Translations under genes and position numbers: made by a program
The notes under the pieces: model-generated
What the model saw: only the letters and a program-made list of their open reading frames with translations
Told to the model about the DNA's origin: nothing
The model's database searches: none
Source of the DNA: an uncultured Candidatus Binatia bacterium
GTDB lineage: Bacteria > Desulfobacterota > Binatia > Bin18
Length of the DNA stretch: 64,000 nucleotides
NCBI GenBank assembly: GCA_965200965.1
Contig: OZ241744.1
Location: forward strand, 64,001 to 128,000
Reading direction: 5' to 3'
Shown here: positions 1 through 64,000 of the stretch, in pieces
Position numbering within the stretch: the stretch's first letter is position 1
Layout: the number at the start of each line of letters is the position of its first letter

Positions 1-1466
1 TGGTCTGGACAGGGCGGCGGTTCCAGTCACCCGGTCGAAAACTGATTCCGTGGTCGGAGGTGATGACGAGCAGGGTTTGCTCATACAGGCCAGTTTGCTT
101 GAGATGGGCCGTCAGTTCTCCCAGCCAGGTATCAACAAAGCCAACCTGGAGCAGATGACGATAGTAGACCCGGAGGACTCCCCAGGGGTCGTCAAGGTAG
201 CGTTGGCCTATCAGGCCGGGGGTGCTGCCTTCCTGGCTATAGACCTTTCCGGACGGGAGGTAGTGATATGGGCCGTGGGGCAGGAGGAGATGAAGATAAT
301 ACAGCCGCGGCTGGTCTGTCGCCCGAATGGCTTGGATGAAGTCCCACGCCTGCGAGCGGCGCTTGGAAAGAAGGGTTTGGCGCACCATCCTGTCAAAAAA
401 TTGTGACTGGGCAGCGTGGCGGTTGGACGGCTCTTGGGCATTGACAAAGCCCATCCAATTCTGGGAAATCGCTGGAAGCGTGGCGCGGAGGTCCCGGGGC
501 AGGAGCAGGTGGAGATAGACAACCGTCAGGTCAGACAGCAGGGCGGGGAGACGCTGCCATGCAGAGCCTCCGGCCTGCGGGCATATGTGGGCTGGACAGA
601 GTTGGGTCAGGGTGCCAAACGCGTTGAGCTCATAGGGCCGGGCCAACAGCGTGAACATATTGTCGGGGTGGTCGGCGGCGTGGGGCAGGCGGCGTGCGGT
701 GTCAGGGTACTTGCCGGTCAGGATGGCTGGAACCGATCGGACGGTTACGGAACTGACGGTGGTGGTATTCCGAAACCAGGTTGCGTGCTGGGCCAGGGCC
801 GCAAAATTGGGATAGCGGACCGTGTCAATCTGCTGGTGTTCGTTGAGCAGGGAGACCAGAGGGAGTTCGTCCAGGATAATAAAAACAATGGGGGGTGGAG
901 TGGGAAGAGGTACACGCTCAGCCGGCACGGGGGGGGGGGGCAGCCGGAACGACGCTCCGAAAGGCAGGCGAGGCAAACACAAACAGGCCCGGAAAAATCA
1001 GCACTGCCGGAGACAGCAGGCTGAAGAACTGCCGAACGGGCAGAAAAAAGACATAAGCCAGCGCGGCCACCCCTCCGCACAACAGCGCTCCGGCAGCGAG
1101 GAGCGTACCCGGCAGGGCGATGGGGTGCAGGGCAGGGAGCACTGTGGCCGCCACCCCCCCGGCAATAAGCGCGCTATGGACCCAGCGTCTCAGCCGGTGG
1201 CTGAGGAGACCGGTGATTCTCTCCACGCCTGTCAAACCGAGCGGGAGGAGCACGCAGAGTATGACGACCAGAGCGGCACTGTCTTGCCAGGTAGCGTGCC
1301 GGAAGACAAAAAACTCGGCTTGGCGCGCCAGCAACTCAAAGAGGGGCTGTGCAATGGCAAAGCCCACTATGACAAAAACGTGCAGGCTGGCCGCATAGGC
1401 CGTCTCTCTCTTCTGCACGGTTGCGGGTGGGTGGGATGGGTGGTGTTCAGGTTTTTGGCTGGCCAT
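1..1466 (-). pseudogene. Membrane-anchored sulfatase/alkaline-phosphatase-fold transferase, copy 1; frameshifted at a G12 tract (929-940); 3' end lies outside the window
   Basis: Near-identical to 4139-5531. After 'cac', copy 1 has 12 G where copy 2 has 8 nt (gggagggg), a net +4 that shifts the frame. The downstream frame stays open where checked (LSDLTVVYLHLLLPRD...). Could be phase-variable or a homopolymer sequencing error. Confidence 0.75.
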
Positions 1467-2922
1467 AGTAGAGGATGCGCGTACCTGAGGCCAAGGCTTG
1501 ACGCTCGCGGATAGCAAAAGCGGCGGATAAGCAGCGCTCAAAATACGCCGTCTCATAGTCCGCATGGTGGTCGTCTTTGCGGCGGAGCAAGGTCTGGACC
1601 ATAGGGTCCTCGCGGGTGATGAACTCAATGACCACCGCGGCCCCAGAGCCTGCCAGCCAGGCGATGCAGTCGGAGAGAGGAATATTGGCCCCGATCACCA
1701 GATGGTGAATGAGGGCCAGACCCAGGATGAGGTCGGGTCGGGCCCGACGGTCGAGGGCCTTGCGTTCTGTCCCCCGCCAGCCGAGGTTTGGTGCCGGATC
1801 GGCCAGATTGCTGACCAGGGGCAGAATCGTGGTTTCCCCGTCCGCCTTCAATTCCTGGTAGAGCCGTTCTATGACCAGGCTATCGACATCCAGGGCAACG
1901 ACTGTGGTAGCGTTTTGGGCTGCAATGCGTGAGAACGTGCCGGTGTTGCAGCCCAGATCCCAGACCATTGGCCAGGGCCGCGAGTGGATCACGCGGCGGA
2001 CAAAATCGGCTTTTCGGGTCTGCTCGCTCTCCGTGTACGGAAGTTGGTGGGTATACGCCGCCCATGTTGAGCGTGAGCGCTTCCAACTCAGACGCCGGAT
2101 CAGTTTTATCAAACGACCGACATTGGCTTGAATCACGGCCGTATGAAAGCCGGCCCGGCGCAGCTCGTGTTTGAGGTTCTGTTGACGACCGGGTTTGCCC
2201 GGACGCGCCGGCTGAGCAGAGTCGGCATACCGGGCTTGGGCTTTGGCCTGCAAATACACATGGCTGAACACGCCGGGCCGCAGCAGGTCACGCACCGACA
2301 TGAGCCCGTGACAGTCTTGGGCGGTAATGCCTTCAAGACTCCCGCGCAGCCAGGCGTGAAAGGGGAGGTCTTTATACGCCTGGAGGAGGAGCGGAAACAG
2401 AAATAATTGACAGAACTGCCGATAGCCCACCCAGGGTTCTCCAGGGCACAACCGGGTAAAAGAGGGGAGGTCGATAAAAAGCGGGCGGCTGCCGACCCAC
2501 TGGACATTGTAAGGCGAGGCGTCTTTGAGAATCATACCCTCGGCTAAGGCGTCACGCAGCAACTCCAACTGGAGCAAAGCGGCGTCCTTGAGCATACCAA
2601 ACGCCCATTCGTAGGGATAGGAAACAACCGGGAGCTTGGGGTGTTTGAGGGCAGCGACCCAGGGGCTTGCGGGAGACGGGCGTTCTGATGCGGCAAACTC
2701 AGGGCTGAGGTCCCGGAAATGGAGCGGATCAAGCTGCTCGGTCTGGACAATTTTCCCGGCGTTGTGCCAGCGCTGAAAAAAGGTGGTTCGGGTCAGCTGA
2801 TTCCAGTCGGCCAGGGCCGGCGCGGTCAGTGTTCGCACTACCGTGTCTGCCTGATAAAAAACGCGGCTCGTGCGGTCGCGGAACGAGCCGGGCTCAGACC
2901 TGATCTCATCAGAAAAAGACAT
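1447..2922 (-). CDS. NoeA-like protein: N-terminal kinase-like region plus class I SAM-dependent methyltransferase
   Basis: Start MSFSDEIRSEPGSFRD; SAM motif VWDLGCNTG; N-terminal LKDASPYNVQW...FIDLPSF motifs. Confidence 0.8.
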   Translation of the reverse strand: MSFSDEIRSEPGSFRDRTSRVFYQADTVVRTLTAPALADWNQLTRTTFFQRWHNAGKIVQTEQLDPLHFRDLSPEFAASERPSPASPWVAALKHPKLPVVSYPYEWAFGMLKDAALLQLELLRDALAEGMILKDASPYNVQWVGSRPLFIDLPSFTRLCPGEPWVGYRQFCQLFLFPLLLQAYKDLPFHAWLRGSLEGITAQDCHGLMSVRDLLRPGVFSHVYLQAKAQARYADSAQPARPGKPGRQQNLKHELRRAGFHTAVIQANVGRLIKLIRRLSWKRSRSTWAAYTHQLPYTESEQTRKADFVRRVIHSRPWPMVWDLGCNTGTFSRIAAQNATTVVALDVDSLVIERLYQELKADGETTILPLVSNLADPAPNLGWRGTERKALDRRARPDLILGLALIHHLVIGANIPLSDCIAWLAGSGAAVVIEFITREDPMVQTLLRRKDDHHADYETAYFERCLSAAFAIRERQALASGTRILYYGQPKT

Positions 2923-2956
2923 GGGCCACGCCTGAGCCGAAGCGTAGACCGGGAGG

Positions 2957-3196
2957 CTATTCCCGCTCGCTCGCCTGAGCGTCTTCGCTCTTCGGGTCTT
3001 TCGTTTGGTCAACACCGAACACGCGCAGGAAACGCTGCCAGTACAGCTTGAGCAAAACGGCCAGACCAGCCATCCCGCCGAGCACGAGTTGCAGGAACAT
3101 GCTGCCGCTGCCCGGATCGAGATAGGCGTGGGCAGCGCGTGGAAAGCCACAGGTCATCCCTGTCAACACTGCAAGGAACAGCCCTCTTCTCTGCAT
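2957..3196 (-). CDS. Small membrane protein with AYLDPGSGS motif
   Basis: Signal-like N-terminus, AHAYLDPGSGSMFLQ, one hydrophobic helix, GGAGG RBS; directly upstream of the NoeA-like gene. Confidence 0.7.
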   Translation of the reverse strand: MQRRGLFLAVLTGMTCGFPRAAHAYLDPGSGSMFLQLVLGGMAGLAVLLKLYWQRFLRVFGVDQTKDPKSEDAQASERE

Positions 3197-3386
3197 AGTC
3201 CCCTCCTGATCGCAACTCGCCTGGTGCTGCATCCGTAGTTGTGCTGTGGGAGCGAATTGGCCTCAGCACCGACGGCTCTCTCTCCTATCACGGGCTGCCA
3301 AGATTGAAAAGAGGGAGATTGAGGGGCCGGGGCAGAGAGGAGAACCGCTGCGGGACTGTCCCGCTGCCGCCGGGTCTGGCATGGTA
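3154..3386. repeat. Direct repeat of about 230 bp, second copy at 5584-5815 (5' part and upstream region of the small AYLDPG gene)
   Basis: tcatccctgtcaacactgcaaggaacagccc...gggtctggcatggta is present at both positions with scattered substitutions. Confidence 0.9.
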
Positions 3387-5531
3387 GCCTCGGAGTGCGT
3401 GGGGACGAATGGGAAAGGTTGTCCCGTCTGAGGCCACCACTGCGGTCTGGGCCAAGCGGTAGTGGACTCTGGCGGGGCAGGCCAAGGCTGTCTGGCCGGC
3501 AGCCTCGGTGATAACACACACCTCAACCGTATTGCGGCCCGCCCGAAAAGCGGCTTCCGGGACAAGGGCCGACCAGCTCCCGGGCCGGCCGTACACTGGA
3601 ACGCTCCACGGCTGCGTCGTCGCCTGGATCGTGCCATTGACCGCCACAGCAAGGGAGAAGGGCGAGTCGCCATTGAGCGGCGGAGAGACCCCGCCGGTGA
3701 TATGAGCGGGCACGAAGTCGGATTGGAGGTCCACCGTGGCAAAGCGATCAGGCCGGTCAATCTGAATCTGGACCTTGGTGTGGACGCTGCTGAACTCTTC
3801 AAGCCGGTGGCCGAGGAGTTGCGGGGCGGGGCCGGGGGCAGGTGGAAAGGGCGTCTCAGAGCCAAACAGACGGTGCTGGCGTTGGACTGCGCGCTCTCGG
3901 GCCTTGGCTAAGCCGTCGAAGGCCACGGTTCTGCCATGATCTGCAAAAATCCGGCGTCTCCGCTCGGGGCACGGCCCCAAGGCCGAGCAGCCCTCGGCTT
4001 CCCAGGGCAGTTCCACCCCGAGCATGGCGGCAAGGGTCGGCAGAATATCAATCGTTTCCAGCGGCCTGTCGTTGATGCGGCCTGTCCGTTGGAAGGGAGC
4101 TTTGATGAAGAGGGGGACGGGCATAATGTCTTGGAAGGTGGTCTGGACAGGGCGGCGGTGCCAGTCACCCGGTCGAAAACTGACCCCGTGGTCGGCGGTG
4201 ATGACGAGCAGGGTTTGCTCATACAGGCCAGTTTGCTTGAGATGGGCCGTCAGTTCTCCCAGCCAGGTATCAACAAAGCCAACCTGGAGCAGATGACGAT
4301 AGTAGACCCGGAGGACCCCCCAGGGGTCGTCAACACGGATCGTGGGCGTCATGTCGGGGCTGACCGCTTCTTGGGAATAGACCTTTCCGGACGGGAGGTA
4401 GTGATATGGGTCGTGGGGCAGGAGGAGATGAAGATAATACAGCCGCGGCTGGTCTGCCGCCTGAATGGCTTGGATGAAGTCCCGCGCCTGCGAGCGGCGG
4501 TCGGGCAGCAGATCTCCAGGTATCCCCGTCCGGGAAATCTTTGGAAGCGGGGCGCTGAGGTCCCGGGGCAGGAGTCTGTAGCAATACGCAAGGGCAAGGT
4601 CAGACAGCAGGGCGGGGAGACGCTGCCATGCAGAGCCCCCGGCCGGCGGGCATATGTGGGCTGGACAGAGATGGGTCAGGGTGCCGAACGCGGCGATCTC
4701 ATAGGGCCGGGCCAACAGCGTGAACACATTGTCGGGGTAGTCAGTGGCGTGGGGCCGGCGGTGGTCGTAGGCAGGGTACTTGCCGGTCAGGATGGCTGGA
4801 ACCGATCGGACGGTTACGGAACTGACGGTGGTGGTATTCCGAAACCAGGTTGCGTGCTGGGCCAGGGCTGCAAAATTGGGATAGCGGACCGTGTCAATCT
4901 GCTGGTGTTCGTTGAGCAGGGAGACCAGGGGGAGTTCGTCCAGGATAATAAAAACAATGGGGGGTGGAGTGGGAAGAGGTACACGCTCAGCCGGCACGGG
5001 AGGGGCAGCCGGAACGACGCTCCGAAAGGCGGGCGAGGCAAACACAAACAGGCCCGGAAAAATCAGCACTGCCGGAGACAGCAGGCTGAAGAACTGCCGA
5101 ACGGGCAGAAAAAAGACATAAGCCAGCGCGGCCACCCCTCCGCACAACAGCGCTCCGGCAGCGAGGAGCGTACCCGGCAGGGCGATGGGGTGCAGGGCAG
5201 GGAGCACTGTGGCCGCCACCCCCCCGGCAATAAGCGCGCTATGGACCCAGCGTCTCAGCCGGTGGCTGAGGAGACCGGTGATTCTCTCCACGCCTATCAA
5301 ACCGAGCGGGAGGAGCACGCAGAGTATGACGACCAGAGCGGCACTGTCTTGCCAGGTAGCATGCCGGAAGATAAGGAACTCGTCATGGCGCGCCATCATG
5401 TCAAAGAGGGGCTGTGCAATGGCAAAGCCCACTATGACAAAAACGTGCAGGCTGGCCGCATAGGCCGTCTCTCTCTCCTGCACGGTTGCGGGTGGGTGGG
5501 ATGGGTGGTGTTCAGGTTTTTGGCTGGCCAT
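3288..5531 (-). CDS. Membrane-anchored sulfatase/alkaline-phosphatase-fold transferase (LtaS/EptA-like superfamily), copy 2
   Basis: Several N-terminal TM helices, IILDELP, putative Thr nucleophile in SSVTVRSVPAILTG, HLLLPHDPY, ITADHG, ETIDILPT; C-terminal Ig-like region. Confidence 0.85.
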   Translation of the reverse strand: MASQKPEHHPSHPPATVQERETAYAASLHVFVIVGFAIAQPLFDMMARHDEFLIFRHATWQDSAALVVILCVLLPLGLIGVERITGLLSHRLRRWVHSALIAGGVAATVLPALHPIALPGTLLAAGALLCGGVAALAYVFFLPVRQFFSLLSPAVLIFPGLFVFASPAFRSVVPAAPPVPAERVPLPTPPPIVFIILDELPLVSLLNEHQQIDTVRYPNFAALAQHATWFRNTTTVSSVTVRSVPAILTGKYPAYDHRRPHATDYPDNVFTLLARPYEIAAFGTLTHLCPAHICPPAGGSAWQRLPALLSDLALAYCYRLLPRDLSAPLPKISRTGIPGDLLPDRRSQARDFIQAIQAADQPRLYYLHLLLPHDPYHYLPSGKVYSQEAVSPDMTPTIRVDDPWGVLRVYYRHLLQVGFVDTWLGELTAHLKQTGLYEQTLLVITADHGVSFRPGDWHRRPVQTTFQDIMPVPLFIKAPFQRTGRINDRPLETIDILPTLAAMLGVELPWEAEGCSALGPCPERRRRIFADHGRTVAFDGLAKARERAVQRQHRLFGSETPFPPAPGPAPQLLGHRLEEFSSVHTKVQIQIDRPDRFATVDLQSDFVPAHITGGVSPPLNGDSPFSLAVAVNGTIQATTQPWSVPVYGRPGSWSALVPEAAFRAGRNTVEVCVITEAAGQTALACPARVHYRLAQTAVVASDGTTFPIRPHALRGYHARPGGSGTVPQRFSSLPRPLNLPLFNLGSP

Positions 5532-5851
5532 AGTAGAGGATGCGCGTACCTGAGGCCAAGGCTTGACGCTCACGGATAGTAAATCATCCCTGTCAACACT
5601 GCAAGGAACAGCCCTCTTCTCTGCATGGTCCTCTCCTGATCGCGGCTCGCCTGGTGCTGCATCCGCAGTTGCGCTGTGGGAGCGAATGGGCCTCAGCGCC
5701 GGCGGCTCTCTCTCCCATCAGGGCTGCCAAGATTGAAAAGAGGGAGGTTGAGGGGCCGGGACAGAGAGGAGAGCCGCTGCGGGGCTATCCCGCTGCCGCC
5801 GGGTCTGGCATGGTATGGGACAGAACATCTTTCGTTCCTATCCGGCACCTG

Positions 5852-7276
5852 ATGACAGATGATACTGCTACACCGTGTCTCTTATTGATCGTGCCCTGGC
5901 TGGAAATGGGTGGGGCGGACAAGTTCAATCTGGACCTGCTCCGGCAGCTGCGCCAACGGGGATGGCAGGTGTTGATCGCAGCGACCTTGCCCTCCACCCA
6001 CCCCTGGTTGGCCCGGTTTGCCCGCTATGGCCAGGATATTTTTCTGTTCGATCAACAGCAACGGATGGCCGACTATCCCGCTTTTCTACGCGAGTTGATC
6101 CAGACGCGGGGAGTTGATGTCGTGCTGATTGCCAATAGCGAACTCGGCTATCTGCTCCTGCCATACCTGCGGGCCGAGTGTTCGGACGTGACGTTTGTCG
6201 ATTTTTGCCACATGGAAGAGCACGCCTGGAAACGCGGTGGCTACCCCCGGATGTCGGTTGAACACCAGGACTTGCTTGACTTGCAGCTCGTCTCTTCTGA
6301 CCATCTGCGTGGCTGGATGGTTGACCGTGGAGCCGACCCTGAGCGTATCCGGGTGTGTTACACCAATATTGATCCGGCTGAATGGCGGCCCGACCCTGAG
6401 CGGCGCAAACGGGTTCGTCATGCTCTGCTGGCCGTTCCTGAACACGGTCAGGAAGACGCCCGGGATCCGGGCCCCCCGATCATCTTGTACGCCGGACGCA
6501 TGTGCGCCCAGAAACAGCCGCGCGTGTTTCTGGAGACGGTCCGACACCTGAAGGTCGGTGCTGACCGCTTTGTGGCAGTGGTAGCCGGTGATGGGCCCGA
6601 GTTTGCCCGGCTGCGAAGCGAGCTCAGCCGCTCTGGTCTGGCCGACCGGGTGCGTTTGCTGGGAGCGGTTTCAAACGCGCGGATTCGAGACCTGATGAGC
6701 GCAGCCGATATCTTTTTCCTGCCCTCCCGATGGGAGGGCATTGCCGTGTCGATCTTTGAGGCGATGGCCTGTGGGCTGCCGGTTGTGGGGGCGGATGTGG
6801 GCGGCCAGCGGGAACTCCTGACCCCGGAGTGCGGGCTGCTGGTATCGCCAGGCCCTGCCGGAACGGGAAGCGCAGCTCGTCAATACGCGCCTCTCCTGGC
6901 CGACCTGCTGAGCGACCCCCAACGCCGGGCGGCCCTCGGCCGGGCGGCGCGGCAGCGCGTCTGCCAGCATTTTCGGCTTGAGCAGATGGGCGAGCGCATG
7001 GCCGGTGTGCTCCAGGAGGCGCGGGACCTGCATATCAGCCAGCCCCGTCCCCTCCCCGATGCGCACTTCGGCCAGCTCCGAGCGGCGCGGACCGTGCGCT
7101 ATTTGCGCTTCCAGGCCCTGGTACGACGCCTGGTGTCTCCGACCATACGGGCGGCCCTGGACAAAAAGCTCCACTGGCTCCTGCCGGTCAGGGAAACCGC
7201 CGAGCGGGTCTTGCTGCGAGAGGTCTGGAGAGATGGGCCTGTCATGCGCCAGCTACCCCCACACAAGACACCATGA
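5852..7276 (+). CDS. Glycosyltransferase family 4
   Basis: MGGADKFN, YAGRMCAQKQP, PSRWEGIAVSIFEAMACGLPVV (EX7E); start uncertain (5810 or 5852). Confidence 0.9.
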   Translation: MTDDTATPCLLLIVPWLEMGGADKFNLDLLRQLRQRGWQVLIAATLPSTHPWLARFARYGQDIFLFDQQQRMADYPAFLRELIQTRGVDVVLIANSELGYLLLPYLRAECSDVTFVDFCHMEEHAWKRGGYPRMSVEHQDLLDLQLVSSDHLRGWMVDRGADPERIRVCYTNIDPAEWRPDPERRKRVRHALLAVPEHGQEDARDPGPPIILYAGRMCAQKQPRVFLETVRHLKVGADRFVAVVAGDGPEFARLRSELSRSGLADRVRLLGAVSNARIRDLMSAADIFFLPSRWEGIAVSIFEAMACGLPVVGADVGGQRELLTPECGLLVSPGPAGTGSAARQYAPLLADLLSDPQRRAALGRAARQRVCQHFRLEQMGERMAGVLQEARDLHISQPRPLPDAHFGQLRAARTVRYLRFQALVRRLVSPTIRAALDKKLHWLLPVRETAERVLLREVWRDGPVMRQLPPHKTP

Positions 7277-8166
7277 GTTGCCCGGATGCCAAAACCCCTT
7301 CCGAGCCCGCGGCTGTCCACGCGCAGCCGACAGAGGTCCACGTTTCGGTTGTCATCCTGACCTGGAACTCCGAGCGGCAGATTGTGGCCTGCCTGGCCTC
7401 CCTGGCCCAAGGGCTGTGCATATGTCCCGCTGAGGTCATTGTGGTTGACAACGGCTCACAGGATCAGACCTGTGCCGTTGTCCAAAACGCCCTGCCCAGC
7501 GTGCGGCTGGTGCGCAACGCCAAAAACCGTGGCGTTGCCTCGGCTCGGAATCAGGGCGTCCGCTTAGCGCGTGGCCAGTATATCATCGTTCTGGACGACG
7601 ACACGATTGTCCAGCCAGGGGCTTTGGACTCCCTCGTCTGCTATATGGCCGCACGGCCTGAAGTCGGGCTGTGCGGCCCTAAACTGACCGCAGCCGACGG
7701 CAGTCTCCAGTTCTCCTGTCGGCTGTTCCCGACCTTGGCCGATAAACTGGCCCGGCGTCTGCCTTCAGCCGCGGCGCAAAAAATCGTCTCCGCCTCTGAA
7801 ATGGCCGACTGGGATCACAACACGGCCCGTGAGGTGGACTATGTGATCGGTGCCTGCCAGGTTATCCGCCGCCGCGCCCTGCACACAGTAGGGATGCTTG
7901 ACGAATATATTTTCTATGGTCCAGAAGATGTCGATCTGTGTCTGCGGCTGCAACAGGCCGGCTGGCGGGTAGTGTATGTGCCTGATGCGGTCGTTGTGCA
8001 TCAGGAGCGACGGCGGACCAACTCCGTGTGGTCCGGTCTGACCTGGAAGCATATGAGGAGCGTCGGCTATTTTTTCTGGAAGCACGGCTACCTGCTGTCC
8101 CGCAAAAAGCTCTACGCGCGGATTGCCCAGTCTCGGGCGCGCAGTCAGGTCCGGAGGCAGGGGTGA
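7273..8166 (+). CDS. Glycosyltransferase family 2 (WbbL-like)
   Basis: VSVVILTWN, VVDNGSQD, LDDD, EDVDLCLR motifs. Confidence 0.9.
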   Translation: MSCPDAKTPSEPAAVHAQPTEVHVSVVILTWNSERQIVACLASLAQGLCICPAEVIVVDNGSQDQTCAVVQNALPSVRLVRNAKNRGVASARNQGVRLARGQYIIVLDDDTIVQPGALDSLVCYMAARPEVGLCGPKLTAADGSLQFSCRLFPTLADKLARRLPSAAAQKIVSASEMADWDHNTAREVDYVIGACQVIRRRALHTVGMLDEYIFYGPEDVDLCLRLQQAGWRVVYVPDAVVVHQERRRTNSVWSGLTWKHMRSVGYFFWKHGYLLSRKKLYARIAQSRARSQVRRQG

Positions 8167-9614
8167 GGAGCCACACGCTCTACTCCTCAACGCTGCTGCT
8201 CGGGCTCCTGACCGCCGACCTGGTGTGTGTCGGCGGAGCATACGCGATGGCGTTTGCCTTCCGTTTTGTTCTGCCGCTGCCCTTCACCACCGAGTTGCTG
8301 CCGGCTGAGCGCCTCATTGAGGTGCGCCATCCCATCGTCTTCCTTCTCGTCACCCAGGGATGGGTCTTGTACTTTCTGGGTCTTTACGATCTGCATGGCT
8401 TGCATCTGCGCGCCCGGGTCCTGCCCCGGGCGCTGGCCGCCGGCGGGCTGCAATTGCTGCTGACCACGGCCTGGTATTTTTTTCGGGGCGATGTTTTTTT
8501 CCCCCGTTCCGTGCTGGTGCTCTTCTGGCTCTTTAACGCGGTGATGATCGGCGTCCTGCGCCTGGGCGTCCTGCACCGGCTGGGACGGGTCCGCCCGTTG
8601 CGGATTCTGCTGGTCGGGACGCCCACGGAGGCGCGAGCTTTTCTCAATGTTCTGCCCGCGGTGCGGCCCCGGCCCGAGATTGTGGGCCTGGTCAGCCTCT
8701 CCGGGCTGAACGGCCAGGCCGCGCACGAGGACGACCGGCCGGCGCTTGCCGACCTGGAGGTCCCCTGGCTGGGGGACGCGACAGCGTTGGAACGGATTGT
8801 CCAGGGTGTGGGCGCTGATGATATCATCCTGCTGGCCTCCACAACCTGGAAAGATACCTTTGTTGAACGCCTGCTCGGCCTGCCGATGCGGCCTGCTGCG
8901 TCCCTGGATGAGGCTGACAGACGCCCCCGGGTGCTGGTTGTGCCTTCGGTGTACGATATCCTGGTGGGGCGGGTCGCCTCGGTCCGGCTGCACGACATGC
9001 CCCTGGTTGAAGCGCTCAAAGACCCGTACGACGACCTGGCCTTCGTCGTCAAGGGCATCCTTGACCGGGTGCTTGCGGCCGGGCTGCTGGTGCTGAGTCT
9101 GCCCGTCCTGGGTCTGGCCTCGGCCGGCCTGGCCGCCACCTCCCCGGGACCGATTGTGTACCGCCAGCGGCGCGTCGGCAAAGACGGCAGGGAGTTCACC
9201 CTGTACAAGTTACGCACCATGATTGACCGGGCTGAAGAAGAGACCGGGCCGGTCCTGGCCGGCCGGACCGATCCGCGCGTGACCCGGATAGGCCGTCTCT
9301 TGCGTAAGAGCCGTATTGATGAGCTCCCGCAGCTCTGGAACATCCTGAACGGTACGATGAGCCTGGTCGGCCCCCGGCCCGAGCGGCCCGAGTTTGTCAA
9401 AGACTTCCTGTGCAGTGTGCCGGGCTACGCTGAGCGATTCCAGGTCAAACCCGGCTTGACCGGGCTGGCCCAGATCAACGGCGAGTACCACACTACCCCG
9501 GAATACAAGCTCAAATACGACCTGGCCTATATGTACAACTACTCGGTGTGGCTCGATGTCCGTATTCTGGCCGATACGATCAAGGTCGTGCTGACCCGCC
9601 AGGGCAGCGCCTGA
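8163..9614 (+). CDS. Polyprenyl-phosphate priming sugar transferase (WcaJ/WbaP family)
   Basis: Four N-terminal TM helices; KLRTM, RIDELPQLWNILNGTMSLVGPRPERP, VKPGLTGLAQING; GTG start overlaps the GT2 stop. Confidence 0.9.
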   Translation: MRSHTLYSSTLLLGLLTADLVCVGGAYAMAFAFRFVLPLPFTTELLPAERLIEVRHPIVFLLVTQGWVLYFLGLYDLHGLHLRARVLPRALAAGGLQLLLTTAWYFFRGDVFFPRSVLVLFWLFNAVMIGVLRLGVLHRLGRVRPLRILLVGTPTEARAFLNVLPAVRPRPEIVGLVSLSGLNGQAAHEDDRPALADLEVPWLGDATALERIVQGVGADDIILLASTTWKDTFVERLLGLPMRPAASLDEADRRPRVLVVPSVYDILVGRVASVRLHDMPLVEALKDPYDDLAFVVKGILDRVLAAGLLVLSLPVLGLASAGLAATSPGPIVYRQRRVGKDGREFTLYKLRTMIDRAEEETGPVLAGRTDPRVTRIGRLLRKSRIDELPQLWNILNGTMSLVGPRPERPEFVKDFLCSVPGYAERFQVKPGLTGLAQINGEYHTTPEYKLKYDLAYMYNYSVWLDVRILADTIKVVLTRQGSA

Positions 9615-9617
9615 AGC

Positions 9618-10895
9618 ATGCGTGCCACACACGGCAAAGAGCCGGGACACAACGCGGGCCGGACCTGGCTTGACCGCGGTGTCCGCATCGGCCTGATGTT
9701 GTTTTTCATCAGTCTGTGTACCTCGGTCGCCATTCAGCAAACCCTGCTCGGCGTCATGCTGGGCGTTGGGGCCTGCCACTGCTGGCGGACTCAGACCGCC
9801 CCCCGCACGCCTCTTGATCCGGCGCTGCTGCTTTTGGGGGGCGCGCTCCTGCTGTCGAGCCTGCTCAGCCCGGACCCGCTCCACTCTTTACCGGCGCACC
9901 GAAAGCTGTGGCTGGTGGGGGCCTTTTTTGTCGCCTATGTCCTGATTGACAGCCGCCAATGCGCCGTCCAACTCATCAGACTGGTGATTATCACTGCCGC
10001 GGCGCTGGCCGCCTACGGCGTTGTCCAGCACTACACCGGCCTTGACCTGGCCCGCCAGTTGGTCGGCAAAGAGCCGAGTCTGACCGCCTTCTGGCTGGGC
10101 AGCAAAGAGGGCTTTCGGACCGCCGGGCTTTTTCCGTCGGGCATCACCTACGCCCACAATCTGCTGTTTCCCCTGTGCCTGGTTACGGCCTTTCTCTTGG
10201 CTCCAGCCAAGGGCTGGCGGACAAGAGCCGGGCTGGGGCTGGGCTGGGGGCTGATGGTGATGGCCCTGCTGTTCTCCCTGACCCGAGGCGTCTGGATCGC
10301 CTATGCCGGTGTGCTCGTGCTGGCCGGGCTGGTCAGGGGCCGGCGGGCGCTCGCTGGCGCGCTCGGCGCGCTCGGCGTCTGTGGGGTGTTGCTGCTCGGT
10401 GCCGGCGACGGAGTGCGGGAGCGGGCCGGTCAAATTTTTGATCTGAACGCGCCGGCAAACCTGGCCCGCAGCCGCATCTGGCAGGCCAATATCGCCATGA
10501 TCCGGGACCGGCCGTTGTTTGGCTGGGGCTACGGCAACTATAAACAGTTCCGCGCGCCCTACTACGCCCGGTATCCAGCGGTCGGCTCGGCCGGCTGGGC
10601 CGGGAACTCTGACGCCCACGCCCACAATACCTTTTTGCAACTGTGGGTTGATGGTGGCTGGCCCGGCTTTGTCGCTTTTATCGCCCTGCTTGCGGCCGTC
10701 CTGGCCAAAGGCTGGCAGACCTATACCCGGCTAGCCGAGCCGCTCAAAAGCTGTGCCCTCGGCATTCTGCTCGGCCTCGTCGGCTTTCTCATCGGCGGGC
10801 TGACCCAGCACAACTTTGGCGATGCCGAGGTAAGCATCGTTCTGTGGGCGCTCGTTGGCGTGCTGCTGCGCCTGGAGCGGTGGACAGAGGACTGA
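9618..10895 (+). CDS. O-antigen ligase/Wzy_C family protein
   Basis: Polytopic membrane protein; SLTRGVW, RPLFGWGYGNY, HAHNTFLQ motifs. Confidence 0.85.
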   Translation: MRATHGKEPGHNAGRTWLDRGVRIGLMLFFISLCTSVAIQQTLLGVMLGVGACHCWRTQTAPRTPLDPALLLLGGALLLSSLLSPDPLHSLPAHRKLWLVGAFFVAYVLIDSRQCAVQLIRLVIITAAALAAYGVVQHYTGLDLARQLVGKEPSLTAFWLGSKEGFRTAGLFPSGITYAHNLLFPLCLVTAFLLAPAKGWRTRAGLGLGWGLMVMALLFSLTRGVWIAYAGVLVLAGLVRGRRALAGALGALGVCGVLLLGAGDGVRERAGQIFDLNAPANLARSRIWQANIAMIRDRPLFGWGYGNYKQFRAPYYARYPAVGSAGWAGNSDAHAHNTFLQLWVDGGWPGFVAFIALLAAVLAKGWQTYTRLAEPLKSCALGILLGLVGFLIGGLTQHNFGDAEVSIVLWALVGVLLRLERWTED

Positions 10896-10983
10896 AGCGA
10901 CTCACCAGGCAGGAACAGCGCTCTGACCTGCCCCGTCCTCTTGCCGCTCCTCGTGGGCGTCGCTATGGTGAACCACGTCTGCC

Positions 10984-12723
10984 ATGTACCGTCTCTGGAC
11001 CTATATCTTTCGCTACCGCTACCGGTATTTGCGCGGTATCCTGTGCCTGTTGCTCACCGCCAGCCTGGCGATGTCCATTCCGCTCCTGCTCAAACGCGCG
11101 GTTGAAGGCATTGAGCAGGGGTTGCCCTTTTCTGATATCAGCCTGTCGCTTGCCGCGCTCATCAGTGTGGCGCTCATTCTGGGCGTGGTCCGCGCCTTTT
11201 CCCGTTTCCTGATCTTCAATGTCGGCCGCGACATTGAGTATGCCTTGCGCAACGATCTGTTTGCCCACATCCAGACGCTGTCTCTCCGCTACTACCAGCG
11301 CAACTTTACCGGCGATCTGATGTCCCGTTTTGTGAACGACGTGAACGCGGTCCGTCTGCTGCTGGGGCTGGGAATCCTGAATGTGCTGAACACCCCAGTG
11401 TACTATGTATACGGCGTCTCGGCCATGATCGCTATTGACCCCGGCCTGACCCTGGCCGCCCTGGCCCCTTACCCCCTGATGATCGTCTTTGTGCGGGCGA
11501 TGAGCCGGCAGATCATGGCTCGCACCCTGCGCGTCCAAGAGGGCCTGGCCGCCCTCTCGACCCGGGTCCAGGAGGGGACCAGCGGTATCCATGTCGTGCG
11601 CGCCTATGTGGGTGAGGACTGGCAGAACGCCGAGTTTGCCACCCTGAACGCGCGATTCAAGGCCGACAGCATCGCCCTGGCCCGGATACGCGGCCTGTTT
11701 CTGCCGCTGATGAAAACTGTGTCCGGGCTCGGCCTGCTGGTCATCCTGTGGTACGGCGGGGCACAGGTCATTGCCGGCCGGCTGAGCCTGGGCGACCTCG
11801 TCGCCTTCATGGGCTATCTCCACCTGCTGGCCTGGCCGACGATGGCCCTGGGCTGGCTGGTGTCCATCGTGCAACGGGGACGGGCCGCCCTCCAGCGCCT
11901 CGACGGCGTTTTTCAGGCCCAACCCGAGATCATCGGCGGCGCTGACGACCGACCGGGGCAGGTATTCAAGGGGGAAGTTGGCTTTCATAACGTGGACTTT
12001 GCCTACCACACCCCTGACAACGGCCACCAGGTTCTGCACGATATCACCTTCACCGTCCCGGCCGGCTCCACCGTCGCGCTGGTCGGTCGGATGGGGTCGG
12101 GAAAAAGCAGTCTGGTGCATCTGCTGCCACGGCTGTTCGACGTGAGCGACGGCTCGATCAGCATTGACGGGCGGGATATCCGGACGTTTTCCCTGGCAGA
12201 CTTGCGCCGCGGCATCGGCTTTGTCCCCCAAGAGCCGTTTCTGTTTTCGACCCGCATCGCAGACAATATCGCCTTTGGCATGCCGACGGTTGACTTTGAC
12301 CAAGTCCAGTGGGCATCTGAGGTGGCGAGCATCGGCCACGAGATTGAAGCCTTGCCCAAGGGCTATGACACGGTTGTCGGTGAGCGCGGCATCACCCTGT
12401 CCGGCGGCCAGAAACAACGCCTGACCCTGGCCCGGGCCCTGATGGCCGACCCTCCCATCCTGGTCCTTGACGCCGCGCTGTCGAGTGTTGACACCCAGAC
12501 CGAACGGGCCATCCTGCGCGCCCTGCGCGACTCAACGCGGGGCAAGACGGTCCTGCTGATCTCACACCGCATCTCCGCGGTTCGGGACGCCGACCTGATC
12601 CTGGTGCTCGACGACGGACGTATTGTTGAGACCGGCACGCACCAAGCCCTCGCGGCCCGGGGCGGCCTGTACGCCGCTCTCTTTCAGCAGCAGGCGCTGG
12701 AGCGCGAACTGGCCGAACTGTGA
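10984..12723 (+). CDS. ABC exporter TMD+NBD, degenerate-site subunit of a heterodimer
   Basis: Walker A GRMGSGKS, signature LSGGQKQR, Walker B ILVLDA lacking the catalytic Glu. Confidence 0.9.
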   Translation: MYRLWTYIFRYRYRYLRGILCLLLTASLAMSIPLLLKRAVEGIEQGLPFSDISLSLAALISVALILGVVRAFSRFLIFNVGRDIEYALRNDLFAHIQTLSLRYYQRNFTGDLMSRFVNDVNAVRLLLGLGILNVLNTPVYYVYGVSAMIAIDPGLTLAALAPYPLMIVFVRAMSRQIMARTLRVQEGLAALSTRVQEGTSGIHVVRAYVGEDWQNAEFATLNARFKADSIALARIRGLFLPLMKTVSGLGLLVILWYGGAQVIAGRLSLGDLVAFMGYLHLLAWPTMALGWLVSIVQRGRAALQRLDGVFQAQPEIIGGADDRPGQVFKGEVGFHNVDFAYHTPDNGHQVLHDITFTVPAGSTVALVGRMGSGKSSLVHLLPRLFDVSDGSISIDGRDIRTFSLADLRRGIGFVPQEPFLFSTRIADNIAFGMPTVDFDQVQWASEVASIGHEIEALPKGYDTVVGERGITLSGGQKQRLTLARALMADPPILVLDAALSSVDTQTERAILRALRDSTRGKTVLLISHRISAVRDADLILVLDDGRIVETGTHQALAARGGLYAALFQQQALERELAEL

Positions 12724-14561
12724 TGGACACGCCGCGCGAGCCCGAGCTGGGCAAAACCTATGACCTCGTTCTGCTGCGGCGGCTGTGGCGCTACGTCCGT
12801 CCTTACCGGGCGCGGTTTCTCCTGGCCCTGGTCTGTCTGCCGCTGACCTCAGCCTGTGTGCTGGCCCAGCCCTACCTGTTGAAGCTGGCCGTTGACCGCT
12901 ACATGCTCCAGCGCGAGCCCGAGGGGCTGGCCCTGGTCGGCCTGCTGTTTGCCGTTGCCCTGCTCGGCGAGTTTGTTTTCCTGTATACCCAGTTTCACGC
13001 CACCATGCTCATGGCCCAGAGCAGCCTGGCCGACCTGCGCCGCGATCTGTTCGCCCACTTGCTGGAGCTGCCGGCCCGCTTTTTTGAGCGCACCCCGGTC
13101 GGCCGCCTCGTCACCCGCCTGACGACCGATGTGGACGCGATTAACGAAGCCTTTTCGGCCGGCACGCTGACCATCTTCATGGATGTGCTGACCATGACCG
13201 GGATCGTCACCATTATGCTGCTGCTCGATCCGCAATTGGCCCTGGTAGCGCTGGTCCTGGTGCCGCCACTGGTGTTGAGCCTGAATTTCTTTCGGATTCG
13301 GACCCGCCAGAACTACCGGACGATGCGCAGCCGGCTGGCCCGGATCAACTCTTTTCTGCAAGAAACCATCTCCGGCATCCTGGTGGTCCAGCTGTTCGCC
13401 CAGGAGAAAAAGCTGTTTGGCGAGTTTGACCGGCGTAACCGTGACTACCGGGACGCCAGCCATGTGTCGAATATCTACGAGGCGAGCCTCTTCTCGGTGG
13501 TTGAAGCGATCAGTTCCGTCTCAATTGGGCTGATGCTGTGGTACGGTGCCGGCCAGGTCGGCAGCGGTATCGTGGCCCTGGGCACCCTGGTGGCCTTTGT
13601 CGATTATATCCAGAAACTGTTTGTGCCGATGCGGGAGTTCAGCGGCAAGTATACCACCCTGCAATCCGCCCTGAGCGCCATCGAGCGGGTCTTCCAACTC
13701 CTGGACACACCGGCGGCAATCACCTCGCCCGACACCCCCCGCCGGCCTCAGCAGGTCCGCGGCCGGATCGTGTTTGACCATGTCTGGTTTGCCTATGACG
13801 ATGAAGACTGGGTACTGCGGGACGTGTCTTTTACGCTTGAGCCCGGCGAAAAAATTGCCCTTGTCGGTGCCACCGGTGCCGGTAAAACGACGATCAGTAA
13901 GCTGCTCAGTCGCTTCTACGATGTCCAGCGCGGCCGGATTCTGATTGACGGCATTGATATCCGCGAGTGGGACCCGAAGGTCCTGCGGCGGCACATCGGC
14001 ACGGTCCTCCAGGACGTGTTCCTGTTTGTCGGTGATATTGTCACCAACATCAGCCTGGGCCGGACCGATATTGCGCCGGCAGCCCTGGAACGGGCCGCCC
14101 AGGCGGTCCATGCCGACCGTTTTGTCCGCCAGCTGCCCAAGGGCTATGCCGAGCAATTGTACGAACGCGGCTCCAACCTGTCCGCCGGCCAGCGCCAGCT
14201 CCTGTCCTTTGCCCGGGCCCTGGCCTACGATCCGGCCGTCCTGGTCATGGACGAAGCCACCTCAAGCGTTGACCCGGAGACCGAACTGCTCATTCAGGAC
14301 GCCCTGACAACGCTGATGGAAGGCCGGACCACCCTGGTGGTTGCCCATCGCTTTTCGACCATTCAGAATGTTGACCGCATCCTGGTCATGCACAAGGGCC
14401 GGCTGCGCGAGATGGGCAGCCACGAAGAACTGCTGGGCCGGCGGGGCATCTACTGGCGTCTGTACCAGTTGCAGTACAGCGGCCACGAGTCCGGCGGACA
14501 GGCTTCTCAGCCGGCGCGCTCAAACGAAAGCGAGGGGCTGCTTGGTGGGGAGACAGAGTGA
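12723..14561 (+). CDS. ABC exporter TMD+NBD, partner subunit (MdlAB/YheIH-type)
   Basis: GATGAGKT, LSAGQRQ, VMDEATSS; translationally coupled to the previous gene. Confidence 0.9.
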   Translation: MDTPREPELGKTYDLVLLRRLWRYVRPYRARFLLALVCLPLTSACVLAQPYLLKLAVDRYMLQREPEGLALVGLLFAVALLGEFVFLYTQFHATMLMAQSSLADLRRDLFAHLLELPARFFERTPVGRLVTRLTTDVDAINEAFSAGTLTIFMDVLTMTGIVTIMLLLDPQLALVALVLVPPLVLSLNFFRIRTRQNYRTMRSRLARINSFLQETISGILVVQLFAQEKKLFGEFDRRNRDYRDASHVSNIYEASLFSVVEAISSVSIGLMLWYGAGQVGSGIVALGTLVAFVDYIQKLFVPMREFSGKYTTLQSALSAIERVFQLLDTPAAITSPDTPRRPQQVRGRIVFDHVWFAYDDEDWVLRDVSFTLEPGEKIALVGATGAGKTTISKLLSRFYDVQRGRILIDGIDIREWDPKVLRRHIGTVLQDVFLFVGDIVTNISLGRTDIAPAALERAAQAVHADRFVRQLPKGYAEQLYERGSNLSAGQRQLLSFARALAYDPAVLVMDEATSSVDPETELLIQDALTTLMEGRTTLVVAHRFSTIQNVDRILVMHKGRLREMGSHEELLGRRGIYWRLYQLQYSGHESGGQASQPARSNESEGLLGGETE

Positions 14562-14564
14562 GGC

Positions 14565-15629
14565 ATGTGGGTCTGGCTTGTCTGCCTGACGCTGCTGTCC
14601 GCCTGCTCGCCGGTCTATGTCCTCAGGCTGGGCTATGAAGAGGCCAGGATTCTGTGGCATCGCCGGCCCATCAGCGATATCCTGAACCGGCCCGACCTTG
14701 ACCCTGCCACCCGCGACAAGCTGCGCCTCGTCTTGCGCGTCCGGGCCTTTGCCGAACACGAATTAGGCTTCAGGGTCCGCGGCAGCTACGCCAGCCTGAC
14801 CGAAGTCAGCCGTCCGCCGATTGTGCATGTGCTGAGCGCGGCCCCGCGGACTCGTCTCGAGCCGTATACCTGGTGGTTCCCGATCGTCGGCCGGGTGGCC
14901 TACAAGGGCTATTTCAACCAGGGTTTGGCCCGGGCAGACGCGCGCCGGCTCGAAGTCCAAGGCTATGATACCGCTGTCCGCCAAGCGTCGGCCTTCAGTA
15001 CCCTGGGCTGGTTTGACGACCCGCTGCTGCCGCATCTGCTGGGCTATGAGGCCGAAACGCTGGTCAATGTGATTTTTCATGAACTGTTTCACAGCACGTT
15101 TTACCTGGCCGGACACACGGCGTTTAACGAATCCCTGGCCAATTTTGCCGGCCATCGGGCCGCGATTGTCTTTTTTGCCCAGGAACACGGCCAAGACGCC
15201 GTGCTCACCCGCCGGGCCGAAGCCGGCTGGAGGCGGCAACTGCGGCTGTCCGAGTTGCTGGCCCGGGCCGCCGAGGGTTTGCGGGCACTCTACGCCTCAT
15301 CCCTGCCCGAGGCCGACAAGCTCAGCCAACGGGAAGAACGGTTTGCCGCCTTCCAGGCCGAATATCGGGCCCTGGCCGGGCCGGCTTCGGCCAAGGCCGG
15401 GCTCGCCTCGGGCCGGCTCAACAACGCCATCCTGATCAACCATTTGGTCTATATGCGAGAGCTGGGGCTTTTTGAGCAGGTCTATCAACAGGCCGGCCAG
15501 GATTTGCGCCGCACCCTGGAGCGCATTCCTGAAGTGGCGACAGGAGCCGCGGAGCCGTTCGCCGAGGTAAAAACGCTGCTCAAGCGGCCGGTGTCAGAAG
15601 AGCGCAACCCAAGCGCGTGGAATGGCTAG
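14565..15629 (+). CDS. Putative zinc aminopeptidase lipoprotein (DUF2265-like)
   Basis: Lipobox LSAC, WWFPIVGRVAYKGYF, AFSTLGWFDDP, HELFH and downstream NES. Confidence 0.8.
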   Translation: MWVWLVCLTLLSACSPVYVLRLGYEEARILWHRRPISDILNRPDLDPATRDKLRLVLRVRAFAEHELGFRVRGSYASLTEVSRPPIVHVLSAAPRTRLEPYTWWFPIVGRVAYKGYFNQGLARADARRLEVQGYDTAVRQASAFSTLGWFDDPLLPHLLGYEAETLVNVIFHELFHSTFYLAGHTAFNESLANFAGHRAAIVFFAQEHGQDAVLTRRAEAGWRRQLRLSELLARAAEGLRALYASSLPEADKLSQREERFAAFQAEYRALAGPASAKAGLASGRLNNAILINHLVYMRELGLFEQVYQQAGQDLRRTLERIPEVATGAAEPFAEVKTLLKRPVSEERNPSAWNG

Positions 15630-15841
15630 ACCGCTGTCTCAACCCAATCGCTTTCAGAAGCGGGGCCTGGAATGGGCTGGCCGCACTCGCGCAGCCCCTC
15701 CAGGTGAAAGTCAATCGCTTCCTCAATCAGGGCTGTCGCTTCCTGCCGTGTCTCTGCCACTGCAATACAGCCGGGGAGGTCGGGAATGTGAGCGCCCCAG
15801 CCTGACTCGCCTTTTTCAAGAATCACGAGATAGTACATCAT
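15626..15841 (-). CDS. HicB-family antitoxin-like protein with no adjacent hicA
   Basis: YLVILEKGESGWGAHIPDLPGCIAVAET...EAIDFHLEGLRE is the typical short HicB. Confidence 0.85.
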   Translation of the reverse strand: MMYYLVILEKGESGWGAHIPDLPGCIAVAETRQEATALIEEAIDFHLEGLRECGQPIPGPASESDWVETAV

Positions 15842-15856
15842 TTTCCCTTTTCAGGC

Positions 15857-16480
15857 TCACGCCTGTGCCTGCACAAACTCTACCGCGGCCTGGGCCGCGG
15901 CCCTCTCCTGTCCCCAGAAAAAATGGTCAACCCCGGCCAGTGTCACCAGCTTTTTGGGATCAGGCATCTTCTCGACCAGCTGTTGCAGTTCGGGGATGGG
16001 CGAGAAGGTGTCCGTATCTCCGCTGATGAGCAGCGTCGGCTTGTTGGCCGTCAGCAGAAACGACGGGTCCCGAAAGCCGACCGGCAGGGCCACGCCAATC
16101 AGCACACCCACCCGCTCATCCTCAGCCCCGGCGCGCAGCCCGACGAGAGAGCCGAATGAATACCCGGCGACAACGACCCTGGACACCGGCTGGCGGGTGA
16201 GCAGGGCGGTGACCGCGGCTTTGACATCTTCAACCTCAGCCTCGCCCTCGCCGTGGCTGCCCCCGCTGTGGCCCACCCCGCGAAAATTGAAGCGCAGGGT
16301 GGCAAGTCCGGTCTCCTGAAACGCCAGGGTCAGGGCCGACACCACAGTGTTGCGCATCTCGCCGCCGTACTGTGGGTGGGGATGACAGATCACCGCGCCG
16401 ATGGACGGGGCGGTGGGCGGCGATGAAAACAGTCCTTCGAGGCTGATATCTCCAACCGGAAACGTCATCTGTTCTTCCAC
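15857..16480 (-). CDS. Alpha/beta hydrolase
   Basis: CHPHPQYGG, RFNFRGVG, GYSFG nucleophile elbow, DHFF. Confidence 0.9.
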   Translation of the reverse strand: MEEQMTFPVGDISLEGLFSSPPTAPSIGAVICHPHPQYGGEMRNTVVSALTLAFQETGLATLRFNFRGVGHSGGSHGEGEAEVEDVKAAVTALLTRQPVSRVVVAGYSFGSLVGLRAGAEDERVGVLIGVALPVGFRDPSFLLTANKPTLLISGDTDTFSPIPELQQLVEKMPDPKKLVTLAGVDHFFWGQERAAAQAAVEFVQAQA

Positions 16481-16586
16481 GGCTTCTCCTGTTCATAGAC
16501 CCTGGTGTAGCACGCTCCGCGGCCGGCTGAAAGGACGGGTGCGCTTGTCAGCCGGGGTGTGTTGGCCTAGTCTGCACGCTGCTGCC

Positions 16587-17153
16587 ATGTCACATCCGCT
16601 GCGCCATACCCCCGAGTCCGTCCGATTCCTGGCCGACCGCACGGTCGGCAAGCTGGCCCGCTGGCTGCGCATCCTGGGCTATGACACCCTGTATTGGCCG
16701 CAGCTGACGCCGGTCGGCCTGCTGGCCGAGGGCCGCCGCCAGGGACGGGTGATCCTGAGCCGCAACACCCGCATTCTGCAAGGACGGAGCGTCTCGCCCT
16801 CCTCTCGGTCTGATGAGACGCGCCGGCCTTGGGTCAAAGACGCGCCGGCCTGTGTCTTCATCCGGCCCGCTCATTTCCGCCAGCAACTCAAGCAGGTGGT
16901 TGAAACGCTTGGGCTTGAGGTGACAAGCGCTGTGCTGAACCGCTGTGTGGCGTGCAATCAGGTCCTCCAGGCGGTCTCCAAGGCCGAGGTCGAGGCCCGG
17001 GTGCCGGCCTATGTGTGGCGCACCCAGTCGGCCTTTCGGCGCTGCCCCGGGTGTGGGCGTATCTACTGGCCGGCCAGCCACCGGGATCATATTCTGGCCG
17101 AGCTTGAGCGGCTGGGCTTGGCCGCGGCGACCGAAACGCGAGCGGAAAACTGA
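16587..17153 (+). CDS. Mut7-C RNase domain protein (DUF82-like) carrying an in-frame palindromic insertion
   Basis: FLADRTVGKLARWLRILGYDT, RCVACN, CPGCGRIYWPASH. Confidence 0.85.
   Translation: MSHPLRHTPESVRFLADRTVGKLARWLRILGYDTLYWPQLTPVGLLAEGRRQGRVILSRNTRILQGRSVSPSSRSDETRRPWVKDAPACVFIRPAHFRQQLKQVVETLGLEVTSAVLNRCVACNQVLQAVSKAEVEARVPAYVWRTQSAFRRCPGCGRIYWPASHRDHILAELERLGLAAATETRAEN
16780..16830. repeat. Palindromic element of about 51 bp inserted in frame; inverted copy at 17257-17310
   Basis: aaggacggagcgtctcgccctcctctcggtctgatgagacgcgccggcctt is nearly the reverse complement of 17258-17308. Confidence 0.85.
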
Positions 17154-17590
17154 TGGCTGATCGCTGGGCCGGCTACTGGTTGTTGTGGGATGGGGGGTGA
17201 GGCTTCTGCCGCGGCTTTGTCGCTTGGGTCAAGCGACACGACCGGGCCGGTGTCATCGAGGACGGCGCGTCTCATCAGACCGAGAGGAAGGCGAGACGCG
17301 CCGTCCTTCGGGCTGTGGCCTGGCAGGACGCCCCCCGGCCGCCTGTGACGGATGAGTTGGCGCAGCGCTGTCGGCAGGCCCTCCATGTGATTACGCCGGC
17401 CGGCGAGACCTTGGCCGCCGGCCGGGCCAGTCTGTGTGTGCTGGGGCTGATCGGCTATCCGCGCTTGGCCCGTCTGGCCGGGCTACCGCCCTTCATCTGG
17501 GCGGTTGAGGCCGGCTACTGGCTTGTGGCCCGCAACCGGCGGTGGCTGAGCCGGGTGCTGTATGGCAAAAGCCAGCCCTGCCAATACTGA
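17153..17590 (+). CDS. DCC-family (DUF393) thiol-disulfide oxidoreductase, probable selenoprotein (Sec at codon 16)
   Basis: ATG 17153 reads MADRWAGYWLLWDGG-[TGA 17198-17200]-GFCRGFVAW and continues in frame into ORF 17315..17590 (GYWLVARNRRWLS). The TGA occupies the first Cys of the DGxCxxC motif. Confidence 0.75.
17208..17247 (+). promoter_or_regulatory. Candidate bacterial SECIS hairpin
   Basis: Perfect 9-bp stem TGTCGCTTG (17218-17226) / CAAGCGACA (17230-17238) with a GGT loop 26 nt after the UGA; a lower GC stem is possible. Confidence 0.65.
17507..17554. repeat. DCC 3'-end segment repeated at 19060-19097 (38 nt identical) and 20089-20132 (44 nt, 2 mismatches)
   Basis: tggcttgtggcccgcaaccgg(c/a)ggtggctgag is seen three times in direct orientation. 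Confidence 0.92.
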
Positions 17591-17652
17591 TGCGCGTCCT
17601 TAAAAGGCGTGATCGTGTCGCCTTCCCCTTGACCAGATGACACATTCACGCC

Positions 17653-17949
17653 TCAGTGCGACGGCGAGAGGGAGCGGGCGAGGCGTTCGGGAGAGAGGGC
17701 TTTTTCCAAGGGTCGCATGATCTGGCGTTCGACGGCCTGCCCGATATATGCGCTGCACGCCAGCCCCACAAGCCGCTGATATTGTTCGTGGGATATCTCC
17801 CCGCTGTCGCGGAACCTAGTCATTTTCCGGAGAAAAGCCCCGACATCTCTTGTGCTCAGTGAGCGGGGCTGGGGTGACTGTCCGGCTCTGGGACGCGGCA
17901 GGCGGTACGGCCGTAGGCGGGGAGCGTATGGCTTTGTAGCGTGTTTCAT
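17653..17949 (-). CDS. Hypothetical 98-aa protein, near-identical paralog of 20640-20939
   Basis: MKHATKPYAPRLRPYRLPR...FRDSGEISHEQYQRLVGLACSAYI; conserved open frame in both copies. Confidence 0.6.
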   Translation of the reverse strand: MKHATKPYAPRLRPYRLPRPRAGQSPQPRSLSTRDVGAFLRKMTRFRDSGEISHEQYQRLVGLACSAYIGQAVERQIMRPLEKALSPERLARSLSPSH

Positions 17950-18041
17950 GGCTGTTCCGTCGGTCAATCGCGTGTTGTCTCCACCTTTGTCGCTGGTGTA
18001 GAGGAGCGGGGCGAGGGCCTGTGACACACCGCGTCGAGACC

Positions 18042-18425
18042 TTATGCAAGAGGCTGGGGTAACAAAACCGGCCTGGAGTGTTCGGCCAACTCCGCTTGCC
18101 AATCAAGGATGTCATCGCTCGGCCAGCCGGTAATGTTTGCGTGTCCAGGAGGGGTGTTGTCATACTCGACGCTCAGACCGCCAGGTCTCTCTGGGACAGC
18201 GTGTGTCGCAAGAATAGCCCACCCGTGCAATTTCTTTCCTCTGTCGCGCGCAACGGTTACGCCGCACTCTTCTGTGCGTTCATGCGGCCATGTATTGGTC
18301 CGAAACACGGAGACCTTGCCTTGGTGGGGTTGAAAGAGTTTGGCTTTCACGCCGGTCGCAGGCATCTTGTTCTTTTCCACGACAAATCGGGTCAGGGGTG
18401 GGCTGTCCTGGAGGCGTCCCATCAC
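18042..18425 (-). CDS. Hypothetical protein (possible toxin-like enzyme of a two-gene module)
   Basis: 127-aa ORF abutting the upstream gene; LTRF..VSVFR..GHANITGWP pattern. Confidence 0.6.
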   Translation of the reverse strand: MMGRLQDSPPLTRFVVEKNKMPATGVKAKLFQPHQGKVSVFRTNTWPHERTEECGVTVARDRGKKLHGWAILATHAVPERPGGLSVEYDNTPPGHANITGWPSDDILDWQAELAEHSRPVLLPQPLA

Positions 18426-18893
18426 CTACCTGTCCTTTTCCTGTATCTGCGCCAATTTGGTAAAGCAGGGATCAATCAAATCTGCAATCTGATCCTCCCA
18501 AGCCCCAAGGTTTTTTGAGCGCGCCGTTCCATAAGTGCAGACATAGGCAACTGTTCCGTCCGGGTCAACCGTGAGCAGCAGCCGCCCATCTTTTTCAAGC
18601 ATCCATTCAAAATATACCCCTCCCTTTTCGGTCGCGCTCACGTCCGGGGCAGGAAGAGCAAAACAGTCTGCCGGGAACTGGTCAATCAGTTGGTGCGCAT
18701 ACTCTACCGCTTCGGGCGCGGCTGCTCCGTCAAACTCTGCTCCAATCTCCCCTTCCAAAAGTGCCCGGACCTCCCCCTCTTGGCGTTCTCTCTCCCTCTG
18801 TTCTTCCTCACCAGAGGAGAAAAATCTACTCACAGGCCGCATAGGAAGAGACCCTGGACAGGGTTCTTCCTCGGACATTTTGGATTCACTCAT
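18426..18893 (-). CDS. Hypothetical acidic protein (partner of 18042-18425)
   Basis: GAGG RBS; PDVSATEKGGVYFEW...LLLTVDPDGTVAY; lower GC than core genes. Confidence 0.6.
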   Translation of the reverse strand: MSESKMSEEEPCPGSLPMRPVSRFFSSGEEEQRERERQEGEVRALLEGEIGAEFDGAAAPEAVEYAHQLIDQFPADCFALPAPDVSATEKGGVYFEWMLEKDGRLLLTVDPDGTVAYVCTYGTARSKNLGAWEDQIADLIDPCFTKLAQIQEKDR

Positions 18894-18977
18894 GCTCAGG
18901 CCCTCTTCAGTTTGTGCGGTTTTATAGCCTGTTATGATGATCACACCGTAATGGCGCAATCCTACAAACTCTTTCTA

Positions 18978-19097
18978 CTGATGCCGACCCGCTGTCAACC
19001 CCCCCGTGGGGAAGCGGCAGGGGGGTGTCGGATGACGCTGTGCTACCCCGACCTGCGCGACTGGCTTGTGGCCCGCAACCGGCGGTGGCTGAGCCGG
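18978..19097. repeat. Inter-cassette spacer repeat (minus-strand TTGACA, GC hairpin, REP-like palindrome, DCC 3' copy); second copy at 19990-20132
   Basis: ctgatgc..accc.(c/t)tgtcaacccc..gtggg.aagcggcagggg is shared. Palindrome gcgtatcggatca/tgatccgatacgc at 20034-20067 has a degenerate counterpart at 19026-19057. Confidence 0.85.
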
Positions 19098-19139
19098 TTC
19101 GTAGCGGGGGCAGGAGAGCGGGGCGGGTGAGGGCAGGAC

Positions 19140-19712
19140 TTACTTTGCTTTTTCCAAATCGGCGTAGGTCATAATTTTGTGATCTTGAACATCGAAGAAG
19201 TGGGCGAGCCAGCGCTGATAAAAACGAATATGGGCAAACTGACTTCTATCGTAATCCATAGCGCGTAGTAATTCGTTGTGGCACATCATATCAAGGACCC
19301 GATGGACTGGCGGTTCATCCGCCTCGATCCCAAGACGGTGCGCTCGAAACTTGGTGAGGGAGTGCATATCTCTCGGTTTTTCGGCCATTTCCATCTGCTG
19401 CTCAAGTTCGATAAATCGACGACACAAATCATCGTGGAGGCGGGCCGCAGGACCAGTCCCGACAACAAGGTCAATGGTGAAAAAGACAGTCACCAAGGCC
19501 GCGGCCAGGGAAGGGTAAAGCGTGCCCACATCGTTCAGCAGGGTAACGACCGTTGCCGAGCCAAAGATAACACCTAGCGCACTGGTGACTTGGCGGAAGC
19601 GGTCAAAGAACATCCGCCGCCGGGCGTGATAGCGAATGGACCGCCGAACGCCGAAAAGCAGGGCGTGCCACTCAGTATCGGGTTGATTTTGTGTTACGGT
19701 GTGGCCACTCAT
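19140..19712 (-). CDS. Two-TM membrane protein, SLATT-like
   Basis: RRSIRYHARRRMFFDRF, two TM helices, then ARLHDDLCRRFIELE; family assignment by recall only. Confidence 0.6.
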   Translation of the reverse strand: MSGHTVTQNQPDTEWHALLFGVRRSIRYHARRRMFFDRFRQVTSALGVIFGSATVVTLLNDVGTLYPSLAAALVTVFFTIDLVVGTGPAARLHDDLCRRFIELEQQMEMAEKPRDMHSLTKFRAHRLGIEADEPPVHRVLDMMCHNELLRAMDYDRSQFAHIRFYQRWLAHFFDVQDHKIMTYADLEKAK

Positions 19713-19754
19713 GACACTCTTCCCACATGTAGGATTGAAAAATTGACTTCCTGG

Positions 19755-19946
19755 TTAGTTGCTGTCGTCACCGTCGTCTTTCGGGGGTGGAGGTGGGAGG
19801 GTATCGCGTATTGTTTCTGTACGAGGCTTGTTGCTGTGACGAAATTCCTCGTCAATTCTTTCTCTGGGGCGGTCCTCGAGGGTTTTCTCTTTTTCTGCCT
19901 CTCTTTCTTTGAGGCGGTCCTCGAGGGTTTTCTCTTTTTCTGCCAT
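19755..19946 (-). CDS. Small charged Pro-tailed protein with a duplicated AEKEKTLEDR
   Basis: AAGGA RBS; internal direct repeat; ends LPPPPPKDDGDDSN. Confidence 0.55.
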   Translation of the reverse strand: MAEKEKTLEDRLKEREAEKEKTLEDRPRERIDEEFRHSNKPRTETIRDTLPPPPPKDDGDDSN

Positions 19947-20140
19947 TCGCTTTTCCTTTCTACGGGTTATCTTGAGCATATCTTACTCGCTGATGCAAAC
20001 CCGTTGTCAACCCCTGTGGGAAAGCGGCAGGGGGCGTATCGGATCAGCGTAGCGTGATCCGATACGCACGACTAGCCTGTCTGGCCGGGAGGCCGGCTAT
20101 TGGCTTGTGGCCCGCAACCGGAGGTGGCTGAGGGCAAAAG

Positions 20141-20575
20141 CTAGCCCCGCCAATGCCGGACGCCGTAGCCGGCCCCAAAGCCGCCAGCAAAAGCAGCAAG
20201 CACTTGGACAATCTGTTTATAGAGTTCTTTGTCAGCCGGTGCCAAGTAGAATGTCAACAGGCCGAACGAGAGAAGCACAATCAGGATGTAGACCAGCCTG
20301 TAGCGCCGGTCGGCCTTGGAGTACTCGAATGATCGCTCATCGTTCCTGCCGTCGTTCTCGATGAGTGTAGTGATATGGTCTTCGGTGAGCTTTTCGAGTA
20401 CGGGATTACGGGCGGGACCAATTGTTCCTGCAATAACTTGCTCAAATTGCTCTTCTATGACCTGTCGAGAAGCTGGGACAGAAGCCTCTTCTTGTCCGGG
20501 AGATTCTTGCTGCTCGCCCTCTGGGGTTGGTTTCGTGAGCGAACTATCAGGGCTGTCCGTGGGCTTGTCAGCCAC
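20141..20575 (-). CDS. Hypothetical membrane protein (DUF2335-like layout)
   Basis: Acidic disordered N-terminus, two C-terminal TM helices ending GGFGAGYG. Confidence 0.6.
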   Translation of the reverse strand: MADKPTDSPDSSLTKPTPEGEQQESPGQEEASVPASRQVIEEQFEQVIAGTIGPARNPVLEKLTEDHITTLIENDGRNDERSFEYSKADRRYRLVYILIVLLSFGLLTFYLAPADKELYKQIVQVLAAFAGGFGAGYGVRHWRG

Positions 20576-20639
20576 CGCTGGGCGTCCTTAAGAGGCGTGA
20601 CCGTGTCGCCTTCCCATCAGCCAGATAACCATTCACGCC

Positions 20640-20939
20640 TCAGTGTGACGGCGAGAGGGAGCGGGCGAGGCGTTCGGGGGAGAGAGCTTTTTCCAAGGGT
20701 CGCATGATCTGGCGTTCGACGGCCTGCTCGATATATGCGCTACACGCCAGCCCCACAAGCCGCTGATATTGTTCGTGGGATATCTCCCCGCTGTCGCGGA
20801 ACTTGGTCATTTTCCGGAGAAAAACCCCGACATCTCTTGTGCTCAGTGAGCGGGGTTGGGGTGACTGTTCCGCTCCGGTACGCGGCAGGCGGTACGGCCG
20901 TAGGCGGGGAGCGTATGGCTTTATGGCAGTCTGTTTCAT
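20640..20939 (-). CDS. Hypothetical 99-aa protein, paralog of 17653-17949
   Basis: DNA at 20582-20941 is near-identical to 17594-17951. Confidence 0.6.
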   Translation of the reverse strand: MKQTAIKPYAPRLRPYRLPRTGAEQSPQPRSLSTRDVGVFLRKMTKFRDSGEISHEQYQRLVGLACSAYIEQAVERQIMRPLEKALSPERLARSLSPSH

Positions 20940-20947
20940 GGGTGTCC

Positions 20948-21223
20948 TCAGGCTGTGCGCGGCGCGGTGCGGCTGATCACGCGGCTCTCACGTTCCTGAA
21001 ACCGTGTGCGTAAATCCCGGCGCAGGCCGTAGAGCGGAATGCCGCCCGGGGTGAGGGGCGACCGGATAAACAGGTCCTGATGTGCCTGGATGTAGGTCTG
21101 GACTTGCTCCGGGGAGAGGCCGGTCTGTCTGGCGATGCCCCCCGGAGTGCGCCACAGGGAGCGGGGGCCACAAAAGGCATTCACCAGCTTCGCCCCAATG
21201 GGATCAGTAAACAGTTCATTCAT
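20948..21223 (-). CDS. Hypothetical small protein, HTH-like
   Basis: AGGAGG RBS; WRTPGGIARQTGLSPEQVQTYI resembles a helix-turn-helix. Confidence 0.55.
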   Translation of the reverse strand: MNELFTDPIGAKLVNAFCGPRSLWRTPGGIARQTGLSPEQVQTYIQAHQDLFIRSPLTPGGIPLYGLRRDLRTRFQERESRVISRTAPRTA

Positions 21224-21567
21224 GGTGACTCCTCCTGTTGAGAAAGGCACTCGGGTTTAACCCGCGTGGTGATGATGTCCGCGAGCGCATCCTGAAACCC
21301 GTCGCTGTTGATAAACTCCTTGAGAGGCGTCACGTCTTCGTACAGATTGCGGGGCCGCCAAACCGTAATCCCTGCAACGACGAGGATCACGATCAGGAAC
21401 ACGATTATCATCAGTACAACTACATAAAATTGGTGGTCCGCACTGAGTTGAGAATTGATGACGACTAAGCCGATAATGCCTTCAATAACCAGCAAGCCCA
21501 CGGTGAAAAAGATCAGTGGATTGCGGACCTGAGTGAGCAACTTGGCTGGATTCTGTCCCACCGTCAT
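21220..21567 (-). CDS. Hypothetical two-TM membrane protein
   Basis: RNPLIFF, two hydrophobic helices, WRPRNLY; coupled to the next gene. Confidence 0.6.
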   Translation of the reverse strand: MTVGQNPAKLLTQVRNPLIFFTVGLLVIEGIIGLVVINSQLSADHQFYVVVLMIIVFLIVILVVAGITVWRPRNLYEDVTPLKEFINSDGFQDALADIITTRVKPECLSQQEESP

Positions 21568-21778
21568 TTACGGTTGTCCCGTCGGTCAATCTCGCGTTGT
21601 CTCCCCCTTTGTCCCGTTCATTCTACTCCCCCCGCGTCGCAGGGTCAGCAGTTTTCCCCATGAAATATTCTTATCGGCTAGCATCAGCGCGTCTTATCAA
21701 AGCGGGCACTACGGGGAATGCGGGGACTTGGGGGAGGGGCGAAGGTCAGGGGAATCCCGGAATCATATGAGTCGGGGT

Positions 21779-24667
21779 TCAGACCCGGCCTTTGCCACCA
21801 TGTACGGAGGGTTCGGCGCACCATTTGGCGGCCAAGCGACGCACGGCCTTCCAGGTGGCTTCGGTGAAGCCGAGCAGGTCGCGGACGACACCGCGGTCGA
21901 GCCGGGCGCGGTTGGGGTCGGCCGCGGCCAAGTGGGCCGGCAGCAATACTGTGGTGCGGAACTCGTCGAAGATGGCCCGGGCGGTAGCAAGCTGGGCGGG
22001 GCTGAGGGCGCGGAAGTCAAGGACAGGCAGGGTTTCGGCGGAGCGGATGGTGAGCCGGGCCTTGCTGGATTGCTGGCGGCTCGAGTGCCACCAGTACGAT
22101 AGGAGGCCCAGGGTGCTGTTGCTCCACACGGCGAAGGCGTAATCGAATGTTCCATCGTCAAAAATGACGTTGGGCCACACCGTCCCGCCTATTGATGCGT
22201 GATCGGTGAAGGCGACTGCGAGGGGTTGAGAGCCAAATGTGTACTCCAGGTTAAGATGAACGCGGCTGGCGGTTGCCCATACCTCGGCGGCTTTGGTTTC
22301 CATGCCTATCCGAACCTGCAAGGCCGAGTCAGGGGCGCACACCATCCGCGTTTCTTTTTTGGCAGCGTGGTTCCACAGGGCGGGGTAGGTGGCGGTCGGG
22401 CTGGCCGCGGCCTTGGTGAACGGCCCACGCGGGGGCGGGCCGATGATGTCACGATGGACGAGGCCGAGCCTGCCTACCACGCCTAGGGGAGCGGTTTTCA
22501 GCTCAAGGGCGGCGGTGGCCGGCAGCCACAGTTGGGAGCGGGTCAGGGCGTAGGCGGTTTGGGCCAGGGCAGCATCCAGCAGCCGGACTGTGCCCCACGG
22601 TGCGCCGTTGGTGGGGCACGGGGCGGTCAGCGTCTCGCCGGCCAGTTCATCCCCGACGGTCAGGCGTGTGCCGCCGTAGGGGCCGTCTTCAATGTGCCGG
22701 ATGTTGTCGGCCGTGGCGATGCTTCTGGCCAGTTCGGCGGCCTGGGCAAAGCCCTGCGGGCGGTGGGTCAAGGAGACGAAACGGGCCGCCTGTAGGGCGT
22801 CGTCCGACTTGGCGTCACGGCGTTTGCGGGCAATGACCAGGCATTCGGCCATGCCCGTGTCTGAGGAGAAGGACATCTCCATGCCGGAGGCGGCAATGCT
22901 CAACACGGTCAGGTCTGTATATTTTTGGGCGAGCATATGCCGGAAGCCCTGCCAGGACAGGCCGGCGGCCGCGGACAGGGGCAGGACCAGGGCCAGCACG
23001 CCGCCGGGCTTGAGCTTGGCGTGGGCCAAGCCGGCAAAGGCCGAGGCAATGCCTGCGTTGCCGTGATAGCAACTGTGCTTGCCAAAGGTGTTGATGCGGG
23101 CTCCCATCGCGGTCTGGTCGGCCCGCGTGGCGTCAAACGCGGCAAAAGCCGGGTTGGTCACGTCGGCGTGTGCGCCCTCGTGGTTGGTGGCGCGGGTGAA
23201 AGGCGGGTTCATAATCACCAAGTCAAAACCCTCGTCTGGAATATCGGCCAGAATGTGGGTGGCGGTTTCTTCGCCAAGGCTGCCGGTGCGCTTGGCCGGA
23301 TCGCTGGTGTTGAGGAGTACCAATTGCCGGGTGGAGTGCAGCAGTTCCAGTGAGCCGATCTTCACGCTGGCGTCTGGCTGGCGGCCGTAGGCCAGGGTGT
23401 AGAGGCGCGAGCTGCCAAAGCTGGCTTGGGGCTGGACGCCGGACAGGGTGGAGCCGGTGATGTGGATGGCTGAGGGCATCACGTCGCAGCCGTACAGGAC
23501 TTCTTCCATCATGACCGGATGGAGGTCGGCCGGGTTGCCGCCGGTGCGCTCGTGGCGGCTGGCGATCTGCTCGTAGACCGCGGACAGCAGCGCGCCGGTG
23601 CCGCAGGCAAAGTCGGCGATGCGCAGCCGGCCAATGGCCGCGGGGTCGGCCCAGTCCAGGCCGCGGAGCTTGGCCACAGCCAAGCGGGCCAGCAGGGCCG
23701 CGGAGGCCGGCAGGGTGTAGAAGGTGGCCAGGTATTTGCGGTCGGCAATCAGACGCTGGAAGATGCGCCCGGTCAGGTCATGGGCGTTGGTGGCACCGGT
23801 GGAGGCGACGCCTTCGGCGGTGTGTCGCAGGGCGTGCAGGAGGGGGGCGGCGGTGGCCGGTGGCAGTTGGGCCACGATATCGCGGGCAATCGCAAAGATG
23901 GGCCAGTAGTTGATGTCCAGGATGGCGGTCCAGGCGGTCAGGATTTCATCCTGGGGGTTGGTGACAGCTTGGCCACAGACGAGGTGCAGGGGCTTGACCT
24001 CGGGGTACATACCGGCCAGCCGCTCGTGGAAGATCAGGGCGTTGGCAAGAATGGCGCAGGCCATGCGGCGGGTCTGGGCCACATCGGCCATGCCCAGCAG
24101 CCGGGCGATATGGGGGGCAATGGCCGGGCGTTGCTCGGCCATGTCGTGCAGGATGCTCACGCCGGCGTCAATGCCGTCCTCGAGGGCGCTGGCCGCGGCG
24201 TCTACGGCGTGCTGGGGGATGGACACGAGGCGGATCAGGTCGGCCAGATCGGCAACTGAGCCGGTCAGCCAGCCGGCGGCGGGAAAGCGCTGTGTATCCT
24301 GCTTATTCTGGCTGAAGACGCACCAGGACAGCGTGGCCCCGGCTATGGCCGCTTGCAGATCGTCGGCGGAAGCCAGGGTTTGCGGGTAGCGCAGGGCGAT
24401 AGCGGCCTCAATGGGGGTGGATTCGTGCACGACCGGCAAACCGAGACGGCTCGCAGCCTCGGCCTCGACGCTGCGGGCCGGGAAGTATTCGGCTTCAAGT
24501 GCGACCGGGGCGCGGTCCGGGGCGGTGATGGCGATGTCGAGTTGCAGCCCGGCATGGCCGGCGACAAGCCGGGTGTGCTCGGCCCGGACCTGGCAGCCGG
24601 ACATCATGCCGTTCAGCAGCCCGGCCAGGGCGGTGTTGGCGCTTGGTTCGGTCTGGTGGCCGCTCAT
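21779..24667 (-). CDS. Type IIG-like restriction-modification enzyme (N6-adenine methyltransferase with putative N-terminal nuclease)
   Basis: Motif I ADFACGTGALL, motif IV IMNPPF, TFYTLP; N-terminal LDIAI...LEAE resembles a PD-(D/E)xK site. Confidence 0.8.
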   Translation of the reverse strand: MSGHQTEPSANTALAGLLNGMMSGCQVRAEHTRLVAGHAGLQLDIAITAPDRAPVALEAEYFPARSVEAEAASRLGLPVVHESTPIEAAIALRYPQTLASADDLQAAIAGATLSWCVFSQNKQDTQRFPAAGWLTGSVADLADLIRLVSIPQHAVDAAASALEDGIDAGVSILHDMAEQRPAIAPHIARLLGMADVAQTRRMACAILANALIFHERLAGMYPEVKPLHLVCGQAVTNPQDEILTAWTAILDINYWPIFAIARDIVAQLPPATAAPLLHALRHTAEGVASTGATNAHDLTGRIFQRLIADRKYLATFYTLPASAALLARLAVAKLRGLDWADPAAIGRLRIADFACGTGALLSAVYEQIASRHERTGGNPADLHPVMMEEVLYGCDVMPSAIHITGSTLSGVQPQASFGSSRLYTLAYGRQPDASVKIGSLELLHSTRQLVLLNTSDPAKRTGSLGEETATHILADIPDEGFDLVIMNPPFTRATNHEGAHADVTNPAFAAFDATRADQTAMGARINTFGKHSCYHGNAGIASAFAGLAHAKLKPGGVLALVLPLSAAAGLSWQGFRHMLAQKYTDLTVLSIAASGMEMSFSSDTGMAECLVIARKRRDAKSDDALQAARFVSLTHRPQGFAQAAELARSIATADNIRHIEDGPYGGTRLTVGDELAGETLTAPCPTNGAPWGTVRLLDAALAQTAYALTRSQLWLPATAALELKTAPLGVVGRLGLVHRDIIGPPPRGPFTKAAASPTATYPALWNHAAKKETRMVCAPDSALQVRIGMETKAAEVWATASRVHLNLEYTFGSQPLAVAFTDHASIGGTVWPNVIFDDGTFDYAFAVWSNSTLGLLSYWWHSSRQQSSKARLTIRSAETLPVLDFRALSPAQLATARAIFDEFRTTVLLPAHLAAADPNRARLDRGVVRDLLGFTEATWKAVRRLAAKWCAEPSVHGGKGRV

Positions 24668-24683
24668 GCGTTCTTCCTCCTGC

Positions 24684-25136
24684 CTAGACCTGGCCCAACT
24701 GGCGCAGGGCCTCGTATAGCACGATGGCCGCGGCGTTGGACAGGTTCAGGCTGCGGACGTGTTGGCCCGGCATGGGGATGGTGTACAGGGACTCGGCTAA
24801 CTCGGCCCGGATAGAGGCTGGCAGGCCGCGCGTTTCACTGCCAAACACCAGCAGATCGTCGGGCCGATAGCAGACCTGGGTGTAGGACTCAGTGGCCCGG
24901 GCCGAGAAGGCCAGCAGCCGCCCGACGGGCCGCCGGCGGAGAAATTCGCCCCAATCCGCATAGGTCTGCACAGCGACATGCGGCCAGTAGTCCAGGCCGG
25001 CCCGCTTGAGATAGCGGTCTTCAAGGGAGAAGCCGAGGGGACCGACGAGGTGAAAGGCGGTGTGTGTGGCCGCGCACAGCCGGGCGGTGGTGCCGCTGTT
25101 GGGCGGAATCTCGGGCGCAACAAAGACGATGTGCAT
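24684..25136 (-). CDS. trmL: tRNA (cytidine/uridine-34-2'-O)-methyltransferase, SpoU family
   Basis: PEIPPNSG, LKRAGLDYW, FGSETRGLP, RSLNLSN. Confidence 0.92.
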   Translation of the reverse strand: MHIVFVAPEIPPNSGTTARLCAATHTAFHLVGPLGFSLEDRYLKRAGLDYWPHVAVQTYADWGEFLRRRPVGRLLAFSARATESYTQVCYRPDDLLVFGSETRGLPASIRAELAESLYTIPMPGQHVRSLNLSNAAAIVLYEALRQLGQV

Positions 25137-25140
25137 GGGG

Positions 25141-25620
25141 TCAGGACTGAGGATCGGCCACGGAGATGGGGTAGGCGGTGTCGTTGAGGCGCAGGACAAA
25201 CGCCCCGGTCTCAGGCTCTTCGTCAATATAGGCGGCCAGTTGATAGTAGGCCGGGCGGGAGAAACGGGCCAGGTGGGCGTGTCCTTTGACCCGGCAGTAC
25301 ACGACATTGTCCGGTCCGATGTGCAGCGTGTCAGGGCTGAGGGCTTCTTCGCTGGTGTCGTTCAAGCGGACCCTGAGACCCCGGTCACGGTCGCCGCCCA
25401 GCGCGGTCACAAGGTAGGGCGCGTCGTCGATCTCAACCGTGGCCGTGTCCCGACCCAGCACAATCTGGTAGCGGCCGTCTTCAGTCCGCCGCAGATGTTG
25501 GCTGAACAGCAGGTTGATGCGCCGGTTTTCGATCCGCTCGTCATTGGCGTACCACCAGCCGTCTTTCCCAAAGCTGATCGTGCGGATGGAGTCAATCGCC
25601 CAGAATCCTGCTTTTGGCAT
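25141..25620 (-). CDS. DUF1285-like protein
   Basis: DGWWYANDERI, VEIDDAPY, YCRVK..ARFSRPAYYQL. Confidence 0.7.
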   Translation of the reverse strand: MPKAGFWAIDSIRTISFGKDGWWYANDERIENRRINLLFSQHLRRTEDGRYQIVLGRDTATVEIDDAPYLVTALGGDRDRGLRVRLNDTSEEALSPDTLHIGPDNVVYCRVKGHAHLARFSRPAYYQLAAYIDEEPETGAFVLRLNDTAYPISVADPQS

Positions 25621-25644
25621 ACGCCTTCGTCTCCCGCGCGTCGG

Positions 25645-26103
25645 TTATCTGGCCCGCGACTCGTTCACGTTGTCCAGGATGATCGTCACTGGCCCGTCGT
25701 TCACTACCTCGACGGCCATATCGGCCTGGAAGCGGCCGGTGGCCACCCGGATGTTGTGGCTCCTGGTCCGCTCTACAAAATACGCGTACAACGGGCGGGC
25801 CAGCTCGGGGCCGGCCGCGGCACTGAACGACGGCCGCCGGCCCTTGCGGCAATCGGCGTACAGGGTGAACTGTGACACGATGAGCAACTCGCCCCCAAGG
25901 TCACGCAGGGAACGGTTGAATGTGCCGGTCTGGTCCGAAAAGATGCGCAGCCCGATAATTTTATTGCTGAGATAGTCGGCCTGCGCCCGGGTGTCGTCGG
26001 CCCGAATGCCGAGCAGGACGACCAAGCCATGCCCAATCTGGCCGATGCACTCCCCGTCTACCGAAACCTGGGCGTGGCTCACCCGCTGAATGACTGCTCG
26101 CAT
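25645..26103 (-). CDS. dtd: D-aminoacyl-tRNA deacylase
   Basis: MRAVIQRV, SQFTL, NDGPVT. Confidence 0.95.
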   Translation of the reverse strand: MRAVIQRVSHAQVSVDGECIGQIGHGLVVLLGIRADDTRAQADYLSNKIIGLRIFSDQTGTFNRSLRDLGGELLIVSQFTLYADCRKGRRPSFSAAAGPELARPLYAYFVERTRSHNIRVATGRFQADMAVEVVNDGPVTIILDNVNESRAR

Positions 26104-26238
26104 CTGCCTGTAGTGTTAGCCGACTCCCGGCCAGCAGACAAGCGCGCCCGCCTGGTATCGCCGAGGACGGAATGTGTCATCAGATCAACAGGAAGGCGAC
26201 ATGTTCCATCCTTCCGGTCTGTCGGCTATGATTCGAAT

Positions 26239-27006
26239 ATGCATCCGGTTCTCCTCAGCCTCGGACCCGTAACCATTTACAGCTATGGGGTAATGATGGC
26301 GTTCGGCTTTGTGGCCGCCGGCTGGGTGATCAGAAAGGAGTTGCAAGGCCAGGGCCGAGAGCCAGACCTGGCGGCCAGCTTGGTGCTGTGGGCGGCCGTG
26401 GGCGGCCTGGTCGGTGCCCGCCTGCTGTTTATTCTCGATACTTGGCCGGCGTTTGTGGCCGATCCCTTGGCGTTGATCCTGACCGGGGCCGGCTTTATCT
26501 GGTACGGCGGTCTGCTGGGCGGGATTGCCGGGGTGAGCCTGTGTATTCGGCGCTATCGGCTGCCCTGGCTGCGGACAATGGATATCGTCGCGCCGGCCAT
26601 TGCGCTCGGCCACGGCATTGGCCGGATTGGCTGCCATCTGGCCGGTGACGGCGACTGGGGACCGCCGACCGATTTGCCCTGGGGCGTGGTGTATAGTCAG
26701 GCGGTTGTCGGCTGGCCGTACCCGCCGGGGGTGGCCGTCCACCCCACACCGCTGTACGAATGGGCCGCCTATTCCCTCATCTTTGTCTTTTTGTGGCACC
26801 GCCGGACCACCGCCCATCGGCCCGGTGCCCTGTTTTGGGGCTATCTGGTGCTGGCCGGGCTGGCGCGTTTTGGGCTGGAGTTTGTCCGTATCAATCCAGG
26901 CGTACTGTTGGGGCTGTCTCTGGCCCAGGTGATGAGCATTCCCCTGGTCGCCTGTGGGGCGTGTATGCTGCTCAGACCTGCCGGGGCCGAGGAGAAGGCC
27001 AGGTGA
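26239..27006 (+). CDS. lgt: Prolipoprotein diacylglyceryl transferase
   Basis: MHPVL...YSYG, GRIGC, HPTPLYE, RFGLEFVR. Confidence 0.92.
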   Translation: MHPVLLSLGPVTIYSYGVMMAFGFVAAGWVIRKELQGQGREPDLAASLVLWAAVGGLVGARLLFILDTWPAFVADPLALILTGAGFIWYGGLLGGIAGVSLCIRRYRLPWLRTMDIVAPAIALGHGIGRIGCHLAGDGDWGPPTDLPWGVVYSQAVVGWPYPPGVAVHPTPLYEWAAYSLIFVFLWHRRTTAHRPGALFWGYLVLAGLARFGLEFVRINPGVLLGLSLAQVMSIPLVACGACMLLRPAGAEEKAR

Positions 27007-27584
27007 GAAAGTGGGGTGTCCTTGGTCTGGTCGTACTGGGGTGTGGGTTTGTCCTGCTCACCCTCCTTCCCGCTGGGCCGAGCCTGCCAAAAGCCGCCGA
27101 GGATTTTGTGTTGCCCGACATCCACGGGCAGGTCGTGCGGCTGTCGCAGTTGAAGGGCAAGGTGGTTTTTCTCAATGTGTGGACGACCTGGTGTCCGCCG
27201 TGTCGCCAGGAGATGCCGACCATGCAGACCCTCTACCGCCAGCTCCAGGGCGAAGACTTTACGGTGCTGGCCGTCAGCCAGGACGTGGATGGTCACAAGA
27301 CCGTGGTGTCGTATCTGAGTGAAGGCGGCTATACCTTCCCGGTTTTGTTAGATGTGCGTGGGGAAGTTGGCAGGAAATACGGGGTGAGCGGCTATCCAGA
27401 GACCTTTCTGATTGATCGCCAAGGCATGATTGTGCATCACCATATCGGCTACAACAACTGGGCCAGTCCCGAGTCTGTCGCCGCGGTCCGGGGGCTGATT
27501 CAGCACGGGGTGTGGACACCGCCGCCGGGTGCGGACACGCCCGGCGAACAGTTGCCGCTGCGGCCCTCGCGGCCTGAGCGTTGA
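27003..27584 (+). CDS. TlpA/ResA-family thiol-disulfide reductase
   Basis: N-terminal TM helix, WTTWCPPCRQEMP, GYPETFLID. Confidence 0.9.
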   Translation: MRKWGVLGLVVLGCGFVLLTLLPAGPSLPKAAEDFVLPDIHGQVVRLSQLKGKVVFLNVWTTWCPPCRQEMPTMQTLYRQLQGEDFTVLAVSQDVDGHKTVVSYLSEGGYTFPVLLDVRGEVGRKYGVSGYPETFLIDRQGMIVHHHIGYNNWASPESVAAVRGLIQHGVWTPPPGADTPGEQLPLRPSRPER

Positions 27585-27772
27585 GACCTGCGTCGTGCGG
27601 TGTGGGTCAGGCCCGACCCGCGAATAACCCTATACCGGCCTCGGGTGAGTATGCTATGGTCACGGCTCTCGGCCTGTGACAGCGGAAGCTGCTGGAAAGA
27701 AGGACGGATTGCGTCGCCTTCCCCTCGTTCTGTTGACGCGAGCCGTCCTCATGGACTGTGAAAGGGGCACAC

Positions 27773-29173
27773 ATGATGCGCGATCGGCGAAAAAGGATTG
27801 GTATCGGCCTGCTCGTCACGACGCTCGGGATTGGAGCAGTGCTGCTCGGCAGCCACGGGTTTGATCGCGTTGCGGCTGTTGGGCGCGAGGATTATGAAGG
27901 TCTGGAATCGTTCTCCAATGTGCTGGCCATCGTGCAGAAAAACTATGTCCAAGAGGTAAAAACCAGCCAGTTGGTTGAGGGGGCGATTGACGGCATGTTG
28001 ACCGCCCTTGACCCTCACAGCGCCTATCTCACCCCCGATTTGTACCGCGAGCTTCAGGTAGACACCGAGGGCAGTTTTGGCGGATTAGGCATTGAGATTA
28101 CGCTGCGTGACGGTCTGCTGACCGTGGTCTCCCCGATCGAGGATACGCCGGCCTATCGCGCCGGGGTCAAAGCCGGGGACCAGATCGTCAAGATCGACGG
28201 AGAACTGACCAAAGACCTGACCCTGCTCGAAGCGGTCAAAAGGATGCGCGGTCCGCAGGGCAGTCAGGTGACGATTTCTGTCCGACGCGAGGGGGTTGAC
28301 CGCTTTCTTGATATTTCGCTGACCCGTGAGGTGATTAAAATCAGGAGTGTCAAGTCAAAACTCCTGGAGCCAGGCTATGGCTATATCCGCCTGACCCAGT
28401 TTCAGGACCGAACCACGGCCGACCTTGAAGACGCGCTCGCGCGCTTCAGCCAGAACGGCCAGGAACTCAAGGGGCTGGTGCTTGACCTGCGCAGCAATCC
28501 CGGCGGACTGCTGAGCCAGGCGGTCAAGGTGGCCGACGTGTTTCTCGACAGCGGCATGATCGTGTATACCAAAGGCCGGCTTAATACCCAGCAGCAGAAA
28601 TATCTCGCCCACCCCGGCGGACATACCGGGTTCCCCCTCGTCGTGCTGGTCAATAACGGCAGCGCAAGCGCGTCCGAGATTGTGGCCGGCGCGGTCCAGG
28701 ATCACGGGCGGGCGGTGGTCTTAGGCACCCAGACCTTTGGCAAAGGCTCGGTCCAGACCATCTTGCCCCTGGAAAATGGTGATGCCCTGCGCCTGACCAC
28801 CGCCATGTATTACACGCCCAACGGCCGTTCGATTCAGGTCACCGGCGTCAAGCCCGACCACATCGTTGAGAATGTTCTGCCCGAGCACATCGCCGCCAAC
28901 CGCCAGCGGGGGATCCGAGAGGAAAATCTGCGCGGGCATCTTGACAATACAATGTCCCAGGAAACGTCACCGACCCAGGTCCAGAGTATTCAGGCCGCGC
29001 CCAACCCCTCCACGCCACTGTCGCCCGACGCCTCCGCGGATGAGGAAGCGATCAAAGAGGGCGAGTTGGGCAAAGACCCCCAGCTTGATAGAGCCCTGGA
29101 ACTGCTCAGGTCCTGGCCGGGCATCCCTGCCACAAGCGTTGCCGCGGCCCCGCCCGTAGACAGACAAGAGTAA
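27773..29173 (+). CDS. ctpA: S41 carboxyl-terminal processing protease
   Basis: LDPHS, PDZ domain GLGIEI, DLRSNPGG, SASASEIVAGA, TFGKGSVQ. Confidence 0.92.
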   Translation: MMRDRRKRIGIGLLVTTLGIGAVLLGSHGFDRVAAVGREDYEGLESFSNVLAIVQKNYVQEVKTSQLVEGAIDGMLTALDPHSAYLTPDLYRELQVDTEGSFGGLGIEITLRDGLLTVVSPIEDTPAYRAGVKAGDQIVKIDGELTKDLTLLEAVKRMRGPQGSQVTISVRREGVDRFLDISLTREVIKIRSVKSKLLEPGYGYIRLTQFQDRTTADLEDALARFSQNGQELKGLVLDLRSNPGGLLSQAVKVADVFLDSGMIVYTKGRLNTQQQKYLAHPGGHTGFPLVVLVNNGSASASEIVAGAVQDHGRAVVLGTQTFGKGSVQTILPLENGDALRLTTAMYYTPNGRSIQVTGVKPDHIVENVLPEHIAANRQRGIREENLRGHLDNTMSQETSPTQVQSIQAAPNPSTPLSPDASADEEAIKEGELGKDPQLDRALELLRSWPGIPATSVAAAPPVDRQE

Positions 29174-29180
29174 GCGGTCA

Positions 29181-30452
29181 ATGACACCTTCTGCGCCGTC
29201 CCGCGGCCTGCCTGCCCGGCAGTCTCACGCTCCTGTCCTGTCCGTGTCTGAGTTGACCGCCCGGATCAAGGGGGTATTGGAGGCCGACTTTGACGAGGTG
29301 TGGGTGGCGGGTGAAATCTCGGGGCTGCGCAGCCCGCCTTCGGGTCACAGGTATTTTACCCTCAAGGACAGGACCAGCCAGTTGCGCTGTGTCATGTTCC
29401 GCGGCCAGGCCGGATTGCTCCGTTTTCGGCCCGAAGACGGCCTGGAGGTCATCATTCGAGGTCGTATCGGCTTGTATCCGGCGCGTGGTGATATGCAGCT
29501 GTACGCCTCGGGCATGGAGCCGCGCGGAGTTGGAGCGCAACAACTGGCGCTTGAACAACTGAAGGCCGCCCTGGAGGCTGAAGGGCTGTTTGCCGCGGAG
29601 CGGAAAAAACCCCTGCCGTTTTTTCCCCGTCATGTAGGGGTGGTCACTGCCCAGACCGGAGCCGCCATTCACGATATTCTGACGATTGTGTACCAGCGTT
29701 GCGCGTACACCCATGTCCTGCTCCGGCCAGCAAAGGTTCAGGGGGCCGGAGCCGAGGCTGAGATTGCGGCCGGCATCCGAGAGCTCAATGAGCATGCCGA
29801 GGCCGAGGTCATCATTGTTGGCCGGGGCGGCGGGTCGCGGGAGGACCTGAGCGTCTTTAATGACGAGGTAGTGGCCCGCGCCATTGCCGCCTCTGAGATT
29901 CCGGTGGTGGCCGCGGTGGGCCACGAAATTGATCTCAGTATTGCCGATCTGGTTGCCGATAGACGCGCCCCGACCCCGACCGCGGCGGCCGAGATGGTGA
30001 TGCCGCGCTGGGACGATTTGCAGGCCCGTATCGGCACCCAGGCGCGGGCCCTGGTCATGGCCATGCAACGCCACATGAGCCGGCGGCGTCAGGCGGTGTT
30101 GAGTCTGCGCCAACGTTTGCGCGATCCCCACCACGACCTCGGCGTCCGACGCAATCAGCTCCACGCCCTGGCAGCACACTTGCGGGGCGCGTTCCAGCGC
30201 CGGGGCGAGCGAGCCCAGGCCCGGCTCCAGGAACTCAGCGCCACCCTGAACAGCCTGAGCCCCTTGGCGGTCTTAGGCCGGGGCTATAGTCTCACGCGGA
30301 CGATTCCCGACGGCAGGGTGGTCGCCAACGCCGGACAGCTCAGGCCGGGCGGTCGTGTCCGCCTGATGTTTGCCGCAGGAGAAGCAATTGCCCGCATAGA
30401 GCAGATACAGGAGGGAGAGGAGCAGGGTGAAACAGCCGCCGAAAACGTTTGA
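29181..30452 (+). CDS. xseA: Exodeoxyribonuclease VII large subunit
   Basis: SGHRYFTLKD, GRGGGSREDL, VGHEID, APTPTAAAE. Confidence 0.95.
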   Translation: MTPSAPSRGLPARQSHAPVLSVSELTARIKGVLEADFDEVWVAGEISGLRSPPSGHRYFTLKDRTSQLRCVMFRGQAGLLRFRPEDGLEVIIRGRIGLYPARGDMQLYASGMEPRGVGAQQLALEQLKAALEAEGLFAAERKKPLPFFPRHVGVVTAQTGAAIHDILTIVYQRCAYTHVLLRPAKVQGAGAEAEIAAGIRELNEHAEAEVIIVGRGGGSREDLSVFNDEVVARAIAASEIPVVAAVGHEIDLSIADLVADRRAPTPTAAAEMVMPRWDDLQARIGTQARALVMAMQRHMSRRRQAVLSLRQRLRDPHHDLGVRRNQLHALAAHLRGAFQRRGERAQARLQELSATLNSLSPLAVLGRGYSLTRTIPDGRVVANAGQLRPGGRVRLMFAAGEAIARIEQIQEGEEQGETAAENV

Positions 30453-30687
30453 GGCCGGGTTGCACGATTTGGAAGGGATTGTGGAGCGGATGGAAACCGG
30501 GGAGCTGTCGCTTGAGGACGCCCTGGGGGCTTTTGAGGAAGGGGTTGGTCTGGTCCGTCATCTGGGCGAGAAACTGGCCGAGGTTGAGAAGCGCCTGGAG
30601 GTGCTCAGCCGCGATCAGGACGGCGTGTTCCAGCTTCACGCCCTGCCCACTGACCCCGAAGACCAGGCACAGAACGAGGACTCGTGA
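30427..30687 (+). CDS. xseB: Exodeoxyribonuclease VII small subunit
   Basis: FEAGLHDLEGIVERMETGELSLEDALGAFEEG. Confidence 0.92.
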   Translation: MKQPPKTFEAGLHDLEGIVERMETGELSLEDALGAFEEGVGLVRHLGEKLAEVEKRLEVLSRDQDGVFQLHALPTDPEDQAQNEDS

Positions 30688-31589
30688 ATCTGACCCGCTA
30701 TATGAAAGAACGCCAAGGGCTGGTTGACCGGACGCTCAGAGCCGTTCTGGCCCCGTCCGCGGGGAAACCGCCCCGGGCCTTGGACCGAGCCATGCGCTAT
30801 AGTCTGTTTTCCGGTGGCAAGCGCATTCGTCCCATTCTGGCCCTGGCCAGTGCTGAGGCGCTCGGCGCAGACCTCGAGCCGGTCCTGCCGTTTGCCTGTG
30901 GCCTGGAGATGATCCATGCCTATTCCTTGGTCCACGACGATCTGCCAGCTATGGATGACGACGAGCTGCGGCGGGGCAAACCGACCAATCATGTGGCGTT
31001 TGGCGAAGGCATGGCGATTTTGGCCGGCGACGGGCTGCTGACCGAGGCGTTTCGGGTGATGGCCGAAGGCGCGCTGGCCGCCCCTCGGCGGGGGCAGGCG
31101 GCGCTCCGGGCGCTGTGCGAGGTGGCTGCCGCGGCCGGTGCCAGCGGCATGGTGGGCGGACAGGTCCTGGACCTGGAGGCCGAAAAGAAAAAATCGACCC
31201 GCGCCATCGTTGAGGCGATTCATACCCGGAAAACCGGAGCGATGATTCGCGCCGCTGTCCGGGTTGGGGCGCTGCTGGGCGGTGCCACGCCCCGCCAATA
31301 CGAGCGCTTGGACCGGTATGGAACGACGATTGGCTTGGCCTTTCAGGTGACGGACGACATTCTGGATATCGAAGGCGGCACAGAAAAAACCGGCAAACGC
31401 CAGGGCCGCGACGCCGAGCTGCACAAAGCCACCTATCCGGCCGCCATCGGCCTTGACCGGGCCAAACGCCTGGCCGGCGAGTTGCGCGAGGACGCGCTGG
31501 CGGCTCTTGAGCCTTTTGGGCCGACGGCTGAGCCGCTGCGTCAGCTCTGTCACCATATTGTCAACCGGGCCGTGCCGGCCCAAACGTGA
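30684..31589 (+). CDS. ispA: Farnesyl/geranyl diphosphate synthase
   Basis: GGKRIRP, HDDLPAMDDDELRRGKPT, FQVTDDILD. Confidence 0.93.
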   Translation: MNLTRYMKERQGLVDRTLRAVLAPSAGKPPRALDRAMRYSLFSGGKRIRPILALASAEALGADLEPVLPFACGLEMIHAYSLVHDDLPAMDDDELRRGKPTNHVAFGEGMAILAGDGLLTEAFRVMAEGALAAPRRGQAALRALCEVAAAAGASGMVGGQVLDLEAEKKKSTRAIVEAIHTRKTGAMIRAAVRVGALLGGATPRQYERLDRYGTTIGLAFQVTDDILDIEGGTEKTGKRQGRDAELHKATYPAAIGLDRAKRLAGELREDALAALEPFGPTAEPLRQLCHHIVNRAVPAQT

Positions 31590-32386
31590 CAGCCGCCGCG
31601 TTTCCCCTCCCCGTCCACACTGTGGTTGATCGTAAACACACATCCCGACGCGAACGCCTCGACGTGCTGACCGCCCGGCGCGGCCTGACCGCCAGCCGTG
31701 AGCAGGCCCGGCGGCTCATTATGGCCGGTGCCGTGGTGGTCAATGACCAACGTATTGACAAGCCCGGCACCCTGGTCGATAGCGCGGCTCGCGTCCGCAT
31801 CAAGGACCGCGCCCGCCCGCGCTACGTCAGCCGTGGCGGCCTCAAGTTGGAAGCCGCGCTGCGGGCCTTTTCCCTGGAGGTCTCGGGACGGGTCGCCCTT
31901 GATGTCGGTGCCTCGACCGGTGGCTTCACCGACTGCCTGCTGCAACACGGCGCGGCGCAGGTTTTTGCCGTTGATGTCGGCTATGGGCAACTGGCCTGGT
32001 CGCTCCGCCGGGACCCACGGGTGGTGAATATCGAGCGCCAGAATATCCGCACGCTTGACCCGGCTTTCCTGAGCGCCCAACCCAGCCTGAGCGTTATTGA
32101 CGCCTCGTTCATCTCGCTCACCAGGGTCATCCCCGCGGTTGTCACGCTGCTCGCCCTGGGCGGCCACGGCATCGCGCTGATCAAGCCCCAGTTCGAGCTC
32201 GGCAAGGGCAGGGTTGGGAAAGGTGGAGTCGTTCGGGACCCGGCTCTCCACACAGCAGTCGTGAACCGGCTCCAGACCCAGGCCGCAGACTGGGGCCTCA
32301 GGCCCCTGGGCCTGATTGAATCGCCGGTCCTTGGCTCTAAGGGCAATACGGAGTTTTTGTGGCACTGGCAGAAGCGGGAGGACTAG
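31586..32386 (+). CDS. tlyA: TlyA-family rRNA 2'-O-methyltransferase
   Basis: S4 domain RLD, YVSRGGLKL, DVGASTGGFTD, KPQFE. Confidence 0.92.
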   Translation: MTAAAFPLPVHTVVDRKHTSRRERLDVLTARRGLTASREQARRLIMAGAVVVNDQRIDKPGTLVDSAARVRIKDRARPRYVSRGGLKLEAALRAFSLEVSGRVALDVGASTGGFTDCLLQHGAAQVFAVDVGYGQLAWSLRRDPRVVNIERQNIRTLDPAFLSAQPSLSVIDASFISLTRVIPAVVTLLALGGHGIALIKPQFELGKGRVGKGGVVRDPALHTAVVNRLQTQAADWGLRPLGLIESPVLGSKGNTEFLWHWQKRED

Positions 32387-32402
32387 AGCGCTTTGTCACC
32401 CC

Positions 32403-32915
32403 TCAGGCGTGGATCGTCTCCAAGAGCGAATTGGTTTCAAGCTCAGGCTCAGGGACGGCCAGGAGTGTTTGAACTGTGTGGTTGACCATCGCTTTGATGA
32501 AGTTCTCCAACTTGAACTTCTTACAGCCCATTTCGGTATAGTCCCACTTCTTCGGGCCTGTAGACCTCCCGTGCTTGACTGTATCAGCCGCGTTTTCTTC
32601 AGCCGTGGCAAGATAAAGGTGCTCCACCTCGAAGCACCCCTTTTGCCCGCATTTGTGGCCTGCTATCTTCGGCATCTTTCGATACTCGATCCCTAGGGCC
32701 AGGGATAAGGCCAGCCGGTGAAGCGGATAGTTCTTGCCTTTGATCTCGATGATGTTGTAGCCGTCCCTCTTGTTCCTGTCGACGAACATACAGGGGTTCT
32801 TAGGTTTCCAATCCGGAACTACCGGGGGAGGCTGAAACCAAGCTCGTTCTTTACACCACTCGACCGCTTCCTCCGGGGTTTGCCCATTAGGGCGTCTCTC
32901 TCTGTTCTTGCTCAT
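32403..32915 (-). CDS. Phage-type HNH/His-Cys homing-endonuclease-like protein
   Basis: DGYNII...HRLALSL...GHKCGQKGCFEVEHLYLATAEENAADTVKHGR; GAGGGG RBS. Confidence 0.7.
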   Translation of the reverse strand: MSKNRERRPNGQTPEEAVEWCKERAWFQPPPVVPDWKPKNPCMFVDRNKRDGYNIIEIKGKNYPLHRLALSLALGIEYRKMPKIAGHKCGQKGCFEVEHLYLATAEENAADTVKHGRSTGPKKWDYTEMGCKKFKLENFIKAMVNHTVQTLLAVPEPELETNSLLETIHA

Positions 32916-33249
32916 TGCTTCCCCCTCTTGATCTCCGAGACCCGGAGTTCTTCCCGCAGGGCGTTGTGCTCCTCGTATATCGGATACCAGCCATCCGCGT
33001 GGGTGTACGCCTTGCCTTTGACGCTGAGCTCTCAGGTGTAAGCTGTGCGGCCCTGCGCTATTTGGGCACGGCTCGCACAATTTTTTTTTCCGTGTCCTGA
33101 TTGGCCCTAAACGCCTTGTGGGCGCTGACGCTGTGCAGGAGCACTTTTGCTTTTTCATCTTTATACTCTTGGCCGGCGTCGGCGCAGTCGCCGCAACTCC
33201 ATTGCTCAGCCTCAATGGTGGTGGCCTCTCCTCCGATAACTTGTGGCAT
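32912..33249 (-). pseudogene. Degraded phage-like small gene(s) upstream of the HNH gene
   Basis: AGGAGG-led 63-aa ORF with CxxC...HxxxxH; T9 tract at 33081-33089; fragmentary frames ending at the HNH start. Confidence 0.35.
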
Positions 33250-33357
33250 ACGCTCCTCCTGTGTGGGCAGGTTTTCCCCTGTGTTTAGCTTGGTCAGCCC
33301 GATTGATCCAGGGGGTCCCCCCTAGCCGGATTCGGTCTTCCTTTGTACCTTGGCGGC

Positions 33358-34017
33358 ATGACACTGACGCGCCAACTGTACGGGGCCGCGGCCCCGGTCT
33401 GGCAACGATCGCTCGCCCATCCTTTTGTGAGGTCTCTTGGTGATGGTTCGCTGCCCTTGGACAATTTTCGTTTCTACATGCGCCAGGATTATGTCTTTTT
33501 GATTGAATACAGCCGTCTGCTGGCGCTGGCCGCGGCCAAAGCGCCGAGCCTGGAGATCATGGCCCGCTTTGCCAATCTTTTAGACGCTACGCTCAACCGC
33601 GAGATGGCCCTGCACCGGGAGTTTGCGGCCGAGTGCGGCATCACGGCTGAGGAGTTGGCCGCTACCCGGGCTGCGCCCACGACTCGGGCCTATACCGACC
33701 ATCTGTTGGGGGTAGCCTCGCTCGGCGATATGGCCGAGACTGTTGCAGCCCTGCTGCCGTGCCAGTGGGGGTATGCCGAGATTGGCCAGACCTTGGCCGA
33801 TCGCGGCATACCGGCTGACGCGCCGTTCTATGCCAAGTGGATCGAGATGTACGCGTCTGAAGAGTTTGCGGCCCTGGCCACATGGCTGCGCGAACTCCTT
33901 GATAGCTATGCCGGGAAAACCGATCCCGATCGGCTGGTTAAGACCTTTTATCGGAGCGCGCGCTATGAGTACCTGTTCTGGGAGATGTCGTACCGCATGG
34001 AGCAGTGGCCGGTCTAA
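33358..34017 (+). CDS. tenA: Thiaminase II / aminopyrimidine aminohydrolase
   Basis: HPFV, FYMRQDY, LLPCQWGY, YEYLFWEM. Confidence 0.9.
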   Translation: MTLTRQLYGAAAPVWQRSLAHPFVRSLGDGSLPLDNFRFYMRQDYVFLIEYSRLLALAAAKAPSLEIMARFANLLDATLNREMALHREFAAECGITAEELAATRAAPTTRAYTDHLLGVASLGDMAETVAALLPCQWGYAEIGQTLADRGIPADAPFYAKWIEMYASEEFAALATWLRELLDSYAGKTDPDRLVKTFYRSARYEYLFWEMSYRMEQWPV

Positions 34018-34092
34018 GCGGGTGGGTCCTCCGGGCGGGGGATGTTGCGGGGCGGCTTGACACGCTGGGTGGAGCCGGTTAAGACAAGACGG

Positions 34093-34190
34093 CCTCTTGA
34101 ACCAGCCCTGTGAGGTGAGGACGGGTGAGCATACGCTGTATCGGGACATTCAAAAGGGCCTCCTTGCACTGCCAAGGGGGCCTTTTTTTT
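34093..34190 (+). promoter_or_regulatory. PyrR-binding attenuation leader with intrinsic terminator
   Basis: ctcttgaa...AGCCCTGTGAGG resembles the PyrR binding loop (ARUCCNGNGAGG); terminator gggcctccttg/caagggggcc plus T8 at 34156-34190; lies upstream of pyrC. Confidence 0.75.
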
Positions 34191-34257
34191 ACCGCGATGT
34201 CCGGCTCTTGACCGCAGGATCGCACCGCAGCCTACCTTGTGGAAGGAGAGCAGCCCG

Positions 34258-35577
34258 ATGAGAGTTGTCATTCGCAACGGAACCCTGGTTGATCCGGCCA
34301 ATACGAGGAATGCGCCGGCTGACGTGGTGATTGAGGACGGGCGTATCCGAGGCGTGGAGCCGCCGGGCTCAGCCCGACTGTCTGACCCCTCCGCTCTGGA
34401 GGTGGATGCCCAGGGGTGGATTGTCGCGCCCGGTTTTGTTGACCTGCATGTGCATTTTCGCGAGCCGGGCTATGAGTACAAAGAAACCGTCCAGACCGGG
34501 GCCCAGTCCGCGGTGGCGGGCGGGTTTACAACGGTTGCCTGCATGGCCAATACCAATCCGGTCAACGATAGTAGTGCTGTCACCCGCTATATTCTTGACA
34601 AAGCCCGGACCGCAAACCTGGCTCGGGTGCTGCCTGTGGGAGCCCTGTCGGTCGGGCTCAAAGGCGAAAGCCTGGCTCCGCTCGGCGAGATGCAGGAAGC
34701 CGGGATTGTGGCGGTCTCCGATGACGGCCGACCGGTGATGAGCGCCCGGCTGATGCGCCAAGCCCTCGAGTGGTGCGCGGACTTGCGGCTTCCCGTCAGC
34801 GTACACGAGGAAGATCTCAGCCTGTCGGCCGGGGGGAGCATGAATGAAGGGCCGACTGCCGCCCGCCTGGGACGCAGAGGTGTCCCTAATGTGGCCGAAG
34901 AGGTGATGATTGCCCGAGATGTGACTCTTGCCCGTCTGACTGGCGGGCATCTGCATGTGGCCCACGTCAGCGCCCGCGGCTCAATTGACCTCATTCGTCA
35001 GGCCAAAAAAGACGGCCTGCCGGTCACTGCCGAGGTTGCGCCACACCATTTCAGCCTGACCGAAGAGGCGGTAGAGGAATATGGGGCCGACGCTAAGATG
35101 GCTCCGCCGTTGCGGCAGGTCGCAGATGTCGAAGCCATGCGGGAGGGCCTGCGGGATGGGACGCTTGACGCCATTGCCACCGATCATGCGCCCCATCATC
35201 GGGATGAGAAAGCCGGGGCATTTGAACATGCGGCCCACGGCGTAGTCGGCTTAGAGACGGCCCTGCCGCTGACCTTGGGCCTCGTCGAGGCTGGCGTTCT
35301 GTCCCTGAGTGAGGTGGTTCAGAAGCTGAGCTGGAACCCGGCCCGTATCTTTCATCTGCCCTACGGCAGCCTGTCGGTTGGCGTGCCTGCCGATGTGGCG
35401 GTTTTTGACCCCAATCATGCTTGGACCGTTGTGGCGGACGGGTTGCACTCAAAAAGTACAAACACGCCCTTTGTTGGGCAACGGATGAAGGGCAGGGTAA
35501 TGTTGACCCTGGTAGATGGCCGGGTGGTGTATGATGGCAGGTCAGAACCCCCCGGGGTAAAGCCGAAGGGGCGCTGA
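34258..35577 (+). CDS. pyrC: Dihydroorotase
   Basis: [25 protein letters not shown]. Confidence 0.93.
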
Positions 35578-35609
35578 GTCGGGCAGAGCCGCCGACATTG
35601 GAAGCTACG

Positions 35610-36743
35610 ATGAAAGCCTTGCTTGCTCTCGCGGACGGAACGGTTTTCCACGGCGGCGCTTTTGGTGCCGAGGGGGAGGCGGTTGGCGAGCTGGTGTTTA
35701 ATACCTCGCTGACCGGCTACCAGGAGATTTTGACCGATCCTTCCTACACGGGCCAGATTGTCACCATGACCTGTCCCGAGATCGGCAATGTAGGCGTCAA
35801 TTCAGAAGATGTTGAATCCCGGCGGCCGTTTGTCGAAGGCTTTGTGGTTAAGGAATACTGGCCCCGACCGAGTAGTTGGCGGGCCCGGCAGAGCCTCGCT
35901 GCGTATATGGCTGAGCACGGTATTGTCGGCATTCAGGGTGTTGATACCCGGGCTCTGGTCCGCCACATCCGCGATTATGGGGCCCAACAAGCCGTTATTT
36001 CAAGCGTTGAACTCGATCCCCAGCGGCTCGCAGCCACAGCCCGGGCGGTGCCAGGCTTGGAAGGCCGGGATCTGGTCAAAGAGGTAACCTGTGCCCAGCC
36101 CTATGACTGGCGGCAGGGCCACTGGGAACTTGGCTCGGGCTATAGCAACACGCAGGGGGCGGGGAGAGATCCGTCTTTTTTTGTTGTGGCCTACGATTAC
36201 GGCATGAAGTTCACTATCCTGCGCCAGCTCGTGGCGTCCGGCTGCCGGGTGCGGGTTGTCCCGGCCCAGACGCCGGCCCACGAGGTCTTGGCCCTGAAAC
36301 CCGACGGGGTCTTTCTGTCAAACGGTCCCGGAGACCCCGACGCGGTGCCGTACGCCATACGCAATGTGGCCGCCCTGCTCGGCCGGGTCCCGATATTTGG
36401 GATTTGTCTGGGGCATCAGATTCTGGGGCTGGCGCTGGGAGGTAGGACCTTCAAGCTCAAGTTCGGCCACCACGGCGGCAACCACCCGGTCATGGACATG
36501 GCGACCCGAAAGGTTGAAATCACCTCCCAAAATCACGGCTTTTGTGTTGATATCGCCTCGTTGGACGGGCGGGCCGAGGTCACCCATATCAACCTCAACG
36601 ATCAGACTGCGGAAGGGCTGAGTCACCTCCAGCATCCGCTGTTTTCCGTCCAATACCACCCCGAGGCATCCCCAGGGCCACACGACGCGGGCTATCTCTT
36701 TGCCCGCTTCACCGCCCTGATGGCTCGCCATAAAAGAGGCTAG
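35610..36743 (+). CDS. carA: Carbamoyl-phosphate synthase small subunit
   Basis: [37 protein letters not shown]. Confidence 0.97.
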
Positions 36744-36761
36744 GCGCGCCCGCAGAAACCC

Positions 36762-39700
36762 ATGCCCAAACGAACCGACATTGACGCTATTCTCCTGATT
36801 GGCTCCGGGCCGATCATGATCGGCCAGGCGTGTGAGTTCGATTACTCCGGCACCCAGGCTTGCAAGGCGCTCAAGTCCGAGGGCTATCGGGTCATTCTGG
36901 TCAACTCGAATCCGGCCACGATTATGACCGACCCGGAGTTTGCCGATCGTACCTATATTGAGCCGCTGCGGCCTGAAATCGTGGAAAAAATTATCGCCCA
37001 CGAGCGTCCCGACGCGCTGCTGCCGACCATTGGCGGACAGACCGGCCTCAACTTGGCCATAGACTTGGCCGAGGCCGGGGTGCTTGACTGCTATGGGGTT
37101 GAGCTGGTCGGTGCCAAGCTGCCGGCGATTAAAAAAGCCGAAGACCGGGACCTGTTTAAGGCCGCTATGGAGCGTATCGGGCTTGACCTGCCGCGCAGCG
37201 GCTATGCCCACTCCTACCAGGAGGCCGAGCAGGTGTTGCACCAACTCGGCCTCCCGCTGATTGTCCGCCCGTCACGGACGCTGGGTGGGGCCGGCGGCGG
37301 TATTGTCGAGTCGCTTGACGACTTTCGACGCTTGGTCGCGTGGGGGCTGGACAGTTCTCCCAGCACCGAGGTGCTGATTGAAGAATCAATTGCGGGCTGG
37401 AAAGAGTTTGAGCTCGAGGTCATGCGCGACACCAAGGACAATGTCGTCATTGTCTGCTCAATTGAAAACCTCGATCCCATGGGCGTTCACACCGGCGACT
37501 CGATCACGGTTGCGCCGGCCCAAACCCTGACCGACAAAGAGTATCAACTCATGCGGGATGCAGCCCTGCGGATCATCCGTGAGGTCGGGGTGGATACTGG
37601 CGGCTCAAATATCCAGTTTGCCGTTGATCCCGCCAGCGGCCGGATGGTGGTCATTGAGATGAACCCGCGCGTCTCCCGCTCGTCGGCCCTGGCCAGCAAG
37701 GCGACCGGCTTTCCGATTGCCAAAATTGCGGCCAAGCTGGCGGTTGGCTATACGCTTGACGAGATTCCGAACGACATCACGCGCGAAACCCCAGCGAGTT
37801 TTGAACCGACGCTTGACTACGTCGTGGTCAAGATGCCGCGTTTTACCTTCGATAAGTTTCCCCAGGCCGACAGTGTGCTGGGGCCACAGATGAAATCAGT
37901 CGGCGAAGCCATGTCGATCGGGCGGACATTTAAAGAAGCATTACACAAAGCGCTCCGGTCTTTGGAAATCGGGAGTTCTGGGCTGGACGAGCGGTTTGAA
38001 AAGGTCAAGGGGGGAGACTCCGAGAGCCGACAAGAGGCGCTGCGGTACATCCGTGGCCATCTCCGCACGCCCCGGGCCGACCGCCTGTGGTATGTGGCCG
38101 AGGCGCTGCGCCTGGGCCTGTCGGTTGAAGAGTTGTATCGGATTACCAGAATTGATCCGTGGTTCTTAGACAATCTTGTCCAGATTCTCGACTTTGAGTC
38201 GGAGCTGCACACCGCCCCCCTCTCCCTTGAGCAGCCCCACATCCTGCGAACGGCCAAGGAGATGGGCTTTTCCGATTGTCGCCTGGCTGAGCTGGCCGGC
38301 CGCAACGAGACCGAGGTGCGCCAGTTGCGCGAACAGCACGGTATTACGCCGGTGTATAAAACGGTCGATACCTGCGCCGCCGAGTTTGTGGCCCATACCC
38401 CATATCTCTACTCAAGCTATGAGGGCGAGGACGAGGCCGGACCGACCACGCGCCGCAAGGTGATGATTCTGGGTGGCGGACCCAACCGCATCGGTCAGGG
38501 CATTGAGTTTGATTACTGCTGTGTTCACGCTGCCTTTGCCCTGAAGGACGACGGGTTTGAGACTATTATGGTCAACTGCAACCCGGAGACGGTGAGCACG
38601 GATTACGACACCTCGGATAAACTCTACTTTGAGCCGCTGACGTTTGAGGACGTATTGAGCATTGTGCGGGTCGAGCGACCGTTTGGGGTGATCGTGCAGT
38701 TTGGCGGCCAGACGCCGCTCAAACTGGCCGTACCGCTGGAGCAAGCCGGAGTGCCCATCCTGGGCACCAGCCCCGACTCCATTGACCGGGCTGAAGACCG
38801 GGAACGCTTTAAGGCCGTGCTCGAAAAACTCAGCCTGCGCCAGCCGCCAAACGGTATCGCTCGCTCAGCCGAAGAAGCGTTATGGATTGCCGAGCAAATC
38901 AGCTATCCGACCCTGGTCCGGCCGTCCTATGTGTTGGGCGGGCGGGCCATGCAGATGGTATATGACCGGGACAGCCTGCGGCGCTATATGCGCGAGGCAG
39001 TCTCGGTCTCGCCCGAACATCCGGTCCTGATCGACAAGTTTCTTGACAATGCGACCGAGGTTGATGTGGACGCGGTCAGCGACGGCCGGGATGTGGTTAT
39101 TGGCGGCATCATGGAGCACGTTGAACTGGCCGGAGTACACTCAGGAGATAGCGCCTGCTCGCTACCGCCCCGGAGTTTATCGCCGGCCGTCCAGAATGAG
39201 ATCCGGCACCAGACGACGCTGTTGGCCACTGAACTGCGGGTGGTGGGTCTGATCAATATCCAGTTTGCCGTCCAGGACCACACCGTCTATGTTCTGGAAG
39301 CCAATCCGCGCGCCTCTCGCACGGTGCCGTTTGTGAGCAAAGCGATTGGCCTGCCGCTGGCCAAGACCGCCGCCCGGGTCATGGGCGGCAAGACCTTGGC
39401 CGAACTCGGCTATACCCACGAGATTGTACCCAAACACGTCAGCGTCAAAGAGGCAGTCTTTCCCTTCATCAAGTTTCCCGGGGTCGATACCGTGCTGGGC
39501 CCGGAGATGAAATCGACCGGCGAGGTCATGGGCATTGACGCCGCTTTTGGGACAGCGTTTGCCAAAGCTCAGCTCGCCGCCGGGACGGTGCTGCCGATGC
39601 ACGGCCAAGCCGTGCTCAGCATCAGAGACCAGGATAAAGCCGCGGCTCTGTCGGTCGCCCAGCGTCTGGTCGAGAACGGCTTCCGGCTGGTGGCGACCCG

Positions 39701-39998
39701 GGGAACCGCCGCCTACCTGCGCAAGGCCGGTCTCAGCGTTGAAAGCGTCAATAAGGTCAAAGACGGTTCGCCCCACATTGTTGACGCCATACAGACCGGA
39801 ACTATTGCCCTGGTCATCAATACCACCGACGGCAGGCAGTCGCTGACCGACTCTTTTTCCATCCGCCGTACCGCCCTGGAGTGTCGAGTGCCGTATTTTA
39901 CCACCATTGCCGGCGCTGATGCCGCGGCTGAGGGCCTCAGCCGTTTGCGCCGCGGCTTGCTCGTCGTGAAGCCGGTGCAGGAGTATCATGCGCGGTAA
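36762..39998 (+). CDS. carB: Carbamoyl-phosphate synthase large subunit
   Basis: [24 protein letters not shown], two ATP-grasp domains, MGS domain. Confidence 0.98.
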
Positions 39999-40012
39999 GC
40001 GGAGATGTTCCT

Positions 40013-42145
40013 GTGTCTGAGCGTTCCGCACCGCAGCCGCCGACCCCTCGCCCTTTCCGTTCTGCGCCAGCGCTGAAAAAACCTGCCCAGTATGTGAAGG
40101 GGGTCGGGCCCAAGCGTGCCCAGCAGTTGGCGCGGCTGGGCATCCACACGGTGGAGGACCTGCTGTATCACCTGCCATTCCGCTATCAGGACCGCCGCCA
40201 GCTGAAGCTGATCCGCGACCTGGCCGCCGGCGAGGAAGGGGCAACGGCGGGGCAGTTGGTTCGTATGGAACGGCGCTTTATGGGCCGGCGACGCCGTTGG
40301 GTGCTTGAAGGCGTGGTCCGGGACGAGACCGGATTTCTGTTTCTGATGTGGTATCACCAGCACCGCTATTTCCAGCAGAAATATCGGGTCGGTCAGCGGG
40401 TTCTGCTGTTCGGCAAGGTTGACCTCGGCCTCAAGGGCGGCAAGTGGATGATCCACCCGGATATGGAGTTGGTTGACGAAGAGGAGCAGGCGGCTCGTAT
40501 CCTGCCCATCTACAACAAAACAACCGAGATGACGGTTGCTGCCATGCGCCGCCTTGTGCATGGCGTGGTCAAGGCGTATGCCGATCTGGTGCCCAAATGC
40601 CTGCCGCCCGAGTGCAGCCCGCGTTTGGGCCTGATGGACCTGAGCACCGCCCTGCGCTACCTGCACATGCCGCCGGCCGATGCTGACCTCAAGCCGCTCA
40701 ACGAGGTGACATCCGAGGCGCATCGGGCGGTTGTCTTTGACGAACTCTTCTACCTCCAGTTAGGCATGACACTGCGGCGGCGAAGTCTGGTCAAAGAGGA
40801 TGGTCTGTCTATTGTGCCGGGAATGCTCTCGACCCGTCTGCGCGAGGTCCTGCCCTTTCGTCTGACCGCGGCTCAGGAGCGTGTTCTGGAAGCCATCCAC
40901 CGTGATATGGCCGCCCCCCATCCGATGAACCGTCTGGTCCAGGGCGATGTCGGTTCGGGCAAAACGATGGTCGCCTTCAGCACCGCTATGGCGGCCCTTG
41001 ACAGTGGCTTCCAGGTCGCCTTTATGTCCCCGACCGAACTCTTGGCCGAGCAGCATTTTCGCACCCTCAGCCCCCTGGCCGACGCGCTCCAGGTGTCTAT
41101 CGCGCTGTTGACCGGCGGTACCAAACGCAAACATGAAGTGTACGGCAGGCTGGAGCGGGGCGAGATTGAGATTGTGGTCGGGACCCACGCCCTTATTCAA
41201 GAGGGGGTGGGTTTTCGTCAGCTCGGCTTAGCCATTGTGGATGAGCAGCACCGCTTTGGGGTGATGCAGCGCGCCGCCCTCAAACGACACGGTGCCAACC
41301 CGGACCTGCTGCTGATGACCGCCACCCCGATTCCGCGCACCCTGGCGCTGACTATCTACGGGGACCTTGAGGTATCGGTGATTGACGAGTTGCCGCCCGG
41401 CCGGAAACCGGTTGCCACCCGTGTTTTTCACGAAGGCGAACGCCAGCAGGCCTACCGGCTGGTCAAAGACCATCTCGACCGTGGCCATCAGGCGTATGTA
41501 GTCTACCCGTTGGTTGAAGAATCAGAGAAATCAGACTTGAAAGCCGCGACTAGCATGGCCGAAGAATTAGCCGCCGGCGTCTTTCGGAGTTATGCCGTGG
41601 CCCTCCTCCACGGCCGCATGAAAAGTGATGCCAAGGACGAGATTATGAGAGGTTTTCAAAATGGCGACTATCAGTTGCTCGTTTCAACGACCGTCATTGA
41701 AGTTGGCATTGATGTGCCCAACGCCACGGTCATGTTGATTGAACATGCCGAGCGCTTTGGCCTCTCCCAGCTCCACCAGCTGCGCGGACGGGTCGGGCGT
41801 GGACAGGCTGAGTCCGAGTGTCTTCTGTTGGCCCAGTATACGCCGGCCGACGAATCCATCCGGCGCCTTCAGGTCATGGCTGACTCCAACGACGGCTTTC
41901 GGATCGCCGAGGCCGACCTGGCCTTTCGGGGGCCGGGGGAATTTCTCGGCACGCGCCAGTCCGGTCTGCCCGATTTTCGGGTCGCCAACATCGTCCGTGA
42001 CAGCCGCATCCTGGAAACCGCTCGGCAGGAAGCCCAAGCCTGGCTGGAAAAAGACCCCGATTTGCGCTCCCCGGCCTCCCGGAAGATGCGGGCGATTCTG
42101 GAGGAACGCTGGGCCGGGCGCCTGGAACTGGCCCGGGTGGGCTAG
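40013..42145 (+). CDS. recG: ATP-dependent DNA helicase RecG
   Basis: QGDVGSGKT, DEQHRFG, TATPIPRT, QLRGRVGRG. Confidence 0.96.
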   Translation: MSERSAPQPPTPRPFRSAPALKKPAQYVKGVGPKRAQQLARLGIHTVEDLLYHLPFRYQDRRQLKLIRDLAAGEEGATAGQLVRMERRFMGRRRRWVLEGVVRDETGFLFLMWYHQHRYFQQKYRVGQRVLLFGKVDLGLKGGKWMIHPDMELVDEEEQAARILPIYNKTTEMTVAAMRRLVHGVVKAYADLVPKCLPPECSPRLGLMDLSTALRYLHMPPADADLKPLNEVTSEAHRAVVFDELFYLQLGMTLRRRSLVKEDGLSIVPGMLSTRLREVLPFRLTAAQERVLEAIHRDMAAPHPMNRLVQGDVGSGKTMVAFSTAMAALDSGFQVAFMSPTELLAEQHFRTLSPLADALQVSIALLTGGTKRKHEVYGRLERGEIEIVVGTHALIQEGVGFRQLGLAIVDEQHRFGVMQRAALKRHGANPDLLLMTATPIPRTLALTIYGDLEVSVIDELPPGRKPVATRVFHEGERQQAYRLVKDHLDRGHQAYVVYPLVEESEKSDLKAATSMAEELAAGVFRSYAVALLHGRMKSDAKDEIMRGFQNGDYQLLVSTTVIEVGIDVPNATVMLIEHAERFGLSQLHQLRGRVGRGQAESECLLLAQYTPADESIRRLQVMADSNDGFRIAEADLAFRGPGEFLGTRQSGLPDFRVANIVRDSRILETARQEAQAWLEKDPDLRSPASRKMRAILEERWAGRLELARVG

Positions 42146-42244
42146 GCAGCGTTTCGACAGAGTTGTGCCCGCTGAGCTTGTCTGACAAGGCTCTTTACTT
42201 TTACGGTATCGTTCAGGTACGCTTACCAGCGAACAGGAGAATGT

Positions 42245-43021
42245 ATGGTGCGTAAGACTTGCCTGGTGTGGCCACTGGCGTGGATAAGCCTGATGAGTTG
42301 GACAGGGCTGGCAGCAGCCCAAGCCCTGGAGTCGTCGCTTGAGGCCCAGACCGAAGCAACGCAAGCCGGTATCCACTCTCAGGAAAAAATTGACCGCCTC
42401 GACGACGAGGCCCAGCAGTTACTCAGCACCTACCGGGGGATTGTCCAGCAGACCGAGAGCCTCCGGGTGTATACCGAGCAGCTTGACCGTATGCTCGCCG
42501 CCCAAGAGCAGGAAGTGGCCTCTCTCGGTGTGCAGTTGCAGGAGATTGAGGTCACACAACGCGATATTGTGCCCCTGCTGGTCCGTATGCTGGAGCGCCT
42601 TGAGCAGTTTGTCGCCCTGGATATTCCCTTCTTGCCCGGAGAACGCCAGGCGCGTCTGGTCAGTCTGCGGGGTTGGCTTGATCAGTCCGATCTGGTGGTT
42701 GCCGAGAAGTACCGCCGCATCATGGAAGCCTATCAAGTCGAGATGGAATACGGTCGGACGCTTGAGGCCTACCGGGGAGGGTTGACCCGCGACGGTCAGG
42801 AACGAACGGTTGACTTCTTGCGGGTTGGCCGGCTGGCACTGCTCTATCAGAGCCTGGACGGCCACCAGGTCGGGCAGTGGAATCAGGCTGCCCGGCAGTG
42901 GGAGCCGCTGCCTCAGACCTACCAGGCAGCCATTGCGCGTGGCCTGCTGGTTGCCCAGAGACAATCGACCCCGCAGATGCTCACACTGCCTGTTCCCGCT
43001 CCAAATGAGGTGACACGGTGA
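42245..43021 (+). CDS. DUF3450-family periplasmic protein of a TonB2/Ttp-type operon
   Basis: Signal peptide, coiled coil, DIPFLPGER, EMEYGR, VDFLRVGR. Confidence 0.85.
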   Translation: MVRKTCLVWPLAWISLMSWTGLAAAQALESSLEAQTEATQAGIHSQEKIDRLDDEAQQLLSTYRGIVQQTESLRVYTEQLDRMLAAQEQEVASLGVQLQEIEVTQRDIVPLLVRMLERLEQFVALDIPFLPGERQARLVSLRGWLDQSDLVVAEKYRRIMEAYQVEMEYGRTLEAYRGGLTRDGQERTVDFLRVGRLALLYQSLDGHQVGQWNQAARQWEPLPQTYQAAIARGLLVAQRQSTPQMLTLPVPAPNEVTR

Positions 43022-44403
43022 GGAGAATATACTGGAGTCTGGCGTGGCTCGCGTTCCTGGCTCTGCCCGGCTGGTCAAACCCCGCCGCCCAAGAAGCTCC
43101 GAGTTCGCTTGATGAACTGCTCAAGCGTGTTCAGGCCGAGCGACAAGCCGATTCCAAGCTGCACTCTGAACGCGAAGCCCGTTTTGTCGCAGAGCGTGAC
43201 CAGCAGCAGCAGCGCCTCCGGCAGGCCAGGGCAGACCTTGACCAAGTCAAGCGCCAGAGCGAACAAAAGCGGGCGGCTTTTGAGCAGAACGAAGACCGCC
43301 TGGAAGAGTTGCGCACCCAGCTCAATGAGCGGGCAGCGTCGCTGGGCGAACTGTTCGGCGTGGTCCGTCAAGTGGCGCGTGATACCGCCGGCCTGCTTGA
43401 CAGCTCACTTGTGTCCGCCCAGCTCGGCGACCGCGCTGATTTTCTCTACACCCTGGGCGAGAGCAAAGAACTGCCCTCGCTGGAAGAACTCGAACAGGTG
43501 TGGCTCGGGCTGTTGGAAGAGATGGCGCAGTCTGGGCGGGTCGTGAAATTCCCGGCGACGGTCGTTGACGCCACTGGCGAACAGTCGGAGCGCGAGGTCG
43601 TCCGGGTCGGGACATTCAACAGCGTCTCGCAGGGACAATACCTGCGCTATGTGCCAGAGACGCACCAACTCGTAGAGTTGACACGCCAGCCACCACAGCA
43701 GTTCCAGAGCGCCGCCCAAGACCTTGAACAGACAACCGAAGGCTACAGCGCTTTCGGCGTAGACCCGTCCCGGGGGGCTATTCTCGCCGCCCTCGTCCAG
43801 ACGCCAGATGTGTGGGAACGTCTCAATCAGGGCGGTGTCATTGGCTATATCATTCTCGCCATCGGTCTGTTGGGCCTCGTCTTGAGCCTGGAACGCATCG
43901 TCTACCTGTGGCGGGAAGGCCGGCGCATCACCGCCCAACGCCAGACCGACGCCCCACAGGCCGACAACGCGCTCGGCCGGGTGATGCTCGTCTATCACAA
44001 CGATACAGAGCAGGATGTCGCCACCCTGGAGGCCCGCCTGGACGAAGCCATCCTCAATCAGCTCCCGCGGCTCGAACGCGGCCTGTCCACCATCGGCATC
44101 CTGGCCGGGGTCGCCCCGTTGCTGGGCCTGCTCGGCACAGTCGTCGGGATGATTGATACCTTTCAGTCCATTACCCTGTTTGGGACGGGCGACCCGCGCA
44201 CCATGTCGAGCGGCATTTCACAGGCCCTGGTCACGACCCAGATGGGGCTGAGCGTGGCGATTCCGATTGTCCTCCTGCATACGATCGTATCGGGGACGAG
44301 CAGCCGACTGGTTCAGGTGCTCGATGAACAGGGGGCCGGCCTGATCGCCCAGCTCGCGGAGCAGCGGAATGAATCTTCTCGTACTCCTCCAGAATCTGCT
44401 TGA
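43018..44403 (+). CDS. Large MotA/TolQ/ExbB protein (TtpC-like)
   Basis: Long periplasmic N-terminus; APLLGLLGTVVGMI, GISQALVTT. Confidence 0.88.
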   Translation: MRRIYWSLAWLAFLALPGWSNPAAQEAPSSLDELLKRVQAERQADSKLHSEREARFVAERDQQQQRLRQARADLDQVKRQSEQKRAAFEQNEDRLEELRTQLNERAASLGELFGVVRQVARDTAGLLDSSLVSAQLGDRADFLYTLGESKELPSLEELEQVWLGLLEEMAQSGRVVKFPATVVDATGEQSEREVVRVGTFNSVSQGQYLRYVPETHQLVELTRQPPQQFQSAAQDLEQTTEGYSAFGVDPSRGAILAALVQTPDVWERLNQGGVIGYIILAIGLLGLVLSLERIVYLWREGRRITAQRQTDAPQADNALGRVMLVYHNDTEQDVATLEARLDEAILNQLPRLERGLSTIGILAGVAPLLGLLGTVVGMIDTFQSITLFGTGDPRTMSSGISQALVTTQMGLSVAIPIVLLHTIVSGTSSRLVQVLDEQGAGLIAQLAEQRNESSRTPPESA

Positions 44404-44974
44404 CCAGTTCCGACAATTCATGGCGGTCGGCGGGCCGGCGCTGTGGGCCATTCTGGTCGTGACGGTTGTGCTGGCGACGCTCATTGTTGAGCGCTATGTC
44501 TTCCTGCGCACGGGCTATCCGGCCCTGGTGCAGGCCTTGGTTCACCGCTGGGAGGCGCGTAGCGAGCGGCACTCCTGGTACGCCCGCCAGCAGCGTCGCA
44601 TGGAGATCGCCGAGGCCGACTATCAGCTGCGCCGTTCCTTGCCGCTGATTCGCTCCCTGACCGCGGTGCTGCCAATTTTAGGACTGCTGGGGACCGTCAA
44701 CGGCATGATCTCGACCTTTACCGTGATGCAGTTGTTTGGGACGGGCAACGTCAACGGTATGGCCAACGGGATTTCTGAAGCGCTGGTGACAACCATGGCC
44801 GGGCTGGTATGCGCCGTGCCCGGGCTGTACCTCGGGTCCAGCCTGACCAAGCGGGTCCAAGTGGAAGCACAAAAACTCACCGGCCTGCTGGAACTCGAAG
44901 ACGAGTTCGGCAATCCGGGCCTGCTGTGGATTCGCGCCCAAGTCGAGGCCCAGAAGCGCGCCGCCGGCCTGTAA
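44369..44974 (+). CDS. exbB: ExbB proton channel
   Basis: PILGLLGTVNGMI, GISEALVTTMAGL. Confidence 0.88.
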   Translation: MNLLVLLQNLLDQFRQFMAVGGPALWAILVVTVVLATLIVERYVFLRTGYPALVQALVHRWEARSERHSWYARQQRRMEIAEADYQLRRSLPLIRSLTAVLPILGLLGTVNGMISTFTVMQLFGTGNVNGMANGISEALVTTMAGLVCAVPGLYLGSSLTKRVQVEAQKLTGLLELEDEFGNPGLLWIRAQVEAQKRAAGL

Positions 44975-44992
44975 GATAGTGAGGAGGCAGCC

Positions 44993-45397
44993 ATGAGACG
45001 CCGTCGTGGCAGGGTCCAGGCCGAGAGCCAAGTCAATCTGACCCCCTTGATTGACATGGTATTTATTCTGCTCATCTTTTTTCTGGTGACCGCCTCATTT
45101 GTCAAGGAAGCCGGGATCGAGGTCAACCGGCCTGTTGCCCAGACGACCCAGACCAAAGAACGCGGTACAATCCACATCGCCCTGTCGGCCAGAGGGGAAA
45201 TATGGATGGAGCGGCGGCGCATTGATGTGCGAGCGGTCCGGGCCAACGTCGAACGCATGCTGGCCGACAATCCAGAGGCCGATGTGGTCGTCCTGGCGGA
45301 TACCGCAGCCCAGACCGGCCTGCTCGTGCAGGTCATGGACCAGGCTCGTCTGGCCGGCGTTAGCACGATTGCCGTGGCCGCCCGGCAGGAGGGCTAG
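44993..45397 (+). CDS. exbD: ExbD biopolymer transport protein
   Basis: NLTPLIDMVFILLIFFLVT. Confidence 0.92.
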   Translation: MRRRRGRVQAESQVNLTPLIDMVFILLIFFLVTASFVKEAGIEVNRPVAQTTQTKERGTIHIALSARGEIWMERRRIDVRAVRANVERMLADNPEADVVVLADTAAQTGLLVQVMDQARLAGVSTIAVAARQEG

Positions 45398-45400
45398 GCA

Positions 45401-46045
45401 ATGCTGAAGCGGATAACGCTGTCAGGAGGAGCCGGTCTGACGATCGGCCTCCTGATTTTTTTCTTCATGCAAGCCCTGATTTCAGGTCCGCCCAGCACAG
45501 TCCTGAACCGGGATTCCTATCCGGTCATTGACTTTGTCCGCCTGGCCCGCGAAGCCCCGCCCCCCCCCCCACCTAGACGCACGCCCCCCAAAGAGCCTCC
45601 CCCCCCGGAGACTCCGCCGGAAACCCCGAGCCTGACATCATCGCCAAGCTCTCAGCCCAGGCTGACAGCACCCAAGATCGAAATGACCGCAACAACCGGC
45701 CGGGGGCCTTTGCTCAACATGGGCCCCCTGTCGCCACCCGCCGCCCCATCGCAAGGCCCGGTCATGATGGACCAGGAACTGATCGCCCTCGTGCGTGTTC
45801 CCCCGCGCTATCCCTCCCGCGCCTCGCGCATGCAGATCGAAGGCTTTGTCACGGTTGAGTTTACGATTACCAAAGATGGAAGCGTCCGCGACCCGGTGGT
45901 GATTGAGTCTTCTCCCGCCAGGGTATTTGACCGGGCCGCCCTGCGGGCCATTGTCCAGTGGAAGTTCAAACCCCGCACCCAGGATGGCCGGGCGGTTGAC
46001 TCGCGGGCCTCGCAGCGGATCGACTTTGCGTTGAGGGATAGCTGA
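45401..46045 (+). CDS. tonB: Energy transducer TonB
   Basis: N-terminal TM helix, Pro-rich linker, PRYP...EGFVTVEFTI...WKFKP. Confidence 0.92.
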   Translation: MLKRITLSGGAGLTIGLLIFFFMQALISGPPSTVLNRDSYPVIDFVRLAREAPPPPPPRRTPPKEPPPPETPPETPSLTSSPSSQPRLTAPKIEMTATTGRGPLLNMGPLSPPAAPSQGPVMMDQELIALVRVPPRYPSRASRMQIEGFVTVEFTITKDGSVRDPVVIESSPARVFDRAALRAIVQWKFKPRTQDGRAVDSRASQRIDFALRDS

Positions 46046-46046
46046 G

Positions 46047-47312
46047 GTGAGCCGGCTACCCACCTGCCATACGCGGCAGTTCAGGCTGACCAGCGGCCTG
46101 GCACTCGTGTTCCTGTGCATCGCACCGCTCCGAGCCGCAGAACAAACCCTGTCCCAAAAAGTCTACGATCAGCTCCTTCAGGCCCAGGAGTTGACTGAGC
46201 AGAGGCAGAATCAACAAGCCCTGAGCCAACTCCAGACCCTCTCCCAAGACCCCGAGCTCAGCCCCTACGAGGTAGCCCTCGTGCAACAGGCCTTAGGCCA
46301 TGTCCACGCTTCCCTCGAGCAGTACGGCCAAGCTGCCGATGTGTTTCAGCAAAGCCTGGCCAGCCAAGCCCTGCCGCCCGAGCGGGCGCAGACCGTGCGC
46401 TATAATCTGGCCCAGATTCTGATCGCCGCCCAGCGTTATGAGGAAGGCGCGCGCTTTCTTGAACTCTGGCTGGCCGAAGAAGCCCAGCCCAAGCCGCAAG
46501 CCCGGGCCTCCCTGGCCCAGGTCTACAGCCAACTCAAACGCTATGCCGACGCCGAGCAGAACATCCAGCAGGCGATTCGCCAGGCCGGCACCTTCCATGA
46601 GGAGTGGCACCAGCTGCTCCTGTTTGTGTATGTTGAGCAGCAACAATGGTCTCAGGCCGCCGCGGTACTCAACCAGCTGCTCCACCGCCAGCCGCGCAAA
46701 AAAACCTACTGGTTACAGCTTTCACAGATGTACATCGAGGCTGGACAGCAGGGCCGGGCGGCCTCAGCCCTGGCCCTGGCCCACAAACTCGGACTCCTTG
46801 AAGAGCAAGAAGTCCTGTACGTCGTCCAGTCCTATCTGCACCTCGGCCTGCCCTATAAAGCCGGCGATATCCTGCACACCGGATTGGCAACCCAGACCGT
46901 GGCCGATACCCCGGCCCACCAGGAATTACTGGTGACCTGCTGGCTGTACGCCAAAGAGTATCAACGCGCGCTTGATGTGCTTGAACGCAGCGCCCAGCGT
47001 GCCGAGAGCGGACGCCTCGATATCCGCCGGGCCGAACTGCTGGCCCAGCTGGAACGCTGGTCGGATGCCGCGCTGGCCGCGGACCTCGGGATCAAAAAAG
47101 GCGGCCTTGAAGACACCGGACATGCCTATATTCTGCTGGGTATTGCGCAGTACCGGTCTGGAAACCTGGCCGCCAGCAAAGACACCTTCACCAGCGCAAC
47201 CAGCCATAAGCGCGTTGCCAGGCAGGCCGGGCAATGGCTGCGCATCATCAACCAGCAAGAGCGCCAAGACCTCGAGCGATCGGCAGAGAGCCCGCCGAGT
47301 CCAATAGCCTAG
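46047..47312 (+). CDS. TPR-repeat periplasmic protein of the TonB operon
   Basis: Signal peptide and multiple TPR-like helices; last gene of the operon. Confidence 0.8.
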   Translation: MSRLPTCHTRQFRLTSGLALVFLCIAPLRAAEQTLSQKVYDQLLQAQELTEQRQNQQALSQLQTLSQDPELSPYEVALVQQALGHVHASLEQYGQAADVFQQSLASQALPPERAQTVRYNLAQILIAAQRYEEGARFLELWLAEEAQPKPQARASLAQVYSQLKRYADAEQNIQQAIRQAGTFHEEWHQLLLFVYVEQQQWSQAAAVLNQLLHRQPRKKTYWLQLSQMYIEAGQQGRAASALALAHKLGLLEEQEVLYVVQSYLHLGLPYKAGDILHTGLATQTVADTPAHQELLVTCWLYAKEYQRALDVLERSAQRAESGRLDIRRAELLAQLERWSDAALAADLGIKKGGLEDTGHAYILLGIAQYRSGNLAASKDTFTSATSHKRVARQAGQWLRIINQQERQDLERSAESPPSPIA

Positions 47313-47860
47313 GCCGTGTCGCACTGACAGATGACAAAGCAGCACCTCTCACACTTTTGCAGCGGTGTCAGACCCGGGTGAGAAATACTCTGTCGGGGGT
47401 CAATATATTCGGTGGCCGTATTCAGGTCTATGTCCATCAGCGGCCTCTGGGCGCACCGCACACAGCCCTCAGTGCGGGTGTTATTCTTGATACAGCCGCG
47501 CAGCAGCACAGGCGAGCCGCAGCCGATCGTGCGCTCCACATCAAGGCCGAAAAAATGAAATCCGCTGCCGTGCCGATTGGTGACATAGTCCAGCCGGGTT
47601 CCTCTCAGGTGGACCGCGCTGGTCGGATCAAGATAGGTCGTGATGCCATCCTGGACAAGGATGAGATCGTCATCACGCGCGGAGTGCTCAAGGTTGAGGC
47701 TGTACTGAAAGCCCTTGCATCCTCCACCGGAAACGCTCATGCGCAGCCCCCAGCCCCCAACTCCCCCGCGGGCCAGGGTCCGCTTGATCATTGTGACCGC
47801 CTCGGCAGTCAGACAGAGTACGGGTTCTTCAGCCTGTCGCCCCTGATCCATTTGAGCCAT
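47309..47860 (-). CDS. HesB/IscA-like A-type Fe-S carrier with Cys-rich C-terminal extension
   Basis: LRMSVSGGGCKGFQY, GTRLDYV, TIGCGS. Confidence 0.75.
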   Translation of the reverse strand: MAQMDQGRQAEEPVLCLTAEAVTMIKRTLARGGVGGWGLRMSVSGGGCKGFQYSLNLEHSARDDDLILVQDGITTYLDPTSAVHLRGTRLDYVTNRHGSGFHFFGLDVERTIGCGSPVLLRGCIKNNTRTEGCVRCAQRPLMDIDLNTATEYIDPRQSISHPGLTPLQKCERCCFVICQCDTA

Positions 47861-47931
47861 ATCCCCTCCTCAACGCCTTGCTTGAGCAAACGCTTGCCCG
47901 CGCTCACGCTGTCAAGCGAACGCGGAGCGCG

Positions 47932-48075
47932 TCAGGCATAGTCATCGGTCCGATTGCGGCTCTGGGGACAGCTCCCGCAGCCGGCCCCGGCCTGAGGGCG
48001 TGGCCACAGGCGACGGCCCACATACACCGCGGCCGCGGCAACAACGGGCAGGATGATCCATGTCTGCACCTCCAT
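47932..48075 (-). CDS. FeoB-associated Cys-rich small membrane protein
   Basis: One TM helix then GCGSCP; directly downstream of feoB. Confidence 0.7.
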   Translation of the reverse strand: MEVQTWIILPVVAAAAVYVGRRLWPRPQAGAGCGSCPQSRNRTDDYA

Positions 48076-48092
48076 ACGCTTTTTCCCCAGAC

Positions 48093-50285
48093 CTAGCCGG
48101 TCAGACGGCTGCCGAGTTGATACACCCCCAGGGCGGCCAGATAGGCCAGACTTGTCATATACACAAAGGTGAACACCGGATAGCCCCACGAATTGGTCTC
48201 CCGTTTGATCGTCGCCAGGGTGGCCCCGCACTGGCAGCACAGAGCAAAAAAGACCATAATCGACAGCGCCACCAGTGGCGTATAGACCGGCCGACCATCC
48301 GCTCGGCGCTCGGCCCGCATGGCTTCGCGCAGCTCAAGACTGGCTTCGTCCTGTTCGTCGCCCAGGTTATAGATTGTACCCAGAGCGGCGATAATCACCT
48401 CACGGGCCGGAAAGCTGGCCAGAGTTGCCATGCCGATTTTCCAGTCCCAGCCGAGTGGCTCAACGAGTGGCTCAATCGCCCGCCCGGCCCGGCCCAAATA
48501 GCTCTGGCGCAGGCGCTCTCCGGCTTCTTCAACCGCTAAGCCCGCCCGCTCGGTGGCAGGGGCCGCTGCCCGCCGGGCGGCAAACTCCTGGCTGATCTGC
48601 TCGGAGTACGGGTAGTACGACAAGGCCCAGACCAGGATGGTAGTGGCCAGGATGATTGTGCCGGCCCGTTTCAGAAACGCCAGGCTGCGGTCGTACATAC
48701 GGAAGACCACCACGCGCCAAGCCGGAACCTTAAACGCCGGCAACTCCAGCAGAAAGGGGACGGGTTCGCCGGCTAAGATCGTCCGCTTGAGCGCCAGCGC
48801 GATGGGCGGCGCGACAAGCAGCCCGACGAGGTACATGGCAAACAGGGTCAGCCCCTGAAGCCCGACAACACCCCACACGGTCTGGGCCGGGATAAAGGCC
48901 GAGATCAGCAGCACATAGACCGGCAGGCGTGCACTACAGCTCATCAGCGGGGCAATGAGAATGGTGGCGATGCGGTCACGCTGATTCTCGATCGTGCGGG
49001 CCGACATGATGCCCGGCACGGCGCAGGCAAAGGAAGACAGTAGCGGGATGAAGCTCCGTCCCGACAGGCCGAAACCGGCCAGCAGGCGGTCCATCAGAAA
49101 CGCCGCCCGGGCCATATAGCCGGAGTCTTCGAGCAGGGCAAGGAGCCCGAAGAGAATAGCGATCTGCGGTACAAAGACGACCACCGCTCCGACCCCGCCG
49201 ATAAGGCCGTCAACCATCAGGCTCTGGACCGGCCCCTCGGGCAGAACACCCCCAACCCGGCTGCCGATGTCGGCGAACAGCCCATCAAGGGCGTCAATGG
49301 CCGGCACAGCCCAGGAAAAGATCGCCTGAAATGTCACCGCCATCGTCAGCAGGAAGATCACCGCGCCCCAGACCTTGTGCAGGACGAGGGCGTCGAGCCG
49401 GTCGCTCCAACTCGGCTGCGGGCTGCTCGGTGCGGCCGGTGGCTCACAGCCGGCCGCAACGGTCTGGGCAATCCACTCGTAGCGCCGCTCAACCTCAAGC
49501 TGCGGCAAGCGCAGCCCGGCCGCGGCCAGCCGGGTACGCGCGGCCTCGATTGCGGTTAGGGCAGGACTGTCCAACTCGCCCTCTATCAGCCCCCCGGCGT
49601 CAAGCAGGGCGCGTTCGAGAAAGACGGGGGGGACATGCTGCGGGGACAGGGTGGTGGCAAGCGCCTTGAGTTCGCGCTCGACAAGAGCCGGCAGGCGGAC
49701 CGGGCGCGACGGCCCGGACGGCACCGCGGCAGCAGTCCGAATCGCCCGGCGCAGCGTCACCAGCCCGCGGCGCTTTGCCGCGTGAACGGCAACAATCGGC
49801 ACGCCCAGGCGTCGCTCGAGTTTGGGTATATGAAGGCAGAGGCCCTGTTTGTCGGCCAGGTCGGTCATGGTCAGGGCAATGACCAGGGGTCGGCCGATAT
49901 CAATGACCTGGGTCGTCAGGTATAAGTTGCGGTCAAGATTGGTGGCATCAACCACACACACAATCACGTCCGGCTGGGCACCCCCCGTGCCACGGCCGAG
50001 CAGCACCGACACCGCGATCATTTCATCCGGGGTGCGGGCGGCCAGCGAGTAGGTACCGGGCAGGTCAACCACCAGAAAGCGATCGTGGTCTTCCCGGAAC
50101 TCGCCCAGGGCGCTCTCTACTGTGACGCCGGGATAATTACCGGTGTGCTGGCTCAGGCCGGTCAGGGCGTTGAACAGGGTGGTCTTGCCCGTGTTGGGGT
50201 TGCCGACCACGGCCACTCTGTAGCGGCGTCCGGTGTCGAGGGACGGGCCGACAGCCTCAGTCACCGGGGAAGGGAGGGGAACCAT
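48093..50285 (-). CDS. feoB: Ferrous iron transporter B
   Basis: GNPNTGKT, DLPGTYS, EDSGYMARAAF, CSARLP, gate domains. Confidence 0.95.
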   Translation of the reverse strand: MVPLPSPVTEAVGPSLDTGRRYRVAVVGNPNTGKTTLFNALTGLSQHTGNYPGVTVESALGEFREDHDRFLVVDLPGTYSLAARTPDEMIAVSVLLGRGTGGAQPDVIVCVVDATNLDRNLYLTTQVIDIGRPLVIALTMTDLADKQGLCLHIPKLERRLGVPIVAVHAAKRRGLVTLRRAIRTAAAVPSGPSRPVRLPALVERELKALATTLSPQHVPPVFLERALLDAGGLIEGELDSPALTAIEAARTRLAAAGLRLPQLEVERRYEWIAQTVAAGCEPPAAPSSPQPSWSDRLDALVLHKVWGAVIFLLTMAVTFQAIFSWAVPAIDALDGLFADIGSRVGGVLPEGPVQSLMVDGLIGGVGAVVVFVPQIAILFGLLALLEDSGYMARAAFLMDRLLAGFGLSGRSFIPLLSSFACAVPGIMSARTIENQRDRIATILIAPLMSCSARLPVYVLLISAFIPAQTVWGVVGLQGLTLFAMYLVGLLVAPPIALALKRTILAGEPVPFLLELPAFKVPAWRVVVFRMYDRSLAFLKRAGTIILATTILVWALSYYPYSEQISQEFAARRAAAPATERAGLAVEEAGERLRQSYLGRAGRAIEPLVEPLGWDWKIGMATLASFPAREVIIAALGTIYNLGDEQDEASLELREAMRAERRADGRPVYTPLVALSIMVFFALCCQCGATLATIKRETNSWGYPVFTFVYMTSLAYLAALGVYQLGSRLTG

Positions 50286-50294
50286 AGCGCATTT

Positions 50295-50537
50295 TTATGC
50301 GCTAGAGCCTGAAGAGGCAAGGAGGACACGCCCGGCCTCTTGACGCCGGAGGGCGAGCTGATAGCCGCGGATGCGGACCTGCATGGGATCACCCAGGGGG
50401 GCCAAGCGGATGACCTCAACCGTTTGGCCCGGGGTAAAGCCGAGTTCCGCCAGCCGGCGTGCTATGCCGTCCGTGCCATGAATGGCGTGGATCTGTCCAT
50501 GCTCGGAGGGGCCGAGTTCTGCCAGGGTTTTCTGCAT
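50295..50537 (-). CDS. feoA: Ferrous iron transport protein A
   Basis: RRLAELGFTPG, APLGDPM, LALRRQEA. Confidence 0.92.
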   Translation of the reverse strand: MQKTLAELGPSEHGQIHAIHGTDGIARRLAELGFTPGQTVEVIRLAPLGDPMQVRIRGYQLALRRQEAGRVLLASSGSSA

Positions 50538-50550
50538 CCTTGGGATAGTA

Positions 50551-50575
50551 GTGAAAGTGACTGTCAATTTTCAAC
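50551..50575. promoter_or_regulatory. Fur-like box upstream of feoA
   Basis: gtgaaagtgactgtcaattttcaac, an AT-rich imperfect palindrome similar to the other boxes. Confidence 0.65.
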
Positions 50576-50800
50576 GGTGGTCTATGACGAAGAAACGCCA
50601 TGTTCCAGGGAGCAGGAATGATGAAACTCCATATTGAAGCGACGAATCCGGGCTGGTGGCGCTCATCCGCTCCAGGATAGCGTGATATTCCTGCCAGCGG
50701 GCTGATCGCCTTTTTTCTGTCTCTTGAGGGGGCAAGCTGGACAGTCCGGGGTGGCCGTGGTAGGGGGAACGCTGGCAGCACAGGAAAGAGCATACTGGCT

Positions 50801-51136
50801 ATGACTCCTGACTCGTGGACCATCATCGGCACCGGGATTGTGATCCTGATAGCGATTGCAACTTCCAACCATCGTCTTCGCGCGGAAATGAAAGACCTGC
50901 GGGGCGAAATGAAAGACCTGCGCACGGAAGTCAAAGACCTGCGCACGGAAGTCAAAGACCTGCACGGACGGATGACTCGGCTGGAGGCGGACCTGCGGGA
51001 GCAGATGAGCGGTCTGGAGATGAAACTGGGCGAACGGATGACTCGGCTGGAGACGGAACTTCGGGAGCGGATGGCCAAGGTCGAAGGGCTGCTTGAAGGC
51101 TTGCGTGAGGCCGTTACCGGCCGCAAAGTTGCCTGA
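50801..51136 (+). CDS. Small TM-anchored coiled-coil protein with tandem repeats
   Basis: N-terminal TM helix; four E(M/V)KDL(R/H)x heptads (21-bp repeats), then four 11-aa repeats. Confidence 0.75.
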   Translation: MTPDSWTIIGTGIVILIAIATSNHRLRAEMKDLRGEMKDLRTEVKDLRTEVKDLHGRMTRLEADLREQMSGLEMKLGERMTRLETELRERMAKVEGLLEGLREAVTGRKVA

Positions 51137-51139
51137 TGG

Positions 51140-51600
51140 CAACATCCAGGCAGAGAATTTTGATGATTCGGCCTCGGTAGTGATTGGCGAGGCCATGCTG
51201 AGCATGAATGCTCAGGAGCAGAGGCGGCGCATCATGGCCGAGGCATTTCGGCTGCTTCGGCCCAGCGGCCGCCACGGCATTCACGAGTTGAACATCGTCC
51301 CTGACACGATGCCCCCGACCAGCACGAAGAGATCTGTGCAAGGCTGTCATCGGTCCTGCACATCGGAGCCCGGCCGCTGCCTGAGGCGGAATGGCGAGAG
51401 TTGCTTGAGGCGGTCGGCTTCACCGTCCGGCGCAGTGGCCATGCCCCGATGCTGTGAGGACCCTGGCGACTTGTCCGGGATGAGGGCGTGTGGGGGGCGC
51501 TGCGGTTGGTAAGAAATGTCCTCGGTGATACCCCGGTCCGACGGTGCGTGCTGGCCGTCCGCCGGATATGTCAGCAAGACCACCTCAGCACCGTTTTCCC
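51140..51600 (+). pseudogene. 3' fragment of a SAM-dependent methyltransferase, frameshifted
   Basis: SASVVIGEAMLSM...EAFRLLRPSGRHGIHEL; no SAM motif I and no start; breaks into several frames. Confidence 0.55.
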
Positions 51601-51714
51601 GGGTCAGGCACAAAAGTCCGGGTCAGAAGTGTATGCGGGAATTGCAACGGGCCGGGTAAGGAAGGGTGAGCTTCCCGGCTCACACCCTTTCCCGGCCGGT
51701 AACCGCATGACCGC

Positions 51715-52725
51715 TCAGCCGCAGGCGGTTTCGAGCAGTGCGGCGCACACCTGATAGGGGTCCATGTTGGCCGCGGGACGCCGGTCTTCCAGATACCCGC
51801 GGCCTTCATTGGCGGTGGCCATTGGAATCCGCACCGAGGCCCCACGGTCGCTGATGCCGTAGCGGAACTCATGGATGCTACAGGTTTCGTGCAGGCCGGT
51901 GAGGCGTTCTTCGTTATGCGCCCCATAGACCGTAATATGCTCCGCGTGCCTTTGTTCCAGCGCTTTGCAGGCCGCGGTGACCACCTCGAGGCCGCCGGCC
52001 GCGCGCATGGATTTGGTGCTGAAATTGGTATGCGCGCCGGCACCGTTCCAGTCGCCTTTGACCGGCTTGGGGTGGAGCGTAGCGTTGACGCCGGAATCTT
52101 CGGCAATGCGGTAGAGCAGCCAGCGGGCGATCCATAACTGGTCGGCTATCTCAGGCGCTCCTATGGGGCCGATCTGAAACTCCCACTGCCCGGGCATGAC
52201 CTCGGCATTGATGCCGGAGATGGCCAGCCCGGCTTCCAGACAGGCGTTCATGTGGCTCTCAACAATCTCGCGGCCAAAGACCTCATCGGCCCCGACCCCG
52301 CAGTAAAACGGCCCCTGGGGTGCGGGATAGCCACCCTCCGGCCAGCCGAGGGGTGAGCGCCCGCGGAAAAATGTATACTCCTGCTCAATACCGAACCAGG
52401 GGTCGTGGTCTTGATACTTGTCCTGAATCTCAACGAGGGGCGCGCGGGTGTTGGACTCATGCACCGAGCCGTCCGGCAGCCGGACCTCGTTCATCACCAG
52501 GATGTTCAGACCCCCACGGATGGGGTCAGGAACATAGTACACGGGCTTGAGCAGGCGGTCGCTGTTGTGCCCCTCGGCCTGCATGGTGCTGGAGCCGTCA
52601 AATCCCCACTGCGGAATATCTTCGAGACTGTTGACGGGTTTCTCAAGGATTTTTGTTTTTGAGCGGAGGGTGGCCGTTGGTTTGTTGCCGTCCATCCAGA
52701 TGTATTCGGCCTTGAGTTTCGTCAT
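51715..52725 (-). CDS. glnII: Glutamine synthetase type II
   Basis: MTKLKAEYIWMDG, WGFDGSST, NAEVMPGQWEFQIG, GDWNGAGAH, GYLEDRRPAAN; 336 aa; AAGGG RBS. Confidence 0.9.
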   Translation of the reverse strand: MTKLKAEYIWMDGNKPTATLRSKTKILEKPVNSLEDIPQWGFDGSSTMQAEGHNSDRLLKPVYYVPDPIRGGLNILVMNEVRLPDGSVHESNTRAPLVEIQDKYQDHDPWFGIEQEYTFFRGRSPLGWPEGGYPAPQGPFYCGVGADEVFGREIVESHMNACLEAGLAISGINAEVMPGQWEFQIGPIGAPEIADQLWIARWLLYRIAEDSGVNATLHPKPVKGDWNGAGAHTNFSTKSMRAAGGLEVVTAACKALEQRHAEHITVYGAHNEERLTGLHETCSIHEFRYGISDRGASVRIPMATANEGRGYLEDRRPAANMDPYQVCAALLETACG

Positions 52726-52959
52726 GGCGATTCCCCTTTCCTGAAGATGATTTCGCCGGGGCAGGCGGGGAGGGGGCAGTGCCCGGCTGCTCTGTCCCGA
52801 CACCACAGAATTGTAGCCAAGCCGGGGAGAAAGTTCAACGAGGGGGAACGCCCCGGGGCAATCAGGAGGGAGACCGCCCCGGGGCAAATGGCAGGAGCAC
52901 CGATTTTCTCCTGCCACACTGGTGTTCTGACTCACGGCCGGTGACGGTAATTGTTGTGT

Positions 52960-53125
52960 TCCGGGACGCTTGAAGGGCCAACTGGACAGTTCGCTCAGGG
53001 GCGCGAGCGCGTTCAACTCGCCGGTCGTCAGTTCAAGAACGATGTTGCCGATCTGAATGGAGGTGTTTCCCAGGGTAAACCCACAGGCTGAACGGCTGGC
53101 TGTGTGCCTTCCATACGGTGTCCAT
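52960..53125 (-). pseudogene. Frameshifted paralog of the small proteins at 54668-54859 and 58693-58908
   Basis: AGGAAG RBS + MDTVWKAHSQPFSLWVYP, frameshift near 53071, then GNTSIQIGNIVLELTTGELNALA; 3' end undefined. Confidence 0.45.
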
Positions 53126-53296
53126 AGCGGCTTCCTTTTCAGGTCAAAGGGACAACAGAGAAGAGTGCCCCAGGGGGCGGGGCAGGAACCCCCGGGGCGA
53201 CAGCGGGAAGGAGGGTTTCCCGCTGAAAGGTGTTGTGTGCGGTAGACTGAGAACCAGAAAAGAGCCTGTGAGGACACATTGTTTCACCATCCTTGC

Positions 53297-53324
53297 CGGC
53301 TCTAGGCTCAGGGCCGTTGACCTT
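53297..53324 (-). promoter_or_regulatory. 28-nt leader motif, copy D
   Basis: AAGGTCAACGGCCCTGAGCCTAGAGCCG; its AGAGCC pairs with the downstream GGCTCT-TTT (53258-53266). Confidence 0.65.
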
Positions 53325-53331
53325 TTTCTTA

Positions 53332-53358
53332 AGTTGAAATTGACTATCAATTTCAACT
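53332..53358. promoter_or_regulatory. Fur-like box overlapping a minus-strand promoter
   Basis: Palindrome agttgaaattga-cta-tcaatttcaact; TTGACG-17nt-TATTTT at 53388-53360. Confidence 0.75.
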
Positions 53359-53797
53359 AAAAATATGTCAGCTTTCTCGTCCCGTCAAGGGGGAAACGGG
53401 TCTTTTTGCAAAAAACTTTCCGACCCCGGTAATCCTAAAACGAAAAACACCAGTGCCAATCAGCCCGCCAAGGCCGGTGGCAAGAGTTTTTCTCCGCAGC
53501 CCAGCCCGAGCCGCAGCCCACTGAAGGCCACAAACAGATAACTGCCCAACTCGGCCACCGCGGAGCGCACCAAGCGCAGGGCTTCATTTTTTGCTTCCTC
53601 AAGACCGGGAAGGCCCTGTCAAGCAGGTGCAAGGTCTGGCTGATAACCCTGGCCCGATGGTGACGCTGGCCCCGCAGCAGTATGATGGCTTGGCGGCGCT
53701 CGCCTTTTTCCAGATGGGCCAGGGTCTGGACGATAACACCCTTGGACCGCTGTCGCCACCATTGCCGCAGCTTGACCAGGATGACGGCCAGCCTACC

Positions 53798-53825
53798 GGG
53801 CTCTAGGCTTGGGATCTCTGGCCGC
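53798..53825 (-). promoter_or_regulatory. 28-nt leader motif, copy C
   Basis: GCGGCCAGAGATCCCAAGCCTAGAGCCC, followed by TAGGCTGGCCG which can base-pair with it. Confidence 0.65.
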
Positions 53826-53840
53826 TTGAGTTTTCAGTTA

Positions 53841-53864
53841 GTTGAAATTGATTATCAATTTCAT
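53841..53864. promoter_or_regulatory. Fur-like box
   Basis: gttgaaattgattatcaatttcat; minus-strand TTGACA at 53892-53897. Confidence 0.75.
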
Positions 53865-53932
53865 AAATATCCTGCCCTCTTTTTCCCGGCCTGTCAACCG
53901 TCCCCTTAGAGAAAACGTCTCGGCCGGCCGTT

Positions 53933-54262
53933 TTATGAACGCTCGGCAGTCAGTGACACGCCGCTTTCCAGCACGACCGTATGGATCTCAAGGACATTGC
54001 TGCCGGCAAACATTTCGGCTGGCGGACGCCTGGAGTGTGCCTGGCGAAACGAGGCACTTTTGGTCCAGCGTTCAAAGTCGGCTTGGCTGCGCCAGTAGGT
54101 CTTGACCAGATAGTATTCGCCCTTGATGGGCCGCAGGACCTCGTTGCGGATGAACCCAGGCTCTTGGTCAATCAGACCGGCCCGGTTGCGGAAGCGTTCT
54201 TCAAACTCGGCTTCGTGGCCTTTGGCCACCGGGATGCGATTGGTGACAACAACCATGCTCAT
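53933..54262 (-). CDS. IsdG/HmoA-like heme-degrading monooxygenase (ABM fold)
   Basis: VVTNRI (Asn), FEERF, PGF, FERWTKSASFRQAH (Trp, His); iron-gene context. Confidence 0.8.
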   Translation of the reverse strand: MSMVVVTNRIPVAKGHEAEFEERFRNRAGLIDQEPGFIRNEVLRPIKGEYYLVKTYWRSQADFERWTKSASFRQAHSRRPPAEMFAGSNVLEIHTVVLESGVSLTAERS

Positions 54263-54299
54263 GCGGTGTACCTCCTGTGGGACGTGGTATGTAATGGAT

Positions 54300-54551
54300 A
54301 GAGTATGGGGCCCTGATACCCGGAACGCGGGCCAAGGTAATATCCAGGCTGCCCTGACTGAGAGCGATCATGCGCTCGGCCGGTCTGTCCAGGCTCATAT
54401 GCCGGCCGGCCCCATCCTGGACCGAAACCGGAAAATCCGCGGCCGTGGCCGCTTGCAGAACAAGCCAGCACAGCAGGACGACGCCAAGTCTGCACCAATA
54501 TGGCTGTCTTGCCCTTGTATACACTGGAAGATAACAGGGAAAGCGGGACAT
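54300..54551 (-). pseudogene. 5' remnant of an iron-complex/heme/cobalamin ABC substrate-binding protein
   Basis: Signal peptide then DFPVSVQDGAGRHMSLDRPAERMIALS; similarity stops abruptly. Confidence 0.6.
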
Positions 54552-54667
54552 CTGACACTGGCAGCCCATCCGCCAGCGATGGCAACACCTCTTTGGCGAT
54601 GTCCCGACTTTCCCTTTCTCCCCCGTCCAGACGGGGGAGAGCTGTGAGCGGGCCTCAGTGCCCGAGC

Positions 54668-54859
54668 TCAGACGCCGGATGTGGCTCCGCCAGGGATATC
54701 TCCTGGGTTGGCCGTATCGGTCAGCTTGGCCAAGACCAGAAATTCTTCTCGGGTCATTTTGACGCTCGCCCGTCCGACCACAAGATGAATACAGCCTTCC
54801 GGGCAGTGTGAGATGCCGATCTGCCTGTTGCCCGTGTGCCAAAAACCTGTCCTGTTCAC
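54668..54859 (-). CDS. Small hypothetical protein (CPxG family)
   Basis: AAGGAG RBS + GTG; HCPEGCIHLVVGRASVKMTREEFLVLA. Confidence 0.6.
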   Translation of the reverse strand: MNRTGFWHTGNRQIGISHCPEGCIHLVVGRASVKMTREEFLVLAKLTDTANPGDIPGGATSGV

Positions 54860-54936
54860 CCCGCTCTCCTTTCTGAGCACCAGGGCGCGTTTGCGCCTGT
54901 GGCATCGGCTGGGCCGGGATGGACAACGCCCACATG

Positions 54937-56811
54937 TCACAAAGACTCCAAAAAAATGATGAGCGCTTCCCGGTCTTCTCTGGGCATCACGCGCACAGCC
55001 TCACGCGCCCGGGCCGCTTCTCCGCCGTGCCACATGACCGCTTCCATGAGAGTACGCGCCCGGCCGTCGTGCAGGAACAAGGTATGGCCCTGGACCCGCA
55101 GGGTGAGGCCAATGCCCCATAGTGGTGGCGTCCGCCATTCGCGGCCGCTGGCCAGAAAGTCGGGCCGGCCGTCGGCTAGTCCTTCGCCCATGTCGTGGAG
55201 CAGCATGTCGGTATAGGGGTGAATCGTCTGGTGCGATACCTCCGGCACCCCGACTAAGACCCCTGTCCTCAGCGTTGGGGTATGGCAGGCCGCGCAGCCG
55301 GCCGCGGCAAATACCTCTTCGCCTCTGCGCACCTGCGGGTCATCCACCCTGCGCCGGGCCGGGACGGCCAGGGTTTGGACGTAGAACGTTGCCACGTCAA
55401 GGGTTTCCACGTCAATCTCAGGGTCGTCCGCCAAGCCGTCGTCCTGGAGTTGGCCAGTGGCGCTTTCGATCGGCAAGACCGGGTTGGTAATGCCGATGTC
55501 CTGCTGATAGGCGTTGAAGGTCTGCTGGAAGAGACTGGAATTATTGGCCTTCCAGCCAAAGCGGCCCAGCCGGGTTGCCCCCGAGGCAGTGTCCCAGACC
55601 ATATTCGGTCGGCCGGAAATCCCATCTCCATTGGCGTCAAACTCATCGGCCAGGGCCAGGATGGTCGCGCGGTCAAGGGCTTCCAGCAGGCCGCGCCCAA
55701 ACACCGGCAGGGCGGTGCGCGGTGAAGTCAGGACTTGGGCGGGGAGGGGGACAGCGGGGTTCTCAATAGTAAAATGCAGGGTCCGCAGCCGGATGCTTTC
55801 GCCATCGGCAAAAGTCTCAATGCGTTCGGTCTGGGTCATGCGCACATCCGCCTCTGGCAGGACGCCAAAGACGGCCCGATGTTGCAGCTGCGTCCCCATG
55901 CCCGGGACGGGGAGCGGGCCGCGGGTGACGGCATCCGCGCCTGGCACGCTGACCCGCAGAAAAATGGTGTCCAGCCGCTCGCCCTCTCGTGGCGGGCGAC
56001 CCCGGCCGTTTTTCGGATGACAGCTGGCACAGCCAGTATTATTGAAGATCGGCCCCAGGCCGCTGAAGACCGGAGCGGGGGCCGTCACAAAGGTGTCTCC
56101 AAAGGCGGCGTCGCCATCGAGATGTTTCTCCAGACGCGCCCCGACCAAGTTGGGGGCCGGCATTTCAAACGCCTGGCTGGTCGCGTCAAAAATCGTGGTC
56201 TCCCCACCCGCCAGGGCTGTGCTGCGGGCACCGACCGGAAGGCTGGCCGGCGCGGCCAGGATGACCGGGGATTGGGTGCTCAGGCTGTAGCCCAGGCGCA
56301 GATTAGCGCTGCTCGTGCCATGACGAGAGCGCACCTGTGCCCCAGACACCAGGAGTTCATTCCCCTCAATGACGGCGCTCGCCCGGCTGAGGTCGAGCTG
56401 CTCAATGAACTCCGCCCCGCCCGGCTTGACCACCCTGACCGGATGTTCCACGGTGACTGGTTCATCCCCTGCCGCCCTGACCTCCACCCCGATTGTGTGG
56501 ACGCCGGCATTGAGCAGGCCGTAATTGAACAGCAGTCCAAAGGCTGTTTTCAGCGGCGCGCCGGGAATAGCGTCCATCACGTCCTGGCGCGGACTACAGC
56601 ACGCGACAGGGCTGACAGGCTCGCCATTGATACGCAGCCTGACCGTAATGGGCGCGCCGGTATCGGAGAAAGCCCAGCCGGAAATGACGCTCAGCCCTGA
56701 TACGCTACCACCCTGGCCGGGATTCTCCAGGACAGCGGTGATGGTGGCCGGACTGACCGCCGGCCACAGCAGCAACACCCCTGCGATACACGCGCGATAC
56801 CATATTGACAT
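54937..56811 (-). CDS. Di-heme oxidoreductase family (DHOR/DUF1111) protein with extra N-terminal Ig-like domain
   Basis: GLGPIFNNTGCASCH, GRFGWKA, CAACH, WRTPPLWGIG, LHDGRAR. Confidence 0.88.
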   Translation of the reverse strand: MSIWYRACIAGVLLLWPAVSPATITAVLENPGQGGSVSGLSVISGWAFSDTGAPITVRLRINGEPVSPVACCSPRQDVMDAIPGAPLKTAFGLLFNYGLLNAGVHTIGVEVRAAGDEPVTVEHPVRVVKPGGAEFIEQLDLSRASAVIEGNELLVSGAQVRSRHGTSSANLRLGYSLSTQSPVILAAPASLPVGARSTALAGGETTIFDATSQAFEMPAPNLVGARLEKHLDGDAAFGDTFVTAPAPVFSGLGPIFNNTGCASCHPKNGRGRPPREGERLDTIFLRVSVPGADAVTRGPLPVPGMGTQLQHRAVFGVLPEADVRMTQTERIETFADGESIRLRTLHFTIENPAVPLPAQVLTSPRTALPVFGRGLLEALDRATILALADEFDANGDGISGRPNMVWDTASGATRLGRFGWKANNSSLFQQTFNAYQQDIGITNPVLPIESATGQLQDDGLADDPEIDVETLDVATFYVQTLAVPARRRVDDPQVRRGEEVFAAAGCAACHTPTLRTGVLVGVPEVSHQTIHPYTDMLLHDMGEGLADGRPDFLASGREWRTPPLWGIGLTLRVQGHTLFLHDGRARTLMEAVMWHGGEAARAREAVRVMPREDREALIIFLESL

Positions 56812-56919
56812 AGCTCTCCTCAATTTCGGCCTGAAGCAGTTTAGCTGGGAGGAGACCTGTCTTGTCGGGGATGGGCCGCTCAGGGCAGTCTCTCCCGCAT
56901 CCAGTCACACAGGGGCCGC

Positions 56920-58557
56920 TCAGTAGGCAAAACTCGCTGCCGAGACAAGCGGCAGAATGTCTTGCAGGGCCGCGTGCAAGGTCTGCCCGGCATCCACCGC
57001 GGCTTGGACACGCGCACGGCCGGCATCGTTCATGATGCTCTGGCCAAAGGGCTCAGGGATGGCGATGACGGCCGCTATGGCCTCACGCAGTGCGGCCCGG
57101 ACCCGCACATCCAGCTCGGGGTTTTGATTGGCGACAAAGTCCGTCACACCCATTGAGGTGCCGTCAGTCTGGTCAAAGCGGCCCTCGTAGATGTTGTTGA
57201 TACTGCGCAGATTGTCGATGAAGTCGCGCCTGGAATTATTGCTGAAGCGGGATTCTTCTTCTGCGGTACTGCGGTCGTTGAGCGGGACAGCCAGCTTGGT
57301 GTTGGCCACCTCGTCGGCAATACCGATCATGCCGTTGACCAGTTCCTGGACCGCGGCTTTTTGACTGGTGTAGTTCGTACTGCCTCTGCCAGCCATAGCC
57401 AACTGACGCACAAAGTTCCCGTCTTCAGGGTCCCAAGCGTTGCGGAGCGCACCGGTGTTGCCAACAAATGCGGTCAGCACCTCCTGCGCATAAGCGCTTC
57501 TGCGGGACTGGGTACCATCGGAGTTGAGCAGGGAGGCCACAATCGCGGTGGGGTCTGTCCTGCCGGCCTGATCCTGGAACAGCAGATATTCCAGGGCGTG
57601 GAAGCCTCTGGTGTCATCCTCAAGAGTCAGGCCAGCAATGTCAGTGTTAGAGGCGATGATGTTTTCCAGGTCGGTCGTATTGAGCGGCCAGGAGTCCAGG
57701 GCGGGGTCATGCTCGTCGGTATCGACCGGCCCGAACAGAAACGCCTCGCTCTGCTCCCAGGGAACGCGGGCCTCCCGCCAGGCGGTCTGGACGGTGGCCA
57801 GACGCGCAATCATGCTGGCCCGGTCTCCGGCCATCACGGCGTTGAGGACGGCTGACTGGAGATCCGCTGCCCGTGTATGCAGTGCGTCATAGGTATCAAA
57901 AATAGCCCCGGCCACATCCTCTAGCAGTTGTGAGGCGTCGTAGGGGGACCGCGCCGGCCCACGAGCATCCTGGGCGAGGGCAATGCCGAAGGCCTGGGCG
58001 GCTGTGCTATAGGCCAGGGTCAGTGTGGTGGTGACTGGGGTGGCCTGGTCTGCTTTGGGGGTGGCCTCGGCTCCGGTAATGACGATCGTGCCGTCATCTT
58101 CGTCTATGGTGACGGTAGCATCTTCGATGGACAGTGAGCCGAGAACCTCGGCATCCGCCGGCCGCACCACCGTGATACCGCTGTCCACCATCACCGGCTC
58201 CTCACCAGCAGCCCTGACCTCGACACCTATGGTGTGGACGCCTGAGGGTAAGACGCCGTAGTTCCACAACAGGCCGAAGCCGCTGTTGGGCGGGGCGGCT
58301 GGATAGGCGTTCTGCACATCCTGACGCGGCCCGCAGCACAGAATCTCGGTCTGGGTGGTTACACCATTGAGGCGCAGCCATACGCTGACCGGGGTATCCG
58401 GGGTATCGCTGAAGGCCCAGCCGGAAAGAGCGGTTATGCCGCTGGCCCTTGTCCCGTTGGCCGGGTTTTCCAGGTTGACCCGGATGGTTGCCAACGCGGG
58501 AAGAACGGTGAAGAGGAGGGAGATACAGAGTGTTCCAAAAACGATTGCCTTTTTCAT
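56920..58557 (-). CDS. Imelysin-family (M75-like) iron-regulated protein with extra N-terminal Ig-like domain
   Basis: WEQSEAFLFGP, DSWP, GFHALEYLLF (GxHxxE), DEVANTK, ESRFSNNS. Confidence 0.88.
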   Translation of the reverse strand: MKKAIVFGTLCISLLFTVLPALATIRVNLENPANGTRASGITALSGWAFSDTPDTPVSVWLRLNGVTTQTEILCCGPRQDVQNAYPAAPPNSGFGLLWNYGVLPSGVHTIGVEVRAAGEEPVMVDSGITVVRPADAEVLGSLSIEDATVTIDEDDGTIVITGAEATPKADQATPVTTTLTLAYSTAAQAFGIALAQDARGPARSPYDASQLLEDVAGAIFDTYDALHTRAADLQSAVLNAVMAGDRASMIARLATVQTAWREARVPWEQSEAFLFGPVDTDEHDPALDSWPLNTTDLENIIASNTDIAGLTLEDDTRGFHALEYLLFQDQAGRTDPTAIVASLLNSDGTQSRRSAYAQEVLTAFVGNTGALRNAWDPEDGNFVRQLAMAGRGSTNYTSQKAAVQELVNGMIGIADEVANTKLAVPLNDRSTAEEESRFSNNSRRDFIDNLRSINNIYEGRFDQTDGTSMGVTDFVANQNPELDVRVRAALREAIAAVIAIPEPFGQSIMNDAGRARVQAAVDAGQTLHAALQDILPLVSAASFAY

Positions 58558-58692
58558 ACAGTCTCCTTTTGCGACTTGCGCAGTGTTCTCACGCTTTATT
58601 CCAACTCCGCCGGGCGTGGAGGGGGGGGGTCCCGGGCGCAACGGAATACCCAGGACTCGGGGCGGGAGCGGGCGGGATGGATTGAGGCTGGT

Positions 58693-58908
58693 TCAGTGCT
58701 TTGTCTGGCCATGCTCACAGTTCTGGTGTTCAAGCAGATGTTGCTGGGTCGCCATGATGACCTCCGCAAGGTCGAGAAAATCCGTCCTGCGCAAAGAGAT
58801 ACAGGTGTGACCAACGCAGAGGGCCACGCTCCCGTGTGGACAGACCCGGGTAGAAAGCCCACGCTGGTTCATAAAAAGGACCGTGTTATCGTCCTGGATT
58901 TTTTCCAT
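58693..58908 (-). CDS. Small hypothetical protein (CPxG family), first gene of the imelysin operon
   Basis: AAGGAGG RBS; VCPHGSVALCVGHTCISLRRTDFLDLA; His-rich tail. Confidence 0.65.
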   Translation of the reverse strand: MEKIQDDNTVLFMNQRGLSTRVCPHGSVALCVGHTCISLRRTDFLDLAEVIMATQQHLLEHQNCEHGQTKH

Positions 58909-58937
58909 CTCTCCCTCCTCCTTATTAGGGGAACGGC

Positions 58938-58976
58938 AAAAAAAGAGCCCGCGAGAATTGTCTCTCCACGGGCTCT
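58938..58976 (-). terminator. Intrinsic terminator within the 5' leader (attenuator) of the imelysin operon
   Basis: AGAGCCCG...CGGGCTCT followed by a T run, about 30 nt upstream of the first ATG. Confidence 0.8.
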
Positions 58977-58997
58977 GGGTGCAGGACCGCTGGCCTC
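58970..58997 (-). promoter_or_regulatory. 28-nt leader motif, copy B
   Basis: GAGGCCAGCGGTCCTGCACCCAGAGCCC; its last 7 nt form the 5' arm of the terminator. Confidence 0.75.
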
Positions 58998-59092
58998 AAG
59001 TGCTCCGGCTGTGACAGCTGCGGATTATGGTGTCATGTTTGTGTCCTTTCTGACTCCCGGTGATTCCCTGTCGGTTCACGAGGGCAATGCTG

Positions 59093-59124
59093 ATTGAAAT
59101 TGAAAATGATTGTCAAGTTCATTT
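59093..59124. promoter_or_regulatory. Fur-like box between the divergent imelysin operon and ferritin-like gene
   Basis: attgaaattgaaaatgattgtcaagttcat resembles GATAATGATAATCATTATC-type arrays. Confidence 0.7.
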
Positions 59125-59235
59125 TATTCAATAAAATCAATAACTTAGAGCGAAAATTGACTTGACATTGAGCGCCAGAAGGGTTAGCCTGGGTACAGAT
59201 AGTTTTTCCACACCCTCCACAGAAAGGAGTTGACA

Positions 59236-59697
59236 ATGGACACACCTACAATGATTGACGCGCTGAACCGGGCCGTGGCTCTTGAGCACACCGCGGTCAT
59301 GCAGTACAAACAACACGCCCTGCTGGTCAGCGGCCTGTGGCGCAAGGAATACGAGGGCTTCTTTGGCGACCAGAGTGAGAGCGCCCTTGGCCATGCCCGG
59401 AAGTTCGGCCAGAAGATCGTTTCACTGGGCGGTATCCCGACGGTTGAGTTGGGCGCGCCGATTCGCCAGTCAACCGACCTCGAAGAGATGCTGAACCAGG
59501 ACCTGGAGTTGGAACGGGCCGCCCTGTACGCATACATGGAGGCCCACAGGCTGGCCGATGATAATCTGCCGCTGCGGGTCATGCTGGAGAACCAGGTTGA
59601 GGCTGAGCAGGAAGATATCGAAGGGCTGGAAATGGCTCTTGGCATGGTACAGACTTCCGGGCTTGAACGCGAAATCAATCTGCGCCGGGTCGGCTGA
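59236..59697 (+). CDS. Ferritin-like/bacterioferritin-related protein
   Basis: LNRAVALEHTAVMQY, IVSLGGIP, DLELERAA; AAGGAG RBS; TTGACA-17nt-TAGCCT promoter at 59162-59190. Confidence 0.8.
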   Translation: MDTPTMIDALNRAVALEHTAVMQYKQHALLVSGLWRKEYEGFFGDQSESALGHARKFGQKIVSLGGIPTVELGAPIRQSTDLEEMLNQDLELERAALYAYMEAHRLADDNLPLRVMLENQVEAEQEDIEGLEMALGMVQTSGLEREINLRRVG

Positions 59698-59715
59698 GCG
59701 CCAGACACACAGACC

Positions 59716-60090
59716 TCACGCCGTCTCAGCGGGTGGTTCAGCATTCCGGAAAGCCCGCTTGGACCGACTCCCGGCCCGGTCTTCGCCGAGTTGATGCTGT
59801 TGTCCTCCCCGCTCGTGCTGCCTGGTCGGAAAGGGGATGACCTTCCCGCTGGGCGCTTGGCGGCCTTCGCGCCAGGCACTTCGGTTCCTGCACACGCTAT
59901 GCAGCAGCGCTGTGGCTTCTGCCGGACTGAGCCGCAGGGTGTGTTGACGGTACCAGCCTACGCCCCTGCCCCAGGACAGGCGGCGCAACTCAAGCGCCGG
60001 TTTCCCCCCATCAGTCGGGCTGAGGAGGATTTCGAGCCGACTGTGCTTGTCATCCGCGGTGACTGTGCTCAGCAGTTGCTTGTGTGACAT
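59716..60090 (-). CDS. Hypothetical protein
   Basis: AAGGAG RBS; LELRRLSWGRGVGWYRQHTLRL; last gene of the porin-ApbE operon. Confidence 0.6.
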   Translation of the reverse strand: MSHKQLLSTVTADDKHSRLEILLSPTDGGKPALELRRLSWGRGVGWYRQHTLRLSPAEATALLHSVCRNRSAWREGRQAPSGKVIPFPTRQHERGGQQHQLGEDRAGSRSKRAFRNAEPPAETA

Positions 60091-60109
60091 TCTTCTCTCC
60101 TTGCCAGGC

Positions 60110-61105
60110 TTAAAACGAGACAAACGAGACCGCCCGTCGCCAGCCGGCGGTTTCCCACCGTCGCCCGTTTGTTTCCAGTAACATGCCTTCTACGTCGGAC
60201 AGACGCTCTAACAGCGCTGTCCCCTCTGATTCGCCGAGAATCAAAAATGCCGTGCTCAAGGCTTCGGCTTTGGCGGCGCTGGGGGCGACAATACAGGCCA
60301 GCAGATCGCGCTGAACAGGCCGTCCGTTGCGGGGATCAATGATATGGCCATGGGAGTGGCCTCCAACAGGAAAGCTGTGGCCCAGACTGCCTGAAACCGA
60401 AAGCGCCTGATTGCGCAGGGTGACGGTCCCCGCGCTTGCGCCGTTTGGCAGTCGGATGAGGAGCCGCCAGCCGTCTGCCTTGGGCGGTGCTCCCAAGGCC
60501 CACTGGCTGCTCTGGCCAAAATTGAGCAGGGCGTGCTCGACCCGCTGCGCCCTGAGCAGGGCGGCCATGCGGTCAAGGGCGAACCCCTTGCCAATGCCCC
60601 CGAGGTCCAGCGCCATGTCTGTGTCAGTCAGGGCAGCCGTGCCCTGTGGAGAGAGGACGATCTTGTGGCTGCCAACCCGGCTGAGGGTCTGTTGGACCGT
60701 ACCGGGGGAGGGCGGGCGGTGTGCGCTCTTCCATAAGGCCATGAGCGGACCGACGGTAATATCAAAGGTGCCGCGGGTCAGCTCCCAGTAGCGAATGGAG
60801 GCGGACAGCGCGTCCATGACCTCGGCGGGAACGGGCATTGGACCCTGACCGGCGGTGGCGTTGAGGCGGCTGACCGGGCTGTTGGGCGTATAGGTCGTCA
60901 ACAGCCGCTCCAGACGAGCAGCGGTCTCAAACAGGCTGTCGCTGCTGCGGCGGGTATGGGCGGGGTCGGCTCCGCACAGGGTGAGCTGCAAGACCGTGCC
61001 CATGATGTAGCGGCCGTCAATTACGCACGACAGCGGCAGGGCAGCGCTCGGCAGGCTCAGCAGGAGGACACAGCCGATGATGGGCAGGGACAGGCGTGGC
61101 GTCAT
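60110..61105 (-). CDS. apbE: FAD:protein FMN transferase
   Basis: IMGT, FDITVGPL, DLGGIGKGFA, HIIDPRNG. Confidence 0.9.
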   Translation of the reverse strand: MTPRLSLPIIGCVLLLSLPSAALPLSCVIDGRYIMGTVLQLTLCGADPAHTRRSSDSLFETAARLERLLTTYTPNSPVSRLNATAGQGPMPVPAEVMDALSASIRYWELTRGTFDITVGPLMALWKSAHRPPSPGTVQQTLSRVGSHKIVLSPQGTAALTDTDMALDLGGIGKGFALDRMAALLRAQRVEHALLNFGQSSQWALGAPPKADGWRLLIRLPNGASAGTVTLRNQALSVSGSLGHSFPVGGHSHGHIIDPRNGRPVQRDLLACIVAPSAAKAEALSTAFLILGESEGTALLERLSDVEGMLLETNGRRWETAGWRRAVSFVSF

Positions 61106-61683
61106 CCTCGTACTCGGCTCCTTCCAGACCGACTTCCGCCGTGGGCGGCTGTGTCGGGCGTCGGTCGGTGCCTCGCAGCCTGCCCGCGATCCTTGCCGTA
61201 CTGGGCTTGAGACCCGGCAAAAACGGCCCACAGGGCAACAACGATCAGCGCGGCAAGGCTGACTTCCAAGGCCACAAAGCCGGCAATTTTCAGATAGGCA
61301 AACAGCGGGTGGACAAAGCGCACTAGCCAGCCGCTGCCCTCGTCAAGCAGGGCGGCGGTAAACGGAATGATGATAAACCCGGCTTTGGTATTCGAGCTGA
61401 GCGGCACGAACAGCATGAGATGGGTCAGGGTCAGGAGAAGCAGCCCCATGGCAAACAAGTGAAAATGGGACACTTCCAGCATGCCCTGATAGCTGCGGGG
61501 CTGCAAAAAACGTTCTTCCGACCCCAGATAATACTCCGTCACCGAAACATAGCTCAGGTCCATCTTCTGGAAATACAGCAGGGCGTTGGTCAGCCACAGG
61601 CCGGCCACATAGATGACAAAGAGGACGATGATGAGCTGCAGCAGCCGGTTTTTGGACCACTCGCCGGTAATCACAAAACGCAC
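61102..61683 (-). CDS. Four-TM membrane protein with conserved-looking His residues (possible heme-b electron conduit)
   Basis: LEVSHFHLFAM, TLTHL, WLVRFVHP; lies between the FMN-binding gene and apbE. Confidence 0.65.
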   Translation of the reverse strand: MRFVITGEWSKNRLLQLIIVLFVIYVAGLWLTNALLYFQKMDLSYVSVTEYYLGSEERFLQPRSYQGMLEVSHFHLFAMGLLLLTLTHLMLFVPLSSNTKAGFIIIPFTAALLDEGSGWLVRFVHPLFAYLKIAGFVALEVSLAALIVVALWAVFAGSQAQYGKDRGQAARHRPTPDTAAHGGSRSGRSRVRG

Positions 61684-61684
61684 G

Positions 61685-62209
61685 CTAGTGTTGCTCCTGA
61701 ATCAAGACCTCAAAAAGGGCCAGGACTTTGCGCACGCCTTGGGTCGCGGCCTGGGCTGTCAGCGTGGAGCCCATGATGCCGTGGATATCGCGCCGCAGGC
61801 GTAACGAAGGCGTCAAGTGTTTCTGATCAAACTGCTCCAGCCACCGCTCTGAGGGCAGGTATTCGGCCGGCTCATAAAAGGCCAGGACCAGGAGTTTTTG
61901 CAGGGTACCGTCGGGTGACACCACTATCAGAAAGGTTTCCGGAAAGGTCCGCACAATATGGGTCTCAATAAAGGCGTAGCCCTGCACAACATCGGACGTA
62001 TGGCCGATGTGAAAGGTGGCCAGCTTGGAGTTGACCGCGGTCTGCGCCAGGGCCTCAACCCGCTCAATCTGCTGCGGGGTGAGAAAGAAGGTTTGCGTCT
62101 CAATGCGGTCGGCCGTGGGAAATGCCACCTGGAGTGCCTCTGCCCTGGAATAAAAAACCTGGGCCTCAATGCAGGTGGCACCACCCAGCAGCAGCACCAT
62201 GCACAGCAT
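61685..62209 (-). CDS. Periplasmic FMN-binding domain protein
   Basis: Signal peptide; AFYEPAEYLP..WLEQF; DIHGIMGSTLTA resembles the (S/T)GA(S/T) flavinylation motif. Confidence 0.75.
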   Translation of the reverse strand: MLCMVLLLGGATCIEAQVFYSRAEALQVAFPTADRIETQTFFLTPQQIERVEALAQTAVNSKLATFHIGHTSDVVQGYAFIETHIVRTFPETFLIVVSPDGTLQKLLVLAFYEPAEYLPSERWLEQFDQKHLTPSLRLRRDIHGIMGSTLTAQAATQGVRKVLALFEVLIQEQH

Positions 62210-62216
62210 GGACTGC

Positions 62217-63662
62217 CTAGAAAACAAAGCCCACGCCAAAGTTCACCTCGTCTTCGCGCTCGTGGCTGTTCTCCACCGTATCGAAGTTCCGATAGTCCAC
62301 CTTGAGCACGACATTGGGATGGGGTTTATAGCTGATGCCGGTGGTCCAGATGCGGTGCTCGTAGCGACCCTTGGCATCCCAGTCACCGGCCATCTCGGCG
62401 TGCTGGTCAATATAGGAGAAGCGCAAAAAGGGCGACAATTGCTGTTGGGTGTCGCCCAGGACCCACGGCATGATGTCGTAGGCCGCCTCTGTATAGAAGC
62501 CGTACATCTCCTTGGCGATCTTGCCGCCCCCCCCGATCCGGTTGAGTGTGTCCGAGTCCTCCAGATGGGACATGGCGAACAGCGCCCGCAGGTCCAGCCC
62601 TTGCCAACTGTACATGGCATGCAGGTCCCAGATGGTCAGGCGCGCGCCAGGCAGATTGACCTTGCCACAGCTCCCGTCTACGCACTCGAAGTACTGACTA
62701 TCGTGGCTTGACTTGCCAGTGTAGACCGAGCCGCCAACCTTGAGGTTCAGCATGGGTGTATAGTCCAGCCGCGCGGCAAGGGCGATGTCCTCGGCCATGG
62801 CTTCGCCGCCCTTCTGACGTGTGCTGCGCAAATGCTCCTTCAGGTTGAGCGAGGGGCTGGTCACGCAGTTGCCGTTCTCGTCTGGCATACACGAAGACGT
62901 GTTGCTCGTTGCGCCTTCAAGCGCATTCATGGCGTAGAGGCGATATTCCAGACCGGGCAGCAGTTCGCCGAACACCCCGATACCGTTCTCACGCCAAGTT
63001 GAGGGGATGATGCGCCGCTCGACCTCGGGTCGCTCCACCCCGTTGAAGAACACGGGTTCGTGCAACTCGTTGACGATACCCAGCGGGGCGAGCAACATGC
63101 CGGCGCGGAAGTTGGCCCACTTCCACATCAGGAAATCAATGTAGGCAAACTCGACCGAGACCGAGCCGCCGGTGCTGGTTGAGGCGTGCTCAAACTCCAA
63201 CTCGGCGTTCAGAATGATACGGTCGGTAAACTTATAGCCCGTGTAGAGCACAAAGCGCAGATAGTCGGTCGTGTCACGGTCGCTGCGCGTCTTATCACTC
63301 ACATCCTTGCGGTAAAAGGCCTCACCATAGCCGCCGATCGACAAGCCCCGCTCGACACCATAAATCTTGGAGGCCGCCGGTCCCAGGCCGTACACGCTGT
63401 CTTCCAGGGTCAGCGGCTCGAAGTCGGGCACGGTCAGGCTGGTGCGGAGGCTTTCAAACTCCTCGGCCAGCAGGCTGGTACGCCGGGCCGCTTCTTCTTG
63501 CTCTTTTTTCCGCTCTTCTTTGAGAGCGGTCAGTTCTTCCTGCATCTGTCGCATCTGCTGTTCAAGCTGTTGGATGCGGCCGTCATCGACCGCCTCGGCC
63601 AAACGGGAAGTCCCTGTTATGCACATGAGCGTCGCCAGGGCGACTGCCAACTTTCGTACCAT
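62217..63662 (-). CDS. Outer-membrane beta-barrel porin with N-terminal coiled coil
   Basis: Signal peptide, coiled coil, IGGYGE, ELEFEH, HEPVFFNGVERP, IIPSTWRE, C-terminal GVGFVF. Confidence 0.8.
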   Translation of the reverse strand: MVRKLAVALATLMCITGTSRLAEAVDDGRIQQLEQQMRQMQEELTALKEERKKEQEEAARRTSLLAEEFESLRTSLTVPDFEPLTLEDSVYGLGPAASKIYGVERGLSIGGYGEAFYRKDVSDKTRSDRDTTDYLRFVLYTGYKFTDRIILNAELEFEHASTSTGGSVSVEFAYIDFLMWKWANFRAGMLLAPLGIVNELHEPVFFNGVERPEVERRIIPSTWRENGIGVFGELLPGLEYRLYAMNALEGATSNTSSCMPDENGNCVTSPSLNLKEHLRSTRQKGGEAMAEDIALAARLDYTPMLNLKVGGSVYTGKSSHDSQYFECVDGSCGKVNLPGARLTIWDLHAMYSWQGLDLRALFAMSHLEDSDTLNRIGGGGKIAKEMYGFYTEAAYDIMPWVLGDTQQQLSPFLRFSYIDQHAEMAGDWDAKGRYEHRIWTTGISYKPHPNVVLKVDYRNFDTVENSHEREDEVNFGVGFVF

Positions 63663-63699
63663 GCTCAAAACTCCTTCGGGTATGAGGTTCATCACAACA

Positions 63700-63727
63700 G
63701 GGCTCTGGGTTTGGTACCGCTGGCCTC
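63700..63727 (-). promoter_or_regulatory. 28-nt leader motif, copy A
   Basis: GAGGCCAGCGGTACCAAACCCAGAGCCC, between the com-like stop and the porin RBS. Confidence 0.75.
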
Positions 63728-63758
63728 TCGCACATCGATTCCATCATTCGCAGTCGGC

Positions 63759-63965
63759 TCAGTTTCCTCCTTTCTGGTCTGCTTGCCACTCAAGGGCCAC
63801 GTCATGCCACAGAGAGGCCGCGGTCCACGGAATGAGCACGATCCGTTTACAGCGTCGACATTTGAGTTCTACGCCGTTTGGACGCAGTCGCGCCAACAGA
63901 TTCCCGCAGCCGCAGCGGCTCTCTTGGGCATGGGTTGACAGGGAAGATGTCGCTTGGATTCCCAT
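63759..63965 (-). CDS. Mu Com-like zinc-ribbon protein
   Basis: ESRCGCGNLLAR...GVELKCRRCKR matches the Com-family pattern RCxxCxxLLA...EIKCxRC. Confidence 0.75.
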   Translation of the reverse strand: MGIQATSSLSTHAQESRCGCGNLLARLRPNGVELKCRRCKRIVLIPWTAASLWHDVALEWQADQKGGN

Positions 63966-63971
63966 AGACGA

Positions 63972-63992
63972 AATTGAAAATCATTTTCAATT
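63972..63992. promoter_or_regulatory. Fur-like box upstream of the com-like gene
   Basis: Perfect 10-1-10 palindrome aattgaaaat-c-attttcaatt. Confidence 0.8.
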
Positions 63993-64000
63993 ATATTTGT

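Follow-up and report, generated by a model that had tools for sequence, protein, structure and literature searches.

A short gene in the window, by which we mean the whole 64,000-nucleotide stretch analysed (positions 64,001 to 128,000 of contig OZ241744.1, from an uncultured Candidatus Binatia bacterium), very likely encodes a selenocysteine-containing (UxxC) thiol-disulfide oxidoreductase of predicted thioredoxin-like fold, in which UGA at codon 16 would be read as selenocysteine (Sec). We put the probability of this reading at about 0.9. Recoding of UGA16 is inferred from established bacterial Sec decoding. The initial annotation had proposed a Sec-containing DCC protein, and the conservation of the UGA and of a hairpin downstream of it, together with the Sec machinery of the host, lends this proposal support; each of the three outcomes that the annotation had named as refuting was looked for, and none turned up. 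The gene has the following features.

17153..17590, + strand: DCC1-like (PF04134) gene of 145 codons, predicted UxxC selenoprotein
17198..17200, + strand: in-frame TGA at codon 16, the first Cys of DxxCxxC, predicted Sec (homolog alignment, four sequencing runs)
17207..17209, + strand: Cys19 (TGC), predicted resolving Cys; TGA at this codon in 33/52 TGA-bearing homologs
17218..17238, + strand: predicted bacterial SECIS with a 9-bp stem and GGU loop (folding, conservation, RNAalifold)
17369..17371, + strand: Cys73, third Cys kept in the subfamily, invariant in 64/64 aligned rows

Reading frame and host machinery

One frame holds the ATG at 17153, the TGA at 17198-17200, the TGC at 17207-17209 and the terminal TGA at 17588-17590. 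Re-translation bore out the earlier claim that this frame is intact up to 17590 with the TGA at 17198 as its sole interruption; read-through gives WDGG*GFC, and no other stop precedes the gene end. The read-through product matches the PF04134 profile over 111/113 positions (39 bits against a curated cut-off of 27.8, E 2.1e-9), in agreement with the DCC/DUF393 assignment made at the outset. Its motif, D13-G-G-U16-G-F-C19, is DxxCxxC with U at the first Cys, and the TGA aligns with that Cys in homologs, as expected from the original placing of WDGG-U-GFC at the redox motif. The second motif position is TGC, so the window gene is UxxC and not UxxU. The UxxC reading first given therefore holds for this gene, but it missed the UxxU form that is commoner among relatives; likewise, the reading frame was described correctly, whereas a 51-nt in-frame element at residues 36-52 was overlooked.

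Contigs of four sequencing runs, drawn from three studies, agree in every base of the TGA at 17198; the records of two of the runs compared at the DCC gene describe sponge metagenomes, and none of the runs listed as carrying the sequence is an RNA run. In the hairpin stem, the inner eight pairs are invariant across the four runs, one of which has a synonymous change in the outermost pair. Strain variation in the gene amounts to 15 positions: 10 changes are synonymous, 4 are missense and one creates a stop five codons short of the end; a second variant at 17450 is not included. In strain X11, codon 141 is a stop; in the alignment this codon is beyond the C-terminal end of several relatives. Measured over the 93 codons after the motif, insertion excluded, dN/dS is 0.10-0.23 against eight TGA-bearing relatives; downstream of the UGA the gene is under purifying selection.

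Profile matches above the cut-offs were obtained in the host genome (G000) for selA (582 bits), selB (366) and selD (396), the last with an in-frame TGA of its own. A tRNA-Sec gene (selC) with a UCA anticodon adjoins selA, so that selA, selB, selC and selD are all present in the host. The tRNA has an 8-bp acceptor stem, a 6-bp D stem, a long arm and a G before CCA, which we take to be the canonical tRNA-Sec form. TGA terminates 587 of 1,141 long coding-like open reading frames in the host and is therefore not reassigned. The SelD gene (G000:C1 3226676-3227602, + strand, short hairpin after the TGA) is itself a likely selenoprotein gene, as are a SelW-like CxxU gene (G000:C1 near 900029, + strand) and two peroxiredoxin-like TxxU genes (G000:C1 near 2709458 and 3312891, + strand), each with a short downstream hairpin; in the SelW-like and both peroxiredoxin genes, motif searches place the TGA at the expected Cys.

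The same codon might instead be recoded to Cys, in a SECIS-dependent manner, by tRNA-ReC (SelC*), so that the product would be CxxC or a mixture. Such tRNAs are reported for roughly 56% of the genomes that encode UxxU hydrogenases, 5/5 Armatimonadota among them (PMC13582414), and Armatimonadota also host UxxU DCC genes. Against this, G000 has one tRNA-Sec-like gene (72 bits), the other matches being ordinary Ser, Leu, Cys and other tRNAs. The architecture of this sole tRNA-Sec is the canonical one, and an extra high-scoring copy is absent from the seven other genomes of the genus; the search used the Rfam tRNA-Sec model on 150 candidates per genome (150/678 in G000), within the genus. Recoding to Cys thus appears very unlikely, and Sec is the preferred reading of UGA16.

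The predicted SECIS and the Sec and Cys forms of relatives

The hairpin is formed by nine perfect pairs between arms 17218-17226 and 17230-17238 around a GGT loop (17227-17229). The 9-bp stem and GGU loop of the first description are confirmed; the 26 nt quoted there separate the UGA from the loop, whereas the stem begins 17 nt after the UGA. According to section 5 of PMC13188914, the bSECIS model has a loop of 3-9 nt with a G within the first two positions, a stem of 4-16 bp, a spacing of 16-37 nt and an MFE of at most -7.5. The hairpin lies within the limits given there (3-nt loop, 9 bp, 26 nt and -20.3 kcal/mol for a 51-nt piece). Folding z-scores were -2.32 for a 63-nt piece and -0.93, -1.32 and -0.14 for three other pieces, and 1,340 of the 113,132 TGA triplets in the genome (1.2%) are followed by a stem of at least nine pairs with a G loop in range. 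The DCC locus sequence gave no Rfam match at gathering score. By itself the hairpin is modest evidence; it rises above chance because it is conserved among TGA forms. A genome-wide scan for TGA, motif and hairpin returned 1,455 candidates, mostly spurious, and was kept for the background rate alone.

With the register held fixed, 46/48 TGA genes (15/16 UxxC and 31/32 UxxU) retain at least 7 of 8 pairs, against 6/84 close and 0/15 distant Cys genes, the stem having decayed in most Cys forms. Among 49 aligned TGA genes, 95.7% of 392 cells are paired and 23 two-sided changes are seen, with 0/500 shuffles as high; slid-register controls are 15-42% paired, and RNAalifold recovers the same helix unaided. 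Two-sided change is confined to three of the eight stem pairs, a number reached in 52/500 shuffles. The U-A to C-G swap at columns 27-35 accounts for only one change on the tree and the swap at columns 23-39 for five, and there are only three independent Sec/Cys contrasts on well-supported branches (sign test p 0.25). The stem covariation is partly inherited. The swaps alter the encoded peptide (AWVKR vs AWVRR), and the rare Arg codon CGA stands in the 3' strand in 38/49 TGA forms vs 6/48 Cys forms with Arg there. These comparisons point to selection on the hairpin in TGA forms.

It also speaks against the Sec reading that the six close Cys forms retain the stem and that some TGA forms look decayed: L103 keeps only 4/8 stem pairs, L033 (a sister copy, in G004) is frameshifted downstream of the TGA, and in L181 a TAG follows the UGA at a distance of nine codons. 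The latter two are possible pseudogenes or assembly errors; L181 was left out of the stem counts and the tree, and L033 out of the tree. The sole UxxU gene with a GUG loop (L144:3019-3072) encodes the peptide AWCRR and has all eight pairs.

TGA, rather than TGC or TGT, stands at the first Cys in 8/8 genomes of the genus and in two more of the family, and in 6 of those 10 genomes at both motif positions. We pooled 228 loci from collection scans of genomes and metagenomes (the best 80 of 91 and the best 80 of 144 loci) and from family, phylum-wide and further searches, which reduced to 156 distinct genes: 104 CxxC, 33 UxxU and 19 UxxC, proportions that are not a census, one of the three search patterns having demanded a Cys codon. 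TGA is thus at the first Cys in 52 of the 156, and neither a CxxU form nor a TAA or TAG within the motif occurs among them; L201, cut by a contig start with its TGA visible, was left out of this count. By record title, the hosts of TGA forms belong to Binatia, Methylomirabilota/Rokubacteria, Myxococcota, Armatimonadota, Acidobacteriota and, in one record, Cyanobacteria, a spread of about five or six phyla on titles that are not fully reliable (L074 and L075 bear other names yet equal family members G021 and G025). A PF04134 search of 301 genomes of the phylum gave 24 matches, of which the window gene alone has a TGA; the Sec form is therefore confined to one subfamily among those searched.

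This distribution bears on whether the TGA arose by nonsense mutation or by a sequencing mistake, with the gene a pseudogene or the product a shorter protein from a downstream start. Among the 150 best database representatives (protein records), about 39 by eye count begin after the motif, and the motif is missing in 41, as such a reading would have it. It is nevertheless effectively refuted: in 52 distinct genes TGA coincides exactly with one or both catalytic Cys codons, where TAA and TAG never occur, 48 of the 52 have an in-frame start upstream of the UGA, and the identical calls in four runs from three studies and the dN/dS values given above also stand against it.

All 10 TGA-form hosts of the family have selA, as do 53/55 family genomes overall and 14/16 TGA-form hosts outside the family; selB was found in 5/5 TGA-form hosts tested, one of the two without selA included. 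Hosts of Cys forms have selA in 25/30 cases, or 24/29 without the unpublished genome G408 (included, as L134, in the Cys counts and the tree; no main claim depends on it alone), and therefore selA co-occurrence alone fails to separate Sec from Cys forms. The Cys forms concerned, mostly in selA genomes, are at loci L101-L146 in hosts G386-G415. Cys forms of the DCC subfamily may descend from Sec forms.

The hairpin register of the window gene recurs in 31/33 UxxU genes, where the first UGA precedes the loop by 26 nt and the second by 17 nt, spacings that both fall within 16-37 nt. Up to 100 nt downstream, no other register that could provide a second hairpin for the second UGA was found in more than two of the 33. 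In these relatives a single hairpin would serve both UGAs, as has been proposed for one downstream SECIS and both UGAs of UXXU hydrogenases (PMC13582414). A rapidly computed tree of 157 proteins (119 columns, with numerous unresolved forks and unrooted as to the direction between UxxU and UxxC) places all TGA forms in one group of 142 rows (SH-aLRT 95, among the rows listed). The window gene and that of its relative G007 form a UxxC pair within a clade whose other five members are UxxU (support 97), and the minimum number of changes on the tree is at least 11 for Sec vs Cys and 8 for UxxU vs UxxC. On this unrooted tree, the simplest reading is that the window gene would be a reversion from UxxU. 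We consider it an even proposition that the subfamily is an old, multi-phylum UxxU diselenide family whose two UGAs are decoded through a single 8-9-bp SECIS, that it has repeatedly slid to UxxC or CxxC and never to CxxU, and that the window gene is half-reverted. If true, this would provide a natural allelic series on a short gene for decoding of two codons by one SECIS, and the same series would probe the advantage of a diselenide over a selenenyl-sulfide or a disulfide.

The palindromic insertion and the gene neighbourhood

The DCC gene and the gene upstream of it each contain a copy of a short element.

16587..17153, + strand: Mut7-C RNase-domain gene upstream of the DCC gene (PF01927, E 3.2e-35)
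17258..17308, + strand: 51-nt palindromic element, in frame, 17 codons (residues 36-52), missing from relatives
16780..16830, - strand: second 51-nt element copy, in frame within the Mut7-C gene (net 51-nt gap vs G007)

The insertion in the DCC gene is missing from G007 and from all other aligned relatives, and is carried by all four runs. The element is a near-perfect palindrome found at about 90 loci in the host genome and at none in the reversed-genome control; 38 further copies are in long coding-like open frames, of which some may precede the true start. Pattern matches number 20 in G000, 5 in G007 and 0 in six further genomes of the genus. Comparison with G007 over two regions revealed 12 element-like gaps, nine of them of net 51 nt and the others of 36, 42 and 60, and no obvious target duplication at the element is seen in the alignments. 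Like the Rickettsia palindromic elements, which are about 150 nt long and insert in frame into genes (PMC10969869), and like MITEs, it is a dispersed palindrome inserting in frame; unlike the Rickettsia elements as described there, its unit is 51 nt, and it lacks an obvious target duplication. Tandem in-frame repeat expansions of 21, 33 and 54 nt relative to G007 were seen elsewhere in the genome (L281, G000:C1 about 2381900-2382350).

The subfamily could be a true selenoprotein family whose window copy lost some or all of its function through the 17-residue insertion. This insertion, recent and lineage-specific, lies 19 nt beyond the SECIS stem and folds into a hairpin of its own (-35.6 kcal/mol), and the X11 stop at codon 141 and the frameshifted sister copy in G004 fit such a loss. 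In contrast, the frame is preserved, the insert is modelled as a low-confidence loop between two strands with the core intact, strain changes are mostly synonymous, codon 141 is past the ends of several relatives, and every run carries the insertion. In folding, SECIS pair probabilities are 0.96-1.0 whether the insertion is present or removed, and neither the hairpin nor the protein fold is predicted to be disturbed by it. We therefore think impairment unlikely and favour an intact selenoprotein gene in which the insertion is likely a recent passenger, tolerated in a modelled surface loop.

The start of the DCC gene overlaps the Mut7-C stop in a TGATG at 17151-17155, the overlap first noted; translational coupling of the two genes is likely. 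No sigma-70 promoter or terminator consensus was found in 16300-17900. Binatia-like loci share Mut7-C, a SpoU methylase, DUF1285 and a D-Tyr-tRNA deacylase, and M16 peptidase or glyoxalase-like genes adjoin the DCC gene in other lineages. Neighbourhood clustering revealed lineage-level synteny only and no functional operon, and the gene neighbours, which vary between phyla, give no substrate hint.

Just after the DCC gene lies a repeated stretch (17604-17654) that many contigs in all four runs match alone; text resembling it recurs near 20640-20940, and this is likely to be a further dispersed repeat. In relatives a SpoU-type methylase gene is close behind the DCC gene; in the window the two are parted by about 7 kb of unrelated genes (17590-24684), including a 962-residue methyltransferase-like ORF at 21779-24667, and this stretch looks like an inserted island. 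An alpha/beta-hydrolase-like ORF at 15857-16480 is on the - strand by translation, though the ORF list gave +.

Predicted fold, chemistry and relation to known selenoproteins

Predicted models of the window and G007 proteins (mean pLDDT 80.5 and 79.7) have a strand-helix order that agrees with a thioredoxin-like fold, with U16 directly before a helix (17-28) as in thioredoxin-type active sites and a helical C-terminal third. In VIA-align, the top matches of the G007 model were GST N-domains and thioredoxins (Z 7.5 down to 4.4); the best had Z 7.5, rmsd 2.5 and 71 aligned residues, and Z under 8 can reflect a common arrangement. Foldseek returned no match to the G007 model with E under 0.001 (best E 0.32), and no solved structure matched the DCC protein by sequence.

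In the proposed mechanism, SelB loaded with Sec-tRNA would bind the GGU loop 26 nt downstream and insert Sec at codon 16; without Sec insertion, translation would end after 15 residues. Sec16, at the start of helix 1 and in the selenolate form, would attack an oxidised thiol or the disulfide of a protein, Cys19 would resolve the bond to give a selenenyl-sulfide, and a cellular reductant, possibly acting via Cys73, would recycle it. A strongly hydrophobic segment is absent (the highest mean over 19 residues is 1.25), and the protein carries a net charge of +10; this basic character and the moderate hydrophobicity of the C-terminal helices suggest a place at the membrane surface. We tentatively suggest, at slightly less than even odds, that it may act as a cytoplasmic protein disulfide reductase at the membrane surface.

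U16, C19, C73 and a nearby His might alternatively bind a metal or an Fe-S cluster rather than cycle disulfides. Cys73 is kept in 135/144 subfamily proteins and a His is found at the next strand in 103/144, which would suit a binding site; however, that His is often replaced by Gln or Tyr, the predicted fold resembles thioredoxin and GST domains, and a review credits Arabidopsis DCC1 with the reduction of CA2 in complex I (PMC7598583). Metal binding is accordingly improbable in our view, and we retain disulfide exchange as the proposed chemistry. A DCC1-like domain fused to an HTTM membrane domain has been described (10.64898/2026.08.19.745780). Our fusion search found two long proteins, P0123 and a 499-residue match, P0248. 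P0123, a single record, joins a DCC piece beginning after the motif to a membrane domain with weak MauE/DoxX scores; it could be a truncated Sec-form fusion and a substrate lead.

The gene resembles DCC1-like oxidoreductases (PF04134, the former DUF393, 'YuxK' and Arabidopsis DCC1) in its profile match and in the position of DxxCxxC, and Cys homologs at 45-73% identity are named DCC1-like, DUF393 or YuxK. It differs from known DCC1-like proteins in the UGA at the first Cys (at both in most TGA-bearing relatives), in an in-gene SECIS that fixes the downstream peptide as AWVKR/AWVRR, and in the conserved third Cys. As in the UxxC selenoproteins Trx, Grx, DsbA-like, DsbG-like and SaoT described in PMC13188914, Sec would occupy the N-terminal position of CxxC, with a coding-region SECIS whose G-first loop is 16-37 nt downstream and a predicted Trx-like fold; unlike these, DCC belongs to a different Pfam family.

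SelL is reportedly a UxxU selenoprotein. Table 1 of PMC13188914 lists as UxxU families a Prx-like thiol:disulfide oxidoreductase (PF00578), the metal-binding NF041115 and FmdB-family TIGR02605, and DCC relatives with two UGAs three codons apart are like such UxxU selenoproteins, although the protein families are unrelated. Group 4 [NiFeSe] hydrogenases also include UxxU forms but are mostly CXXU (27/47, PMC13582414), whereas DCC Sec forms are mostly UxxU (33/52) and never CxxU.

The initial annotation had doubted that DCC is a listed selenoprotein family, rightly so as far as Table 1 of the 2026 catalogue (PMC13188914) goes: its 119 prokaryotic selenoprotein families include no entry for DCC, DUF393 or PF04134. 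None of 20 members matched an NCBIfam model at E 0.01, none of 272 retrieved database proteins contains a U or X residue, and the open literature yielded no paper linking selenoprotein or selenocysteine to DCC/DUF393. The DCC term is likewise absent from the accessible portions of the deep-Sep supplements (PMC12013277) and the GOS paper (PMC2398784). The DCC selenoprotein family is thus new with respect to Table 1 of PMC13188914 and NCBIfam, and the family list of BSepDB (PMC13326102) could bear on this novelty. The decoding mechanism and motif types are already known; family membership is the new part.

On this reading, the bacterial selenoproteome gains a family outside the catalogue and profile library compared, one that gene callers appear to truncate. 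We know of almost no biochemistry for the DCC family, and selenium at the first Cys would single this residue out as the likely attacker. The series of UxxU, UxxC and CxxC forms under one hairpin, in a 120-residue protein, would test whether one SECIS decodes two UGAs, and also what a diselenide active site is good for.

Follow-up and report, generated by a model that had tools for sequence, protein, structure and literature searches.

The 64,000-nt window analysed here, from an uncultured Candidatus Binatia bacterium, raises the question of how a gene for a small Com-like zinc-finger protein, four copies of a 28-nt motif and a set of Fur-like boxes are connected. The initial annotation proposed a chain in which a Fur box controls the Com-like gene (com), whose product acts on the motif as an RNA leader element gating iron-uptake operons. 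The core of this chain gains strong comparative support from strand, covariation, the tracking of com by the motif and Mu-type sites, while its outputs and targets needed correction. On the sequences compared, a Fur-controlled cellular homologue of Com probably binds a hairpin formed by the motif, and would thereby antiterminate transcription or free translation.

The four 28-mers were re-read in the sequence and lie on the minus strand, with the letters and positions first reported (Table 1). In a scan with a weight matrix built from them, they are the sole strong matches in the 3.62-Mb genome, scoring 33.5-38.4 bits with the next-best site at 19.1 bits. When each copy was left out in turn, held-out A, B and C ranked in the top 4 and D in the top 5 among approximately 7.2 million positions. 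Copy A, described as lying about 30 nt past the com stop codon, starts 31 nt beyond it. Fur boxes take a 7-1-7 form, and boxes of this kind do precede com and copies B, C and D; the pattern, exact or with one mismatch, occurs genome-wide at those four places and at one unrelated one-mismatch site. Two marks of a Fur regulon are thus present, 7-1-7 boxes over promoters and Fur-family genes, of which the genome has two. The feoA leader is Fur-boxed yet lacks the motif.

Table 1. Positions in the window of the Com-like gene, the motif copies and associated features
Feature	Position	Strand	Basis
Fur-like 7-1-7 box over com promoter	63974..63990	-	pattern match
Com-like four-Cys zinc-finger gene, 68 aa, CxC...CxxC	63759..63965	-	hhalign, PHROG, Atlas
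Copy A, two-stem hairpin, predicted translational type	63700..63727	-	weight matrix, folding
Operon: predicted outer-membrane porin, putative FMN-binding protein, 4-TM protein, ApbE	60110..63662	-	domain searches
Divergent ferritin-like gene beside B	59230-59697	+	
Fur-like box preceding B	59100..59116	-	pattern match
Copy B, two-stem hairpin, predicted antiterminator type	58970..58997	-	weight matrix, folding
Intrinsic terminator then U tract; final 7 nt of B serve as 5' arm	58938..58976	-	folding
Operon: small Cys protein, imelysin, di-haem DHOR, second small Cys protein	54668..58908	-	
Fur-like box preceding C	53842..53858	-	pattern match
Copy C, degenerate relic, terminator and ribosome site deleted	53798..53825	-	
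Truncated, frameshifted exbB/motA fragment joined to C	53535..53791	-	orthologue comparison
Sigma-70-type promoter (53388-53360) and Fur-like box (53350-53334) preceding D	53334..53388	-	
Copy D, two-stem hairpin, compensatory C-G inner pair, predicted antiterminator type	53297..53324	-	
Weakened terminator overlapping 3' end of D	53256..53303	-	
Region behind D: hairpins with C-rich anti-ribosome-site loops flank a frameshifted small gene	52850..53225	-	

Pfam, NCBIfam and PDB sequence searches leave the Com-like protein unnamed, and no solved relative was found by sequence. It misses the cut-off of Pfam PF10122 (Zn_ribbon_Com), without any match for the window protein itself; 4 of 61 family members match this profile weakly (best E 0.0026). 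Alignment to Mu Com with hhalign gave P=90 and E=1.7e-6 at 37% identity over 30 columns, in a comparison run without other zinc ribbons as control. The protein also matches PHROG 6417 (E=0.002), and Atlas places it in a Com cluster (0.91, with 143 shared features). Four cysteines are conserved in the family, and the first knuckle is CxC, unlike the CxxC of Mu Com. The predicted structure has a three-strand core, with residues 21-50 at pLDDT 77-87; a fold search with this model returned unrelated chains (beta-propellers) at a best Z of 3.3. Eleven natural two-finger fusions of the protein occur, which fit a paired site. The com ATG lies about 7 nt past the Fur-like box and is not preceded by a ribosome site, the -35 hexamer falls just beyond the edge of the window, and the com mRNA is possibly leaderless. 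Because tRNA genes sit just upstream of com, we considered a prophage origin; the neighbours are identical in another genus, and recent insertion is therefore superfluous as an explanation. Viral contigs are nearly devoid of the system, with 2 weak protein matches and 0 motif matches.

Beyond this genome, the motif follows com-like genes, in coding-strand orientation, in Binatia, Myxococcota, Nitrospirota and other groups. Counted up to 400 nt from com, it stands in sense in 79 of 124 cases and upstream in 2; the random orientation named in advance as refuting was not seen, with antisense matches in 0 of 124. In three loci (L109, L112 and L123) the motif precedes com itself. The motif also tracks com between genomes and falls to chance level where com is missing: it is present in 57 of 78 com-positive and 8 of 123 com-negative Binatia genomes (reversed-pattern control, 19/201), and in 45 of 64 com-positive and 7 of 137 com-negative Nitrospirota genomes (control, 29/201), although these counts overstate independence, as the genomes are kin. 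Eight of the com-negative matches were inspected: six lie inside long reading frames, one has no leader context, and the eighth is genuine, its contig beginning inside the operon. Conversely, 21 of the 78 com-positive Binatia genomes have no pattern match; among the 18 of these inspected, 7 carry variant sites and 11 have no clear site near com. In genus g8, where a one-base variant of the motif occurs, the first pattern matched 0 of 10. In the GC-rich Myxococcota, the genome-wide count equals background (65/201, with a similar control), and we therefore relied there on adjacency to com alone, which holds for 17 of 20 com genes, with none antisense. Matches in two genomes (G362 and G312) were dropped, as by eye they appeared antisense to a coding frame. 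Among the metagenome matches listed, drawn from 80 of at least 124 stretches, 21 of 60 have com no more than 500 nt upstream, and 2 of 60 have a Binatia-type Fur box at a distance of up to 600 nt; many are operon-internal sites of the Nitrospira type, about 3.3 kb behind com and beyond the 1.5-kb flank.

The alignments show compensatory changes and define the motif as a conserved RNA hairpin of two stems. It consists of a 3-bp stem, a 4x4 internal loop of nearly two-fold symmetry (CMGM / YMGM), a second 3-bp stem and a variable loop, with a G[AC]G / CC corner at every helix end that resembles the corner recognised by Mu Com. The four GAGNCC-type units first described are the four helix ends of this hairpin. 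In an unconstrained covariation test, the three free pairs are kept in 61, 64 and 61 of 65 distinct sites, and G-U occurs at these pairs 15 times against 3 for A-C; we regard this as a fair test of covariation and strand, though loci L031-L060 had been fetched by motif. Compensatory changes in the stems also appear in a second alignment of 48 rows, which is partly circular: most of its rows were filtered for pairing, it holds 5-nt loops only, and one row (L118) is mis-registered. Alone, the hairpin is weak, at about -6 kcal/mol by folding.

What the hairpin competes with differs between sites. In 62 of 69 motif-first metagenome matches listed, with 0 in the control, and in 41 of 107 in another count, an intrinsic terminator uses the 3' end of the motif as its first arm; at other sites this end pairs near a ribosome site. 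Mu-like translational activation, as originally proposed, thus fits sites of the A type, whereas the commonest predicted output is transcription antitermination. Enforcing the hairpin in 58 leaders lowered mean ribosome-site pairing from 0.65 to 0.51, with a drop of more than 0.2 in 20 and a rise in 4; the predicted translational switch is modest.

Within the window, the competing hairpins initially described at every copy are real at A, B and D; that at C is partly a by-product, because a deletion fuses the 3' end of the copy to an internal exbB fragment. At A, the 3' end of the motif is predicted to pair instead across the porin ribosome site (63676-63671), whose pairing falls from 0.79 when free to 0.52 with the hairpin enforced. 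The downstream ApbE flavin transferase is a strong call (E=2.7e-64), and the porin and FMN-binding calls come from weak matches plus inference. At B, the terminator has a folding energy of -24.8 kcal/mol (z -2.8), and holding the hairpin against it would cost approximately 13-14 kcal/mol at equilibrium; kinetic capture therefore has to be assumed. Copy C has inner-stem mismatches, and its exbB fragment is 64-66% identical to the intact ExbB behind the orthologous leader in two other loci (L065 and L033). Behind D, a small gene starting at 53125 is frameshifted relative to its intact orthologue, and the flanking hairpins lie at 53201-53225 and 52850-52886; the region is a candidate regulatory small RNA. 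Both the C deletion and the D-gene frameshift recur with 0 indels in short-read contigs from 2 studies, though the window itself may derive from one of the runs. Gating of iron operons, as first proposed, would thus apply to A and B, which precede intact operons, but not to C, a relic, or D, with its frameshifted gene. Elsewhere some targets are iron-uptake operons, as proposed, but HD-domain, cupredoxin, flavodoxin and ferritin-like genes are found among them as well.

A further link to Com comes from sites of the phage type. In SELEX experiments, Mu Com selects GAG-NN-CC(N2-3)GAG-NN-CC (PMC6483171). In one Nitrospirota lineage, tandem GAG-NN-CC sites with 2-6-nt loops lie behind the same Com-like family at 18 of 21 loci, with literal SELEX matches in 7 of 21; the middles are complementary in 32 of 34 of these sites, and none is antisense or upstream. 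Two-stem and Mu-type sites share one locus in L249 and in L110/L163. None of the four window copies is a literal bipartite SELEX match, their stems being one pair shorter, and all four contain CC(N)2-3GAG.

Together these features suggest a working mechanism. Fur, judged from its boxes, would repress both com and the target promoters, and iron shortage likely lifts repression of the Com-like protein. Without the protein, the weak hairpin is predicted to lose to the downstream stem, such that transcription would stop at B and D and the ribosome site would be hidden at A. At least two fingers could bind the corners on the emerging RNA and hold the hairpin, which would strip 5-7 bp from the base of the terminator beside its U tract and allow read-through. 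The arrangement would then work as a feed-forward AND gate of the coherent type, and sites that precede com would add positive feedback. By switching these genes on, the Com-like protein would likely provide a second control layer beneath Fur, the presumed repressor.

Several other explanations have to be weighed. The motif could itself bind a metal or metabolite, as a small riboswitch, with com a mere passenger in the same Fur operons. Its layout of an aptamer over a terminator, the conserved internal-loop bases and the single orientation would all suit such an element, but it is short, at about 26 nt and with two stems of 3 bp each, occurs at chance level in genomes without com, and its conserved bases are Com-type corners that one lineage rearranges into canonical Mu Com sites. 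Nor does it match Rfam, whose covariance models gave only 4 chance-level matches across 52500-64000 and none that reached gathering score in 9 related loci. We therefore consider a riboswitch very unlikely. Just as unlikely is that the Com-like protein binds the element as a repressor, or as a transcription factor on a DNA operator: tolerance of G-U, avoidance of A-C and the strict strand bias speak against this, despite the automatic Atlas name 'Com family DNA-binding transcriptional regulator' for some relatives and ferritin-like and HD-domain targets that are not obvious iron-starvation genes. Moreover, hairpin and terminator exclude one another, and anything that stabilises the former can only weaken the latter. 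Less likely still, the hairpin is bound by the Cys protein (58693-58908) or the protein at 59716-60090, alone or as partner of the Com-like finger. Both small proteins of this island are often encoded first behind the motif in Binatia and relatives, yet genomes with com and motif gave no match to the Cys-protein family in 5 of 5 Myxococcota and 2 of 5 Nitrospirota (one search lacked a positive control), and none to the 59716-60090 family in 4 of 4. Least likely is a conserved ligand-free module for pausing or folding, which would give the terminator a constant leak. Such a module accords with the overlap of a competing stem at every site and a ligand that is so far putative, but leaves unexplained why unpaired loop bases are invariant next to stems that covary freely, and why the motif is lost in com-less genomes.

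The preferred reading, an RNA hairpin held by a Com-like finger, has precedents. Com is familiar as a single-target phage translational activator. The cellular protein shares with it a small four-Cys finger with a matching core, a target directly behind the gene and GAG/CC corners at the C-G closing pairs of 3-4-bp stems, and the hairpin, once bound as predicted, would compete with an inhibitory stem as in com-mom. Unlike Mu com, the gene is cellular and Fur-boxed, has several targets per genome and precedes a porin operon rather than a DNA-modification gene; its sites mostly face terminators instead of a translation stem, and stack two stems whose corners face each other across an internal loop. 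More speculatively, com-mom in the phage could have branched off from the cellular system instead of giving rise to it. In the RAT elements of BglG, SacY and LicT, a weak hairpin of about 30 nt with internal loops overlaps a terminator at its 5' arm, and a dimeric protein holds this hairpin in place. The overlap here is alike, and protein binding would be too, but the protein is a zinc ribbon rather than a CAT-PRD fold, the RNA sequence is unrelated, and control is by Fur rather than by a sugar signal through phosphorylation; none of 14 proteins scanned has a CAT/PRD Pfam match.

HemP/HmuP/ChuP is reported to be a small Fur-controlled protein, encoded at the head of an iron/haem-uptake operon, that acts post-initiation by way of a leader element and reaches a distant gene as well (bioRxiv 2022.02.10.479982). 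The feed-forward logic appears the same, whereas that system, as described there, uses a direct-repeat HPRE, haem-receptor targets and a different protein family in Proteobacteria; the small proteins here have no HemP-family match in Pfam or NCBIfam. The NiCo/czcD Fe(II) riboswitch likewise controls metal homeostasis genes at the RNA level, but it is described as a large, metal-binding, protein-free RNA that counters metal excess (PMC11672702), unlike a short hairpin with a putative protein partner and no Rfam match. The papers covered by the literature searches hold no description of the present system.

If this reading is correct, a relative of Com would be a bacterial regulon-wide antiterminator, and the motif and protein would represent a new RNA motif family and a new class of antiterminator protein. 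Both components are very small, the finger core measuring about 35 residues and the RNA 26 nt, and they come with natural variants (swapped stems, two site layouts) that could be tested in E. coli. The structure of Com with RNA is still unsolved, crystals having been obtained of RNA only (PMC6483171), and such small parts would offer a direct route to it, as well as a compact protein-RNA switch for synthetic circuits. More speculatively, the system may be a new zinc-finger antiterminator family with a corner code in two architectures, an iron regulon controlled post-initiation in five or more phyla, with nitrifying Nitrospira included, metal or redox sensing through CxC...CxxC, and a gated Fur-controlled small RNA with anti-ribosome-site loops, a combination we hold only tentatively. 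For the organisms themselves, the preferred reading would add a second layer to the control of iron, in Binatia, in myxobacteria and in nitrifying Nitrospirota.

The four 28-nt minus-strand copies of the motif described in the initial annotation (A to D) were re-read in the window sequence, and their positions and letters are correct. In the weight-matrix scan it had proposed, the copies stand alone in the 3.62-Mb genome, scoring 33.5-38.4 bits versus 19.1 bits for the next-best site, and with a leave-one-out matrix every held-out copy fell within the top 4-5 positions of the genome. A wider structural scan recovered A, B and D plus one extra site without a terminator; C was missed because its inner stem is mismatched. 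The Fur-like boxes claimed ahead of B, C, D and the small com-like gene (com) were found, in 7-1-7 form, with a weaker box ahead of feoA and two Fur-family genes in the genome, suggesting Fur control. A sigma-70-type promoter upstream of D's Fur box places D within a predicted transcript.

Features in the window and in related loci (L-numbers, stretches of DNA around com or motif loci; L001, the window's own genome)
Feature	Location	Strand	Remarks
Copy A	63700-63727	-	ribosome-site type
Copy B	58970-58997	-	terminator-overlap type
Copy C	53798-53825	-	relic, judged from sequence
Copy D	53297-53324	-	terminator-overlap type
com	63759-63965	-	68 residues
com start	63965-63974		~7 nt past Fur box, without ribosome site
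AAGGAGG word	63763-63775		at com end
tRNA-Ser, tRNA-Arg	L001:1823-2060 (contig C1)		divergent to com, just past the window's right end
Porin/FMN-binding/4-TM/ApbE module	60110-63662	-	no Pfam name for three of four genes
Small unnamed protein	59716-60090	-	conserved LRRLSWG...GW core
Ribosome site and Met-Thr-Pro-stop frame	59026-59050	-	three codons, ~28 nt before copy B
Small-protein paralogues	58693-58908; 54668-54859; 53125 onward		Cys, Gly, His, hydrophobic strands then helix; third frameshifted
C-rich-loop hairpins	53201-53225; 52850-52886	-	strong; loop complementary to ribosome sites
Conserved C-rich-loop hairpins	L063:19762; L089:18505, 11636; L078:12285		behind motif-gated leaders, two genera
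Motif upstream of com	L109:9926; L112:9791; L123:1275		L109 with terminator

In relatives the motif takes the form GNC-CMGM-GNN-loop-NNC-YMGM-GNC, and on sequence evidence it is an RNA hairpin on the coding strand. Of 124 com genes, 79 are followed within 400 nt by the fixed-frame motif in sense orientation; none has it antisense and 2 have it upstream. For the covariation test, the loop bases and outer letters were fixed and three pairs left free; these are kept in 61, 64 and 61 of 65 distinct sites, as G-C, A-U, U-A, C-G and G-U. Their cells include 15 G-U versus 3 A-C, which points to the coding-strand RNA as the paired form. A formal count over 48 rows gave 98.6% paired with 21 double changes, partly circular since most rows came from a pairing filter; 0 of 500 shuffles scored as high, and the signal collapses on sliding. 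Stems differ within the same Nitrospira-type genomes, indicating that the stems are free and the loop bases held. About 60 nt past com in L256, a site carries a ~40-nt hairpin inserted in its terminal loop, which suggests that this loop is dispensable.

Each copy had been said to overlap a competing hairpin. This is borne out by terminators at B and D (the latter weakened) and a ribosome-site stem at A, but C has lost its terminator by deletion. Among the matches listed in a motif-first metagenome sample (80 loci, giving 69 distinct sites with sufficient flanking sequence), the complement of the motif 3' end lies 10-50 nt downstream in 67/69 sites and is followed by a U-rich tail in 62/69; a control window 200 nt further on at the same sites held 7 complements, 0 with a U-rich tail. 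A stricter terminator test was passed by 41 of 107 sites near com genes. With the hairpin enforced in folding, about 5-7 nt separate the residual stem from the U tract. Copy A and many first-gene sites have no U tract and are followed by a ribosome site; in leaders of this translational type, enforcing the hairpin lowered ribosome-site pairing by >0.2 in 20 of 58 and raised it in 4, a modelled effect that is weaker than that on terminators. Folded alone, the hairpin reaches only about -6 kcal/mol (A and B), a weakness that predicts a default OFF state in which a ligand is needed. A fixed attenuator without a ligand would explain less. A ribosome site and a three-codon frame also precede copy B.

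The com product contains an invariant core, RCxCGxLLA...ExKCRRCKR. Its proposed Com-like identity gains support from profile alignment to the RNA-binding protein Com of phage Mu (probability 90, E 1.7e-6, 30 columns), but it falls below the Pfam and NCBIfam cut-offs, and its first knuckle is CxC versus CxxC in Mu Com. It matched PHROG 6417, 'translational regulator' (E 0.002), and the Atlas Com cluster at 0.91; PF10122 was matched weakly by 4 of 61 family members and no others. The family (1284 representatives) is cellular, with 2 weak viral matches and no more. Two fingers share one chain in 11 of the best 150 matches, all natural proteins (P0121-P0124, P0131, P0134, P0137, P0142, P0143, P0153, P0230). 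The com start, placed as in most Binatia loci, possibly marks a leaderless mRNA. A ribosome-site-like word, AAGGAGG, stands at the com end or, in L166-L192, just past its stop, with no consistent start codon behind it. By eye, the end of an apparent fur-family gene, not a Fur box, lies upstream of com in L128 and L159. The tRNA neighbours of com recur in another genus.

Mu Com selects GAG-NN-CC(N2-3)GAG-NN-CC, which places a core at either end of a 3-4-bp stem closed by C-G, and the loop sequence that it binds is CC(N)2-3GAG (PMC6483171). In the motif hairpin, the same G[AC]G/CC corner recurs at helix ends: one at the base, two facing each other across the internal loop and one at the terminal loop. 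The four GAGNCC-type units originally described are present, their nature being that of these corners. The terminal-loop corner C...G[AC] occurs in 41 of 65 sites and literal CC(N)2-3GAG in 17 of 65; none of the four window copies matches the bipartite consensus literally. We also surveyed 22 loci from Nitrospirota genomes that have the gene and lack the two-stem pattern, the predicted hairpin of this motif (20 stretches, L095 and L163); the gene was recognisable in 21. Canonical GAG-NN-CC...G[AC]G-NN-CC sites lie within 500 nt of it in 18 of the 21, with two or more in 15, and the literal SELEX consensus appears in 7 of these Nitrospirota loci. The middles are complementary in 32 of 34 canonical sites, none of which is antisense or upstream, and some loci hold both site types. 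These Mu-type sites are the strongest evidence for Com-type recognition: with them, a single protein family goes together with two arrangements of the Com-bound corner.

The predicted co-occurrence of motif and com was found in both groups. In 201 Binatia genomes the gene occurs in 78 and the pattern in 65 (57/78 with the gene versus 8/123 without; reversed-pattern control 19/201), and in 201 Nitrospirota in 64 and 52 (45/64 versus 7/137; control 29/201), counts that are descriptive because related genomes are not independent. Among 201 Myxococcota, 20 have the gene, with the motif directly behind it in 17; loci labelled as Rokubacteria or Bdellovibrionota contain sites as well. Eight of 15 gene-negative matches were inspected: 6 lie in long reading frames, 1 lacks leader context, and the last is a genuine site whose contig starts within the operon. 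Inspection of 18 of the 21 gene-positive, pattern-negative Binatia gave 7 variant sites (long loops or an altered loop base) and, in 11, no clear site near com. In three loci a motif copy lies upstream of com itself, making positive autoregulation possible.

Copy A is followed by genes for a predicted porin, a putative FMN-binding protein, a 4-TM protein and ApbE, and copy B by those for a small Cys protein, imelysin and a di-haem DHOR. In Myxococcota and Nitrospira-type loci, too, this porin comes after com. The protein encoded between the two operons, common beside com in Binatia, appears by eye to resemble PC4-like single-strand binders. A link between flavinylation clusters and iron assimilation has been reported (PMC8238504). 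The proposed gating of the porin/flavinylation and imelysin/DHOR operons fits A and B, which precede intact operons, but not C, a relic, or D, which precedes a frameshifted gene. The end of C runs straight into an internal fragment of exbB; in relatives a terminator, a ribosome site and a whole exbB follow the orthologous leader. D keeps its weakened terminator, and the next small gene is frameshifted relative to its L063 orthologue. Short-read contigs have no indels at the C and D features. The small Cys proteins, often encoded first behind a motif, have no Pfam match (Atlas best 0.85).

The C-rich-loop hairpins behind D may belong to a small RNA of the iron-sparing kind, gated by Fur and Com. 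Many Binatia loci have similar hairpins after their motif-gated leaders; because 21 occur genome-wide, this reading is a lead only. An HD-domain (HD_5) gene stands behind a terminator-type site in Nitrospira-type loci (L177, L271 and many of L270-L349), a possible connection between cyclic-dinucleotide turnover and the regulon.

The motif has no Rfam match, and the system is not described in the literature searched, which did not extend to supplements of RNA-motif surveys; the part of a metallostasis review covered does not mention antitermination (PMC11672702). Its proposed circuit logic is like that of HmuP/ChuP (bioRxiv 2022.02.10.479982). Its predicted recognition is like that of Com-mom. 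Its predicted output resembles that of LicT-RAT. It is a formal member of none of the three. A ligand-binding riboswitch would explain less of these observations, as would binding of the hairpin by another small protein of the island, or a Com-like protein acting as a repressor or DNA-level regulator. The reading we prefer is that the Com-like protein is the ligand of the weak hairpin, whose binding would lift the default OFF state of the downstream genes.

Follow-up and report, generated by a model that had tools for sequence, protein, structure and literature searches.

Comparison of related loci established that the leader in front of the imelysin operon of this uncultured Candidatus Binatia bacterium (leader B, minus strand) carries two predicted RNA folds, a bulged 28-nt hairpin and a terminator-like hairpin, that the two overlap and are conserved, and that the hairpin motif is restricted to genomes encoding a small Com-like zinc finger. 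Because the 3′ strand of the motif is also the 5′ arm of the terminator, the two folds are mutually exclusive, and they very probably form a regulated switch. We consider it likely that the Com-like finger, encoded 5 kb upstream, clamps the hairpin of leader B for antitermination, with Fur opening the promoter. The window (the whole stretch of DNA analyzed, 64,000 nt) holds four 28-nt copies of the motif, A to D, which were returned by a repeat finder; all lie on the minus strand and downstream of Fur-like boxes (Table 1).

Table 1. Positions in the window of the features discussed in the text
Feature	Position	Strand	Remarks
Com-like gene (four-cysteine zinc ribbon, CxC...CxxC), predicted trans factor	63759..63965	-	sole copy in genome
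Fur-like palindrome directly before the Com-like gene	63974..63990
Motif copy A, flanked by the Com-like gene and a porin-like gene (62217-63662)	63700..63727	-	without U tract
Ferritin-like gene (PF00210), divergent from leader B	59230..59697	+	Pfam
AT-rich block presumed IHF-like, beside the Fur-like box of leader B	59135..59147		kept in most aligned leaders
Fur-like palindrome, leader B	59100..59116		conserved in orthologous leaders
Three-codon upstream ORF (M-T-P-stop) and SD-like sequence	59025..59036, including SD 59025-59051	-	leader B
Motif copy B, 28-nt bulged hairpin, predicted antiterminator and Com-like site	58970..58997	-	covariance model 45 bits
Terminator-like hairpin and U7, leader B	58938..58976	-	fold −20.6 kcal/mol; retained by 20 of 21 leaders of the 71-aa family
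71-aa protein, first gene after the attenuator	58693..58908	-	without Pfam family; conserved family of ~70 aa
Imelysin-family protein (PF09375) with extra N-terminal region	56920..58557	-	Pfam E = 5e-63
Di-haem oxidoreductase family protein (PF06537)	54937..56811	-	Pfam E = 4e-108
Motif copy C, after Fur-like box (53842-53863)	53798..53825	-	from comparison with L005
Motif copy D (53297-53324) with weaker terminator (53258-53303), after Fur-like box (53334-53356)	53258..53324	-

Two predicted folds in the imelysin-operon leader

The first-pass annotation had placed a strong terminator between a Fur-like box and the ATG at 58908, and this was borne out. The minus-strand arms AGAGCCCG (58976-58969) and CGGGCTCT (58951-58944) close a stem (58976-58944), the 17 nt between them, nominally a loop, are further paired, and a run of seven T (including the last T of the arm) stops at 58938; a GC-rich stem directly followed by a U tract, as in an intrinsic terminator, is therefore present in leader B. 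A simple pattern scan with a loop limit of 3 to 8 nt did not return this hairpin, and the 245-nt leader as a whole folded no better than shuffles (z = −0.81). There is, as had been noted, no upstream gene on this strand for the terminator to end: the nearest minus-strand open reading frame (ORF) ends at 59716, beyond the plus-strand ferritin-like gene. The operon does contain an imelysin gene, but the ATG at 58908, the next one 3′ of the terminator and 29 nt from the U tract, starts the 71-aa protein (no named family in the ESM atlas, best 0.85), and imelysin is the second gene. Outside their Pfam domains, the imelysin and di-haem proteins resemble each other in an N-terminal region of ~190 aa, as seen from mutual similarity at the DNA level. 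Leaders B and D were identical in DNA contigs of four runs (at most three samples, two studies; one run is possibly the source of the window).

Judged by the consensus sequences of Fur and IHF, we take the palindrome upstream of the terminator to be Fur-like and the AT-rich block beside it to be IHF-like. We infer that the promoter of leader B overlaps the Fur-like box; no clear −10 element was seen in this leader and a promoter scan gave no match. A sigma-54 promoter, suggested by the IHF-like block, was not supported, as the alignment showed no conserved −24/−12 elements. Box and motif are preceded by a TTGACA/G-spaced −10-like hexamer at copies D, L381 and L383, and a Fur-like box was found within 450 nt upstream of 36 of 120 motif copies compared with 32 of 805 random windows.

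The left arm of terminator B is the end of motif copy B, as claimed in the first-pass annotation, with the last 7 nt of the motif common to both. The motif (consensus GGCCMGMGGY-N5-RYCCMGMGCCC) is predicted to form a hairpin of 27 to 29 nt with two conserved bulges, in which a bulge interrupts the pairing of GGCC to the 3′ G-GCC, and GGY, paired to RYC, encloses a variable loop; since CCMGMG occurs on each strand, this gives two bulged sites related by a pseudo-twofold axis. To survey its distribution, 160 loci around relatives of the finger were collected, mostly from Candidatus Binatia with additional loci from Myxococcota, Nitrospirota and Rokubacteria. In 161 sequences, comprising these loci and the window from 44 to 64 kb, a two-block matrix identified 179 copies, spread over 130 of the sequences; Markov-shuffled sequence gave 17. 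A covariance model scored the four window copies, which were part of its training set, at 33.8 to 45 bits; the next match in the 3.62-Mb genome reached 23.6 bits (E = 0.11).

Stem covariation had been proposed as a check, and compensatory changes were found. Among 64 distinct copies (from 65 ungapped copies, i.e., 61 with a 6-nt spacer plus the four of the window, with other spacer lengths left out), 97.7% of cells pair and two-sided changes occur in five of nine pairs. Compensatory cells numbered 28, compared with 8.9 ± 2.2 in shuffled alignments (reached by 0 of 500 shuffles) and 0 to 2 in slid registers. When pairs were ranked by mutual information over 115 distinct copies (score of at least 23, plus the window’s four), three of the top four lie within the motif stem and the fourth extends it; covarying pairs were U-A 72/C-G 28/U-G 11, G-C 109/A-U 4 and G-C 87/G-U 16/A-U 7. 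RNAalifold returned the same fold. Loops range from 3 to 39 nt, and the inner stem is kept in all five copies with loops of 11 to 39 nt (shuffle mean 0.04). A tree-aware analysis gave one independent covarying pair on supported branches and four to nine on all branches, with at least nine changes at the key covarying position, on a poorly resolved tree of a ~50-residue protein; kinship as a source of the covariation is thus statistically excluded only in part. A small 5′ hairpin (ANTAR- or Mu-like) in the first half of the motif was rejected, as it showed no two-sided changes, below all 500 shuffles.

No Rfam family reached its gathering score in the window, where the leader drew only unrelated weak matches (E of 0.4 to 9), and none matched in 14 related loci. 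The phage motif name D12-methyl yielded no paper in a literature search and no Rfam match in the Mu locus. An exact-pattern scan of viral contigs gave 112 matches, none with a terminator and nearly all apparently due to chance except for one phage family of three contigs; the inner stem was kept in 26 of 112 such chance matches. The exception is a near-perfect copy of the hairpin (44.4 bits) in IMG/VR phage contigs (L242:1500-1528, minus strand; also L278 and L296), located between a small Cys/His zinc-ribbon ORF (E = 0.057 to the finger family, with a C-terminal CxC knuckle) and a PF23140 virion gene with a seemingly sequestered ribosome-binding site. These contigs possibly carry a phage version of the switch.

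Leader D had been described as having the same geometry with a weaker U tract, which was confirmed (53303-53258; −15.0 kcal/mol, 6 U of 8). Copy D precedes a frameshifted small ORF (start 53125; 52930-53125, minus strand) that by eye resembles the 71-aa family, and the 5′ half of this leader has decayed in a congener. Copy C matches the exbB leader of L005, with the terminator and the 5′ end of the exbB-like gene deleted (relic 53536-53792, minus strand). Contigs from two studies confirmed both the frameshifted ORF and the 5′-deleted gene. Neither leader counts for much: leader C is a deletion relic, and leader D is decaying together with its downstream gene. Between the leader D region and feoAB lies a 335-aa glutamine synthetase gene (51715-52722, minus strand), which is present in genome G189 and absent at the same place in G171 and G264. 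A 111-aa coiled-coil ORF made of 21- and 33-nt repeats (50801-51136, plus strand) occupies the space between feoA and this gene.

A Com-like zinc finger as the candidate ligand

A Com-like protein had been put forward as the acting factor, and genome co-occurrence together with homology to Mu Com makes this likely. Its four cysteines are invariant in all 74 aligned finger proteins (~60 aa), and a three-strand ribbon is predicted (pLDDT 79 to 89 over residues 11 to 40). Alignment of the finger to Mu Com was supported by hhalign (85.6%, E = 5.6e-6, 37% identity over 30 columns), 68 of the 74 members matched PHROG gpCom (PHROG 13819) at E ≤ 0.1 (best 1.4e-5), and atlas neighbors of the finger are named Com at 0.91 to 0.95. 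None of the 74 reached the cutoff of Pfam PF10122 (one at E = 0.032; no match in genome G000), so the finger is treated as a divergent subfamily and labeled “Com-like.” Fold searches with the finger model returned nothing at E ≤ 0.001, a PDB sequence search nothing below E = 0.07, and no relative of the subfamily was confirmed in viral contigs. The first ATG of the Com-like ORF (63965, minus strand) stands 9 nt after the Fur-like box without an SD sequence, with the same spacing in L347, and the gene may be leaderless.

In a class survey of 151 genomes, the finger was found in 56 and the motif (E ≤ 0.01) in 38, all 38 within the 56 and none among the 95 finger-less genomes, with the counts including kin genomes that are not independent of one another. 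Imelysin genes occurred in 33 genomes, of which 10 lacked the finger, and none of these 10 had the motif. Five of the 10 were searched again singly and gave only one weak match, antisense inside a gene; five further weak matches (25 to 29 bits) in finger-less genomes of a phylum sample, and one in G215, lay inside or antisense to coding sequence and were dismissed as chance. Conversely, 18 of the 56 finger-bearing genomes had no motif match at E ≤ 0.01; when seven of those neighborhoods were re-examined, five held a divergent or long-loop copy and two had none. All three copies examined at distances of 1.6 to 2.8 Mb from the finger gene are preceded by TTGACA and a Fur-like box, as are a copy 8.5 kb away on the other strand and a copy on another contig, and two of these five have clear terminators. 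Most copies adjoin the finger gene, so part of the co-occurrence reflects linkage; nevertheless, the restriction of the motif to finger-bearing genomes suggests that the Com-like finger likely binds the hairpin.

Mu Com is a proven RNA binder, and according to the available text of PMC6483171 it selects bipartite, symmetrically placed 5′-CC(N)2-3GAG-3′ sites. The 3′ half-site of our motif (CC-CA-GAG) fits this pattern and the 5′ half-site (CC-A-GCG) fits loosely, both lying in the bulged stem rather than in the apical loop. The motif model matched neither the Mu mom site nor four other phage com loci.

It is unlikely that the switch is real and answers to some other ligand (a metal ion, a metabolite or another protein) in a riboswitch-like manner, with the finger merely traveling in the iron island. 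The linkage of most copies to the finger gene, the unmatched Mu site and the phage ribbon, which stands beside a 44.4-bit copy of the hairpin and is barely like the finger family, would all agree with such a ligand. It would leave unexplained the absence of the motif from every finger-less genome, the distant copies in finger-bearing ones and the resemblance of the half-sites to those selected by Com. An Fe(II)-binding RNA would have the wrong sign, since stabilization of the hairpin is expected to turn iron-uptake genes on, and there was no match to an Rfam riboswitch.

Transcription and translation as predicted outputs of the motif

In many copies the 3′ strand of the motif pairs with a downstream GGY. 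A terminator class, defined by this GGY and a U tract (at least 5 U of 8) within ~60 nt downstream, comprised 56 of 125 homologous copies, compared with a mean of 2.8 and a maximum of 7 over 200 shuffles; the geometry annotated in leader B is thus non-random. A folding-based rule assigned 53 of 142 copies, compared with 0 to 2 in shuffles. At least one terminator assignment (L098) is seemingly spurious. Leaders of the 71-aa family belong to this class in 20 of 21 cases. Beyond the motif the stem varies in sequence while its pairing is kept (95% compared with 78% expected; 91% compared with 53%).

The motif hairpin alone folds at approximately −6 kcal/mol, compared with −20.6 kcal/mol for terminator B, which suggests that the default state would be termination (off). 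Holding the hairpin against the finished terminator would cost 12 to 16 kcal/mol at copy B (class median 8.9), and in the full leader B without ligand, before the terminator can form, the hairpin is predicted to be <2% populated. The model therefore needs tight and early binding. The earlier proposal that a protein occupying the motif blocks the terminator holds insofar as an attenuator under control of the motif is supported by comparison, but the motif appears to be more than a footprint, having a competing hairpin of its own. Sequence comparison thus supports the view of the motif as an antiterminator that a ligand would have to stabilize.

A Fur box, a short transcript and an intrinsic terminator beside a ferritin-like gene form the layout of an iron small RNA, which leader B matches. 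Hence, the hairpin could be a constitutive terminator of a ~150-nt Fur-repressed RNA (RyhB/PrrF-like or a decoy for the finger), or could end antisense read-through that comes from the upstream operon across the ferritin-like gene, with the imelysin operon expressed by leakage or from its own promoter. We regard this as quite improbable. The ferritin-like gene converges with the last gene of the Com operon (minus strand) across 19 nt (59697-59716) in which no terminator was found, and read-through there could repress iron storage by antisense transcription in low iron; the mini-ORF within leader B would likewise suit a short RNA. Similar start-stop or two- to three-codon ORFs occur at a like distance in 6 of 21 related leaders (L001, L002, L006, L011, L092 and L105). 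However, conservation of the 5′ 100 nt of leader B is confined to close kin in the alignment, the motif begins only 10 to 30 nt after the promoter or Fur-like box at other loci, and 47 of 55 distinct terminator-class copies have an SD sequence and ORF no more than 130 nt downstream. In leader B the ATG is only 29 nt from the U tract, an interval with no conserved promoter, and a plain terminator leaves unexplained the second, covarying fold that competes for the same arm.

The remaining copies (69 of 125) lack a U tract. With the motif hairpin held, the cost of opening the start region fell by at least 2 kcal/mol in 45 of 61 no-U-tract copies followed by an SD sequence and ORF, compared with 9 of 47 terminator-class copies; when motif A was grafted onto random genes of this genome, 56 of 300 showed such a drop. 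At copy A, the predicted partner of the 3′ strand is the ribosome-binding site, and the opening cost falls from 11.2 to 2.8 kcal/mol. Most copies outside the terminator class are therefore predicted by folding to hide a ribosome-binding site, as in Mu mom, and one element appears to have two outputs, transcription or translation. The first-pass annotation had set antitermination against the translational activation known for Mu Com; the attenuator is supported, but it would add to rather than replace a Mu-type mechanism, which is predicted for more than half of the copies.

It is most improbable that regulation is post-transcriptional throughout, with the long stem acting in processing or inhibiting translation (Mu-type) and the U tract being inefficient in these organisms. 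The Mu mom-like copies without a U tract and their gain in start access over the grafts are what such regulation would produce, as are four loci with an intact stem and a degraded U tract (L016, L176, L179 and L187). In the terminator class, however, the start site is located past the stem, and folding predicts that the hairpin has no influence on access to it (11.6 compared with 11.0 kcal/mol at copy B), and at least 6 U of 8 directly follow the G-C stem base in 51 of 55 tracts of this class, which was itself selected on at least 5. That the motif is instead a DNA operator for a DNA-binding zinc finger, as its CCMGMG direct repeat and the label “DNA-binding transcriptional regulator” given to the finger family in some databases might suggest, with only incidental overlap of the terminator, is barely credible given the compensatory changes and G-U pairs, the long-loop copies that keep their stem (which argue against a DNA direct repeat, with spacing shifts of up to 34 nt), the placement of copies on the sense strand before genes and the alternative small hairpin in the first half that lacks covariation.

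Eight copies lie 176 to 219 nt upstream of the first cysteines of the finger, at least two of them with a terminator (L120:1335, L130:3075, L136, L149:5904, L151, L159, L052:1275 and L044:9791), and positive autoregulation of the finger is predicted at these loci. In one group (L139, L140, L141, L099, L351 and L375) up to three paralogous secreted proteins of one family (340 to 500+ aa) are encoded downstream of the motif.

Proposed mechanism and relation to known systems

In the favored model of finger-dependent antitermination, Fur would repress both the finger gene and the target promoter, so that low iron would release Fur and allow the finger to be made. Two finger domains, one per CCMGMG half-site (a stoichiometry proposed from the symmetry of the RNA), would then bind the motif hairpin during the 20 to 43 nt transcribed before the 3′ arm of the terminator appears. 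The clamped hairpin would block the terminator and permit read-through into the imelysin operon, and without the finger transcription would stop near 58938. At copy A, which has no U tract, the same hairpin would free the ribosome-binding site, like Mu Com on mom. Such a circuit would be a feed-forward loop requiring both Fur release and Com, a second on-switch beneath iron control. A broader reading is rather doubtful as a whole: that a ~60-residue phage-type ribbon acts as a second-tier iron regulator in Binatia, Myxococcota, Nitrospirota and Rokubacteria, forming a new antiterminator class in which one pseudo-symmetric hairpin switches transcription or translation, self-amplifying where a copy precedes its own gene, and sensing metal directly through a Zn/Fe swap in the four-cysteine site, so that Fur on the DNA and the finger on the RNA would each read iron status.

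To our knowledge, only a handful of families are known for protein-controlled antitermination (BglG/SacY, ANTAR and a few others). If correct, the finger-dependent model would add a new family, and its protein would be a minimal zinc ribbon for which only a role as translational activator in phage is known. Bacterial iron control, commonly told in terms of Fur and small RNAs, would gain a layer at the level of RNA. The model would also offer a function for thousands of genes that are unannotated or misnamed “Com family DNA-binding,” and the motif could serve as an RNA tag in searches for the iron-uptake regulons of uncultured phyla, among them the 71-aa family. The recognition of RNA by Com, an unsolved problem, would become testable on a defined 28-mer, and a 60-aa protein with a 28-nt site gating transcription or translation would make a compact synthetic switch.

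A literature search, with subscription papers mostly outside its reach, found no report of Com-type antitermination or of the motif hairpin, and in the available main text of a 224-motif survey (PMC5737381) Com goes unmentioned. As here, Com homologues have been recruited to non-phage genes in Pseudomonas, where chromosomal com genes precede llpA bacteriocins and levansucrase and their role is called unexplored (PMC6240691, PMC3899960); in contrast to our loci, the available text of these papers describes no RNA element, terminator or iron link. A stop codon in com before lscB of Pseudomonas syringae left levansucrase output unchanged (PMC3899960, available text, data not shown there), which indicates that a neighboring com need not regulate. 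A prophage-like stretch at L356 (G084:C60, ~25000-25280, minus strand) carries a canonical PF10122 com gene and, after it, a small hairpin of another kind, which overlaps a terminator located before putative lysis genes; from this one example, canonical Com proteins may antiterminate too.

With Mu Com/mom (PF10122, PHROG 13819) our system shares a homologous ~60-aa four-cysteine finger, a site at or just after the end of com, a bipartite site partly like CC..GAG (PMC6483171, available text) and, in the class of copy A, the predicted opening of a structure that hides the start. In contrast to Mu Com, the first knuckle of the finger is CxC rather than CxxC and the finger falls below the Pfam cutoff. 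The site is a doubly bulged 28-nt hairpin, whereas that of Mu is a 4-bp stem with a hexaloop unmatched by our model; 56 of 125 copies overlap terminators; and a genome has several targets, namely chromosomal iron genes preceded by Fur-like boxes, of which some are distant from the finger gene. Like the RNA targets of ANTAR proteins (AmiR, NasR and EutV) in the available text of PMC3369936, the motif presents two equivalent sites, the second overlapping the 5′ arm of a terminator. Those targets, however, are two separate hexaloop hairpins (P1/P2), a reading without covariation here, and the finger has no ANTAR domain.

The RAT of BglG, SacY and LicT, as given in the available text of PMC5393181, is a hairpin of 29 to 33 nt in which two internal loops are conserved and the apical loop varies; it has 6 to 10 nt in common with an intrinsic terminator and is clamped by a dimer. 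Our motif differs in that Rfam found no RAT sequence match, the candidate finger is a stand-alone zinc ribbon without a CAT or PRD domain (Pfam), and the signal would come through Fur control of finger synthesis instead of phosphorylation. It resembles the RAT in its length of 27 to 29 nt, its variable loop, its two bulged sites and the 7 to 8 nt in common with the terminator, and the finger is proposed to clamp this hairpin as LicT clamps the RAT, a likeness of working and not of membership.
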